In this document: positions 1-5,172 of the stretch, piece after piece
How positions within the stretch are numbered: the stretch's first letter is position 1
Layout of the letters: every line of letters starts with the position of its first letter
Virus record (IMG/VR): IMGVR_UViG_3300001919_000214
Strand: one strand, 5' to 3'
Origin: a virus
Lineage: Duplodnaviria > Heunggongvirae > Uroviricota > Caudoviricetes
Length of the DNA: 5,172 nucleotides
Translations under genes and position numbers: made by a program
The notes under the pieces: generated by a model
Seen by the model: the letters and a program-made list of their open reading frames with translations, nothing else
Database searches by the model: none
Told to the model about the DNA's origin: nothing

Positions 1-933
1 GAATCCTGCCGGGATCTGGCTGTAGTCCACGTTGTCGTAACTGGCTTTGAAGTACGGGTCTTCACGTTTTTCTGTGTGCGTGCTGACGGACGGCGATAAG
101 CGCAGGGAAAGCTCATCCCATTTTTCCCGCAACTTCGACGGGCTGAGCACGTTACGGCACCAGAACGGATCACGGCTGACGCGGCTGTACATCTCGCAGA
201 TTTGTTTGTGAGTACGACCATCCTGCACACACATCAGGCGAATTTCGTTTGCCCAGGCTGTCCAGTTCGGTTCTTTGGGACGAACCACCTTGCCGTCACA
301 TTCGGCGGCTTGCTCGTACAGGGCGATGATTTTTTTCCAGAGCCACTGTGCGCAGGTCAAATCATCCTGCGTTCCCCACTGGCGCTTTTTAGGGCTGAAT
401 ACAACCGCATCAGGATGGCGAGTTAAAAAATACTGTTCAGCCGTCTGCGTGTCCGGTTGCGAAGCGTCCGGACGAGAAGGTTTTTTATCTGACGGATCAT
501 GTTTTGATTTTACTGACGGATCCCCGCCAGATTCTGACGGGTGAAAACCCGCTTTTTTGCCAGATTTCGACGCATCAAATTTTGACGGGTCAGATTTTGA
601 TGCGTCAGATTTTGACGGGTCAGAATCTGACAGTTGAGAAAATGCCGCTGCCTGAAGCTTCGCAACGTTAAGCTGATAAACATTCGACGCATTGCGGTTA
701 CCCTGGCGACGCGCCTTACGCGTTAACCAGCCTTCTGCTTCCAGCCGTGCGATAGCCGTTCTGACGGTACTCATCCCCGCGCCAATCTGACGGGCAATGG
801 TTTCAATTGATGGCCAGCACACACCTTCGTCATTACTGAAATCAGCCAGGCGGGCCATAATTGCCACGCTGGATAATTTCATGCCTGACGCAGCGCAACC
901 ATCCCATACATAGCCGGTTAATTTAGTGCTCAT
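1..933 (-). CDS. Phage replication initiation protein, lambda O-like; 5' part of the gene (311 codons), the 3' end lies beyond the window start
   Basis: Minus-strand frame open from ATG at 933-931 to position 1, checked codon by codon at the start and through 541-633. SD-like TAGAGG lies 6 nt upstream of the ATG. N-terminus (MSTKLTGYVWDGCAASGMKLSSVAIMARLADFSNDEGVCWPSIETIARQIGAGMSTVRTAIARLEAEGWL) looks like a winged-HTH initiator domain, followed by a Ser/Asp/Lys/Pro-rich repeat linker (SDSDPSKSDASKSDPSKFDASKSGKK) and a distinct C-terminal domain. Not in the ORF track because there is no in-window stop. Confidence 0.75.
   Translation of the reverse strand, partial: MSTKLTGYVWDGCAASGMKLSSVAIMARLADFSNDEGVCWPSIETIARQIGAGMSTVRTAIARLEAEGWLTRKARRQGNRNASNVYQLNVAKLQAAAFSQLSDSDPSKSDASKSDPSKFDASKSGKKAGFHPSESGGDPSVKSKHDPSDKKPSRPDASQPDTQTAEQYFLTRHPDAVVFSPKKRQWGTQDDLTCAQWLWKKIIALYEQAAECDGKVVRPKEPNWTAWANEIRLMCVQDGRTHKQICEMYSRVSRDPFWCRNVLSPSKLREKWDELSLRLSPSVSTHTEKREDPYFKASYDNVDYSQIPAGF
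485..642. repeat. Iteron-like tandem repeat array (about 15-bp period, TGACGGGTCAGATTT-like units) inside the initiator gene; putative origin of replication
   Basis: Consecutive 15-bp units at 553-567, 568-582, 583-597, 598-612, 613-627 and 628-642, plus TGACGG motifs at 490-495, 514-519 and 535-540. The same repeats encode the pentapeptide linker of the initiator, as lambda ori does within O. Confidence 0.55.
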
Positions 934-942
934 GACCGACCT

Positions 943-1281
943 CTATTTCCCTGAATTTACGACGAAACTGTTCGAGCGGGCTGAAGCACTCATGCTCATA
1001 GCCTTCACGGAGGTAGATAACCCGTTGTGTTTCCGGCTCCCAACGAATGACTCTGACGGGCACTCCGTAGTGATCTTTGAACCAGCGGTTAACTTGTCGC
1101 AAAGGACTGTCTCCTTCTGCCGGTTGAAATCACCCACAGCCCACTCTGCAAAGCTGTGGGTTACAATTTCCCTGTCACCTGGTACATTCACTGCATAGCA
1201 ATACTCCACCTTCGCTTTTCCACCCGGTACAGGAAGTGCAATCAGTTGCGAACGACGGTAGTGTGTTGTTAAACTGTTCAT
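943..1281 (-). CDS. Hypothetical small protein (112 aa), third gene of the cro operon; possibly YmfM-like (e14 prophage) by position and length only
   Basis: ORF with ATG at 1281 overlapping the upstream stop as ATGA (1278-1281); GGAG lies 10 nt upstream. Stop at 943-945 sits 9 nt before the initiator ATG. No recognisable motif in the translation. Confidence 0.55.
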
Positions 1282-1940
1282 GCGTTAGTTTCTCCACAAC
1301 CAGAAGCAATCGACGCCACGACGCCCGGAGCTGCACACTCGCGGGCGTTACTCTTTTCCGGCGCACAAAAAACACGAAATAACAGTGTTAAATGCTCCTG
1401 CCACTTCGCCATTACCTGGTAGCTGTTCTCTTCGATTTGCTCACGCTCAGCTTGGTCAATAACTCCATCAGCAGTTGCCTTGCGTAAGTACTGAGAATGC
1501 TTGCCAATCCATTCTATTGACTCCATCAGCCGCTGATTAATGTCACCATTGTCAATGTCATCAATGACCACCAGCGGCACAAACACCCCATTACTACGAC
1601 GGGCTATTGCATCTGTTACATGCCTGGTACCACTGGCATCCTGTAAAACCATGGCCCACTCAAGTGGAAAAATTTGATCCCCACCGCTACGCAGTCTGTT
1701 ATGCAATTGATCTTTTGCTGGGGTGATATCATCAGATTTATACAAACCAAGAATTTCTGCTGCTTCCTCATAGCCATGAGGTAAATCAGCAATCGTTCTT
1801 CGTATTGCTGCCACCAGCCATGCTGGTTGTTTATCAACTTTCCATTCAGGTTCTTTACCCACGGTTAATTCCTCATTTCTGTGGTTACGTTTACGCAGCT
1901 GAACCGCTAACTTTTGAATAGCACTCAGGTAATCCATCAT
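1278..1940 (-). CDS. Hypothetical regulatory protein in the CII/YdaT/YmfL position downstream of cro (221 aa from ATG 1940)
   Basis: Long minus-strand ORF with stop at 1278-1280. Start is ambiguous: ATG at 1973 (83-bp overlap with cro), ATG-ATG at 1940/1937 (47-bp overlap, no SD), or GTG at 1862 with GAGGAA 8 nt upstream (194 aa, no overlap). Functional call rests on synteny alone. Confidence 0.55.
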
Positions 1941-2154
1941 TTGGATTGGGGTAAATATCAGGACGCAGTTCATGAGGGGTCACGGACCAGTTTCCCAACT
2001 CACAAAGTTGTAAAACCCGTTCTGACGGGACTTGATTGTTAATTACCCAATTAGCGACGGATTGAGTGGACTTAAAACCAAAGCGACGGGCTACTTCAGA
2101 TAAAGATTTTCCCGCAGCCTTTACTGCTTTCTCTGTGTAGTTTTGAGATGACAT
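1891..2154 (-). CDS. cro: Cro-like HTH regulator (YdaS/Cro family), 87 aa
   Basis: ATG at 2154 with AGGAG 6 nt upstream. Translation contains SLSEVARRFGFKSTQSVANWVINNQVPSERVLQLCELGNWSVTPHELRPDIYP, the pattern I associate with YdaS-type Cro proteins. Divergent from the CI-like gene. Confidence 0.8.
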   Translation of the reverse strand: MSSQNYTEKAVKAAGKSLSEVARRFGFKSTQSVANWVINNQVPSERVLQLCELGNWSVTPHELRPDIYPNPNDGLPECYSKVSGSAA

Positions 2155-2306
2155 ACCTTTCTCCTCTGAAATTCAGAGGGATGATGCTACTTAAAATAGC
2201 AANNNNNNNNNNNNNNNNNNNNNNNNNNNNNNNNNNNNNNNNNNNNNNNNTGCAACTACTTAAAATAGAAATGACTAGTGTATGTGATGTGAGTAATCTT
2301 CTACCT
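2155..2306. promoter_or_regulatory. Divergent cI/cro switch region with candidate operators; 48 nt masked by N
   Basis: 17-bp perfect palindrome CCTCTGAA-A-TTCAGAGG at 2163-2179, adjacent to the cro SD. 13-bp direct repeat CTACTTAAAATAG at 2187-2199 and 2256-2268 flanks the N-run. Promoter hexamers cannot be read because of masking. Confidence 0.5.
2203..2250. other. Run of 48 N (masked or unsequenced) in the cI/cro intergenic region
   Basis: Directly visible. Confidence 1.
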
Positions 2307-3011
2307 ATGGTAGAAGAACAGAAGTATCCAGATTTCGCCAAGAGACTAAACGAGCTAATGACAAACAAGGGAATTTCTGTCACCCAACTCAAAAGTCTTG
2401 TGGGCGTTACATATGAAATGGCGCGGCGATACACAATCGGCGCTGCGAAGCCTCGTGCCTCTGTCATGAATAAACTTGCATTGGCTCTGGGGGTATCAGC
2501 TTCATATTTAGAATATGGTGTTGGCGAGAGAGAAGGATGTAAGGAAATGGCAAGCATCCCCAATCCAACGAAACCCGATGTATACAGGATAGAAGTTTTG
2601 GATCTTAGCGTTAGCGCAGGACCTGGGACCTATATGCTTTCAGACTATGTTGATGTGCTCTACGCCATTGAGTTCACAACAGAACATGCCCGTTCTCTTT
2701 TCGGCAACCGTTCTCAGAATGATATTAAGGTTATGACTGTAAATGGCGATAGTATGTCCCCTACACTCGTTTCCGGAGACCGACTGTTTGTCGACATTTC
2801 TGTTCGTCACTTCCAGACTGATGGAGTTTACTCTTTCGTTTACGGTAAGACTTTTCATGTCAAACGTCTTCAAATGCAAGGTGACAAGCTAGCCGTTCTT
2901 TCGGATAACCCCGCCTATGAGAAATGGTACATCGATGAAAAATCGCAGGATCAGCTTTATGTAATGGGCAAGGCGTTGATTCACGAATCTATAAAATACA
3001 ACCGATTGTAA
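2307..3011 (+). CDS. cI: CI-type prophage repressor: N-terminal XRE-family HTH plus C-terminal LexA/S24 autopeptidase domain (234 aa)
   Basis: HTH region FAKRLNELMTNKGISVTQLKSLVGVTYEMARRY; probable Ala-Gly cleavage site in VSAGPG; catalytic Ser in GDSMSPTL and Lys in FHVKRLQ, arranged as in LexA, lambda CI and P22 C2. Stop TAA at 3009-3011. In-frame ATG at 2271 is an alternative start; neither has a strong SD. Confidence 0.9.
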   Translation: MVEEQKYPDFAKRLNELMTNKGISVTQLKSLVGVTYEMARRYTIGAAKPRASVMNKLALALGVSASYLEYGVGEREGCKEMASIPNPTKPDVYRIEVLDLSVSAGPGTYMLSDYVDVLYAIEFTTEHARSLFGNRSQNDIKVMTVNGDSMSPTLVSGDRLFVDISVRHFQTDGVYSFVYGKTFHVKRLQMQGDKLAVLSDNPAYEKWYIDEKSQDQLYVMGKALIHESIKYNRL

Positions 3012-3055
3012 AACTCAATCCTTTCAGGATTAAAAGATCTAAAAGGATAATAATA

Positions 3056-3454
3056 ATGAAATCTGAACTATTTCATAGCGAAGCAAATTCAGAAATTATC
3101 ACTGCAGATGAGTTTATTGATTTCATAAACTCTTTCAAAAAGCCTTTAATTTGCCAAATTTGCGGAAATCAATCATGGAGTGTAGTCGGTACTCTAGAAC
3201 TTGAAGTTGAAGACAATCAGCCAAAACATCACGTAATNNNNNNNNNNNNNNNNNNNNNNNNNNNNNNNNNNNNNNNNNNNNNNNNNNNNNNNNNNNNNNN
3301 NNNNNNNNNNNNNNNNNNNNTAAATTATCCTGGTGGTATGCCGCTGTTTCGAATCACCTGTGATCACTGTGCACATGTACTTCTTTTTTCTTATAAAAAA
3401 GCTAGATCATTGATCCAAAAAAGAAAAAATGAAAAAGAAGAGGATGGGAAATGA
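3056..3454 (+). CDS. Hypothetical small protein with two CxxC pairs (zinc-ribbon-like), 132 aa if continuous across the N-run
   Basis: ATG at 3056 with AGGA 8 nt upstream. CQICGN before the gap and CDHCAH after it lie in the same frame, supporting one protein. Basic C-terminal tail. Continuity across the 83 masked bases cannot be verified. AT-rich. Confidence 0.5.
   Translation: MKSELFHSEANSEIITADEFIDFINSFKKPLICQICGNQSWSVVGTLELEVEDNQPKHHVXXXXXXXXXXXXXXXXXXXXXXXXXXXXXNYPGGMPLFRITCDHCAHVLLFSYKKARSLIQKRKNEKEEDGK
3238..3320. other. Run of 83 N inside the putative zinc-ribbon gene
   Basis: Directly visible. Confidence 1.
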
Positions 3455-4083
3455 CGCGACCTTATCTCAGAGCAGTACCAAACTGTGGATCTGGTATTGA
3501 TAAGTGTGACCTTTACCCCAATGTTAAGAACAGGCTGCGCGTCGGTATAGAAGAAATGTATACTGATTTTATCGAATCCGCAGATGAAACTTACAAAACT
3601 GATGGGGGAAATAAAATGTCATCAGTTAGTCGAGAAGAAATTCAAGCACTTTTAGCTGCCAATAAAGCAGAAATGGAGTCCATTGCATCCTCTATTAGAG
3701 TTGAAATGGCTTTATCTCGCGAGAACACAAACGTTCAGCTAGCATCTCTAAATTCAGCCATCAATTCTATCTCTTCGAAAATCGAAGGCAAAATGGACAG
3801 TGTTGACGGGGATGTGAAGGCCATCAATGGTAGATTCGAAGGTATACAAGGCCAAATTACTGGAATAAATACAGCCATTAGTGGTATTCAATCTGGAATT
3901 TCTACCAGACTTGCTATTTTTGGAGTTATCATTGCGGTCATAGTTGCATTACCTAGCATAATTTCTGCTTTTAAAGATACTTCGCCAGTAGTTCAACCAG
4001 TTACACAACAATCAAGTGTTAAACATCTCAACCAAGAACCAATTACTCCACAAGTATTACCTCCGCAGGGAAAAGCAAACTAA
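3451..4083 (+). CDS. Hypothetical coiled-coil protein with a single C-terminal transmembrane helix (210 aa; alternative internal start at 3616 gives 155 aa)
   Basis: ATG at 3451 overlaps the upstream stop as ATGA, with GAGGA 6 nt upstream. Internal ATG at 3616 has GGGGGAA 5 nt upstream. Heptad-like Ile/Ser/Gly-rich segment, hydrophobic stretch LAIFGVIIAVIVALPSIISAF, then a Pro/Gln-rich tail. Architecture is reminiscent of XhlA-like or exclusion-type membrane proteins; this is low-confidence pattern matching. Confidence 0.65.
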   Translation: MTRPYLRAVPNCGSGIDKCDLYPNVKNRLRVGIEEMYTDFIESADETYKTDGGNKMSSVSREEIQALLAANKAEMESIASSIRVEMALSRENTNVQLASLNSAINSISSKIEGKMDSVDGDVKAINGRFEGIQGQITGINTAISGIQSGISTRLAIFGVIIAVIVALPSIISAFKDTSPVVQPVTQQSSVKHLNQEPITPQVLPPQGKAN

Positions 4084-4106
4084 ACCGGCTTTATGCCGGT
4101 TTTTTT
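4083..4106 (+). terminator. Rho-independent terminator closing the cI-linked operon
   Basis: Stem AACCGGC (4083-4089) pairs with GCCGGTT (4095-4101) around loop TTTAT; T-run continues to 4106, immediately after the stop at 4081-4083. Confidence 0.7.
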
Positions 4107-4198
4107 CTATACAAACGCCCCCCCTTTGTCTTGAATCACATCACAACACATTTAAAAAACATATTAAATTCAAAGCATTAAACGCATCAACGCATACC

Positions 4199-4251
4199 NN
4201 NNNNNNNNNNNNNNNNNNNNNNNNNNNNNNNNNNNNNNNNNNNNNNNNNNN
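4199..4251. other. Run of 53 N in the intergenic region after the terminator
   Basis: Directly visible. Confidence 1.
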
Positions 4252-4421
4252 ATTATCTACTTTTAGTTGTTGATTTTTGCTACTTTTGGTAGCAGAATTA
4301 TTTTAACGACAACGAACAGGCAGGACGCCCACGAAGTAGCCGCCTGGGGCATATGAAGTCCAGGATGATTCGTTGAGTCATGTTGTGCCACCAGGCACTC
4401 ATGTTAAAGCAGGTGTATGAA

Positions 4422-4697
4422 ATGAAAGTCCAGATTTTAAACAATAACTGTGAAGTCGTTTGGTCATACGACATAGCCGCCCCTGTAGATCAGAGCGGCG
4501 ATAGCTGGACCAATGGGAAACATCAGATTATGGCTGGAGTTGTGTTCTCTTTACGCCGTGCTTTGGAACAGGCTGAAGTATTTCCATCAGACCCTGAATG
4601 GAAATGGCCTTTTTCTATTTGTCCAAATTCGGAGAGCACATTTCAGAAAATTGGTCAGAAAGTCGCACTCGAAGAGCATCAGCCAACTGTTTCCTGA
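4422..4697 (+). CDS. Hypothetical protein (91 aa from ATG 4422; the ORF extends in frame to ATG 4380)
   Basis: AGGTG lies 6 nt upstream of ATG 4422. Codon pattern looks coding. No recognisable motif; not Arg-rich, so not an N-type antiterminator. Its last 83 bp overlap the convergent minus-strand ORF. Confidence 0.4.
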   Translation: MKVQILNNNCEVVWSYDIAAPVDQSGDSWTNGKHQIMAGVVFSLRRALEQAEVFPSDPEWKWPFSICPNSESTFQKIGQKVALEEHQPTVS

Positions 4698-4860
4698 TTT
4701 TTTCAGGTAACTCGTCGGCATCGCAGAAACAACAACGCTCGATCATGTTGAAAGCCGATTCGTAGAACTGTTTCCGCTGAGTGTCGCTGAGACAGGAAAA
4801 GAGCGACGTTACGATGATTTTATTAATTGCATTATCAAGTTCTTTTTCATCAAAAGTCAT
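4615..4860 (-). CDS. Hypothetical small acidic, Cys-containing protein (81 aa)
   Basis: ATG at 4860 with AGGA 7 nt upstream. Contains CCFC and a further Cys; no HTH seen. Overlaps the plus-strand ORF at its 3' end. Confidence 0.5.
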   Translation of the reverse strand: MTFDEKELDNAINKIIVTSLFSCLSDTQRKQFYESAFNMIERCCFCDADELPEKIRKQLADALRVRLSDQFSEMCSPNLDK

Positions 4861-5113
4861 TTGATTTTCCTTTTATGTATACGGGCTTAAAAGGATACCA
4901 CCGAGCCTGAAGTGGTGAAAAGACAGGCACATAACAGCTAAGTATTTTCAACCAGAGAGAATCCTTAGCGTTGTGGTGAATGCGGCTCAGCGCACGCGGG
5001 TTAAGGTTGAGGCTGACAGTCGACCTTCTGTGGATACCCACCCGTCTGGTGTGCAACCTTCGCCAGGCACCGGGAGGCACCCGGCACCACAACTTTATGC
5101 TGTGTGTAGTCCT
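4861..5113. other. GC-rich, hairpin-rich stretch with no credible ORF; candidate structured RNA or long structured leader
   Basis: The only ORF here (4850-5092, minus) gives an Arg-rich, low-complexity translation typical of noncoding GC-rich DNA. Several short inverted repeats are present (for example ACCAC/GTGGT around 4898-4917). Strand and function are undetermined. Confidence 0.3.
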
Positions 5114-5160
5114 GGCGGTACCAGTTTGTACACTTGCTTCCGGCTGGTACCGTCCTTTTT
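5114..5160 (+). terminator. Terminator-like hairpin with T-run on the plus strand
   Basis: 11-bp stem (5114-5124 with 5144-5154, one G-U pair), 19-nt loop, then TTTTT at 5156-5160. On the minus strand the same hairpin is preceded by A5, so it is not a minus-strand terminator. Confidence 0.55.
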
Positions 5161-5172
5161 ACAAAACAGAGA

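Follow-up and report, generated by a model that had tools for sequence, protein, structure and literature searches.

A probable replication origin inside the initiator gene of SfIV/SfII/CPS-53-type lambdoid prophages

Introduction

In phage lambda, the replication origin is contained in the initiator gene O itself. Ori-lambda consists of tandem dyad-symmetric sites that occupy the centre of the initiator ORF and separate the parts coding for the N- and C-terminal domains, and these sites code for a repetitive linker that joins the DNA-binding domain to the C-terminal one. An A+T-rich region lies immediately promoter-distal to the sites, and within the early right operon the initiator gene comes after cro and cII. 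All these traits are shared by the locus described here. The 933W-type Stx phages carry a 6-iteron variant of ori-lambda. As for the units described below, the number of lambda-type iterons varies, with in-frame peptide insertions (PMC7466680).

In lambda, P22 and L, such intragenic repeats are considered to be the origins (PMC8022706; PMC7466680). For P22 (4 repeats of about 20 bp) and phage L (6 of 11 bp), the origin was inferred from imperfect repeats found centrally within the initiator gene (PMC8022706). The phi80 origin, in gene 15, is likewise intragenic, as here: the phi80 record annotates four gp15 sites at the corresponding position of this gene, which code for a repeated FPKTGKS-like linker. 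In theta plasmids and P1 oriR, repeated initiator sites also lie beside an A+T-rich region, as in the present case; the theta-plasmid iterons differ in being intergenic direct repeats of 17-22 bp, bound by Rep monomers, usually with DnaA boxes. Initiators with an HTH_36 domain have been described in a survey of Stx-phage replication modules, which does not mention repeats or origins (PMC8951638).

The DNA considered here (hereafter the window) is a stretch of 5,172 nucleotides from a virus of the Caudoviricetes (IMG/VR record IMGVR_UViG_3300001919_000214). On the basis of sequence comparison, positions 475-630 are probably, and with rather good confidence, the vegetative replication origin of a lambdoid prophage of the SfIV/SfII/CPS-53 type, located where its own initiator gene codes for the linker. 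A search of the literature yielded no paper describing or testing this origin, and a search for binding or origin activity in this initiator family yielded no experimental evidence.

Results

Gene neighbourhood

The left 3 kb of the window corresponds to the immunity and replication region of a lambdoid prophage. Its features are the following:

1-933, minus strand: replication initiator gene, with an HTH_36 N-terminal domain and a lambda-O-like C-terminal domain (translation, Pfam, PHROG)
1-441, minus strand: region coding for the C-terminal helical domain (blastp to lambda O and phi80 gp15, AlphaFold2)
643-933, minus strand: region coding for the N-terminal winged-helix domain, aa 1-97 (Pfam, AlphaFold2)
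943-1281, minus strand: ymfM/DUF4222 homolog (PHROG 1170), directly upstream of the initiator gene
1278-1973, minus strand: CII-like gene, ymfL homolog
1891-2154, minus strand: Cro/YdaS-like gene
about 2280-3011, plus strand: CI-type S24 repressor

On the minus strand the order of the genes is Cro/YdaS-like, CII-like, ymfM-like and initiator, i.e., the early right operon placement of lambda-type origins. The ymfM of e14 is the SOS-inducible FtsZ-ring inhibitor SfiC (bioRxiv 10.1101/2020.11.19.390815). Masked runs of N at 2203-2250, 3238-3320 and 4199-4251 hit the cro/cI intergenic region, the ORF 3056-3454 and the stretch before 4252, respectively. Because these runs interrupt the window, neither operators nor promoters can be read in the immunity region.

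Over positions 1-1300, the identity is 98-99% with the Shigella phages SfIV and SfII as well as with several temperate phages of E. coli. In the records of these phages the long ORF is labelled «replication protein», «DNA replication protein O» or «primosomal protein». The initiator gene itself has 98.9% DNA identity with orf41 of Shigella phage SfIV.

The initiator protein

The window contains 311 of the 313 codons of the initiator gene, its 3' end being beyond the window start. The protein matches PHROG 391 («replication initiation O-like») over its full length (E=1.6e-135) and Pfam HTH_36 at aa 23-70 (E=4e-11). The Phage_rep_O domain is absent from the Pfam result for the N-terminus, which gives HTH_36, GntR and other HTH families instead. 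Database names for this gene are only «helix-turn-helix domain-containing protein» or «GntR family regulator».

By blastp, aa 70-277 align with residues 78-270 of lambda O (30% identity, E=1.5e-25), and a match of similar strength is obtained with phi80 gp15 (E=2e-25), the C-terminal domains being 35% identical. Both alignments leave out the N-terminal helix-turn-helix part. Judged from these alignments, the C-terminal domain is homologous to those of lambda O and phi80 gp15. A more informative match was sought by PDB sequence search and Foldseek, and only generic MarR-like winged helices were obtained (E 3.6e-3 or worse).

An AlphaFold2 model was built with 36 homologs. It contains: (i) a confident winged helix at about aa 1-98 (helix-helix-helix-helix-strand-strand wing, pLDDT about 80-89); (ii) an unstructured segment at aa 102-165 (pLDDT <50), i.e., the segment coded by the cores and the A+T-rich repeats described below; (iii) a confident helical domain at aa 186-280 (pLDDT 85-92). 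The linker peptide at aa 102-165 is thus predicted by the model to be disordered, and the N-terminal winged helix is the presumed reader of the iterons.

The repeat array and its register

Between the HTH_36 domain and the C-terminal part, the minus strand reads ...SDSDPSKSDASKSDPSKFDASKSG... and codes for SDSD-PSKSD-ASKSD-PSKFD-ASKSG. The initial annotation of this DNA had claimed at least five consecutive 15-bp units in the initiator gene, coding for an SKSD-type pentapeptide linker between the winged HTH and the C-terminal domain. Both statements are confirmed, the former by Tandem Repeats Finder, a repeat search and shuffled sequences, the latter by translation and Pfam. Tandem Repeats Finder reports 561-624 at period 15 (4.3 copies, 81% matches) and also at period 30 (2.1 copies, 88% matches); five copies in register are given by the repeat search. 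The 10-mer TGAYGSRTCA, with at most one mismatch, has 14 matches vs. 2.1 expected, 12 of which are within 490-622, and 14 matches were reached in none of 200 shuffles.

The register first proposed for the 15-bp consensus was shifted: according to 293 units from relatives, the conserved register is not TGAYGSGTCAGATTT but an 11-mer core, TCARAWTCTGA on the coding strand (TCAGAWTYTGA on the plus strand), with a freely varying 4-nt spacer. A palindrome register TGAC-NN-GTCA was considered and rejected, the third base of the Asp codon and the third base of the next codon covarying weakly (134/73/21/19, odds ratio about 1.7). Because the pairing positions of TGAC-NN-GTCA carry little information, the conserved unit is the other palindrome, TCAGAWTCTGA. 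As for the further TGACGG motifs of the same annotation, they are indeed present (CTGACGG at 489, 513 and 534) and are of two kinds: the motif at 534 is part of a proximal core, those at 513 and 489 are part of two 24-bp GATC repeats.

The anatomy of the element is given below in plus strand coordinates, with the sequences read on the coding strand:

620-630: core 1, TCAGATTCTGA, a perfect palindrome
605-615: core 2, TCAAAATCTGA
590-600: core 3, TCAAAATCTGA
575-585: core 4, TCAAAATTTGA
560-570: core 5, TCGAAATCTGG, degenerate
538-559: 22-nt spacer from the array to the proximal core (plus strand reading: small hairpin and T6 run)
527-537: proximal core 6, TCAGAATCTGG, 15 nt before the first GATC
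499-522: first 24-bp A+T-rich repeat, GATCCGTCAGTAAAATCAAAACAT, starting with GATC at 519-522
475-498: second 24-bp A+T-rich repeat, GATCCGTCAGATAAAAAACCTTCT, with GATC at 495-498
465-474: perfect 10-bp palindrome CGTCCGGACG, adjoining the A+T-rich repeats

Cores 1 to 5 are near-palindromic, 11 bp long and occur once every 15 bp. The proximal core is the most conserved one, and most of the 85 relatives examined below match the strict core pattern at this place. It is uncertain whether the palindrome at 465-474 belongs to the origin; lambda too has a palindrome past its A+T-rich region.

No tandem repeat of the SfIV genome (39.8 kb) scores higher than the array, the initiator gene contains all five exact matches to the core, and no second array was found. 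The ORFs 504-671 (plus strand, 55 aa) and 510-692 (minus strand, 60 aa) result from reading the array in alternative frames (QNLTRQNL...) and are most likely artefacts of the repeats. A terminator-like hairpin antisense to the initiator gene is present at 538-551 on the plus strand, with a tail to 561 (CGGGTGAAAACCCG then CTTTTTTG); it may simply reflect the conserved sequence coding for KKxGF(H/D)P.

The window contains 8 copies of CTGACGG, all on the plus strand, vs. 0.4 expected. Five of them are outside the origin region (83-89, 761-767, 787-793, 1053-1059 and 2022-2028) and are distributed over three reading frames. A stretch of 565 bp in the SfIV genome contains 5 of its 6 copies of CCGTCAGA. 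The outside copies of CTGACGG and CCGTCAGA were considered as auxiliary sites and rejected. Relatives coding for identical amino acids at these places do not keep them, and for this reason the outside CTGACGG copies are not counted in the origin.

Conservation of the cores among relatives

Relatives were gathered by means of the N-terminal domain, from phage records (100% down to 31% identity) and from GTDB with one genome per species (80 loci, 61-100% identity, from genera including Citrobacter, Kosakonia, Enterobacter, Yersinia, Pantoea, Proteus, Providencia and Rahnella). The main comparison deals with 85 relatives from Enterobacterales species and phages.

All the relatives collected have a repetitive segment directly past the N-terminal domain. 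Among the 85, the number of strict pentapeptide units goes from 0 to 8, most often 3-5, and the overall layout is constant despite this variation. One E. coli strain is identical to the window except for exactly one additional 15-bp unit.

Codon usage in the units is very different from that in the rest of the same genes. The first Ser is coded by TCA in 269 of 293 cases (92%, vs. 17% elsewhere), Lys by AAA in 217 of 217 (vs. 62%) and the second Ser by TCT in 179 of 213 (84%, vs. 9%), while the codon of the variable residue almost never ends with T. Over TCAAAATCTGA the information content is high, while the 4-nt spacer of that unit carries little information; this contrast within one and the same unit excludes both hitch-hiking and recent duplication as explanations.

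The core DNA (YCA-RAW-TCT-GR) is kept even though the peptide varies (SKSD, SESE, PESG, PDSD or SDSE). Moreover, one copy of the core occurs out of frame in phiP27 (L004 1946-1970, TTCAGAATCTGG), at a start-to-start spacing of 32 nt, and in a Citrobacter prophage (L082, gene position 449, GTCAGAATCTGA), where in both cases it is read as (R/L)QNL. These two copies are a direct case of a DNA site retained across reading frames.

A comparable result is obtained for the 20-codon block that spans the GATC repeats and the proximal core. Where the amino acid is shared with the window, the codon identity is 86% in this block vs. 42% in the N-terminal domain, and it is higher in the block in 83 of 83 relatives. 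Since codons are almost fixed, peptides differ and one copy is out of frame, selection acts on the DNA and not on the peptide. As judged from these comparisons, the cores are maintained as DNA, independently of the encoded peptide.

The array always stays with this N-terminal domain, while the neighbouring genes on both sides are exchanged; even the C-terminal domain is replaced, by at least two other types among the relatives. The core is unchanged within the family of 61-100% identity, and covariation between N-terminal domain and core is therefore visible only against very distant relatives.

A+T-rich stretch and GATC

The two 24-bp repeats (475-522) are the most A+T-rich part of the initiator gene, since they hold its lowest-GC 40-nt window. 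The latter begins 6 nt past the first GATC and about 11 nt past the proximal core. The A+T enrichment is modest, with 30-33% GC over 40 nt vs. 20% in lambda. In 68 of the 85 relatives, the lowest-GC 40-nt window begins right past the last core. Lambda O was used as a positive control with the same script, and its GC minimum begins 3 nt past the annotated iteron 4.

The first GATC is kept in all 85 relatives and the second, at +24, in 75 of them. The stretch 475-522 is the presumed unwinding region. GATC-containing repeats in an unwinding region recall P1 oriR and the 13-mers of oriC. It must be added that a gene for a Dam-like N6-adenine methyltransferase is located downstream of the initiator gene, at 2.5 kb at most, in 36 of the 80 related loci (L012-L091); a link between these methylase genes and the GATC repeats is possible.

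Comparison with described origins

The lambda-like arrangement claimed in the initial annotation is supported in every part that can be computed, i.e., position, selection at the DNA level, A+T-rich stretch, homology of the C-terminal domain and repeats of distant relatives. The differences with lambda are also clear: (i) the N-terminal domain of lambda O is Phage_rep_O, not HTH_36; (ii) the 11-bp cores occur every 15 bp, vs. sites of 18-19 bp every 20-24 bp approximately in lambda; (iii) the site sequence is TCAGAWTCTGA vs. ATCCCTCAAAACGAGGGA; (iv) GATC is conserved in the A+T-rich part, whereas it is absent there in lambda O; (v) lambda has P beside the initiator gene, whereas SfIV and CPS-53 have no P-like gene at this place. 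The 15-bp spacing corresponds to about 1.4 helical turns, unlike the 20-24 bp of lambda and phi80.

In phi80 the N-terminal domain is of the lambda-O type, the sites (TTCCCGAAAACGGGAA) have a 21-bp spacing and a P-like gene (gene 14) follows, which distinguishes it from the present locus. Gene 18 of phage L has short 11-bp units, as here; the initiators and repeat sequences of P22 and L are unrelated to those of the window, and a gene for a DnaB-type helicase (gene 12) follows them. Theta-plasmid iteron origins are not of the same type: the cores are intragenic, palindromic, 11 bp long and spaced by 15 bp, and the window contains no DnaA box.

Min27, Stx2a_F403 and WGPS2 («Eru» non-lambdoid Stx modules) and mEp460 belong to the same HTH_36 N-domain family and have repeats directly past the N-terminal domain. 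The N-terminal domains of Min27 and mEp460 are 31-38% identical to that of the window, and repeats of the Min27/mEp460 type are different dyad-containing sequences at the same position (GGGGTGGGGCAGGAGCTGCCC; GTGCAGGAGWTKCAC). The repeats are different in each of Min27, mEp460, phi80 and lambda, and the site sequence thus differs with the type of N-terminal domain.

A gene for a P-type or DnaC-type loader was sought directly downstream of the initiator gene in SfIV and K-12 CPS-53, this position being outside the window, and was not found. The genes past the initiator are there a PerC-family regulator (yfdN), then a LexA-like repressor or a Dam-like methylase.

Two other kinds of records were examined and set aside. 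The O protein and origin of «P27» studied by Kozlowska et al. are not a direct test of the present origin, as this O is of the lambda type (two residues from lambda O) and is not the HTH_36 protein of the phiP27 record. The small circular «plasmid» records that contain the N-terminal domain give no indication of replicating autonomously: they are excised e14 and a 16-kb piece of prophage genes. The e14 circle (L092, 5600-6989) has only the first 78 residues of the N-terminal domain, fused to another ORF, and no cores. The pseudogene yfdO of K-12 CPS-53 (L097, MC4100, 1113-1820) has kept the cores, the A+T-rich repeats and the C-terminal domain and has lost most of the N-terminal domain. K-12 thus holds complementary remnants, CPS-53 yfdO and e14.

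Discussion

Alternative explanations

The cores may be considered as sites of the initiator that serve mainly for control, i.e., autorepression of the early right operon, titration or handcuffing, the start site being elsewhere. Control iteron arrays do exist in plasmids (P1 incA, RK2), and additional CCGTCAGA half-sites are found upstream (761, 787, 1053 and 2022 in the window). Yet these half-sites are not conserved in relatives, the SfIV genome has no second array, and the A+T minimum with GATC repeats, conserved directly past the array, is a hallmark of an unwinding region; a role in control without a role in initiation is unlikely. Conservation of DNA does not by itself name the reader of this DNA, and the signal could be meant for another protein or process (host factor, other phage regulator, recombination or packaging site) and be in the initiator gene by chance. 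Against this, the array always accompanies this N-terminal domain while neighbours and C-terminal domain are swapped, distant N-terminal domains have different repeats at the same place, and position and layout are those of the experimentally defined lambda and phi80 origins, so that such a coincidence is quite unlikely.

A constraint on the mRNA (translation-slowing hairpins, target of an antisense or regulatory RNA) would fit the single-stranded folding of the region, better than that of shuffled sequences (z=-4.4), and the antisense terminator-like hairpin at 538-551. Folding is, though, a trivial outcome of palindromic repeats, neither an Rfam match nor a promoter-like site was found, and the conserved GATC and A+T minimum indicate functions of duplex DNA; this explanation is very improbable. 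The least probable one is that of a mere low-complexity SKSDx linker generated by slippage during replication and without a role at the nucleic acid level. It agrees with the predicted disorder and the variable length of the peptide. It is strongly disfavoured by the near fixation of synonymous core positions across about 80 species while spacer positions of the same units vary, by the association of one core with different peptides, by the out-of-frame copies in phiP27 and L082, and by the codon identities (86% vs. 42%). A replication origin is the reading retained in what follows.

Proposed mechanism

At this origin, dimers of the N-terminal winged helix would bind the near-palindromic 11-bp cores, i.e., five at 15-bp spacing and the proximal one. 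The resulting nucleoprotein complex would destabilise the adjacent A+T-rich stretch with its two GATC-starting repeats, and the lambda-O-like C-terminal domain would then bring in the host helicase, directly or via a partner. Rightward early transcription, coming from the cro side, would pass through the origin. Binding by the initiator, unwinding and recruitment of the helicase are steps that we infer, and the helicase step is the weakest part of the model, since genes of the P or DnaC type are missing downstream in the closest complete relative.

As a tentative and rather doubtful extension, this origin may fire unlike that of lambda in three ways: (i) the lambda-O-like C-terminal domain may contact host DnaB/DnaC directly, without a helicase loader encoded by the phage; (ii) adenine methylation or SeqA may gate firing by means of the two GATC-starting repeats in the unwinding region; (iii) the initiator dimers may occupy sites packed at 15 bp, neighbours facing nearly opposite sides of the helix.

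Occurrence and significance

Positions 380-700 of the window are matched in 2059 of 5426 complete E. coli genomes, including the CPS-53 remnant yfdO of K-12. SfII and SfIV, two serotype-converting phages of Shigella, also have this replication module, as do prophages throughout Enterobacterales. An element of this kind belongs to textbook knowledge, its intragenic layout is common and ordinary, and the understanding of lambdoid replication is not changed by this result. The type of origin specificity, in turn, appears undescribed so far and yet very common.

What is obtained is a concrete candidate origin and an iteron consensus, TCAGAWTCTGA, followed by GATC-starting A+T-rich repeats. The annotation is thereby improved, since databases give this gene only generic helix-turn-helix or GntR names. 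The locus is also a clean example of dual coding: a tolerant protein linker accommodates a site that is maintained as DNA, even across reading frames.

Follow-up and report, generated by a model that had tools for sequence, protein, structure and literature searches.

The locus studied here raises the question of what an ORF of 112 aa, lying between a regulator gene and a replication initiator gene, encodes, and which product of this segment would act on the host. It is contained in a stretch of 5,172 nucleotides of viral DNA (IMG/VR record IMGVR_UViG_3300001919_000214), hereafter called the window. The initial annotation had taken the ORF for a possible host-directed effector and had guessed, from position and length, that it was the counterpart of YmfM of prophage e14.

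The 112-aa ORF corresponds to ymfM of e14

The ORF is found at 943..1281 on the minus strand with an ATG start, as described earlier, and direct alignment bears out the guess: 109 of its 112 residues are identical to those of E. coli K-12 YmfM (b1148, annotated as 'cell division inhibitor YmfM'; 97%, no gaps, BLASTP E = 4e-85), and the synteny is the same as in e14, namely, S24 cI-like repressor, cro-like gene, ymfL, ymfM and replication gene. The three substitutions from the window to K-12 (V92A, A94V and S98N) are all located in the unconstrained tail of the protein (see below), so residues 1-91 are identical, with filamentation having been shown only for the K-12 allele. At the DNA level, the locus is ~98.5% identical to K-12 (7 differences in 451 columns), and the segment has a match in 2651 of 5426 complete E. 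coli genomes, i.e., about half of them. While no Pfam or NCBIfam model matches the 112-aa protein, phrog_1170 matches it over its full length (E = 2.9e-70), and PHROGs distributes the locus over three separate families of unknown function, namely, phrog_1170 (112 aa), phrog_20047 (the N-terminal 63 aa) and phrog_1343 (DUF4222). A profile search of genome contigs with the YmfM alignment returned 6 loci only. Alignment and gene order identify the ORF as an allele of ymfM, the known cell-division inhibitor gene of prophage e14. The novelty of this assignment is low, since the gene is already known; the added point is its overlap with a DUF4222 gene, described in the next section.

An e14-like lambdoid prophage is represented in the window by its immunity and replication region. 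On the plus strand, a cI-like repressor gene (2283..3011) encodes an HTH (HTH_3) and an S24 (LexA-like) self-cleavage domain (Peptidase_S24, E = 1.7e-16); the operator region (2203-2250) is N-masked in the window. On the minus strand, the operon begins with a cro-like gene (1891..2154; YdaS_toxin/HTH_3 match, labelled 'transcriptional regulator' by PGAP), followed by ymfL (1278..1835), the upstream partner of ymfM, which encodes a CII-like regulator matching Phage_CP76 and the NCBIfam YmfL equivalog NF041471 (181 bits against a cut-off of 90), then by ymfM, and finally by the gene of an O-like replication initiator (1..933; HTH_36, phrog_391), which contains 15-nt iterons at ~484-635 and whose C-terminus is cut by the window edge. 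The start of ymfM had been described as coupled to the upstream gene through an ATGA, and this holds: plus-strand positions 1278-1281 read tcat, i.e., ATGA on the gene strand, where the TGA stop of ymfL overlaps the ATG start of ymfM, a candidate translational coupling signal. The same 4-nt ymfL/ymfM overlap is also called in six other loci (L009, L018, L019, L020, L021 and L116). The ORF also leads directly into the initiator gene, as had been stated, with 9 nt separating its TAG stop (943-945) from the initiator ATG (931-933). Within the operon, neither an internal promoter nor a convincing terminator was found. The e14 locus of K-12 shares with the window the length of ymfM, its ATGA coupling to ymfL, the embedded DUF4222 ORF and the repressor/cro/ymfL context, but differs downstream, where its replication gene survives as a fusion remnant (oweE/ymfN); that of the window is an O-like initiator gene, intact up to the window edge.

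A DUF4222 gene is embedded in ymfM

A second ORF, overlooked in the initial annotation, occupies 923..1102 on the minus strand in the -1 frame relative to ymfM, and encodes 59 aa from a TTG start. Its product matches the Pfam family DUF4222 (PF13973; E = 8.6e-19, 67.3 bits against a cut-off of 27), with residues 2-53 aligned to positions 3-52 of the 53 of the model, as well as phrog_1343, and is 100% identical in K-12. At a near-identical locus, PGAP calls the same CDS (WP_001250269.1, a 59-aa 'DUF4222 domain-containing protein'), and in the best-matching genomes, including those of K-12 derivatives, it annotates DUF4222 in place of ymfM. With its TAA stop at 923-925, DUF4222 extends 11 nt into the initiator gene, and the two overlapping frames both finish at the start of that gene.

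A Shine-Dalgarno sequence, AAGGAG (1111..1116, minus strand), can be read 8 nt upstream of the TTG. Of the 12 lineages examined, most have a GGAG-type motif 4-11 nt ahead of an ATG, GTG or TTG, and 11 share the position of the DUF4222 start, nt 179 of ymfM. When the overlap is read as DUF4222, dN/dS is 0.08-0.45 in all but one pair, the exception being the saturated WIN-L013 pair (0.89); one further pair was not computable. AlphaFold models the product as a Tudor/SH3-like barrel with a pLDDT of 83. The domain usually lies directly upstream of a replication gene, even in phages that have no YmfM-N sequence, such as Serratia BZS1, Citrobacter phiNP, Yersinia YeP3 and Elizabethkingia EKP1, and in L117-type phages it is an adjacent, separately called gene that is not overprinted. 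With its own start and Shine-Dalgarno and the signature of purifying selection, DUF4222 behaves as a translated gene in these comparisons.

Constraint differs between the two halves of YmfM

To describe the constraint on YmfM, we compared divergent homologues down to ~45% identity at both the protein and the DNA level, together with an unbiased population sample, collected through DUF4222, of 80 e14-type viral contigs with 51 haplotypes; both ORFs are intact in 79 of these contigs. The conserved part is an N-terminal module of residues 1 to ~58 (1108..1281, minus strand; phrog_20047). Over these first ~58 codons, dN/dS in the ymfM frame is 0-0.6, mostly 0.1-0.6; all three substitutions between the window and K-12 in the 5' half of the gene are silent in this frame; and the polymorphisms of the module in the population sample comprise 19 synonymous and 7 nonsynonymous ones. 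Homologues of the module also occur on their own as proteins of 59-77 aa, always directly after a CII-like gene. In L117-type phages the module and the DUF4222 gene stand side by side, their frames being related differently, and the frame of the module has 13 stops across DUF4222. The YmfM-N family is narrow, with 56 cluster representatives among 1.84 billion. AlphaFold predicts a beta-beta-beta-alpha-alpha arrangement for residues ~10-66 with moderate confidence (pLDDT 62-80), and a fold search with YmfM against the PDB gave no significant neighbour. A local beta-hairpin resemblance of residues 19-50 to long repeat proteins (DUF7507, Listeria-Bacteroides repeats) was rejected as homology. On the pattern of substitutions, the N-module is a real protein under purifying selection, and both frames are, by the same kind of evidence, genuine genes, making ymfM a dual-coding locus.

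The tail of YmfM (~residues 60-112; 943..1104, minus strand), which overprints DUF4222 and is rich in S, T and A, shows a very different pattern. Read as YmfM, the overlap has a dN/dS of 0.8-2.9. All three substitutions between the window and K-12 in the 3' half change YmfM and are silent in DUF4222, and 14 of the 15 polymorphisms of the overlap in the 80 contigs are likewise silent in DUF4222 yet alter the YmfM tail. Since synonymous sites of DUF4222 evolve at least as fast as those of the N-module (pS 0.37-0.85 vs 0.05-0.58), the tail sequence adds no extra constraint. AlphaFold gives a pLDDT below 50 for residues 68-112, which are predicted to be disordered. In these comparisons and models, the tail is a disordered stretch free of amino-acid constraint.

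Nevertheless, the frame of this otherwise free tail is kept open. Across the DUF4222 overlap, 12 loci from ~6 lineages contain 0 premature stops in the ymfM frame, where synonymous recoding of DUF4222 would give ~2 stops and a chance of 3-14% per lineage of an open frame; the third frame over DUF4222 contains 2-7 stops, as expected. Because the first loci had been picked from long-ORF hits, we widened the sample to 160 DUF4222 loci, forming 43 clusters at 85% identity. The frame is open to the native ymfM stop in all 14 clusters with an in-frame YmfM-N, against ~1 expected; as the L006-L021 part of this lineage sample was chosen from long-ORF hits, we also considered the unbiased in-frame subset, whose 6 clusters are all open. 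The 24 clusters without an upstream YmfM-N, by comparison, have a median of 2.5 stops and up to 6.

Codon choice in DUF4222 points in the same direction. In the in-frame lineages, purine-ending Val, Leu and Ile codons are used at 11 of 88 sites where they would make a stop in ymfM vs 20 of 54 sites elsewhere (Fisher p = 0.0008), and 8 of these 11 are the natural ymfM stop. Lineages carrying stops show no such avoidance (p = 0.54), while other ORFs that read through DUF4222 (Stx-phage Ash/Rha, L199-type and Yersinia-type) show it too (p = 0.024). Four of the five 'tandem' clusters are also open; these lineages use pyrimidine-ending Val, Leu and Ile codons everywhere, so that risk and non-risk sites do not differ (p = 0.79) and the open frame is a by-product of codon bias. 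For the same reason, a third hidden gene in the lineages concerned (L117, L142, L218, L225 and L251) was rejected. Within the 80-contig sample, none of the 14 silent DUF4222 changes makes a ymfM stop, a count with little power given that only 10 of the 95 possible ones would. Since site-specific avoidance of stops is confined to lineages in which a frame is read through DUF4222 in this way, it indicates that selection acts on translation through the region, not on the peptide.

Which product of the dual-coding segment inhibits division

The phenotype of the K-12 allele has been described by Ansari et al. In their bioRxiv report (10.1101/2020.11.19.390815), expression of the ymfM ORF from pBAD24 produced ~57-um filaments without Z rings, for which sulA, slmA and minCDE were not required, i.e., filamentation was independent of SulA, SlmA and MinC; a sulA ymfM double deletion gave shorter SOS filaments; and ymfM was equated with the long-sought sfiC (SfiC). 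Alleles of ftsZ that resist SulA (sfiB) were reported to withstand SfiC. As the constructs are described, the pBAD clone ('the open reading frame') would hold the AAGGAG, the TTG and codons 1-53 of DUF4222, that is, the whole Pfam domain, the library clone D1-8E carries both ORFs, and the lambda-Red ymfM deletions remove both. We found neither an experiment dissecting ymfM from DUF4222 nor a paper linking the two in the literature searched, and the conserved partner DUF4222 has been overlooked in that experimental literature. The proposal of a host-directed effector is therefore upheld for the DNA segment, whose K-12 version blocks Z rings on expression, but the label does not yet attach to the 112-aa polypeptide, since DUF4222 lies in the other frame and the constructs contain or delete both.

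We propose the following explanation, which as a whole we regard as probable. The operon, running from the cro-like gene through ymfL and ymfM with DUF4222 to the initiator, would be repressed by the divergently transcribed cI-like S24 repressor. Upon DNA damage, the repressor would presumably be inactivated by S24 self-cleavage and the operon transcribed, as suggested by what is known of e14 (10.1101/2020.11.19.390815). For a ymfM of the e14 type, induction would be expected to be SOS (RecA)-dependent and LexA-independent and to act through the prophage repressor. Translation of ymfM would be coupled to that of ymfL through the ATGA, and DUF4222 would be initiated independently inside ymfM, in the -1 frame, from the AAGGAG and the TTG. 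Expression of the segment would then block FtsZ-ring assembly and give rise to filaments, a step that is experimental for the K-12 allele.

As for the product responsible, we lean towards the conserved ~58-residue N-module of YmfM as the seat of the inhibitory activity, because its narrow, accessory-type distribution fits a host-directed role, whereas DUF4222 fronts replication genes. DUF4222 is more likely a separate Tudor/SH3-like binding protein, to judge from its predicted fold and its position, that may serve in replication or early gene control rather than in division. The open tail would most plausibly carry ribosomes from ymfL and ymfM to the initiator start, although this coupling rationale is weakened by the fact that DUF4222 itself overlaps the initiator start and could provide the coupling; alternatively, the length of the tail may matter, or it may serve as a disordered extension.

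The most serious competitor of this assignment, which we consider rather unlikely but worth stating in full, is that the FtsZ-ring inhibitor (SfiC) is really DUF4222, acting alone or with YmfM, and that the phenotype has been assigned to the wrong frame. DUF4222 is the better conserved and better folded of the two products (pLDDT 83 vs 57 for YmfM; dN/dS 0.08-0.45), it has a strong Shine-Dalgarno of its own, and small barrels of the Tudor/SH3-like kind are typical modules for binding proteins; moreover, the full domain would be contained in the ORF-only ymfM clone and in D1-8E and is removed by the ymfM deletions, as far as the constructs are described. Against this, DUF4222 belongs to a broad family that stands before replication-initiator genes also where YmfM-N is lacking, which fits a role in replication or early regulation, while YmfM-N has the narrow and patchy distribution typical of accessory host-directed genes. 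In pBAD24, the cloned ymfM ATG lies behind the vector's own ribosome-binding site. The ymfM frame would thus be the strongly expressed product of this clone, which likewise speaks against DUF4222 as the inhibitor.

A hairpin in the N-module coding region

A hairpin with a 9-bp stem had been pointed out in the coding region, and it is there as described: positions 1132-1140 pair perfectly with 1153-1161 across a 12-nt loop (1132..1161, minus strand), within the N-module. It is the only inverted repeat of at least 8 bp in 900-1320; by our own estimate, chance would produce about one perfect short-loop repeat of 9 bp in every 5 kb, so it is not remarkable alone. In the RNA, the stem reaches 11 bp, and its 91-nt context folds at -31.4 kcal/mol (z = -2.5), with 2 of 200 shuffles folding as well. 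All 14 divergent lineages keep a 5-bp core paired, and two of the pairs covary (CG/UA; GU/CG/AU); in one of these, a synonymous change from GTG to GTA compensates a His to Tyr change, and the covariation score is 0.217 vs at most 0.107 for slid controls. Conservation and covariation of the core thus lend the hairpin modest support.

It is nonetheless doubtful that the hairpin is a functional RNA element, acting for instance in mRNA stability or processing or as a modulator of downstream initiation, rather than a by-product of coding. The fold score, the core kept in all 14 lineages and the covariation above the slid controls speak for such an element, but both arms encode the most conserved residues of the module (T-H-S and A-V-G), so that conservation would be expected anyway; the covariation amounts to ~2-3 evolutionary events in related sequences, and conservation does not extend to the outer pairs. 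Nor is the hairpin tied to the initiation of DUF4222, since it occurs in L007 and L008, which have no DUF4222. A neighbouring helix that appeared in a single-sequence fold, where it would sequester the DUF4222 Shine-Dalgarno and TTG, was rejected for lack of conservation (59% paired, no covariation).

An accidental frame or a frameshift fusion as improbable alternatives

Two further explanations deny that two separate genes overlap here. According to the first, the 112-aa ORF is no gene at all, DUF4222 alone being real and the long frame open by accident. This accords with the omission of ymfM by PGAP even in K-12 derivatives, with the absence of a Pfam or NCBIfam model for YmfM, and with the lack of amino-acid conservation in the tail, but we consider it very improbable in view of the purifying selection on the N-terminal half in the ymfM frame, the stand-alone homologues of the N-module in the same position, the conserved ATGA coupling to ymfL, and the site-specific avoidance of stops in a frame that all 14 lineage clusters keep open.

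The least credible of all, and one that we rejected, is a programmed -1 ribosomal frameshift that would join the N-module to DUF4222 in one protein of ~118 aa: DUF4222 does lie in the -1 frame, a conserved hairpin is nearby, and there are database proteins with exactly such a fusion (P0030, P0052, P0059 and P0065), but several observations speak against it. The junctions of these proteins all differ, as they would if indels or assembly errors had produced them sporadically; a reading of the permissive stretch, from the TGA that closes the -1 frame 27 nt ahead of the TTG to the start of DUF4222, found no slippery heptamer of the type X XXY YYZ; the hairpin is located upstream of this stretch, whereas a stimulator would be located downstream; the conserved Shine-Dalgarno and start codon point to independent initiation, and in L117-type phages the two genes stand in another frame relation.

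Comparison with known systems and significance

SulA, lambda Kil, Rac KilR, Qin DicB and T7 Gp0.4 are, like YmfM, small proteins that stop FtsZ-ring formation when induced; they are about 50-170 aa long, mostly phage- or prophage-encoded, and several of them are stress-induced, according to the overview in 10.1101/2020.11.19.390815. YmfM has no detectable similarity to the known FtsZ inhibitor families (zero Pfam families, no PDB fold neighbour). Unlike DicB, it acts without SulA, SlmA and MinC (10.1101/2020.11.19.390815). Its location is also different from that of the early-left kil region, in that ymfM lies in the early-right operon, between the CII-like and the replication genes.

Overprinted phage genes are known from lambda Rz/Rz1 and from the overlapping genes of phiX174 and MS2. 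As in these cases, ymfM and DUF4222 form two open frames, with the embedded gene having its own ribosome-binding site; the difference is that at ymfM only DUF4222 is constrained in its amino acids over the overlap, while the tail is constrained only against stops, as a passive extension. Closer parallels are offered by SfV orf37, ST64B sb41 and the Stx-phage 'Ant' ORFs, in which an embedded DUF4222 lies in the same relative frame. The SfV and ST64B ORFs begin with a divergent YmfM-N-like sequence (MNSLTANNRLSQQ...). In contrast to ymfM, the frame of the SfV, ST64B and Stx-phage ORFs runs into a genuine Ash domain (PF10554), with no stop before the replication gene, and a Rha domain is present as well in the ST64B and Stx-phage ORFs.

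These results matter because E. coli has just two named division inhibitors associated with SOS, of which ymfM is one, and ymfM is used in work on infection-related filamentation, while annotation traditions disagree on what the segment encodes, the curated K-12 record giving ymfM and PGAP giving DUF4222, so that automatic annotation drops the experimentally characterised ymfM. The open and otherwise free tail of YmfM provides a clean example of selection acting on translation through a region rather than on the resulting peptide. If DUF4222 should turn out to cause the division block or to be required for it, the K-12 annotation would name the wrong frame, and a widespread DUF beside phage replication genes would represent a new, Tudor/SH3-like inhibitor of the FtsZ ring.

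Initiator repeats and flanking genes

Within the coding region of the O-like initiator gene (1-933, minus strand) lies an array of 15-nt direct repeats (484-635), comprising about five CAGATTTTGACGGGT-like copies spaced at 15 nt, with related copies at 484-542 of the window. By this analysis the repeats look like origin iterons, and their location is similar to that of the lambda ori, which likewise lies within the O gene. The cro-like gene (1891-2154, minus strand) matches the Pfam family 'YdaS_toxin' (E = 4.6e-11), and the maximal ymfL ORF (1278-1973, minus strand; 231 aa) overlaps it by 83 nt; PGAP places the ymfL start at the equivalent of 1835, versus 1973 for the maximal ORF. The window sequence is masked by three runs of N (2203-2250, 3238-3320 and 4199-4251), the first of which corresponds to the divergent promoter/operator region of the cro-like and cI-like genes. 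A plus-strand ORF of 210 aa (3451-4083) lies downstream of the repressor. It shows weak coiled-coil-type matches (Baculo_PEP_C, under the cut-off), the segment LAIFGVIIAVIVALPSIISAF at its C-terminal end is hydrophobic, and a GC hairpin with a T-run, resembling a terminator, comes after it near 4083-4106. This ORF is possibly a moron or exclusion gene for a membrane-anchored protein.

Relationship of YmfM to DUF4222 in other loci

An embedded DUF4222 gene is also traversed, in the same frame relation as in ymfM, by three long ORFs annotated 'regulator', namely, SfV orf37 (1052-1888 of comparison locus L107), ST64B sb41 (L106, 1058-2215) and Stx1a 'Ant' (L108, 1184-2206). All three reach genuine Ash domains (Phage_ASH) in-frame past DUF4222, with a Rha domain additionally present in ST64B sb41 and the Stx1a phage ORF, and SfV orf37 and ST64B sb41 start with a divergent sequence resembling YmfM-N, the conserved N-terminal part of YmfM. 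The e14 YmfM may be an Ash-less form of this type of protein; alternatively, the three long ORFs may have been called too long.

In L117 (2501-2861), as well as in L133-L142, L218-L225 and L247-L253, YmfM-N (about 63-70 aa) adjoins DUF4222, the two genes being called separately and in a frame relation unlike that of ymfM. This arrangement may be the ancestral, non-overprinted one. L116 lacks DUF4222 and has a KilA-N gene after YmfM-N. The IMG/VR contigs L199-L209 carry, at locus positions of about 540-960, a long ORF in the position of the ymfM frame, which extends 54-105 codons upstream of DUF4222 and about 26 codons past it, with zero stops across it. The YmfM-N HMM did not match this ORF, which may be an unrelated further overprinting partner of DUF4222.

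Residues 19-50 of YmfM (about 1132-1227) match the repeats of some very long proteins of surface type, namely DUF7507 and Listeria-Bacteroides repeat proteins (e.g. LPVGGGDVTYCYAVDNTGDVTL), probably only through a common beta-hairpin motif.

Annotation of the locus in E. coli

The curated MG1655 record (NC_000913.3, 1203822-1204160) contains ymfM and lacks DUF4222, while the PGAP annotations of BW25113, EMG2 and C600 derivatives contain DUF4222 and lack ymfM. Thus, a gene with experimental characterisation is absent from nearly all E. coli genomes that were annotated automatically.

Follow-up and report, generated by a model that had tools for sequence, protein, structure and literature searches.

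Putative CI operators and a predicted fold-back over the cro ribosome-binding site in the immunity region of a lambda-like Escherichia coli prophage

Gene content and true scale of the window

The window, by which we mean the whole 5172-nt stretch of viral DNA that was analysed, reads from its gene content as the immunity region of a lambda-like prophage (Table 1). Pfam and PHROG comparisons placed a cI gene, encoding a repressor with HTH and S24 domains, divergently from a small HTH-encoding cro gene, with CII-like and replication genes downstream of cro. In relatives, PGAP labels the product of the cro-like gene either 'transcriptional regulator' or 'YdaS family'. The cI operon, which includes two cargo genes, ends at a bidirectional terminator that already guards it against read-through.

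Table 1. Genes and regulatory elements of the window, in order of position; sites, promoters and RNA structures are predictions.
Feature	Position	Strand	Details
O-like replication initiator	1-933	-	15-bp iterons at 525-635
Small PHROG-1170 gene		-	
CII-like/YmfL gene		-	
cro-like gene	1891-2154	-	87 aa, YdaS-family HTH; Pfam YdaS_toxin 4.6e-11; PHROG 35 transcriptional repressor 2e-20
cro Shine-Dalgarno AGGAG	2161-2165	-	6 nt before ATG 2154; first three bases in the 3' arm of the hairpin
Inverted repeat	2163-2179	-	predicted in cro-sense RNA: 7-bp stem, 3-nt loop, about -10 kcal/mol, Shine-Dalgarno sequestered
Predicted PR start	G2174	-	7th nt after the -10, pyrimidine before it
Predicted PR -10, CATCAT	2186-2181	-	CATTAT or TATTAT in relatives
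Putative operator O_a, OR1-like	2187-2199		inside the PR -35/-10 spacer; half-sites conserved, central 5 bp free
48-N run	2203-2250		2 nt (AA) in relatives
Predicted PR -35, TTGCAT	2255-2250	-	6th base masked in the window, T in relatives
Putative operator O_b, OR2-like	2256-2268		between PR -35 and candidate PRM -35
Candidate PRM -35, ATGACT	2271-2276	+	ATGAC (2271-2275) invariant; also the in-frame upstream ATG
Candidate PRM -10, TAATCT	2294-2299	+	TAATCT or TAACCT in all lineages
Putative operator O_c, OR3-like	2298-2316		core 2301-2313, CTACCTATGGTAG; contains cI ATG 2307
cI-like repressor	2307-3011	+	234 aa; HTH_3 and Peptidase_S24
Two cargo genes after cI		+	
Bidirectional intrinsic terminator	4082-4102		end of the cI operon
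Predicted OL/PL module	4257-4298	+	-35 TTGATT 4270-4275, 17 bp, -10 CAGAAT 4293-4298, predicted start A4305
OL putative operator sites	4257-4269, 4280-4292		23 bp apart, just beyond the cI-operon terminator

The same DNA was found at 95-100% identity in 206 of 5426 complete E. coli genomes (~4%), where the copies sit in a prophage beside yfdN, yfdP, yfdQ, and ymfL-type genes. In the phage collection, a megablast search with the switch region gave no match at the DNA level, and the nearest phage CI proteins were those of HK639 (59% identical) and HK022 (41.8%), both over the full length. A scan of genome contigs for CI returned three loci only, which had the C-terminal domain alone in common and differed in their operators. 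A PADLOC search found nothing.

A 13-bp repeat, CTACTTAAAATAG, had been reported by an initial annotation of this DNA, and both copies were confirmed, at the positions given in Table 1 for O_a and O_b, with a run of 48 N between them. An exact 13-mer repeated within 100 nt occurred in 0.3% of dinucleotide shuffles. The distance between the copies is another matter. An 821-nt query from the window spans just 775-776 nt in 205 complete E. coli genomes, in which the flanks of the 48-N run lie 2-3 nt apart; E. coli PT62, for example, reads ...AAAATAGCAA-AA-TGCAACTAC... across the site. Similarly, 10 nt separate the two 13-mers in all 43 of the IMG/VR relatives. A pattern scan recovered 22 viral contigs with a 2-nt gap between the flanks, and among IMG/VR and JGI metagenome contigs it found no contig with a gap of 20-50 nt. 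Because relatives carry 2-3 nt where the window shows 48 N, the true spacing of the repeats is almost certainly 23 bp, as judged from these homologous sequences, and not 69. The interval from cro to cI in relatives is 106 bp, ATG to ATG.

The other two N runs of the window are also overlong relative to homologous DNA (83 N vs 47 nt and 53 N vs 6 nt). The excess is similar in all three runs (46, 36, and 47 nt), and therefore the gap sizes appear not to be to scale, as if by a systematic offset. Consequently, N runs in this window should be interpreted with caution and not be taken as hidden regulatory DNA. The earlier suggestion that the promoters are concealed in the 48 masked nucleotides did not hold up: relatives have 2 nt there, and both PR and a candidate PRM fall within visible sequence. 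The rival reading is that the N run is to scale and that the source strain carries 46 extra bp, the length of two further 23-bp operator periods and enough for a total of four tandem OR sites. The arithmetic agrees (48 - 2 = 46 = 2 × 23), and the N run inside gene 3056-3454 keeps the reading frame (36 extra nt), but no such version occurs in the 205 E. coli genomes, the 43 IMG/VR loci, or the IMG/VR and JGI metagenome contigs, and a similar excess in all three runs points to an offset in gap size rather than to three insertions. We find this reading scarcely credible.

Putative operators and promoters between cI and cro

The initial annotation had taken the repeats to be operator elements of a cI/cro switch, and comparative analysis bears this out. 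Together with further sites, the two repeats form a five-member family of putative operators, CTAC-N5-(G/A)TAG, confined to OR and OL and kept in position in 12 diverged lineages. With up to one mismatch allowed, the motif CTACNNNNNRTAG gave 12 strand-hits in the window compared to 3.85 expected; none of 200 shuffles reached 12, and all hits lie at OR and OL. The conservation set consisted of 12 representative diverged lineages whose Cro proteins are 63-100% identical. In these, matches to a relaxed form of the motif were almost exclusively three sites at OR, spaced 45 + 23, and two at OL, spaced 23, with 0-2 matches elsewhere per 6 kb. The third OR site, O_c, is absent from the initial annotation; it is a perfect 8-3-8 palindrome, CTTCTACC-TAT-GGTAGAAG.

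Lineages agree in the half-sites CTAC and (G/A)TAG but differ freely in the centre of O_a (TTAAA, TTCTA, TATTG, TTTAA, and CTAAA). Conserved half-sites around a free centre are the signature of a site that a dimer would bind. Since the O_a centre is free to vary, the perfect identity of the two copies in the window is incidental. O_b together with the AAATGAC that follows it is invariant in all lineages. The half-sites also vary with the recognition helix of CI. The helix GV(T/S)YEMARRYTxGxAKPR is kept wherever the CTAC motif occurs, so that CTAC goes with YEMARRYT; HK022 and HK639 differ in both helix and half-site, and a Citrobacter relative has the operator TTAAC-N5-GTTAA. Collectively, the conservation, the placement, and this covariation mark the two 13-bp repeats as putative CI operator sites.

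When PR and PL were aligned across the 12 lineages, they proved to share a module composed of the 13-mer, TTG(A/C)nT, 4 bases, a second 13-mer, and (C/T)AnnAT. After it usually comes a pyrimidine-rich stretch in which the 7th base is a purine (7±1 nt in nearly all lineages). The TTG of the predicted PR -35 is present in all lineages, with TTGATT or TTGACT as its counterpart at PL; the last base of the PR -35, position 2250, is one of the two nucleotides that are truly missing from the window. The -10 of PR and PL occupies a fixed place directly after the operator, 17 nt from the conserved TTG, in the 12 lineages. We predict that PR transcripts start at G2174, because the shared module puts a purine 7±1 nt after the hexamer. 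On the opposite strand, the candidate PRM has a 17-nt spacer, conserved in length but variable in sequence, and its -10 lies only 7 nt before ATG 2307. With a start at ~2306-2307, the cI mRNA would be leaderless.

The putative operators overlap or abut the predicted -35 and -10 elements of PR, PRM, and PL. Agreement with the consensus is weak for every one of these hexamers (7-8 of 12 positions), and they fall under the threshold of the promoter scan, so PR, PL, and PRM stand here as predicted promoters whose assignment is supported by comparison between lineages. The sole hit above threshold was TTAAAA-18-TAAAAT on the + strand, built from the two repeats; if this promoter were real, O_a and O_b would repress rather than activate cI. 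It was rejected as PRM, given that its -35 falls in the variable centre of O_a and that its start, at ~2273, would lie past ATG 2271. Its -10 part, AAAAT, is invariant, and a second cI promoter at this place is possible. Other candidates for the PR -10 (TATTTT in O_a, TAGCAT, and hexamers between O_b and O_a) were rejected by eye for want of a -35 at 16-18 bp or of conservation.

For cI itself, we favour ATG 2307 as the start, on account of HK022 homology, a conserved MVE(E/D) N-terminus, promoter geometry, and two PGAP annotations. The alternative start at 2271, proposed in the initial annotation, is unlikely to serve transcripts from PRM. The frame from this ATG is open, however: positions 2271-2306 (12 codons) contain no stop in any of 15 variants, compared to 8 and 30 stops in the other two frames. 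The six central codons of this segment are not conserved. The open frame makes a longer CI isoform possible, for instance from longer CII-dependent transcripts.

From the computed sequence features, their conservation and covariation, and the parallel between PR and PL, we infer protein binding, transcription starts, and activation along the following lines. CI dimers on O_a and O_b would shut off PR, and binding to this pair is probably cooperative, given the spacing of two helical turns. CI at O_b, centred at about -45 and abutting the PRM -35, would activate the weak leaderless PRM. At high concentration, CI at O_c, in the +1 region, would repress PRM and so provide negative autoregulation. 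The two OL sites, 23 bp apart, would control PL likewise. The YdaS-type Cro is presumed to compete for these operators.

The inverted repeat at the cro Shine-Dalgarno sequence

The palindrome reported in the initial annotation is present as CCTCTGAA-A-TTCAGAGG, with 8-bp arms and one central base. It had been described as lying upstream of the cro Shine-Dalgarno sequence, which proved incorrect, as the two overlap. Inverted repeats of this form (8-bp arms, spacer ≤3 nt) were present in 25% of shuffles (mean 0.33), and for this reason the palindrome alone is not significant in a single sequence. The window holds exactly two such repeats, this one and O_c, both in the switch region. A second copy of the palindrome was sought at ≤3 mismatches and was not found, and neither the window nor the PT62 locus matched an Rfam 15 family at the gathering score. 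A mini-ORF on the + strand (ATGATG...) downstream of the palindrome was considered and rejected, its SD-to-ATG spacing being 0-3 nt.

Comparison between lineages was more informative. In 13 of 16 related leaders, the minimum-energy fold pairs the Shine-Dalgarno sequence, and about 10-11 of the 12 lineages carry non-homologous hairpins at the same place with the Shine-Dalgarno sequence in the 3' arm. Lineages with Cro proteins 63-74% identical have wholly different stems, such as CCUUGG/CCAAGG, CCUUCUG/CAGGAGG, and CCCUUUUGUGG/CUAUAGGAGGG. The loops are 3 to 12 nt long, folding energies range from -4 to -12 kcal/mol, and z-scores mostly from -2.5 to -4.5, with a dinucleotide z of -1.75 for the window hairpin alone. 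In the 8 distinct leaders of close relatives, pairing is kept in 92.9% of cells. The changes comprise one compensatory replacement of GC by AU, three G·U wobbles, and one break, in a covariation set that is small (8 alignable sequences, 1 compensatory pair). Three leaders, from two of the 12 lineages, lack a hairpin at the Shine-Dalgarno sequence; in these, PR is shifted by 3 nt and has a better -10, TAGTAT. Similar stems that pair with the Shine-Dalgarno sequence were also seen in two leaders of unrelated immunity types.

The folding differs between the strands and between PR and PL. The G·U changes are valid in the cro sense only, and several stems need G·U pairs to form at all. In 8 lineages, such pairs give the cro-sense strand a better fold than the antisense, which is clearly the better one in only 1. 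With PL as an internal control, the mean folding energy over the 29 nt after the -10 was -8.0 kcal/mol at PR compared to -1.9 kcal/mol at PL (Wilcoxon p = 0.0015). The variable spacing of the arms and the asymmetry between strands suggest a structure of the cro-sense RNA rather than a DNA dyad bound by protein.

The 5' arm of the hairpin (2179-2172) coincides with the discriminator and predicted start region of PR and begins 1-3 nt after the -10 hexamer in every lineage, which puts the predicted start within the arm or past it. The predicted start, G2174, is the 6th base of this 8-base arm, and because it lies inside the arm, the PR transcript itself probably cannot form the hairpin. The PR-initiated cro mRNA is predicted to begin GAAUUUCAGAGGAGAAAGGUAUG and to be unstructured (-0.6 kcal/mol). 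Lacking the 5' arm, this mRNA would be translatable. RNA entering from upstream, whose existence we likewise infer, would fold back and hide the Shine-Dalgarno sequence, so that no Cro would be made from it. We tentatively favour the reading that the conserved fold-back embedded in the promoter is a translational insulator, which would render cro translatable only from RNA started at PR and keep stray or read-through RNA in the lysogen silent. Promoter-like sites on the cro-sense strand occur at chance level only, and an upstream source of transcription was not found.

The main rival to the insulator is a hairpin in the normal PR mRNA, the form in which an RNA structure was initially proposed. 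If PR started at or upstream of 2179, the hairpin would be part of every cro mRNA, where it could occlude the Shine-Dalgarno sequence constantly or stabilise the 5' end, tuning Cro in each infection. The same structural evidence applies to this reading, and an arm that begins so close to the hexamer in all lineages could mark a 5'-terminal stem-loop. We consider it unlikely, however, because the -10 is fixed both by its 17-bp distance to the conserved TTG and by the identical module at PL. There is also no conserved alternative -10 upstream, where the O_a centre varies freely, and the pyrimidine-purine step at the 6th/7th nt is conserved. Further, we know of no sigma-70 start 1-3 nt after a -10 hexamer, which counts against this reading as well. 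It is also conceivable, if very unlikely, that the palindrome has no function and that a pyrimidine-rich discriminator complements the purine-rich Shine-Dalgarno sequence by chance. Repeats of this size in 25% of shuffled windows, a single-sequence z of only -1.75, and two lineages that do without the hairpin would all agree with this, but the pairing runs past the Shine-Dalgarno bases and is rebuilt with different sequences in ~10 lineages, whole-leader shuffles rarely reach the observed energies, and PL, with the same promoter module, has no such fold.

Protein binding offers a further explanation, in which a dimeric protein (Cro/YdaS, the CII-like YmfL, or a host factor) would recognise the palindrome as its DNA operator, at the place of OR1 in HK022 and e14. 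Both of these have an operator palindrome at the same position, between the PR -10 and the cro Shine-Dalgarno sequence, and co-evolution of half-sites could likewise account for the GC-to-AT change seen in both arms. Against this, no second copy of the palindrome exists at OL or elsewhere, it is unlike the CTAC sites, and the arm spacing ranges from 3 to 12 nt between lineages. Moreover, several stems depend on G·U pairs (four in one leader) and make poor DNA palindromes, with -2.0 kcal/mol for the antisense fold vs -11.6 kcal/mol. An operator role for the palindrome is thus highly improbable. The initial annotation had allowed that either a bound repressor or an RNA hairpin at this site gates cro; the hairpin gained comparative support, whereas the repressor did not, for lack of a second copy and in view of the variable loops and G·U-dependent stems. 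Nor did the palindrome behave as an operator of the switch, having neither resemblance to the CTAC sites nor a fixed spacing between half-sites. Altogether, we think it probable that the window represents a lambda-like E. coli prophage of the CPS-53/e14 type, namely its immunity region with an HK022-type CI, in which the repeats are CI operators and the palindrome, rather than being an operator, may serve in the fold-back of read-through RNA.

Relation to known switches

HK022 (GenBank X16093) and HK639 encode homologous CI proteins and, like the prophage described here, have divergent cI and cro genes. Their operators are likewise short dyads, with two 4-5 bp half-sites around a 4-5 bp centre, arranged as three OR and two OL sites with neighbours 23-24 bp apart. 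Within an annotated HK022 oR site, the cI ATG has the same register as it does within O_c (TGAACTTATGGTTCA vs TCTACCTATGGTAGA), and the HK022 PRM geometry, TATAGT-7 nt-ATG, matches that of the candidate PRM. The half-sites differ, CTAC here compared to TGAAC-N5-GTTCA in HK022 and ATAAC-N4-GTTAT in HK639, as does the recognition helix. The place between the PR -10 and the cro Shine-Dalgarno sequence is taken by an operator in HK022 and by the predicted non-operator fold-back in this prophage, whose extra site lies upstream of the PR -35 instead. Cro also differs, belonging here to the YdaS family, unlike in HK022 and HK639. The K-12 prophage e14 (cohE/croE) was considered as a characterised relative and rejected, having a different immunity with GTAC...GTAC sites.

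The layout also resembles that of lambda, with PR and PRM back to back. Among the three CI sites there is a pair over PR, separated by two helical turns; one site is next to the PRM -35, and one covers PRM, as suits negative autoregulation. Further points of likeness are the cI mRNA, which is probably leaderless, and the two or three OL sites on the far side of the cI operon and cargo genes. The sites are 13-15 bp here and 17 bp in lambda, with unrelated sequences; the OR3 equivalent lies at the +1/ATG here and over the PRM -35/-10 in lambda; and Cro belongs to a different fold family. To our knowledge, the lambda cro leader lacks an inverted repeat that pairs with the Shine-Dalgarno sequence, which is present here. 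We regard this as a new immunity type within the HK022/lambda kind, whose lambdoid operator region is ordinary apart from one modestly novel putative feature, the fold-back at cro.

For YdaS-type Cro proteins, a parallel is provided by the PaaR2/YdaS/YdaT system of CP-933P from E. coli O157:H7. There, the YdaS-family protein is the Cro analogue, the mRNA of the repressor PaaR2 is leaderless by 5' RACE, as is that of lambda cI, and the footprints of repressor and YdaS overlap in a 97-bp intergenic region (PMC8630535). PaaR2 has no S24 domain, in contrast to CI here. The CP-933P operators are 18-bp repeats with a GTTTAGTAA-type consensus, compared to the 13-bp sites of this prophage, and in the text consulted a fold-back in the ydaS leader is not reported (PMC8630535).

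Our literature searches on cro-leader stem-loops in lambdoid phages found no direct precedent for the fold-back. The same principle is reportedly at work in IS10, for which Davis, Simons, and Kleckner are said to have described 'fold-back inhibition' against external promoters in 1985. In T4, the genes e, soc, 49, and I-TevI have a promoter within the DNA that encodes the 5' strand of a stem sequestering the ribosome-binding site, such that early read-through RNA is silent and the transcript from the gene's own promoter cannot fold (PMC3014915). The T4 arrangement is established, whereas the one proposed here is predicted. It would also differ in its setting, an early sigma-70 promoter under repressor control in a temperate phage, with cro, a regulator of the lytic choice, as the protected gene. 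The class of mechanism is thus known and, as far as our searches show, apparently undescribed for a cro gene.

These data provide a putative operator code, CTAC-N5-GTAG, a predicted promoter layout, and a likely cI start for an immunity type that is present in ~4% of complete E. coli genomes and shared with no sequenced phage in the collection. They could be used in prophage annotation, in predicting superinfection immunity, and as a source of parts for synthetic switches. If the fold-back is true, temperate phages would guard lysogeny at translation as well as at transcription, by a trick otherwise seen in T4 late genes and IS10, and this may be widespread among prophages with a YdaS-type cro.

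A predicted third operator and the start of cI

A second perfect palindrome, CTTCTACC-TAT-GGTAGAAG, occupies positions 2298-2316 of the window and encloses the cI ATG at 2307; it is the predicted third operator of OR, the operator cluster in the cI-cro gap. This palindrome was absent from the initial annotation, which had flagged another at 2163-2179. An upstream ATG at 2271 lies in frame with that at 2307, 12 codons away, and PGAP calls of the cI start differ from genome to genome. The cI frame across 2271-2306 is free of stops in all 15 sequence variants even though six of the 12 codons are unconserved, and the remaining two frames of this interval contain 8 and 30 stops. This pattern suggests that a longer CI isoform may be made from longer transcripts.

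Runs of N and gene boundaries

At all three N runs in the window, the homologous DNA is shorter than the run in every relative. By this behaviour the runs appear to be gaps that are not drawn to scale, and ORF lengths and spacings that span them are thus unreliable, as with ORF 3056-3454, which encodes 132 aa in the window versus 120 aa in relatives. For the CII-like/YmfL gene, the mechanically called ORF spans 1278-1973 and shares 83 nt with cro. In relatives, PGAP places the start of this gene at the equivalent of 1862, a position that leaves a 28-nt gap 3' of cro.

Features of the window with their coordinates
Feature	Coordinates	Strand	Details
N run	2203-2250		48 N vs 2 nt homologous DNA in every relative; excess 46 nt
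N run	3238-3320		83 N vs 47 nt homologous DNA in every relative; excess 36 nt
N run	4199-4251		53 N vs 6 nt homologous DNA in every relative; excess 47 nt
Cargo protein with CxxC pairs	within 3056-4083		PHROG-4293; cI-OL slot
Cargo protein, 210 aa, coiled-coil and transmembrane	within 3056-4083		PHROG 5820; cI-OL slot
Gene	4615-4860	-	possible source of leftward (cro-sense) transcription

Cargo, termination and the replication origin

Between cI and the second operator cluster, OL, lies a slot that rexAB occupies in lambda. Its cargo varies among related prophages (L005, L006, L007): where the window has the PHROG-4293 and PHROG 5820 proteins, relatives carry a ParA-family or a ClpX-type zinc-finger protein. 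The cargo may comprise lysogen-expressed exclusion or defence genes; a PADLOC search of it for defence genes gave no significant match. An intrinsic terminator 3' of the cI operon (4082-4102) scores on both strands and is predicted to stop leftward transcription from the minus-strand gene as well. The gene for the O-like replication initiator contains a tandem array of four to five 15-bp iterons (525-635; consensus TCAGATTTTGACGGG), the expected site of the lambdoid origin of replication.

SD-pairing stems in other YdaS-type Cro prophages

Three IMG/VR prophages (L073, L079, L082) have YdaS-type Cro genes and operators unrelated to those of the window. Each contains a stem pairing with the Shine-Dalgarno (SD) sequence about 40 nt 5' of the cro-like ATG, in which the SD partner is the bases directly 3' of a -10-like hexamer; stems of this kind include CUCCACAU...AUGUGAGG and CCAUC...GAUGG. 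Judged from these sequences, the fold-back, a proposed cro-sense RNA hairpin that hides the cro SD, may be general to the YdaS-type Cro family.

Follow-up and report, generated by a model that had tools for sequence, protein, structure and literature searches.

RexAB of phage lambda is the oldest abortive-infection system known, with a mechanism that is still incompletely understood, and it occupies the slot between cI and N. Exclusion by RexAB, of T4 rII among others, proceeds through a collapse of the membrane potential. RexB has about four transmembrane (TM) helices. The lambdoid cI-N slot is also held by BstA, a characterised exclusion system (PMC8585504). In prophage BTP1, BstA is encoded 3' of cI and shares its promoter, and abortive infection has been shown experimentally (PMC8585504). 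The slot next to cI is a mosaic hotspot whose genes are transcribed together with cI in lysogens (PMC8585504, PMC7067206), and with BstA it has been shown to serve as a hotspot of defence (PMC8585504). Occupants of the slot may also be regulatory and not defensive; RexA itself is reported to bias the lambda switch (PMC11077077).

In phage P22, SieB and Esc are annotated as an in-frame dual-start pair of a prophage membrane protein, and according to the annotation Esc, the shorter of the two, shields the phage against the exclusion protein that it makes itself. SieB is also known from lambda. The gene sieB stands alone as an exclusion gene, is located in the pL operon and has a promoter of its own. 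SieA, an inner-membrane protein of lysogens, is likewise encoded by one gene that has its own promoter.

Here we present an analysis of a gene pair, ORF1 and ORF2, that lies 3' of a CI-type repressor gene in a window of 5,172 nt, by which we mean the whole stretch of DNA analysed, together with a comparison of related loci in phages and prophages. The pair is a good candidate for a new phage-exclusion system.

Layout of the repressor locus

An earlier note on this DNA had described two co-oriented genes directly behind a CI-type repressor, closed by an intrinsic terminator and placed where lambdoid phages carry genes that protect the lysogen. All of these points hold. The features of the locus are:

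1891-2154, minus strand: Cro-like regulator with a YdaS-type HTH (Pfam YdaS_toxin, 4.6e-11), annotated as transcriptional regulator in the intact relative L001
2187-2313, no strand assigned: cluster of OR-like operators CTACTT-N4-TAG at 2187-2199, 2256-2268 and 2301-2313, from a pattern scan
2307-3011, plus strand: CI-type repressor of 234 aa with HTH_3 and Peptidase_S24, a RefSeq CDS in L001
3056-3454, plus strand: ORF1, a Cys4 partner protein of class C1, 120 aa in intact copies
3451-4083, plus strand: ORF2, a tail-anchored coiled-coil protein of 210 aa, phrog_5820 family
4082-4109, plus strand: intrinsic terminator (L001 13147-13167 plus the T run), the equivalent of Timm
4257-4292, no strand assigned: OL-like operators CTACTTTTAGTTG at 4257-4269 and CTACTTTGGGTAG at 4280-4292, from a pattern scan

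The repressor gene is divergent from the gene of the Cro-like regulator. Its product gives Pfam scores of 1.6e-16 and 1.8e-05 for HTH_3 and Peptidase_S24 and matches phrog_4 'transcriptional repressor' at 9e-50. The block of cI, ORF1 and ORF2 is bracketed on both sides by operator-like CTACTT-N4-TAG sites, whose positions in the window were converted from L001 coordinates. In 25 kb, 8 such sites were found versus 2.7 expected, a count that 1 of 100 shuffles reached, and all 8 are grouped at L001 11238-11414 and 13275-13310. In the window itself the OR-like cluster is split by a run of N (2203-2250), and the OL-like operators lie just 3' of another run (4199-4251).

The gap of 44 nt between cI and ORF1 contains neither a terminator nor a promoter signal above chance in the scans, and from this gap we infer that ORF1 and ORF2 would be co-transcribed with cI from the repressor promoter. 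The terminator behind ORF2 consists in L001 of a hairpin, with 5 GC pairs in its 8-bp stem and 5 nt in its loop, and of a T run; the scan gave 5 terminator-like sites versus 1.4 expected, and Timm is annotated in HK244 at the matching relative position. No RNA families were detected by Rfam in the whole window.

The two-gene block of ORF1 and ORF2 is AT-richer than its flanks, as had been described before, with a GC content on the intact copy of 0.353 for ORF1 and 0.397 for ORF2, versus 0.443 for cI and 0.52 and 0.475 for the two 5-kb flanks. AT-richness relative to the flanks is usual for morons, and it would agree with a reading of the pair as lysogenic-conversion cargo, that is, a membrane protein that rides on the lysogen-active promoter and alters the physiology or fitness of the host, for instance its virulence, its envelope or its tolerance of stress. 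Prophage-expressed morons with roles in host fitness, such as lambda lom and bor, are on record (PMC7067206), and a lack of defence homology in PADLOC points the same way. We nevertheless consider cargo quite unlikely: the ORF2 family was met exclusively in phage and prophage settings among the loci surveyed, the characterised occupants of the slot are exclusion systems (PMC8585504), and the hypervariable partner and putative docking segment with their shuffling, described below, suggest an arms race and not housekeeping.

The two proteins

The coordinates of ORF1 in the window are confirmed, its length there of 132 aa is not. An 83-N run within the window (3238-3320) inflates the reading frame, and because nine E. 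coli prophages with at least 99% identity carry 47 nt in place of the 83 N, the real ORF1 has 120 aa; an intact copy is at NZ_AP045768.1 4413283-4413645. The four cysteines described for ORF1 (C33, C36, C90 and C93) do not vary across 9 sequences of its family with identities down to 19%, and the family keeps two CxxC knuckles, as zinc-ribbon proteins do. ORF1 matches phrog_4293 at 1.7e-33 over 121 of 124 positions; just 10 clusters make up the family of Cys4 partners. Searches with ORF1 delivered no match in phage genomes by tblastn, none for its fold in the PDB and none in PADLOC-DB v2.

ORF2 matches phrog_5820 at 6.8e-69 over 194 of 200 positions. ORF1 and ORF2 are not chance ORFs, since both have full-length PHROG matches and many genomes carry the pair. 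The parts of ORF2 are:

3451-3615, plus strand: N-terminal extension, residues 1-55, hypervariable and predicted to be disordered (pLDDT about 42)
3604-3618, plus strand: conserved candidate in-frame internal start ATG at 3616-3618 (M56), preceded by the G-rich GGGGGAA
3625-3909, plus strand: conserved cytoplasmic helix or coiled coil, residues 59-153, with invariant alignment columns
3910-3972, plus strand: single TM helix LAIFGVIIAVIVALPSIISAF, residues 154-174 (Kyte-Doolittle 2.73)
3973-4080, plus strand: Pro/Gln-rich tail of 36 residues, predicted to be periplasmic, with the family motif QPIIIQVPQ

A coiled coil with one C-terminal TM helix had been read from this gene before, and the present predictions agree. 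AlphaFold2 models residues 61-174 as a single unbroken helix (pTM 0.26), with a pLDDT above 90 for residues 61-110. Outside residues 154-174 the hydrophobicity reaches at best 0.62 on the Kyte-Doolittle scale, and a single C-terminal TM helix is predicted in most ORF2-family representatives. The helix displays the signature SREE(I/L)xAxLxxNKAE followed by the Gly-rich heptads INGRFEG IQGQITG INTAISG IQSGIST; residues 58-110 are the most conserved part of the protein, and the long helix on the cytoplasmic side probably forms oligomers by coiled-coil contacts. In the tail, P188 and I191 are near-invariant in the family. The disordered N-terminus spans 40-110 residues across the family and contains in the window the class-C1 motif IDKCDLYPN.

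Several assignments for ORF2 were rejected. The Pfam families Baculo_PEP_C, NPV_P10 and DUF1664 remained below cut-off and were treated as compositional, an XhlA-type hemolysin was suggested by phrog_1193 at E=0.14 only, and the ORF2 profile retrieved HA2, ApoE and lamin from the PDB sequences, which is coiled-coil noise, together with weak matches to SmhB and AhlB. PADLOC-DB v2 gave likewise coiled-coil noise only (PbeC, E=0.0014, 15 bits), and no type II toxin family matched in Pfam or NCBIfam.

Residues 118-173 (Gly-rich heptads and TM helix) show a weak local likeness to the heads by which two toxins insert into membranes, namely SmhB (E=0.017, high bias) and MakE (NCBIfam, E=1.2e-4, 21.2 bits versus a cut-off of 360). 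No other hint of pore formation was obtained, and this one is confined to a subtype of the family. SmhB, AhlB and MakE, which belong to the ClyA family of tripartite alpha-pore-forming toxins, are helical bundles of about 350 aa, unlike ORF2. Membership of ORF2 among the pore-forming toxins was rejected because the scores are far under the thresholds and HK97 gp48 has no SmhB- or MakE-type match; as gp48 does not share it, the similarity is probably compositional and is taken as no more than a lead.

Distribution and comparison with known systems

The family phrog_5820 includes HK97 gp48, which matches at 9.6e-69. The ORF2 family comprises 40 clusters, and 114 representative clusters match at E<=1e-10. 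ORF2-like DNA occurs in 65 of 5426 complete E. coli genomes (about 1%), and likewise in many other Enterobacterales. Co-occurrence next to repressors in other prophages, which the earlier note had suggested as a check, was found in 19 of the 21 tabulated loci: the ORF2-family gene lies 1-2 genes 3' of a lysogeny repressor and on the same strand. These repressors are of the cI type with HTH and S24, of the short Rac type with HTH, or Mnt. The remaining two loci (L009 and L010) have no repressor upstream. Outside the tabulated set, one copy (L004) adjoins tail-type genes and another (L007) is IS-disrupted, both with no repressor upstream.

In HK542 and HK244, two phages of lambda immunity, rexA/rexB are replaced by an ORF2 homolog placed between cI and Timm/pL, and the pair gp49/gp48 of HK97 occupies the corresponding slot. 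The copies in these three phages are true ORF2 homologs with the layout cI, partner, effector, N, and all are annotated as hypothetical; no experimental reports on HK97 gp48, gp49 or their homologs were found in the literature. Locus L022, which is P22-like, has the pair between mnt and gene 16, in the slot that orf59a and sieA occupy in P22.

The pair resembles lambda RexA/RexB in slot and orientation, being located 3' of cI, between OR and OL and with a terminator before pL. Both consist of one cytoplasmic and one inner-membrane protein, and the predicted anatomy agrees with the combination proposed in the earlier note. The differences are in the proteins themselves. RexA has 279 aa, whereas the partners have 84-150 aa and fall into three unrelated families; RexB (144 aa) is polytopic, whereas ORF2 has a single C-terminal TM helix and a cytoplasmic region of 150 residues; and Rex has no counterpart of the variable N-terminal segment or the internal start of ORF2. 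As the earlier note had stated, no resemblance was found: the profile of each partner class (A, B or C) scores 0 bits or less with RexA, the ORF2 profile scores -0.2 bits with RexB, and there is no Rex match in Pfam or PADLOC.

The dual start of SieB/Esc would be the counterpart of a candidate internal start in ORF2, but ORF2 differs from sieB in its genetic setting, and hmmsearch with the ORF2-family profile gives -3.3 bits for P22 SieB. BstA differs in being a single cytoplasmic protein at phage replication sites, with no homology to the pair and no membrane component.

SieA requires closer attention, as ORF2 could block phage DNA entry at the envelope in the manner of P22 SieA, T4 Imm and HK97 gp15, with the partner as an assembly or stability factor and with no cell death. 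ORF2 is, like SieA, predicted to be an inner-membrane protein of lysogens, with its single TM helix, and the pair in L022 fills the sieA slot. HK97 gp48 retains APIIIQVPTQQP in its tail at an overall identity of 27%; this conserved periplasmic motif, P-I-I-I-Q-V-P, would fit a role at the surface or in blocking entry better than cytoplasmic sensing. However, about 150 of the 210 residues of ORF2 are predicted to be cytoplasmic, conservation is highest in the cytoplasmic helix and not in the tail, and a fast-exchanged cytoplasmic partner with a co-varying putative docking segment is hard to account for by a pure block of entry. SieA similarity is likewise lacking, with -3.4 bits in the profile search and no P22 match by tblastn with ORF2-family queries. 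We regard an entry block as unlikely.

Partner exchange and a candidate internal start

The genes found just 5' of ORF2 fall into at least three mutually unrelated families, classes A, B and C, between which remote homology was rejected at hhalign probabilities below 1%. HK97 has a partner of class B, HK542 one of class A and the window one of class C1. No Pfam domain was found in any partner class and no DNA-binding or antitoxin domain is recognisable; 8 partners and 2 divergent effectors gave 0 matches in PADLOC-DB v2. In all 21 loci the ORF2 start is coupled to the partner stop at a distance of -35 to +36 nt, with 9 overlaps; in the window the overlap is the ATGA at 3451-3454, from which translational coupling had already been read.

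Partner similarity and similarity of the ORF2 core are discordant between loci. Between the window and L021 the partners score 375 and the cores 297, between the window and HK542 the partners score 28 and the cores 482. The core of HK542 is 77% identical to that of the window, and DNA similarity to HK542 is confined to window positions 3632-3947, that is, from the boundary between N-terminal extension and core onwards. Each core subtype pairs with at least two partner classes, and length and motif of the N-terminal extension follow the partner class and not the core. These comparisons of sequence show that the extension is co-inherited with the partner gene. The earlier note did not contain these features, namely that ORF2 is the conserved anchor and ORF1 one of at least three partner families, that the N-terminus of ORF2 travels with the partner, and that the internal start is conserved.

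At DNA level, ATG or GTG occurs 1-6 codons ahead of the conserved core in 18 of 18 loci, and all 3 Val codons at this site are GTG. An SD-like element precedes the site in about 13 of the 18. Among the family proteins, 64 of 80 have Met within 8 residues of the core start, versus 11% expected, and the remaining 16 have Val at the site. Five further family members begin at this point, and in L029 the gene caller chose the internal start, where AGGAG is present.

An in-frame ATG or GTG at the boundary between extension and core therefore makes a short ORF2 isoform possible, and M56 is a candidate start for such an isoform without the partner-linked N-terminus. The converse, M56 as the true start with an untranslated extension, was rejected: the frame of the extension is open in 21 of 21 loci, versus 0 of 42 alternative frames, and an untranslated spacer would not account for this open frame together with an ORF2 start tightly coupled to the partner stop.

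Features of this arrangement are also known from toxin-antitoxin (TA) modules, in which mix-and-match partners are typical and of which a small 5' gene translationally coupled to a membrane protein is reminiscent. The pair could be TA-like or regulatory and work for the prophage itself (stability, induction, lysis-lysogeny decision), with ORF2 as toxin or growth modulator, the partner as neutraliser and no primary role against phages. The dual start recalls the control of lethal membrane proteins in holin/antiholin and SieB/Esc, and a regulatory role of Rex is documented (10.1101/2021.04.19.439022, PMC11077077). Yet the partners lack a recognisable DNA-binding or antitoxin domain, and addiction is of little benefit to prophages that are integrated in the chromosome. 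We judge this reading rather improbable; it overlaps with the best explanation, as TA-like modules of prophages commonly act as abortive-infection systems.

Proposed function and significance

The best explanation, to which we assign a probability of roughly 0.4, is that the pair is a lysogen-expressed exclusion module in which an exchangeable subunit in the cytoplasm confers specificity and a conserved membrane protein acts as effector. It is drawn from position and architecture of the genes. ORF2 would be the conserved effector, tail-anchored in the inner membrane with a long helix that runs into the TM segment, and ORF1 the exchangeable cytoplasmic specificity or sensor subunit. ORF1 would dock on the disordered N-terminal extension of ORF2 and keep the effector inactive. 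An infecting phage would provide the trigger that releases ORF2, and released ORF2 would compromise the inner membrane, by which the infection aborts. If a short isoform that lacks the docking segment is made, it may tune or counteract full-length ORF2, in the way that Esc acts on SieB in P22. A tail anchor with a single TM helix is untypical of channel formers and counts against this explanation, as do the lack of similarity to validated defence or exclusion proteins in the searches above and the regulatory roles that occupants of the slot can have.

An extension of the exclusion module is somewhat less probable: the loci could form a plug-and-play immunity family in which a fixed phrog_5820 effector is combined with unrelated sensors, each with its own docking peptide, by recombination at the internal start. 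A short, undockable isoform would then set the firing threshold or provide self-immunity.

The cI-N slot, described for RexAB and BstA, has in the cassette its third occupant, which is widespread and also fills the sieA slot of P22. The cassette is testable at once, as HK97, whose genetics are excellent, carries it. Should the pair have no role in defence, it would still be a conserved membrane module, predicted from its position to be expressed in the lysogen. If it is an exclusion system, it would have a three-part layout of fixed membrane effector, co-transferred docking peptide and exchangeable partner, and would show how sensor specificity is swapped onto a fixed effector, with the recombination joint visible in the sequences. 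It would also add to SieB/Esc a second natural case in which a prophage membrane protein is controlled by a dual start.

Immunity region and anatomy of the two genes

The window is the immunity region of an Escherichia coli lambdoid prophage. Block 2900-4300 is matched at 99% identity or more by 9 of 5426 complete E. coli genomes, where the counterparts of ORF1 (the Cys4 protein) and ORF2 (the coiled-coil protein) carry hypothetical-protein annotations. In the intact relative NZ_AP045768.1 the neighbours of the pair form a standard lambdoid gene set, in the order terminase, lysis genes, Q, replication O, cII-like regulator and cro-like regulator, then the divergent XRE/S24 repressor, the ORF1 and ORF2 counterparts and the early-left genes.

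Features of the window
561-624, minus strand: tandem repeat, 15-nt unit CAGATTTTGACGGGT, 4.3 copies, within the replication-O-like gene
1278-1973, minus strand: 231-aa protein with a Phage_CP76 (CII-like regulator) domain; YmfL family in the annotation of NZ_AP045768.1
2203-2250: first N run
3056-3454, plus strand: ORF1
3238-3320: second N run
3451-4083, plus strand: ORF2
3802-3969: ORF2 residues 118-173, Gly-rich heptads INGRFEG IQGQITG INTAISG IQSGIST directly preceding the transmembrane (TM) helix
4082-4109: intrinsic terminator, 8-bp stem with 5 GC pairs, T run
4199-4251: third N run
4422-4697: first gene past the OL-like operators, 91 aa, matching phrog_3195 (unknown function, 1.1e-62)

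The repeat in the O-like gene probably represents lambda-like ori iterons. The Phage_CP76 protein together with the YdaS-type Cro shows that the cII/cro set is not of the lambda type, and no N-like antiterminator was recognised within the window.

The earlier note had described two co-oriented genes with an ATGA overlap, downstream of a repressor, in an AT-rich block closed by a terminator. This description is correct overall: the ORF coordinates give the overlap, the repressor carries HTH_3 and Peptidase_S24 domains, and GC content is 0.353 in ORF1 and 0.397 in ORF2 versus 0.443 in cI and 0.52/0.475 in the flanks. All four cysteines of ORF1 are invariant across a family reaching down to 19% identity, and the single hydrophobic segment of ORF2 spans residues 154-174. 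What did not stand is the length of ORF1, which is 120 aa and not the apparent 132 aa, because the second N run lies inside it; the intact copy was used for all protein analyses. The three runs exceed the sequence of the nine near-identical prophages (2, 47 and 6 nt) by 46, 36 and 47 nt, a surplus which may be extra sequence in the source genome or arbitrary masks. The first and third adjoin the operator clusters, in which sites lie 23 bp apart. AAGGA precedes the start of ORF1, and GAGGA precedes that of ORF2 by 6 nt. In the AlphaFold2 model of ORF2, the N-terminus (residues 1-55) and the tail are disordered, and residues 61-174 form a single helix.

Position behind lysogeny repressors

CTACTT-N4-TAG sites number 8 per 25 kb against 2.7 expected, 8 being reached in 1 of 100 shuffles, and each falls either in the interval separating the cro-like gene from cI or just past the ORF2 terminator. 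OR and OL are the best reading of the two clusters, which places a cI-ORF1-ORF2-terminator unit between two operator clusters, the same arrangement as cI-rexA-rexB-Timm in lambda. In the 44-nt gap between cI and ORF1 no terminator was found and promoter-like matches are at chance level (7 versus 5.3 expected); ORF1 and ORF2 are likely transcribed from the repressor promoter.

According to PMC8585504 and PMC7067206, each of which cites Degnan et al. 2007, the interval between cI and N is a hotspot of mosaicism; its occupants rexAB and bstA share a transcript with the repressor in lysogens and function in phage exclusion. That the pair occupies a slot of lysogen-expressed protective genes, as previously proposed, is borne out by the OR/OL-like flanks and by HK542 and HK244 (lambda immunity), where an ORF2-family gene replaces rexA/rexB between cI and Timm/pL. 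In HK97, gp49 (88 aa) and gp48 (216 aa) lie between cI (gp50) and N. The repressor of the Salmonella prophage ST64B is followed by two uncharacterised genes, whose expression is high during peroxide and nitric oxide stress (Owen et al. 2020, PMC7067206), in a slot equivalent to that of the cassette. No Salmonella phage records were returned by tblastn against phage genomes.

Co-occurrence beside repressors extends to other prophages. Among 21 tabulated loci, 19 have a same-strand lysogeny repressor, with its domains confirmed, one or two genes upstream of the ORF2-family gene; the other two are from Serratia and Providencia. These repressors fall into three groups: cI-type HTH+S24, with nine different immunities including those of lambda and HK97; a short Rac-type HTH facing YdaS/YdaT; and Mnt of a P22-like immI region, in which mnt and gene 16 flank the pair at the location of sieA in P22. 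A role as host-fitness cargo unconnected with phages is rated quite improbable. A TA-like or regulatory role serving the prophage itself, which partly overlaps with the best explanation, is unlikely as well, if less so.

Two more repressor-less copies, from Xenorhabdus, fall outside the table. That of X. anantnagensis adjoins a long tape-measure-like (tail-type) ORF and a DUF6694 lipoprotein-like gene; that of Xenorhabdus ehlersii (L007, 5818-6294) ends before the TM helix, has an IS transposase upstream and looks like a decaying copy. In Yersinia enterocolitica, cI and the partner are separated by an additional gene (L017, 3214-3588), whose 124-aa product has an N-terminal hydrophobic segment, so that some cassettes have a three-gene form.

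Conserved ORF2 family and exchangeable partners

ORF2 matches phrog_5820 (6.8e-69) and ORF1 matches phrog_4293 (1.7e-33), both annotated as of unknown function; as hypothetical proteins in PHROGs the two are already known. HK97 gp48 matches the same family as ORF2 (9.6e-69). Relatives of ORF2 form about 40 clusters at 90% identity, from Escherichia, Enterobacter, Klebsiella, Cedecea, Kosakonia, Yersinia, Leclercia, Serratia, Xenorhabdus and Salmonella, and ORF2-like DNA was detected in 65 of 5426 complete E. coli genomes. An exhaustive profile search yielded 114 representative clusters at E<=1e-10, most of them 150-270 aa long, with 40-120 variable N-terminal residues, the signature R-E-E-L-D-A-K-L-x-x-N-K-A-E and one C-terminal TM helix; a P-I-I-I-Q-V-P motif is conserved in the predicted periplasmic tail. 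In this recurring cassette, ORF2 is the conserved anchor.

The gene directly upstream, the partner, is always small (84-150 aa, 21 loci) and closely coupled to ORF2, with a gap of -35 to +36 nt and an overlap in 9 of the 21 pairs. At least three partner families exist, profile-profile comparison giving a probability below 1% for every class pair.

Partner classes
Class A: about 144 aa, e.g. in HK542; phrog_5893
Class B: about 84-99 aa, e.g. HK97 gp49 and the P22-like locus
Class C: Cys4 proteins, including ORF1 (subclass C1)

Two further Cys4 proteins, looked up from the ORF1 side, each lie between a repressor and an ORF2-family gene. None of the three classes has a match in Pfam, NCBIfam or PADLOC.

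Similarity among partners does not follow similarity among cores (the conserved part of ORF2). The window and locus L021 have close partners (score 375) and distant cores (297), the window and HK542 unrelated partners (28) and close cores (482). Each of three core subtypes is paired with at least two partner classes; the Serratia-type core, for instance, has a class A partner in Serratia, a class B partner in Buttiauxella and a class C partner in Enterobacter hormaechei. The N-extension (ORF2 residues 1-55) tracks the partner in length (39-59 residues with classes A and C, 69-109 with B) and in motifs ([VI]DKxD[LI]xP with C1, HLQAVDxAYL with C2, RLxV[VI]xGxDF with A). DNA similarity between the window and HK542 begins at 3632, a few codons past the N-extension/core boundary, and stops at 3947, within the TM helix. 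The N-extension is genuinely coding, its frame being open in 21 of 21 loci versus 0 of 42 alternative frames across the same stretches. The ORF2 N-terminus thus moves with the partner and not with the core; the simplest reading is that it is a candidate docking site and that partner and docking peptide would form one recombinational module.

All 18 loci checked at DNA level have an in-frame ATG or GTG at 1-6 codons upstream of the core (GTG in all three Val cases), with a suitably spaced Shine-Dalgarno core of 4-6 nt in about 13. In the window this is ATG 3616 (M56), preceded by GGGGGAA. Among 80 extension-bearing proteins, 64 have Met within 8 residues of the motif, where Met frequency over the remainder of the N-extension would predict 11%; the other 16 have Val at this position, and five further family members begin there. 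At L029 (Enterobacter hormaechei, 3350-3841) the gene caller picked the internal ATG (AGGAG upstream, 114 aa), and the frame is also open from a GTG overlapping the stop of the Cys4 gene, encoding the class-C1 docking motif VDKDDLYPHN. Some short database members may be mis-started or real short forms. A short isoform without the docking segment is plausible, and is offered as a hypothesis because the sequences are interrelated and the flanking residues Glu/Gly-rich. Dual-start control of membrane-active phage proteins has precedents in sieB/esc of P22 and in holin/antiholin pairs.

Proposed function and significance

The leading reading of the cassette is a lysogen-expressed exclusion module, in which ORF2 would be the effector, the partner would set specificity and the product, made in the lysogen, would exclude phages. 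This is argued from its occurrence in both classical slots behind three kinds of maintenance repressor, from a mostly cytoplasmic, tail-anchored coiled coil with a conserved juxtamembrane segment, and from a fixed effector combined with a fast-swapping cytoplasmic partner and docking peptide. An abortive-infection-type action on the inner membrane is tentatively favoured (probability roughly 0.4), since every variable part is cytoplasmic; a block of phage entry through the conserved periplasmic tail has a low probability.

As the earlier note had held, there is no resemblance to RexA or RexB: profiles of ORF2 and the three partner classes score 0 bits or less against both, and likewise against SieA and SieB. 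PADLOC returned nothing meaningful for the cassette components. Weak matches of ORF2 recur only with the membrane-inserting head of tripartite alpha-pore-forming toxins (SmhB, E=0.017; AhlB, E=0.9; MakE, 21 bits against a cut-off of 360), spanning the Gly-rich heptads and the TM helix. Homology was rejected, as the scores are weak and HK97 gp48 has no such match; the matches might serve as a lead on the behaviour of the juxtamembrane segment.

Further candidate defence genes in the cI-N hotspot are unsurprising in themselves. Newly recognised are the cassette with its conserved effector (HK97 gp48 included), its fixed place behind lysogeny repressors, its three partner families that are unrelated to one another, the N-terminal segment transferred along with the partner and the conserved internal start; a search of the accessible literature found none of these features described. 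With a function that we infer, the cassette looks functionally akin to prophage exclusion modules of the Rex/Sie kind, outside any known family; it is itself real, widespread and testable at once in HK97.

Follow-up and report, generated by a model that had tools for sequence, protein, structure and literature searches.

Gene B of an E. coli lambdoid prophage is, in the explanation that we consider the best overall and to which we give an even chance, a tail-anchored membrane protein with two isoforms that forms a rex-like exclusion cassette together with its partner, gene A. The gene carries two in-frame starts, and the retention of a start-type codon at the internal site in ~150 diverged relatives strongly argues, at the level of sequence comparison, that this internal start is under selection.

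In the mechanism that we propose, the gene B product would be an inner-membrane protein anchored by its tail, with cytoplasmic coiled-coil-like helices, one transmembrane (TM) segment and a Pro-rich periplasmic tail. The long isoform, from ATG 3451, would be translationally coupled to gene A via an ATGA overlap, and its disordered, partner-family-specific extension of 55 residues would probably dock the partner. The short isoform, from ATG 3616, would start independently from a Shine-Dalgarno (SD) sequence of its own, the stronger one family-wide, and consist of the bare conserved core. Occupying the position that rexAB has in lambda and transcribed in lysogens along with the cI-like repressor, genes A and B would constitute an accessory cassette in which the variable cytoplasmic partner may be a sensor or regulator acting on the conserved membrane effector, with the long:short ratio setting a threshold or giving self-immunity.

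A two-gene cassette between the repressor and OL

The whole stretch of DNA analysed (5,172 nt; hereafter, the window) is the immunity region of an E. coli lambdoid prophage, with the following features.

2187..2268, + strand: OR-like operator pair CTACTTAAAATAG, at 2187-2199 and 2256-2268, intervening sequence masked (repeat count in L001)
2307..3011, + strand: cI-like repressor (HTH_3 and Peptidase_S24; Pfam), first gene of the operon
3056..3454, + strand: gene A, small CxxC...CxxC protein, phrog_4293 (profile match)
3440..3444, + strand: SD 1, GAGGA, for the long form (anti-SD pairing -7.6 kcal/mol)
3451..4083, + strand: gene B, long form, 210 aa (sequence; phrog_5820 match)
3451..3615, + strand: N-terminal extension, long form only, predicted disordered, variable and partner-type-specific (AlphaFold2; dN/dS; clustering)
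3604..3609, + strand: SD 2, GGGGGA, inside the long-form codons Gly-Gly-Asn (-8.4 kcal/mol; family-wide GAG/GGR codon bias here)
3616..4083, + strand: gene B, predicted short form, 155 aa, from Met56, the beginning of the conserved core (alignments)
3631..3792, + strand: predicted long cytoplasmic helix, residues 61-114, coiled-coil candidate (AlphaFold2 pLDDT 83-86, ~85)
3910..3972, + strand: single C-terminal hydrophobic segment, residues 154-174, predicted tail anchor (sequence; AlphaFold2)
3973..4080, + strand: C-terminal tail, Pro/Gln-rich, 36 aa, predicted disordered and presumably periplasmic (alignments)
4082..4107, + strand: intrinsic terminator closing the cI-A-B unit (8-bp stem, 5 GC pairs, T-run)
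4257..4292, + strand: OL-like operator pair, at 4257-4269 and 4280-4292, downstream of the cassette (sequence)

The repressor matches PF00717 (1.7e-16) and PF01381 (1.9e-5) and is annotated in RefSeq as an XRE family regulator of 234 aa. In the unmasked homologue L001, CTACTTNNNNTWG occurs in 4 copies over 13.9 kb, as compared to 0.14 expected, and these sites are confined to the cro-cI interval and the region just past the gene B terminator, which itself was located at L001 7767-7787, corresponding to window positions 4082-4102. No Rfam family was found anywhere in the window.

Gene B, the second gene of the cassette, sits in all loci examined between a cI-like repressor and OL/N; E. coli, Salmonella, phage HK542 and metagenomic sequences share the arrangement O-cII-cro / cI - partner - B - terminator - N. 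Its product matches phrog_5820, a family of unknown function, with E=6.8e-69, residues 8-201 aligning to positions 2-195 of the 200-position profile; for the HK542 homologue, the value is 4.5e-77. At E<=1e-3, the family comprises 329 clusters at 50% identity. About 1% of complete E. coli genomes carry a member, as does phage HK542, which can be cultivated, and all copies seen in these genomes and in HK542/HK244 are annotated as 'hypothetical protein'. Near-identical DNA was not found in the phage collection, HK542 and HK244 being matched at the protein level only.

The cassette resembles lambda rexA-rexB in that it occupies an identical slot (cI, two genes, terminator, OL/PL, all on the cI strand), is presumably co-transcribed with the repressor in lysogens, and pairs a cytoplasmic with a membrane protein. 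RexB is polytopic, whereas the gene B product would have a single C-terminal TM segment. While lambda obtains its extra membrane component from a second promoter, the A-B cassette would use an internal translation start. The rexA coding sequence, at 840 bp (~279 aa), is also longer than that for the 120-aa gene A product, and hhalign detected no homology between the gene B family and lambda RexB (probability 0.25%). As to the function of the pair, Rex activity varies with the stoichiometry of its membrane component, excess RexB being suppressive (PMC8585504).

More generally, the cI-N interval is a known mosaic hotspot where prophages carry defence genes expressed in the lysogen, rexAB and bstA among them (PMC8585504, PMC7067206). 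BstA is comparable to gene B in lying downstream of cI within this mosaic interval and in having its own terminator (PMC8585504, PMC7067206). It differs in being a single protein that localises to phage DNA replication sites and comes with a DNA-based self-immunity element (PMC8585504), and shows no similarity to the gene B product in sequence or architecture. We infer that A and B likely function as a rex-like exclusion or abortive-infection module.

We regard it as possible, with tentative confidence, that both isoforms are made by a cassette that is not anti-phage and instead has a lysogenic-conversion or prophage housekeeping function, for instance in reshaping the membrane or envelope, in regulating induction of, or lysis by, its own prophage, or in host fitness or virulence. 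The dual-start evidence fits such a role equally well. In PADLOC-DB v2.0.0, the gene B product has no significant match to known defence models, only partial coiled-coil noise (PbeC, 0.0014; LmuB, 0.013), and the partners have no matches. Moreover, the cI-N interval also houses accessory genes of unproven defence role (PMC7067206), and those relatives of gene B that exist in the short form only adjoin antirepressor and toxin-antitoxin genes, not a cI-like repressor. Against this stand the combination of a variable partner with a conserved membrane module, the shuffling, and the rexAB/bstA slot, which are typical of defence cassettes (PMC8585504) but not decisive.

Two in-frame starts in gene B

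The initial annotation had called two same-frame ATGs, at 3451 and 3616, each with its own SD sequence, and direct reading of the sequence confirms both. The long-form ATG (3451-3453) follows GAGGA with a 6-nt spacer and shares an ATGA with the upstream ORF (3056-3454), whose TGA stop is at 3452-3454. The internal ATG (3616-3618) lies in frame 165 nt, that is, 55 codons, past the first, again 6 nt after its GGGGGA, and the common stop codon is TAA 4081-4083. With -8.4 kcal/mol, anti-SD pairing ahead of ATG 3616 compares with a background mean of -1.3 in gene B and is equalled by only 0.5% of in-frame positions; it also exceeds the -7.6 kcal/mol of the first start.

The internal site is conserved throughout the family. 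A Met is present 4-10 residues ahead of the invariant E63 in 130/152 representatives of the 50%-identity clusters, and another 18/152 have only a Val there; Ile or non-start Leu is essentially absent. Where codons were compared, this Val is encoded by GTG in 11/11 lineages, with adjacent Val codons being GTT or GTA, and in each of these 11 lineages GGAG/GAGG is found 5-9 nt ahead of the GTG. In addition, Glu codons at positions -5 to -2 of the internal start are GAG rather than GAA in 29 versus 8 cases (78% GAG; 33 homologues), compared to 120 versus 279 (30% GAG) in the remainder of these genes (Fisher p=1e-8, a value which, like the other statistics here, treats phylogenetically related homologues as more independent than they are). 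Across 25 non-redundant homologue DNAs, the mean anti-SD pairing energy ahead of this start is -7.0 kcal/mol (background, ~-1.5), with a median within-gene percentile of 0.02 and a place in the top 10% in 19/25. Internal SD sequences are also stronger than those of the first start in the homologues, at -7.3 versus -4.3 kcal/mol (Wilcoxon p=4e-4), and although the internal start varies in position between -4 and -9 with respect to E63, it keeps an SD sequence. Finally, the short-only genes L048 and L092, which have no partner gene, begin exactly at the internal site, with stop codons just upstream.

These patterns bear on the idea, which we consider improbable, that only the long form is made and that the internal start is either a relic of a stand-alone ancestor or reflects a protein-level constraint, namely an acidic/Gly linker leading into a hydrophobic helix-capping residue. 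Stand-alone short genes do exist and could represent such an ancestor, and the Met/Val may partly have a structural role, as the core opens with a conserved MS(D/N)xS(R/K)xEL motif. A relic, however, should have decayed, because the extensions have diverged so far that they cannot be aligned between clades. A purely structural residue is difficult to reconcile with the invariable use of GTG for Val and the near absence of Ile and non-start Leu; the synonymous preference for GAG over GAA is inexplicable at the protein level; and the start drifts in position yet keeps its SD sequence.

We also considered an internal promoter producing a short-only transcript and rejected it: the sole promoter-like match in the extension (L001 7275-7302) cannot serve the internal ATG because its -10 element overlaps that ATG, and match counts equal the shuffle expectation. 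P0013, a candidate short-only gene, was likewise rejected, its upstream frame being open, with an HLRAV motif, and overlapping a CxxC partner gene. As for mRNA structure, a 9-bp hairpin at the internal start places SD and AUG in the loop; a 100-nt fold around this start is no better than shuffles (z=-0.48), the value for the first-start region being z=-1.46.

Partner gene and N-terminal extension

Gene A encodes a product of 120 aa in unmasked sequence, its interior in the window being masked by N at 3238-3320. Its family is small, with just 4 clusters among 5.8 billion proteins; the product belongs to no Pfam family, and its low-confidence AlphaFold2 model (pLDDT 59.6) gave no fold match. The partners of gene B homologues are generally small (90-160 aa) and derive from at least four unrelated families.

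Between this partner and the conserved core lies the N-terminal extension of the long form, which AlphaFold2 models without secondary structure (pLDDT ~50). Alternatively, it could be an untranslated spacer of 55 codons over-extended by gene callers, such that only the short form would be real. This is very unlikely, even though the internal SD sequence is generally the stronger one, the extension is predicted to be disordered and poorly conserved, and in one homologue, L091, the gene caller took the internal start despite an open long frame. The extension frame is open over 35-107 codons in every partner-bearing homologue; dN/dS is 0.24 against L054 and 0.17-0.48 in other clades; and there are conserved, clade-specific peptide motifs (LRAVPNCGSGIDKxDLYPN, LKVVGGSDFxAEFDNS, FxMPAYHEK). 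In agreement with the coupling to the preceding gene proposed in the initial annotation, in 29/32 homologues the long start falls between -20 and +10 nt of the partner's stop and so overlaps or adjoins it. By these signs of purifying selection and of a first start coupled to the partner's stop, the extension is coding. Its description as Cys-containing holds for this copy, which has C12 and C19, but conservation is lacking: L054, a homologue of 80% identity, retains just one.

Together, the comparative evidence strongly supports the claim of two products that would have the coiled coil and anchor in common and differ by the 55 N-terminal residues. Gene B very probably yields a long and a short isoform, and we infer that both starts are used in vivo.

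The extension and the partner appear to be inherited jointly. Pairs of homologues with the same extension type also had the same partner family in 31/31 cases, as compared to a background of 82/496 pairs. Extension clusters nest inside partner clusters, and core similarity interleaves partner types: the core of L001 is 63-68% identical to E-type cores, and 58% and 36% identical to those of the Z-type homologues L070 and L051, respectively. Extension and partner gene are exchanged jointly while the membrane core stays constant, which would be compatible with the extension docking the partner. Since the two are adjacent on the DNA, their co-inheritance could also reflect DNA linkage instead of interaction.

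Predicted membrane anchor and parallels with known systems

Within the core, the long predicted helix is followed by Gly-rich heptads (approximately residues 115-152), and homologues differ in the helical region by insertions built from 7- or 11-residue units. A second helix is predicted at residues 149-174 (pLDDT ~76), in a model that was built from an alignment without the HK542 row and is of low confidence overall (pLDDT 60.6). This helix includes the uncharged stretch LAIFGVIIAVIVALPSIISAF (residues 154-174; nt 3910-3972), bounded by R153 and K175. The segment is hydrophobic in 37/37 aligned homologues, with L154, F157 and A166 being invariant; the tail beyond it carries a QPIxIQVPQ motif in the family consensus and an invariant P188. 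As in the tail-anchored class, residues 154-174 are the only hydrophobic segment, an N-terminal signal or TM segment is absent, and the tail is 36 residues long. The initial annotation's C-terminal anchor, unlike that of classical holins, is well supported by sequence; the product would be membrane-anchored in N-in/C-out orientation, with a short periplasmic tail.

Searches of Pfam, a PDB sequence profile search and Foldseek with both AlphaFold2 models returned only sub-threshold coiled-coil or zinc-ribbon noise. Weak Pfam matches to the helical region were CCDC90-like/DUF1640 (PF07798; 14.8 bits versus a gathering cut-off of 33.5), Baculo_PEP_C (PF04513; 23.5 versus 38 bits) and NPV_P10. CCDC90-like proteins have the same general architecture as predicted for the gene B product, a helical rod leading to a TM segment at the C terminus. 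Baculo_PEP_C is documented for non-homologous, convergent coiled-coil matches (PMC3695513).

A parallel with holin/antiholin pairs had been drawn from the dual in-frame starts. The starts are there, but the parallel is by analogy only, gene B being located in a repressor operon and not in a lysis cassette. Like the lambda S105/S107 gene, gene B is a phage gene with a predicted membrane product and a pair of in-frame starts, from which the products would differ at the N terminus only; in that system, the longer form alters the activity of the shorter, S107 inhibiting S105 (PMC3224144). The S105/S107 starts, however, are 2 residues apart and in a lysis cassette, as opposed to 55 residues apart in a gene with a single C-terminal TM segment that is probably expressed in the lysogen and not late. 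A lysis timer, in which the two forms would determine when the membrane is permeabilised at the close of lytic growth, is the least credible of the explanations considered here: beyond being a dual-start phage membrane protein, it draws on Gly-rich amphipathic heptads near the TM segment that weakly match the membrane-inserting head of the SmhB/AhlB alpha-pore-forming toxins (E=0.036, not significant), and it is opposed by the position between OR and OL with no endolysin alongside, a cytoplasmic domain of ~150 residues ahead of a single C-terminal TM segment that is unlike known holin classes, isoforms that are not 2-3 residues apart, and the lack of any holin match in Pfam or PHROGs.

Closer precedents, again by analogy, are SieB/Esc and the RexA:RexB ratio. 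SieB-Esc of P22/lambda resembles gene B in nested-start anatomy only: one prophage gene gives rise to a full-length protein and to an in-frame version that lacks its N terminus. The latter, Esc, translated from within sieB in the same frame, acts as an inhibitor of SieB, so that the shorter product modulates the longer one (PMC3224144), and translation of sieB is switched by the sas RNA (PMC12197685). Lambda sieB differs in lying beyond N in the PL operon region, as opposed to the repressor operon, and SieB lacks a variable upstream partner. There is no homology either: when the family profile was aligned with lambda SieB in hhalign, the probability was 0.2% (E=0.39).

How prophage defence systems of the repressor-N interval avoid self-harm is largely unknown (PMC8585504), and, on the rex-like reading, the gene B family would provide a compact, testable case of defence without harm to the own prophage, with an isoform ratio that is seemingly hard-wired through the conserved internal start. 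If confirmed, it would constitute a new defence or exclusion family and exemplify a general design principle, namely a coupled long isoform and a free short one. A bolder extension, which we put forward as speculative, is that phrog_5820 cassettes are an unrecognised modular defence family in which the long isoform of a conserved tail-anchored coiled-coil effector, produced in step with a swappable cytoplasmic sensor by way of the stop-start overlap, tethers this sensor by a disordered, sensor-specific N-terminal peptide, and the independently initiated short isoform co-assembles and sets the firing threshold, or confers self-immunity during induction. If true, this would be a translational answer to the problem that lambda meets by the RexB:RexA ratio and P22 by Esc.

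Independent of function, the family is a caution for the annotation of start sites, because gene callers choose either start in its members.

Organization of the immunity region around genes A and B

The window, a lambdoid prophage immunity region, is present in E. coli chromosomes at 99 to 100% identity, and the E. coli locus L001 is an unmasked copy of it. Gene B, the subject of this analysis, lies directly downstream of its partner, gene A, in the following order.

Features of the immunity region (window coordinates unless stated)
Minus strand: replication O gene, with 15-bp iterons inside
Minus strand: YmfL-like gene
Minus strand: cro-like gene
2187-2268 and 4257-4292 (L001 5954-5989 and 7895-7930): putative operators CTACTTNNNNTWG
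2307-3011, plus strand: cI-like repressor, HTH and Peptidase_S24 domains
3056-3454, plus strand: gene A
3451-4083, plus strand: gene B
4082-4107, plus strand: intrinsic terminator
4422-4697, plus strand: 91-aa gene, phrog_3195, function unknown

The N-runs of the window (2203-2250, 3238-3320 and 4199-4251) serve as masks and do not have the length of the sequence they hide, so that window coordinates shift against real genomes region by region; gene A, for example, spans 399 nt here versus 363 nt in L001 (99.9% identical), and the OR spacer is ~10 nt in L001 versus 48 N in the window. Four copies of the putative operator were found in 13.9 kb, where 0.14 were expected. They form two pairs 23 bp apart, confined to OR (the cro-cI interval) and OL (just past the gene B terminator), and one OL site in L001 is a perfect palindrome, TGCTAC-N5-GTAGCA. 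Given these flanking pairs and the gene order, A-B sits between OR and OL on the repressor strand, exactly the slot that rexA-rexB occupy in lambda.

Several minor features accompany this layout. Within the minus-strand O gene, at 561-624, a 15-bp unit, CAGATTTTGACGGGT, is present in about 4.3 copies; lambdoid ori iterons are expected at this site. The 91-aa gene stands at the site of N in lambda; an N-like peptide was not seen. The 3′ end of this gene overlaps by 83 nt a convergent 81-aa ORF (4615-4860, minus strand) with a good Shine-Dalgarno sequence (SD), AAGGA-N8-ATG, which RefSeq leaves unannotated in L001. The 3′ end of the window (~4900-5172) is GC-richer with several inverted-repeat-looking stretches, and it matched no Rfam family at the gathering threshold.

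The order O-cII-cro / cI(HTH+S24) - partner - B - (terminator) - N is shared by E. coli (L001, L090), Salmonella (L081), phages HK542 and HK244, other assembled genomes and many metagenomic contigs. In HK542 and HK244 the repressor is lambda-like and PR/PRM/PL promoters are present, but rexAB is missing from the cassette site. Among 5,426 complete E. coli genomes, 65 carry gene B, every copy of which is annotated as hypothetical. The repressor ahead of the same HK542-type cassette varies, with at least five immunity types represented, and in several prophages (L015, L026-L029, L037, L038) the cassette has an additional 113-aa ORF beginning MAFTDLEYQAVKK between repressor and partner gene (~1996-2337, locus coordinates). 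The cI-N interval is a mosaic hotspot where accessory or defence genes, rexAB and bstA among them, are expressed in the lysogen by transcription from the promoter of the repressor (PMC8585504, PMC7067206).

Conservation of the internal start

The features described in the initial annotation are all in place at the coordinates it gave. GAGGA-N6-ATG is found at 3451, its ATG overlapping the TGA of gene A, and GGGGGA-N6-ATG lies 55 codons downstream at 3616 in the same frame. The product has a helical region, a single hydrophobic segment at 154-174 and a 36-residue Pro/Gln-rich tail. An AlphaFold2 prediction with 37 homologues gave a disordered N-terminus (residues 1-60, pLDDT ~50), a confident helix at 61-114 (pLDDT 83-86), a weaker one at 125-142 and a further helix at 149-174. 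In the homologue alignment (columns ~229-276, gene B residues ~115-135), a Gly-rich region varies by 4, 7 or 11 residues: a 7-residue insert, IDGKIEG; a 4-residue insert in one clade; and inserts of 11 and 7 residues in the homologue P0035. Units of 7 and 11 are as would be expected of heptad or hendecad coiled-coil repeats.

Gene B is a member of phrog_5820 (E=7e-69). When 1.84 billion cluster representatives were searched with a profile, 329 relatives passed E≤1e-3, of which 113 also passed E≤1e-10. Met56, encoded by ATG 3616, is the exact beginning of the conserved core, and the region before it varies in sequence and in length (0 to ~125 residues). Among 152 representatives alignable at the invariant E63, 130 have Met 4 to 10 residues before it, 18 only Val, 3 only Leu and 1 neither. 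Wherever DNA was available (three HK542-like clades plus eight further lineages fetched specifically for this check), the Val was encoded by GTG; other Val codons nearby in the same windows were GTT or GTA.

The preceding nucleotides are likewise constrained. The anti-SD match before ATG 3616 is equalled by only 0.5% of positions within gene B, and across 25 non-redundant homologue DNAs pairing before the internal start averages -7.0 kcal/mol versus ~-1.5 elsewhere in the genes (median within-gene percentile 0.02; examples are ACGGAGGAAGAAGTG, AAGGAGGAGCATATG and CAGGAGGAGCCTATG). Within the four codons preceding the internal start, Glu is GAG 29 times and GAA 8 times (33 genes), compared with 120 and 279 elsewhere in the same genes (odds ratio 8.4, p=1e-8), and Gly codons favour GGR (p=0.04), all p-values for this start being optimistic since the lineages compared are related. 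A synonymous bias of this kind cannot arise through protein-level selection. Moreover, extensions (the residues ahead of the core) are unalignable between clades, and an unselected relic of a start should therefore have decayed.

True short-only genes exist at L048 and L092, two loci in Xenorhabdus-type prophages; both begin at the internal-start site with AGGAGG ahead, have in-frame stops directly upstream and lack a partner gene. Their setting is immI-like, not behind a cI-like repressor: at L092, Arc-like repressors are followed by an ORF6N antirepressor, gene B and a RelB/YafQ toxin-antitoxin, and at L048 an Arc-like ORF and an antirepressor-like 281-aa ORF lie upstream (judged by eye only). 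At L091 (2360-2965) the gene caller took the internal start, yielding the 154-aa P0013, although the long frame is open upstream, where it includes an HLRAV motif and has a CxxC partner gene overlapping it. Long and short calls of one architecture therefore stand side by side in databases. The two starts are thus conserved, and we consider it quite probable, from this comparative evidence, that both are used.

The extension and its exchangeable partners

Before the internal start, all homologues with a partner gene keep an open frame of 35 to 107 codons. Pairwise dN/dS is 0.17-0.48 for the extension and 0.11-0.12 for the core, the latter from the only two pairs with unsaturated core dS. Clade-specific motifs (LRAVPNCGSGIDKxDLYPN, LKVVGGSDFxAEFDNS, FxMPAYHEK) are kept. 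The dual-product claim of the initial annotation thus gains strong evolutionary support from a retained internal start and an extension under coding constraint.

In 29 of 32 homologues the long start abuts or overlaps the partner stop, frequently in the form ATGA, and its SD pairing is on average the weaker of the two (mean -4.3 versus -7.3 kcal/mol for the internal start, p=4e-4). This fits a long form tied to partner translation and a short form independent of it.

Genes upstream of gene B form five multi-member sequence clusters and two singletons; we assign them to at least four kinds that are unrelated to one another. Pfam and PADLOC searches gave no matches for partner proteins of any kind.

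Kinds of partner gene
Z-type: CxxC...CxxC protein, ~120-130 aa, phrog_4293, the window type
E-type: ~144 aa, phrog_5893
Other kinds: several families, ~90-110 aa

Extension types nest without exception within partner types (31/31 pairs versus a background of 82/496), and core similarity interleaves partner types: the window core shares 63-68% identity with E-type cores, and only 58% and 36% with two other Z-type cores. Partner and extension thus move together onto a common core, to which they are joined at the internal start. Their co-inheritance could result from physical linkage; we favour a functional link because of where the junction falls and because partner-less genes lack the extension. 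The simplest such link to which these patterns point would be a partner that docks on the disordered extension. Close to the N-terminus of the long form, Z-type and E-type proteins share a short motif of basic and hydrophobic residues, [RK]xx[LF][RKQ][AV]V (window 3460-3480, YLRAV), apart from which their extensions are unrelated.

Relation to known systems and a possible mechanism

Gene B belongs to neither SieB nor RexB (hhalign probability <1% for both), to no holin family and to no PADLOC system; the holin analogy drawn initially is not the best fit. Its Pfam matches are all sub-threshold, and matches of this kind are known to come from coiled-coil convergence (PMC3695513). Gly-rich amphipathic heptads adjoin the transmembrane segment, and together with a non-significant profile match to the SmhB/AhlB membrane-inserting head (E=0.036) they offer a lead, and only a lead, towards pore formation.

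We regard gene B as a probable case of isoforms from nested starts within an exclusion-type cassette of a prophage, in an uncharacterised family. Its extension is coding, predicted to be disordered and partner-specific, its long form is stop-start coupled, its product has a tail-anchor architecture, and its position in the repressor operon is rex-like. As to function, we infer that both isoforms would be made, inserting N-in/C-out and co-assembling via the helical region; the long form would bind the partner, the cassette would exclude or abort superinfecting phage, and the long:short ratio may set its threshold or self-immunity. As a complete sensor, effector and isoform-ratio model, this is a tentative and rather doubtful proposal. 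Ratio control of this sort has precedents: Esc, an in-frame product of sieB, inhibits SieB, and S107 acts against S105 (PMC3224144); sas RNA switches translation of sieB (PMC12197685), and excess RexB suppresses Rex (PMC8585504). SieB/Esc and S105/S107 share nested starts with gene B, and RexAB resembles the A-B cassette in position and two-part layout; what sets gene B apart from all three is a single anchor at the C-terminus, a disordered extension of 55 residues and an exchangeable partner.

Follow-up and report, generated by a model that had tools for sequence, protein, structure and literature searches.

The window, a 5,172-nucleotide stretch of Caudoviricetes DNA (IMG/VR record IMGVR_UViG_3300001919_000214), carries two small convergent ORFs whose 3' ends overlap, and comparison across enterobacterial lineages indicates that both are very probably genes. 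The two form a compact cassette at the start of the pL operon, close to its promoter, in SfV/e14/CPS-53-like lambdoid phages and prophages. We regard the pair as an uncharacterised case of the known convergent, antisense-coupled pairs of prophage early regions, which calls for no new principle; that it works as an excludon-like pair, switching between the prophage and the induced state, is a proposition that we hold to be evenly poised, the timing of expression, the interference and the roles of the proteins being what we infer. What makes the pair interesting is how deeply it is conserved, how rigid its geometry is and how close it lies to the promoter. The cassette would be the first to be transcribed from the left early promoter in a widespread group of enterobacterial prophages; its carriers include the Shigella serotype-converting phage SfV and K-12-related cryptic prophages.

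The window comes from a lambdoid prophage of the SfV/e14/CPS-53 type and spans its immunity and early region (Table 1). Masked runs of N at 2203-2250, 3238-3320 and 4199-4250 fall in the right operator region, in the 132-aa ORF and immediately upstream of the left operators, so that these features are not fully readable. A pL function is assigned to 4257..4299 because of its place downstream of the repressor operon terminator; one of its two repeats sits within the palindrome GCTAC-TTTTG-GTAGC, and related CTACTTAAAATAG sites flank the masked run by the cro-like and repressor genes (2190-2270). Every gene downstream of the pair (yfdP, yfdQ, yfdR, yfdS and so on; in SfV, as far as xis and int) has the plus orientation; within about 5 kb only the minus gene opposes them. 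A stretch of 921 bases around the pair is found at an identity of at least 98% in many E. coli chromosomes.

Table 1. Positions of the features discussed (window numbering)
Feature	Position	Strand	Remarks
CII-like gene	1278-1973	-	faces the CI-like repressor gene
Cro/YdaS-like gene	1891-2154	-	faces the CI-like repressor gene
CI-like repressor gene	2148-3011	+	
Two passenger genes	3056-3454 and 3451-4083	+	3' of the repressor gene
Strong bidirectional terminator (predicted)	4082-4102		after the passenger genes
Putative left operator/promoter (pL) region	4257..4299	+	two CTACTTTT.G.. repeats (direct repeat family D1)
Structured RNA of about 70 nt (predicted)	4304..4378	+	in the pL leader of the plus gene; RNAalifold, covariance model R1
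Plus gene, 91 aa (MKVQILNN...)	4422..4697	+	PGAP CDS WP_072277834; SfV orf33; PHROG 3195
Minus gene, 81 aa (MTFDEKELDNAINK...)	4615..4860	-	convergent with the plus gene; PHROG 3311
Tail-to-tail ORF overlap, 83 bp	4615..4697		
Hairpin S3 (predicted)	4869..4894	-	minus-gene Shine-Dalgarno sequence (AAAAGG, 4874-4869) pairs with CCTTTT (4894-4889)
Interleaved inverted repeats S1 and S2	4897..4928	-	S1 GCCTG 4928-4924/CAGGC 4909-4905; S2 ACCAC 4916-4912/GTGGT 4901-4897
STnc100-like sRNA gene	4940..5162	+	neighbour 3' of the pair, outside it; Rfam RF02076

Several neighbouring features were noted in passing. In lambda, rexA and rexB are co-oriented with the repressor gene and directly 3' of it, and the two passenger genes of the window, which SfV lacks, are placed alike; they may be prophage-expressed exclusion genes. 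The 132-aa passenger protein is Cys-rich (PHROG 4293), and the 210-aa passenger protein is a coiled-coil protein with a C-terminal hydrophobic segment (PHROG 5820) and weak similarity to MakE and PbeC. Tandem iteron-like repeats (GTCAGATTTTGAYG...) at about 555-635, within the minus-strand replication (O-like) gene, presumably mark the phage origin; an Rfam match to mir-5880 there is spurious and is caused by the repeats. The STnc100-like element scores 41.2 bits (E=1.3e-6) against RF02076, below the gathering score of 47, and so is not a certified member of that family; it possibly belongs to the PasD/STnc100 group (bioRxiv 10.64898/2026.05.13.724894). PGAP places a frameshifted pseudogene ('frameshifted hypothetical protein') over 4940-5162, and in K-12 the homologous e14 stretch is labelled ymfH; both are probably ORF calls overlying an RNA gene.

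Coding status of the facing ORFs

An earlier note on this DNA had described ORFs at 4380..4697 (plus strand) and 4860..4615 (minus strand), overlapping tail to tail, and had suspected that one of them might be spurious. Both are present as described, with one correction: the stop of the plus ORF at 4697 stands, and its start moves to the conserved ATG at 4422, where PGAP also begins the gene. The 14 codons from 4380 are unconserved in other lineages and form a lineage-specific extension. Each ORF has, as had been claimed, a Shine-Dalgarno sequence of its own: AGGTG at 4409-4413, 9-13 nt 5' of the plus ATG, and AAGGA at 4872-4868, 7 nt 5' of the minus ATG. Spurious ORFs of 55-65 aa also occur in the same stretch, so that a bare ORF is weak evidence and comparison across lineages is needed.

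The coding test drew on seven divergent lineages whose alignment is gap-free across the 439 bp that run from one ATG to the other (module positions below are counted over this interval); the comparative set, taken from Escherichia/Shigella, Salmonella, Klebsiella and Yersinia, comprises no more than about 10 lineages that are independent. In the stretch that belongs to the plus gene alone (module 1-192) the minimum numbers of changes by codon phase are 47/29/74, highest at the third position of the plus frame (chi-square p=3.5e-5); in the stretch that belongs to the minus gene alone (module 277-438) they are 33/76/25, highest at the third position of the minus frame (p=4.8e-8). Mean pN/pS is 0.33 for the plus frame over its unique part (codons 1-64), with zero stops, and 0.27 for the minus frame over its own, with zero stops in any lineage; the other frames give values of 0.37-1.7 and 11-49 stops, and the proposed frame is the lowest in each unique part. 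Among E. coli sequences most of the common polymorphisms are synonymous in the frame concerned, polymorphism within this species alone being too sparse and singleton-rich to settle coding status.

Both ORFs are thus conserved in related elements, and the suspicion of a spurious ORF falls away for each of them. Annotation is divided: PGAP and the authors of the SfV sequence call the plus ORF only, the record of phage vB_EcoM-720R4 annotates the minus gene, and gene callers at other loci choose one or the other. This disagreement might be taken to mean that a single gene is real and that the second ORF is an antisense shadow, held open by the real gene's constraints; such a reading is most improbable, given that each ORF has a non-overlapping part of 160-190 nt in which variation falls on the third positions of its own frame, pN/pS is lowest and stops are absent, and that ATG and Shine-Dalgarno sequence are conserved for each. 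Since standard pipelines annotate one member only, the other is systematically absent from genome records.

Profile searches place both products in existing families over their full length, the plus protein in PHROG 3195 (E=3.8e-65, residues 1-91) and the minus protein in PHROG 3311 (E=6.7e-55, residues 1-81). Protein searches returned homologues of the plus protein at 50-68% identity, including ones in Salmonella; those of the minus protein come from Salmonella, Klebsiella and Yersinia and share 55-64% identity with it. Among 1.84 billion proteins, a full HMMER profile search with the plus family yielded no more than 19 representatives, all of that same family. Distant homologues of the minus protein are 27-29% identical to that of the window, with hhalign probabilities of 96.6-97.9%; they lack the CCxC motif, for which reason a metal site at this motif was rejected.

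Overlap and geometry of the cassette

In all loci compared, the plus gene comes first after the repressor gene or repressor operon. This holds whether the repressor is of the S24-peptidase CI type or of a short HTH type, and whatever lies 3' of the pair, be it yfdP-type genes, kilR-gam or exonuclease VIII. From this position the plus gene is read as the first early-left (pL) gene. The spacing from ATG to ATG is exactly 439 bp in all 263 of the loci fetched; every locus retrieved by means of one protein has the other ORF on the opposite strand, so that loci with one ORF all have its partner. Four distant relatives of the plus gene preserve the arrangement: in L266 it faces a minus-family ORF and overlaps it by 137 bp; in L267 and L268 the module measures 436 bp and the overlap 140 bp; in L269, again with a facing minus-family ORF, the module measures 439 bp. 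That relatives at 27-29% identity keep the facing ORF argues that both are genes and that the convergent overlap is ancestral to the family. Physical overlap by itself enforces co-inheritance, however, and linkage is therefore no proof of functional coupling.

The 439-bp core occurs in 551 of 5,426 complete E. coli genomes (about 10%) and in the viable phages SfV, vB_EcoM-720R4 and SKA5. It travels as a block among differing repressors and differing downstream genes.

The overlap itself is less rigid. The plus stop moves, giving proteins of 91 aa in the window, 93 aa in one lineage of Salmonella and 108, 122 or 126 aa in others; across lineages the overlap measures between 74 and 176 bp. Where the plus frame is extended (module 277-366), its tail has a pN/pS of 1.31 as against 0.25 for the minus frame. 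In module 241-276 (window 4662-4697) variation tracks the minus frame; in module 194-240 (window 4615-4661) it is equal at all three codon phases, and no indel is found there. On this pattern, the overlap is mostly an unselected C-terminal tail of the plus gene that runs into the constrained 3' part of the minus gene, with no doubly constrained coding segment. We therefore do not retain the 83-bp overlap as a functional unit, the 3' tail of the plus gene being unselected and its stop free to drift; the coding overlap would be a by-product of the plus frame continuing into the minus gene as far as a chance stop.

The earlier note was right that transcription of one gene must cross the other in antisense, and the extent of this is greater than the 83 bp it had in view. 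With every downstream gene as far as xis and int on the plus strand, pL transcription would run antisense through the entire minus gene, so that the antisense relation is one of the whole minus gene to the early-left operon. Mutual antisense control, which had been put forward on the basis of the overlap, may reasonably be supposed on this layout.

Structured elements in the two leaders

No terminator is predicted between the plus and minus genes. For minus-strand transcription the nearest terminator-like sites lie at 4332-4320 (weak) and 4102-4082 (strong and bidirectional); a weak AU-rich hairpin that corresponds to 4848-4880 was marked by the authors of the SfV sequence. On the other side, the conserved block extends to about 65 nt upstream of the minus ATG, and this short leader contains two predicted elements.

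The first is hairpin S3, which would close the Shine-Dalgarno sequence of the minus gene. Its pairing is kept in every lineage with differing sequence: CCTTC/GAAGG, TCCTTCT/AGAAGGA, TCTTGGT/ACCAAGA, CCTTG/CAAGG, TCCTTAC/GTAAGGA and ATTACCTCA/TGAGGTAAT; and S3 lies within the minimum-free-energy fold of eight of nine leaders. These changes suggest that translation of the minus gene is additionally gated by an SD-closing hairpin.

The second comprises the interleaved inverted repeats S1 and S2, whose pairings are preserved by changes on both sides in L003 (GCCTT/AAGGC and ACCGC/GCGGT) and in Yersinia (GCCGGG/CCCGGC). An identical copy of S1/S2 lies upstream of the unrelated gene ymfI in prophage e14. 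The repeats could form an H-type pseudoknot, with a 3-nt loop 1 and an A-rich 7-nt loop 3 if read on the plus strand. The strongest promoter-like candidate for the minus gene overlaps them: -35 TTTTCA at 4921-4916, an 18-nt spacer, and -10 TATCCT at 4897-4892, preceded by TG. This sigma-70-like site is top-scoring and constant in position in eight of nine lineages. S1/S2 could thus act as an RNA structure or as a promoter. The candidate promoter would start transcription inside the S3 loop, which contradicts S3 as part of the mRNA. The parts available of the supplements to the K-12 Cappable-seq paper list no transcription start sites for the S1/S2 element upstream of ymfI.

A further structured RNA is predicted in the pL leader of the plus gene. 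RNAalifold gives 15 pairs, seven of them with compensatory changes; the outer helix ACGAA/TTCGT becomes GTCATC/GATGAC or AGCGAA/TTCGCT elsewhere, and the inner hairpin covaries too. Covariance model R1 scores 93 bits at 4304-4378, 69.7 in the K-12 e14 pL leader (L012 6184-6109, between ymfK/cohE and ymfJ) and 89 in Yersinia, where the element lies downstream of the gene pair, not upstream; besides the window and L012, it is placed at L176 3926-3853. The element is separable from the cassette, for it is missing from the leaders of L003, L176 and L179. It matches no Rfam family. The SfV/e14-like phages considered here have no N-like gene; no boxA or boxB was seen, and the architecture of the element differs from that of nut. 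It shares short motifs with putL and putR of HK022 (CGAAC.GGC ... C.GGATGA). The covariance model gives no match in HK022, however, so that the element was rejected as a homologue of HK022 put and a put-like antiterminator role is only a lead.

Products, mechanism and counterparts

The two proteins are small, acidic (pI 4.7-5.6) and hydrophilic (GRAVY -0.38 and -0.41), and no hydrophobic segment was found in either. The earlier note had recognised neither of them, and remote-homology searches leave it so: they led only to PHROG 3195 and PHROG 3311, both of unknown function. For either protein Pfam, NCBIfam and PADLOC yielded nothing but noise at E up to 0.1-1, and profile searches of the PDB brought no meaningful match. 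Two scans of species-representative genomes returned nothing; the SfV literature contains nothing on orf33. AlphaFold2 predicts four helices for the minus protein (pLDDT 75.7), with only generic fold matches; the structure model of the plus protein is unreliable. Both products would be cytoplasmic and most likely bind or modulate host or phage proteins. The promoter-proximal place of its gene makes the plus protein a candidate early host-takeover or anti-defence factor.

The mechanism that we favour, without putting it above an even chance, is an excludon-like one. In the prophage, with pL repressed, small amounts of the minus protein would be produced from a gene that lies head-on inside the pL operon and has its own ribosome-binding site and structured leader, its translation gated by the RBS-closing hairpin; the minus-strand transcript would run antisense into the plus gene, towards pL. 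On loss of the CI-like repressor the plus gene would be transcribed first, and each pL transcript that reaches the later genes would be antisense to the complete minus mRNA. Upon induction or infection, then, collision of polymerases and duplex RNA would silence the minus gene while the plus protein is made, and expression of the two would be mutually exclusive, as in an excludon. Excludons are convergent or divergent genes whose transcripts overlap and which shut out each other's expression. As with excludons, the genes are convergent with no predicted terminator between them, and they would serve opposite programmes, those of the repressed prophage and of the induced phage; unlike in excludons, the coding regions themselves overlap, and one partner lies wholly inside a long operon.

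A close counterpart of the arrangement is the e14 pair ymfJ/ymfI (K-12 b1144/b1143), which is convergent with a 63-bp overlap, ymfJ being first after a CI-like repressor gene and ymfI facing it. Its flanks are those of the window pair: the same pL-leader RNA on one side, then the same S1/S2 and STnc100-like region on the other. YmfJ and YmfI are larger (102 and 113 aa), and comparison with the window proteins by blastp gave nothing and by hhalign a probability of 0.3%; nor was homology to YdaF, YdaG or SieB of Rac detected for either window protein. Judged by flanks and sequence, the e14 pair is an alternative cassette in the same slot and no homologue. In Rac, sieB faces ydaF and the pL-proximal small genes beside the repressor, with a minimal 3' overlap of 4 bp. 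SieB is a superinfection-exclusion protein made in lysogens, and so offers a precedent for a prophage-expressed gene at such a position; unlike the 81-aa soluble, acidic minus protein it is a membrane protein of 162 aa. Nothing supports SieB or another known exclusion or defence protein as an identity for the window proteins, there being no PADLOC, Pfam or NCBIfam match and no evident similarity to K-12 SieB. The recurrence of the head-on design in this slot with unrelated genes, in e14 and in Rac, suggests that the arrangement itself is kept. Both ymfJ/ymfI and Rac ydaF/sieB are listed in the K-12 core 'excludome' drawn from 58 transcriptomes (PMC12288877), and in the SOS response e14 ymfJ is a late-induced gene (PMC11002266).

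Two further comparisons concern lambdoid regulation. The plus gene occupies the place of lambda N, first downstream of pL, and its product is of similar size (N has about 90-110 aa); unlike N it is acidic (pI 4.95) and has no arginine-rich motif. With its N-terminus (MKVQILNNNCEVVW), that pI and no match to the Pfam N family, it was rejected as a lambdoid N antiterminator. In lambda OOP RNA/cII and P22 sar/ant, an early regulatory gene is overlapped in its 3' part by a convergent transcript that controls it through antisense pairing. The partners there are short non-coding RNAs, whereas here the partner is a conserved protein gene.

The most serious competitor of the excludon-like reading, which we think unlikely but by some way the best of the alternatives, is that two unrelated genes are packed together without a spacer, each with its own signals and timing, their antisense relation having no regulatory effect. 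The behaviour of the overlap is what such packing would give: the plus tail within it is free of selection and differs in length between lineages, and in module 194-240 each of the three codon phases varies freely. In K-12, convergent genes with short 3' overlaps are common, with 165 convergent pairs (PMC12288877). Simple packing does not, on the other hand, alter the fact that pL transcription cannot avoid the whole minus gene, nor does it account for the recurrence of the convergent design beside the repressor with unrelated genes, in e14 (between the same flanks) and in Rac.

It is considerably less likely that the proteins are partners, as toxin and antidote or as effector and inhibitor, with antisense transcription as a second layer of control; the early plus protein might, for example, harm or reprogram the host, and the other, made by the prophage, neutralise its leaky expression. 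Both proteins are under purifying selection in every lineage and neither is ever found alone, the geometry is rigid and free of indels, the cassette moves as a block between repressors and downstream genes, and small acidic proteins often bind other proteins. Against this, linkage is trivially explained by physical overlap, no toxin, antitoxin or defence model matches either protein, neither is hydrophobic or basic, and the ORFs are disrupted separately in some E. coli prophages with no sign that a single loss is lethal. The layout, too, argues against partnership, being convergent, unlike type II toxin-antitoxin systems, and having a protein-coding antisense partner, unlike type I. The earlier note had named a toxin and its regulator as an example of the module these genes might form; for this we find no support, since the proteins are acidic, soluble and non-hydrophobic, match no Pfam, NCBIfam, PADLOC or PDB family, and lie in a layout unlike either type. 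A type I system was rejected for want of a small hydrophobic toxin, both proteins having a negative GRAVY and a pI of 4.7-5.0, and because the antisense partner is a protein gene under purifying selection; a type II system, because the genes are convergent rather than co-directional and match no toxin or antitoxin family in Pfam, NCBIfam or PADLOC.

A bolder version of the excludon-like reading would make the cassette a self-contained developmental switch of an undescribed kind, in which two antagonistic small proteins, one made by the prophage and one on induction, act on the same host or phage target and are kept exclusive by head-on transcription and by gating in the leader. We give this slightly less credence still than the partnership of the proteins; were it true, e14 ymfJ/ymfI would be a second, convergently evolved instance of the design. 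As a clean and deeply conserved case of protein genes lying head-on inside an operon, the pair offers a tractable model of transcriptional interference in the lysis-lysogeny decision.

A separate observation concerns the domain context of the plus protein. In P0064 and P0065 (L266 3001-3579) its domain forms the C-terminal half of a protein of 192-198 aa. The N-terminal part of these longer proteins (MEFKDLP...) resembles the product of a separate 66-aa gene (MKFQDLP...), which in L003 lies directly downstream of the pair (4572-4772). This hints at a functional link between the plus protein and the MKFQDLP... protein.

Follow-up and report, generated by a model that had tools for sequence, protein, structure and literature searches.

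A divergent STnc100/PasD-type structured RNA in the early-left operon of a lambda-like prophage

We identify, with high confidence, positions 4970-5160 (plus strand) of the window, the 5,172-nt stretch of viral DNA analysed here (Caudoviricetes, IMG/VR record IMGVR_UViG_3300001919_000214), as belonging to a divergent "class B" within the STnc100/PasD superfamily, a group of structured RNAs carried by prophages. Class B is a previously unannotated branch of this known prophage small-RNA family. The window RNA lies in an early operon under repressor control, in a lambda-like prophage, downstream of a candidate pL promoter and one small ORF. Most likely, it would be freed from the pL transcript, persisting as a stable RNA that acts in trans. 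Taken together, STnc100/PasD-type identity and a pL-derived stable RNA acting in trans give what we regard as the best explanation, with somewhat better than even chances of being right. An initial annotation, made from the letters alone, had noticed a structured stretch with a terminator-like hairpin at this end of the window, and this observation is confirmed.

A scan with the Rfam covariance models, which the initial annotation had proposed, gave STnc100 (RF02076) as the sole match, on the plus strand and over the full model (1-206), with 41.2 bits and an E value of 1.3e-6; the gathering cut-off for STnc100 is 47 bits, above the score of the window RNA. Class B relatives score 34-44 bits against the STnc100 model, classical copies 68-147 bits, and class B is hence overlooked by standard pipelines. 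Two sequence blocks common to more than 230 distinct relatives, gathered from phage and enterobacterial contigs, are both found in the window, GGUGAAU (4975-4981) and CACCGGGAGGCACCCGGCACCA (within 5068-5089). The element occurs across many enterobacterial genera and is carried by 2584 of the 5426 complete E. coli genomes. Thermodynamics alone is modest (folding z = -2.0 for 4940-5165 and -1.8 for the core on the plus strand, -1.25 for the minus strand), so that it is the Rfam E value together with covariation among the relatives that sets the stretch apart from chance. The RNA has the following parts:

4970-5093, plus strand: RNA core of 124 nt, matched by Rfam STnc100, with a five-helix fold of which the MFE structure recovers P1, P2, P4 and P5
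4970-4978 (GUUGUGGUG) with 5085-5093 (CACCACAAC), plus strand: closing helix P1, 100% paired in 70 representatives
4979-4981, plus strand: junction AAU after the P1 5' strand, part of the core
4982-4997, plus strand: P2 hairpin, with GCGGC 4982-4986, loop UCAGC 4987-4991, GC 4992-4993, bulged A4994 and CGC 4995-4997
5003-5009, plus strand: pseudoknot 5' strand AAGGUUG, pairing with 5054-5060, from covariation against permutation
5045-5067, plus strand: P4 hairpin, UCUGGUG 5045-5051 with CGCCAGG 5061-5067, from an anchored-hairpin score against shuffles
5070-5084, plus strand: P5 hairpin CCGGG-AGGCA-CCCGG, 100% paired and near-invariant across the family
5114-5160, plus strand: intrinsic terminator with a 13-bp stem and a 15-nt loop, then C and U5, from folding, shuffles and variants in relatives

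The covariation analysis across homologous loci, likewise proposed at the outset, supports this fold. P1, P2 (loop YNNGC) and P5 each form in the window's own fold and covary in the family: among the 70 representatives, less than 82% identical, 1212 of 1212 cells in these helices are paired (P1 outer columns trimmed to the paired length before counting), 108 cells are compensatory, 11 pairs are changed on both sides, and none of 500 shuffles matches this. Seven of the nine P1 pairs vary on both sides. The P2 signature is GCGGC...GCACGC in class B and CCCCC-UNNGC-GG(N)GGG in class A, and three of its five pairs swap C-G for G-C between the classes with zero unpaired cells. In P5 the middle G-C pair is replaced by U-A in 4/70 representatives and in 10/24 class B sequences. 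The arrangement of P4 next to P5, with a pseudoknot from its loop to the segment after P2, is a criterion defined in the present analysis and absent from Rfam. MAFFT/RNAalifold paired 24-46 of the 70 rows per column in P4 and the pseudoknot; it is unsuitable here because variable loop lengths shift the rows, and anchored searches with permutation or shuffle controls were used instead. The anchored-hairpin score of P4 is 13.7, compared with 5.3 +/- 0.73 for shuffles (53 distinct 5' arms in 63 representatives). Its 9-nt loop carries the pseudoknot 3' strand CAACCUU (5054-5060), and complementarity of the 5' strand reaches 14.95 with its own loop versus 10.77 +/- 0.31 with permuted partners (58 distinct strands in 63 representatives); an earlier sequence set gave 17.8 versus 13.4 +/- 0.51, a value reached by none of 5000 permutations. 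Both P4 and the pseudoknot thus lie more than 10 sd above their controls. Variation inside the window's own lineage keeps base pairing, and the commonest variant, U5045C, converts a P4 U.G pair to C-G. The hypervariable insert spans 5010-5044. A candidate class B helix P3 (4996-5001/5040-5045) scored 12.3 versus 10.1 +/- 0.55, a value attained in 2 of 5000 permutations (n=11); being weakly supported and in competition with a local hairpin in the MFE fold, it was kept out of the firm model. The cdtI form of the element is without P5.

The terminator begins 20 nt past the core end. The initial annotation had its position exact, with an 11-bp stem before T5; the stem (5114-5126/5142-5154) has 13 bp including three G.U pairs and is followed by C and U5156-5160. 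It folds with -23.8 kcal/mol (z = -3.3), equalled by none of 200 shuffles, and was missed by a simple terminator scan because of its 15-nt loop. Variants in relatives preserve or strengthen the pairing (U5125C, U5153C, and G5114A with C5154U), and the same module is present in Stx2 and cdtI phages at 95-98% identity. The claim of about 300 bp of GC-rich, structured sequence applies to 4970-5160, to which RNA and terminator are confined (GC is 55.5% in 4901-5100 vs about 40-44% in the adjoining 200-nt windows), but not to 4861-4969, an AT-rich spacer. A hairpin at 4897-4916, considered as a terminator or nut-like hairpin, was no better than shuffles on either strand. The description "ORF-free" stands in so far as nothing here is credible as coding; however, an 80-aa antisense ORF with a TTG start does exist (4850-5092, minus strand), its sole family match being a weak and partial 23-residue PHROG fragment outside the RNA core. 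A PGAP pseudo-CDS, "frameshifted hypothetical protein", overlies the RNA, and phage annotators have drawn hypothetical CDSs over the region as well. The helix covariation argues that the antisense ORF and the pseudo-CDS are not coding. Neither a tRNA nor tandem repeats had been noticed at first reading, and this was borne out: ARAGORN found no tRNA or tmRNA in the window, Rfam gave no match to either, and a search of the window for tandem repeats returned none.

Upstream of the RNA the window contains the elements of an early-left operon:

4257-4292, unstranded: two OL-type operators (CTACTTTTAGTTG 4257-4269 and CTACTTTTGGTAG 4280-4292), matching the operators of the cro-cI spacer at 2187-2199 and 2256-2268
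4270-4298, plus strand: candidate pL promoter TTGATT-17-CAGAAT with an operator within the spacer, predicted from the sequence, with a putative start at about 4305
4380-4697, plus strand: first ORF of the presumed pL transcript, 105 aa, PHROG 3195 (E 8e-70, full length)
4615-4860, minus strand: putative 81-aa ORF, PHROG 3311 (E 7e-55)

The operator motif CTACTTNNNNTAG, allowing up to one mismatch, has 8 matches where 0.67 are expected and none of 200 shuffles has as many; the operators were also recovered as direct-repeat families D6 and D7. The candidate pL agrees with the consensus at 8/12 positions, under the promoter-scan threshold. The cI-operon terminator (4082-4102) lies ahead of it, and the leader CGAACAGGCAGGACGCCCACGAAGTAGCCGCC just downstream is common to the ST64B pL leader. 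The ORF at 4380-4697 is orf33 in SfV and a hypothetical protein in E. coli SZQ1, with a later start in PGAP and SfV. The 81-aa ORF is convergent with it (83-nt overlap) and antisense to the presumed pL transcript; it is annotated in phage vB_EcoM-720R4 and neither by PGAP nor in SfV. The RNA follows with the cI-side accessory genes on one side and the early-left genes on the other, not in the late region (Q/stx/esterase/lysis), and synteny is identical in SfV, ST64B and E. coli SZQ1. Downstream, homologous loci carry early genes of the yfdP/Q/R type, xis and, next to tRNA-Thr, the tyrosine integrase of the prophage itself; they contain no reverse transcriptase or IS110-type (DEDD) recombinase, and with no such Rfam match either, the earlier suggestion of a retron or bridge RNA falls. 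Inducing stress raises STnc1310, the plus-strand leader RNA of ST64B, and the genes downstream of it about 10-fold (PMC7067206 and supplement). An own promoter of the window RNA is doubtful, with only 6-8 of 12 consensus matches: a GAGAAT ends 7 nt before P1 without a -35 (6/12), AAGACA-17-TATTTT at 4920-4948, read by eye, matches at 8/12, and nothing is found at the family's usual P1-abutting position.

Across the family, the promoters and terminators of relatives flank the element in plus orientation. In 69 of 178 class A copies (16.8 expected) the -10 of a sigma-70-like promoter comes to an end 3-8 nt ahead of P1, and 116 of the 178 have a terminator within 90 nt downstream (12 expected). 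Class B copies, in contrast, have an own promoter in 3/52 and an own terminator in 4/52 cases. Classical STnc100/PasD copies are autonomous late-region genes; class B is embedded in early operons, where many copies have a small ORF, for instance dicB, 15-40 nt downstream, a pattern like that of a cis-acting leader. Tandem arrays of up to five class A copies occur beside tRNA clusters, and the P7 copy is located among the tRNA genes of the ban operon. Together with the class A promoters and terminators and the long P1 of copies next to DicF, these settings speak for a core that works as an RNA in its own right. The initial annotation had thought of an RNA component of an accessory system together with the neighbouring small genes; the same fold beside late regions, in the dicF-dicB spacer, in the P7 ban operon and at tRNA clusters speaks against this.

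Its other suggestion, a plus-strand structured non-coding RNA ending at the terminator, agrees with the Rfam strand, the G.U cells and the orientation of the relatives' signals. How such an RNA would be made and act can be proposed as follows. Once the cI-type repressor leaves the OL operators, rightward transcription would start from pL (about 4270-4298) and end at 5160, so that the RNA would be the 3' part of the first early-left transcript, behind the ORF at 4380-4697. The compact core with its terminator, about 190 nt, would persist as a stable RNA, its 5' end being set either by a cut within the AU-rich tract around 4940-4960 or by a weak internal promoter. Its action would then be in trans, the invariant fold serving as a protein-binding or protective scaffold and the insert at 5010-5044 as the lineage-specific part. 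We favour a role in trans because binding to Hfq and CsrA is on record for members of the family: EcOnc27/sRNA103, an RNA overlapping STnc100, could be cross-linked to Hfq (PMC12711010), PasD1 and PasD2 were detected by northern blot, gain stability from Hfq and were assigned RIL-seq targets (PMC8550237), and PasD2 is the most abundant RNA among CsrA chimeras (bioRxiv 10.64898/2026.08.12.744399). However, the U-tail of only five U is short for an Hfq-dependent sRNA, and conservation falls on a folded core instead of a single-stranded seed, an unusual trait in a base-pairing sRNA. The scarcity of class B promoters and terminators, the boxA-like tract by P1 in several class B lineages, the Rfam score under the cut-off and the 8/12 pL count against the best explanation as well, and a cis role in termination or processing may apply.

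One such role is cis antitermination, which we consider unlikely. The pseudoknotted RNA, edged on its 5' side by a pyrimidine-rich, boxA-like tract, would then be a nutL/putL analogue for an N-less early-left operon, modifying polymerase alone or with Nus factors so that it passes the terminator at 5114-5160 (and Rho) into yfdP-xis-int. The site, downstream of pL and right before a strong terminator that blocks the early-left genes, would suit this, and the ORF at 4380-4697, like any ORF between pL and the terminator, is without an arginine-rich N-type motif; in ST64B this interval has no ORF at all, and genes past two leader terminators reach about half the TPM of the leader RNA. Of 33 distinct class B flanks, 4 have a boxA-like UGCUCUUUC (8/9 vs boxA UGCUCUUUA) directly against P1 where 0.1 are expected, at least 7/9 positions match in 7/33 (1.4 expected), and cdtI has GUGCUCUCA at the corresponding 5'-edge position. 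Yet the window's own tract, GAAUCCUUA, matches boxA at 5/9, which is chance level, and boxA tracts could merely keep Rho off a long untranslated leader. The Qin and ST64B elements each sit downstream of another terminator, which they could not help to pass, and a terminator follows the element in only the 4/52 class B copies given above. HK022, the only known RNA-antiterminator phage, lacks a related sequence (no STnc100-like match in a scan of its immunity region with Rfam at E up to 1). Class A, moreover, has constitutive-looking promoters just upstream of lysis genes, and since read-through into these would be lethal, an STnc100-type fold cannot be a general antiterminator. A wider form of the idea is rather improbable in our view: the STnc100/PasD fold would be a structured RNA that binds protein or RNA polymerase instead of a seed-pairing sRNA, and its operon-embedded, boxA-edged forms (class B and the P5-less cdtI form) would constitute a second, unrelated phage family of cis antitermination/anti-Rho RNAs. 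If true, it would be through such RNAs that lambdoid phages without N (SfV, ST64B, cdtI, Qin-type) get their early-left genes expressed, dicB of E. coli K-12 among them.

We see distinctly less chance that the fold is a processing or stability module without a role in trans, marking a cleavage point for RNase III in long P1 helices or RNase E in the flanks and protecting the upstream 3' and/or downstream 5' end. [quoted passage not shown] The P7 copies amid tRNAs and the location of the window element at the 3' end of the first pL message fit as well. But the published RNase III site lies upstream of DicF, outside the element (bioRxiv 10.1101/2023.04.14.536235), the window P1 has just 9 bp, class A copies, as stand-alone genes, offer nothing for processing, and an invariant multi-helix pseudoknotted core is unnecessary for a processing site. 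An RNase III site 3' of DicF was considered and dropped, the mapped site being reported 5' of DicF and the dicF-dicB spacer being unmentioned in the dicBF papers.

A passive 3' UTR with terminator, named at the outset as the finding that would undo the RNA, or a functionless mosaic recombination joint, is already disfavoured and very unlikely. It is correct that the RNA lies 3' of the first pL gene, and flanks recombine precisely at the element edges, one and the same core being joined to four or more different 3' flanks, and the same terminator being present without the core as well. Nevertheless, the complete pairing of P1, P2 and P5 with its compensatory changes in such divergent sequences, and the spread over genera and E. 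coli genomes, leave the core too conserved and covarying for a passive UTR. Hardly credible at all is a minus-strand reading (as leader of the 81-aa gene, an earlier suggestion, or as the 80-aa antisense ORF) or a plus-strand gene that PGAP calls frameshifted: the ORF and the annotated CDSs exist, but about 30 G.U cells in family P1/P2 and two G.U pairs in window P4, A.C mismatches if read on the minus strand, tie the fold to the plus strand, the minus strand folds no better than shuffles, substitutions track helices and not codons, the weak PHROG match falls outside the core, and the 81-aa ORF starts (4860) 110 nt away from it.

A fold present in about half of the complete E. coli genomes thus escapes Rfam-based pipelines and is annotated as hypothetical or frameshifted proteins, a gap that extends to a copy in the long-studied K-12 dicBF operon. 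The family appears as a conserved pseudoknotted scaffold with a hypervariable insert, which alters the search for targets or "seeds" of STnc100, PasD and EcOnc27; an association of EcOnc27/STnc100 variants with clinical outcome in O157 infections has been described (PMC12711010). Being under direct repressor control, class B RNAs would be produced at prophage induction, and they offer a testable link between induction and host regulation via Hfq and CsrA or, alternatively, a candidate answer to how N-less lambdoid phages pass early terminators.

Among known systems, the put RNAs of HK022 are cis antiterminators in the early operon of an N-less lambdoid phage, upstream of terminators (PMC9378689), and in this setting the window RNA is similar. 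However, put RNAs are about 70 nt long with two stems, sit at the pL start and occur on both pL and pR sides, while the window RNA has 124 nt and a pseudoknot, lies some 660 nt away from pL and is confined to the left side. Lambda nut (boxA+boxB) and rrn boxA resemble those class B pL transcripts in which a boxA-like tract (up to 8/9) lies 5' of the hairpin-closed element, but an N-like protein is absent, the part of "boxB" would fall to a 120-nt RNA with several helices, and the window boxA is at 5/9. DicF and 3'-end-derived Hfq sRNAs share their terminator with the upstream message, as the window RNA would when freed by processing, and DicF arises by processing in the same kind of operon; such sRNAs are short with a conserved single-stranded seed, whereas the window conserves a folded core. 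PasD and STnc100 have been reported as structurally homologous (bioRxiv 10.64898/2026.05.13.724894), which places PasD1 and PasD2 of EPEC E2348/69 in the same superfamily. They are its experimentally supported members (northern blots, Hfq-dependent stability, RIL-seq, CsrA chimeras) and, unlike the window RNA, which is linked to PasD via STnc100 only, they lie near Q, lpxR, esterase and lysis genes. Characterised family members form chimeras with many mRNAs. The dicF-dicB spacer of the Qin prophage in E. coli K-12 holds an unannotated class B copy (NC_000913.3, about 1,649,442-1,649,593; 34.4 bits), directly behind the DicF terminator and with the dicB ribosome-binding site about 5 nt after the element. 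This copy differs from the window RNA in its 21-bp P1, a CCUGG/CCAGG P5 and the lack of a following terminator, and shares the class B signature GGUGAAUGCGGCUGAGCGCACGCGG, P4, the pseudoknot, P5 and a repressor-controlled early-left operon. STnc100 itself (RF02076; overlapping EcOnc27/sRNA103 downstream of stx2B) has a P2 of opposite sequence (CCCCC...GGNGGG vs GCGGC...GCACGC in the window), and the window RNA departs from it further by an extra helix and insert, by lacking the P1-abutting promoter and by its place in an early-left operon instead of the late region between Q or stx and the lysis genes. Both have in common the GGUGAAU and CACCGGGAGGCACCCGGCACCA blocks, P1, P2, P4, P5, the pseudoknot, an intrinsic terminator next to the core and a home in prophages of Enterobacteriaceae.

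The core of the RNA (4970-5093, plus strand) belongs to the STnc100/PasD superfamily. The initial annotation had proposed a covariance-model scan against Rfam; run permissively, it gave STnc100 (RF02076) as the only relevant match, spanning the full model at 4940-5162 on the plus strand (41.2 bits, E 1.3e-6) and falling below the gathering score of 47 bits. The 312-nt region was found in 2584 of 5426 complete E. coli genomes and also in phages SfV, SfII, SfIV and others, while ST64B has the core alone (88% identity). Scanning viral contigs and one genome per species with a 20-nt 3' block yielded hundreds of loci in Escherichia, Salmonella, Klebsiella, Enterobacter, Kosakonia, Citrobacter, Raoultella, Buttiauxella, Pantoea and Erwinia, and a scan with the distinctive 5' block of the window yielded many more. 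From both scans 233 distinct cores were extracted, among them classical STnc100 (class A, 68-147 bits against the model) and a divergent branch that includes the window (class B, 34-44 bits). The core folds as follows.

4970-4978 with 5085-5093, plus strand: helix P1
4982-4997, plus strand: helix P2
5003-5009 with 5054-5060, plus strand: pseudoknot between the strand after P2 and the P4 loop
5045-5051 with 5061-5067, plus strand: helix P4
5070-5084, plus strand: helix P5

In a MAFFT alignment of 70 representatives (less than 82% identical), P1, P2 and P5 are paired in 1212 of 1212 cells, the outer P1 columns by construction, as P1 was trimmed to its paired length. Both sides changed in 11 pairs, 108 cells are compensatory, and neither shuffling nor sliding the register comes near this score. 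P2 reads CCCCC/GGNGGG in class A and GCGGC/GCACGC in class B; P5 is CCUGG/CCAGG instead of CCGGG/CCCGG in 10 of 24 class B sequences. P4 and the pseudoknot were scored by anchored searches, because their variable loop lengths cannot be aligned by MAFFT. The P4 hairpin, ending 2-3 nt before P5, has 53 different arm sequences and scores 13.7, while shuffled sequence gives 5.3 +/- 0.73. Complementarity of the P4 loop to the strand just after P2 is 14.95, compared to 10.77 +/- 0.31 when loops are swapped between sequences (58 different strand sequences); an earlier, smaller test had the same outcome. A further class B helix (4996-5001 with 5040-5045) is weakly supported. Variants in the window lineage turn G.U into G-C or lie outside helices. 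Since it contains G.U pairs, the fold is specific for the plus strand, which supports the plus-strand structured RNA that the initial annotation had considered possible. Folding energy alone is only suggestive, with z near -2 for the plus strand and -1.25 for the minus strand. The stretch is indeed GC-rich (55.5% in 4901-5100), searches of the window revealed neither tRNAs nor tandem repeats, in agreement with the initial annotation, and the terminal hairpin lies where it was placed, with a 13-bp stem (5114-5126/5142-5154; -23.8 kcal/mol, z = -3.3) followed by U5156-5160.

The two classes differ in how they are encoded. A sigma-70-like promoter with its -10 ending 3-8 nt before P1 precedes 69 of 178 class A copies (17 expected), and a terminator follows within 90 nt in 116 (12 expected). 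Class A copies are reported from late regions (bioRxiv 10.64898/2026.05.13.724894; PMC12711010). They also occur frequently as tandem arrays of up to five beside tRNA clusters. Arrays of three to five divergent copies, spaced about 200-270 nt (L009 2265-3380, L018 342-1038, L256 6323-7018), often directly adjoin phage tRNA genes. Class B is operon-embedded, with a promoter in 3 and a terminator in 4 of 52 copies; the window type, with its downstream terminator, is unusual in this class. In SfV, ST64B and the window the element lies between pL and the early-left genes, in Qin-type prophages exactly between DicF and dicB with a 21-bp P1, and in P7 and D6 among the tRNAs of the C1-controlled ban operon. 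The P7 copy (L347 3001-3116; 43 bits), like that of D6, lies inside the tRNA-terB-ban operon of P1-like plasmid prophages; a tRNA-like match nearby (L347 2804-2888) reaches 46.6 bits with the tRNA-Sec model, under its cut-off.

The window is the immunity region of a lambdoid prophage, with the following features.

Minus strand: replication gene end, PHROG-1170 ORF, CII/YmfL-like gene, cro-like gene
Plus strand: cI-type repressor (HTH and S24 peptidase) and two ORFs (PHROG 4293, PHROG 5820)
4082-4102, plus-strand side: terminator with 8-bp stem, after the PHROG 4293 and 5820 ORFs
4270-4298, rightward: TTGATT-17-CAGAAT, candidate pL, bracketed by the second operator cluster (4257, 4280)
4380-4697, plus strand: small ORF (PHROG 3195), the first crossed by the presumed pL transcript, before the RNA region
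4615-4860, minus strand: 81-aa ORF (PHROG 3311), antisense to the presumed pL transcript

Eight copies of the operator-like motif CTACTTNNNNTAG lie in the window (0.67 expected), with one cluster at 2187 and 2256, in the cro-cI spacer, and a second at 4257 and 4280. We infer pL from sequence only, because the candidate matches 8 of 12 consensus positions and stays under the promoter-scan threshold. Three N runs mask part of the cro-cI operator region (2203-2251), the middle of the PHROG-4293 ORF (about 3236-3322) and the stretch immediately preceding the OL operators (4199-4251); an additional, third OL operator or a pL -35 closer to consensus might be concealed there. The convergent ORFs at 4380-4697 and 4615-4860 overlap by 83 nt; both match their PHROG families over full length, and which of the two is annotated depends on the annotator. 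Repeated TGACG/CAAAATCTGAC-type units with repetitive ORF translations (504-692) look like lambda-like origin iterons inside the replication gene, and a mir-5880 match at 558-632 is a spurious product of this block. Homologues of C4 antisense RNA and IsrK (64-82 bits) lie on the pR side in SfV (L122 2263-2451) and ST64B (L123 1409-1597); neither was found in the 2 kb that the window covers on that side.

The leader directly downstream of the candidate pL is also present in Salmonella phage ST64B. There, the published ncRNA STnc1310 maps to a short plus-strand RNA in the pL leader, whose terminal intrinsic terminator lies 65 nt before the element (L123 3874-3947). STnc1310 rises about 10-fold, together with downstream genes, under peroxide or NO stress (PMC7067206), hence the leader is transcribed and induced; this is not a measure of the element itself. 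A near-consensus boxA, GUGCUCUUUUC (L123 4299-4310), lies between the terminator of the ST64B element and the first early-left gene, immediately before the latter; its window-type homologue is GUGUUCUUCUC (L001 9372-9382, a PGAP-annotated homologous locus). Klebsiella phages and Rac contain versions, 89-96% identical, of a 45-nt module that lies upstream of the core (4892-4937; hairpin ACCACCGAGCCUGAAGUGGU plus GAAAAGACAGGC). The module also immediately precedes other class B copies (L184, L236); its hairpin is not thermodynamically significant. In phage cdtI, a different element (L350 2375-2488) occupies the equivalent position before the same terminator, which Stx2/Stx2c phages also carry. 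It has a nearly identical P1 (GUUGUGGU/ACCACAAC), an AAU junction, a P2-like hairpin and a P4-like hairpin, the loop of which (CCAUAC) could pair with GUAUGG downstream of P2; P5 is missing. It gave no Rfam match and a fold z-score of only -0.96; possibly it represents an additional branch of the family in which P5 is absent.

What all contexts share is the core, whether it is a primary transcript or is released from a longer RNA, and characterised relatives are real RNAs, Hfq/CsrA-dependent or -bound, that form chimeras with many mRNAs (PMC12711010; PMC8550237; bioRxiv 10.64898/2026.08.12.744399). For these two reasons we favour a stable, trans-acting RNA. It would be made when pL fires, with its 3' end at the 5160 terminator; the invariant fold would serve as scaffold or bind protein, and specificity would reside in the hypervariable insert. 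The alternative that the element acts in cis on termination is attractive, as it directly precedes a strong terminator and the operon lacks an N-like gene, UGCUCUUUC abuts P1 in several class B lineages, and a boxA-like tract occupies this position in cdtI. However, the resemblance of the window's own tract to boxA does not exceed chance, the HK022 immunity region contains no similar element, lysis genes lie downstream of class A copies whose promoters look constitutive, and the Qin and ST64B elements are themselves preceded by another terminator. If the element served solely in processing or stability, the long P1 helices would make sense, but the invariance of the core would not. Covariation contradicts the passive UTR and the minus-strand reading raised initially, as well as any coding reading. 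The stretch had been called ORF-free; an antisense 80-aa TTG ORF and a PGAP pseudo-CDS do overlap it, yet the helix covariation speaks against both. PGAP places this 'frameshifted hypothetical protein' over core and terminator (4973-5172 onward; L001 9113-9432), and 'hypothetical protein' features underlie the same sequence in listed E. coli genomes, probably a self-propagating mis-annotation.

E. coli K-12 MG1655 itself carries an unannotated class B copy in Qin (NC_000913.3 about 1,649,442-1,649,593; L349 1943-2094), which scores 34.4 bits with the STnc100 model, under the cut-off. It fills the dicF-dicB spacer; its closing helix has 21 bp, and about 5 nt separate the element from the downstream dicB ribosome-binding site. 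The dicBF literature searched does not mention it. The STnc100 family and its link to PasD have been published (bioRxiv 10.64898/2026.05.13.724894). As far as the searchable literature shows, new here are the sub-threshold, operon-embedded class B, including the window locus and the K-12 dicF-dicB copy, the pseudoknotted architecture with covariation support, and the repressor-controlled early-left location.
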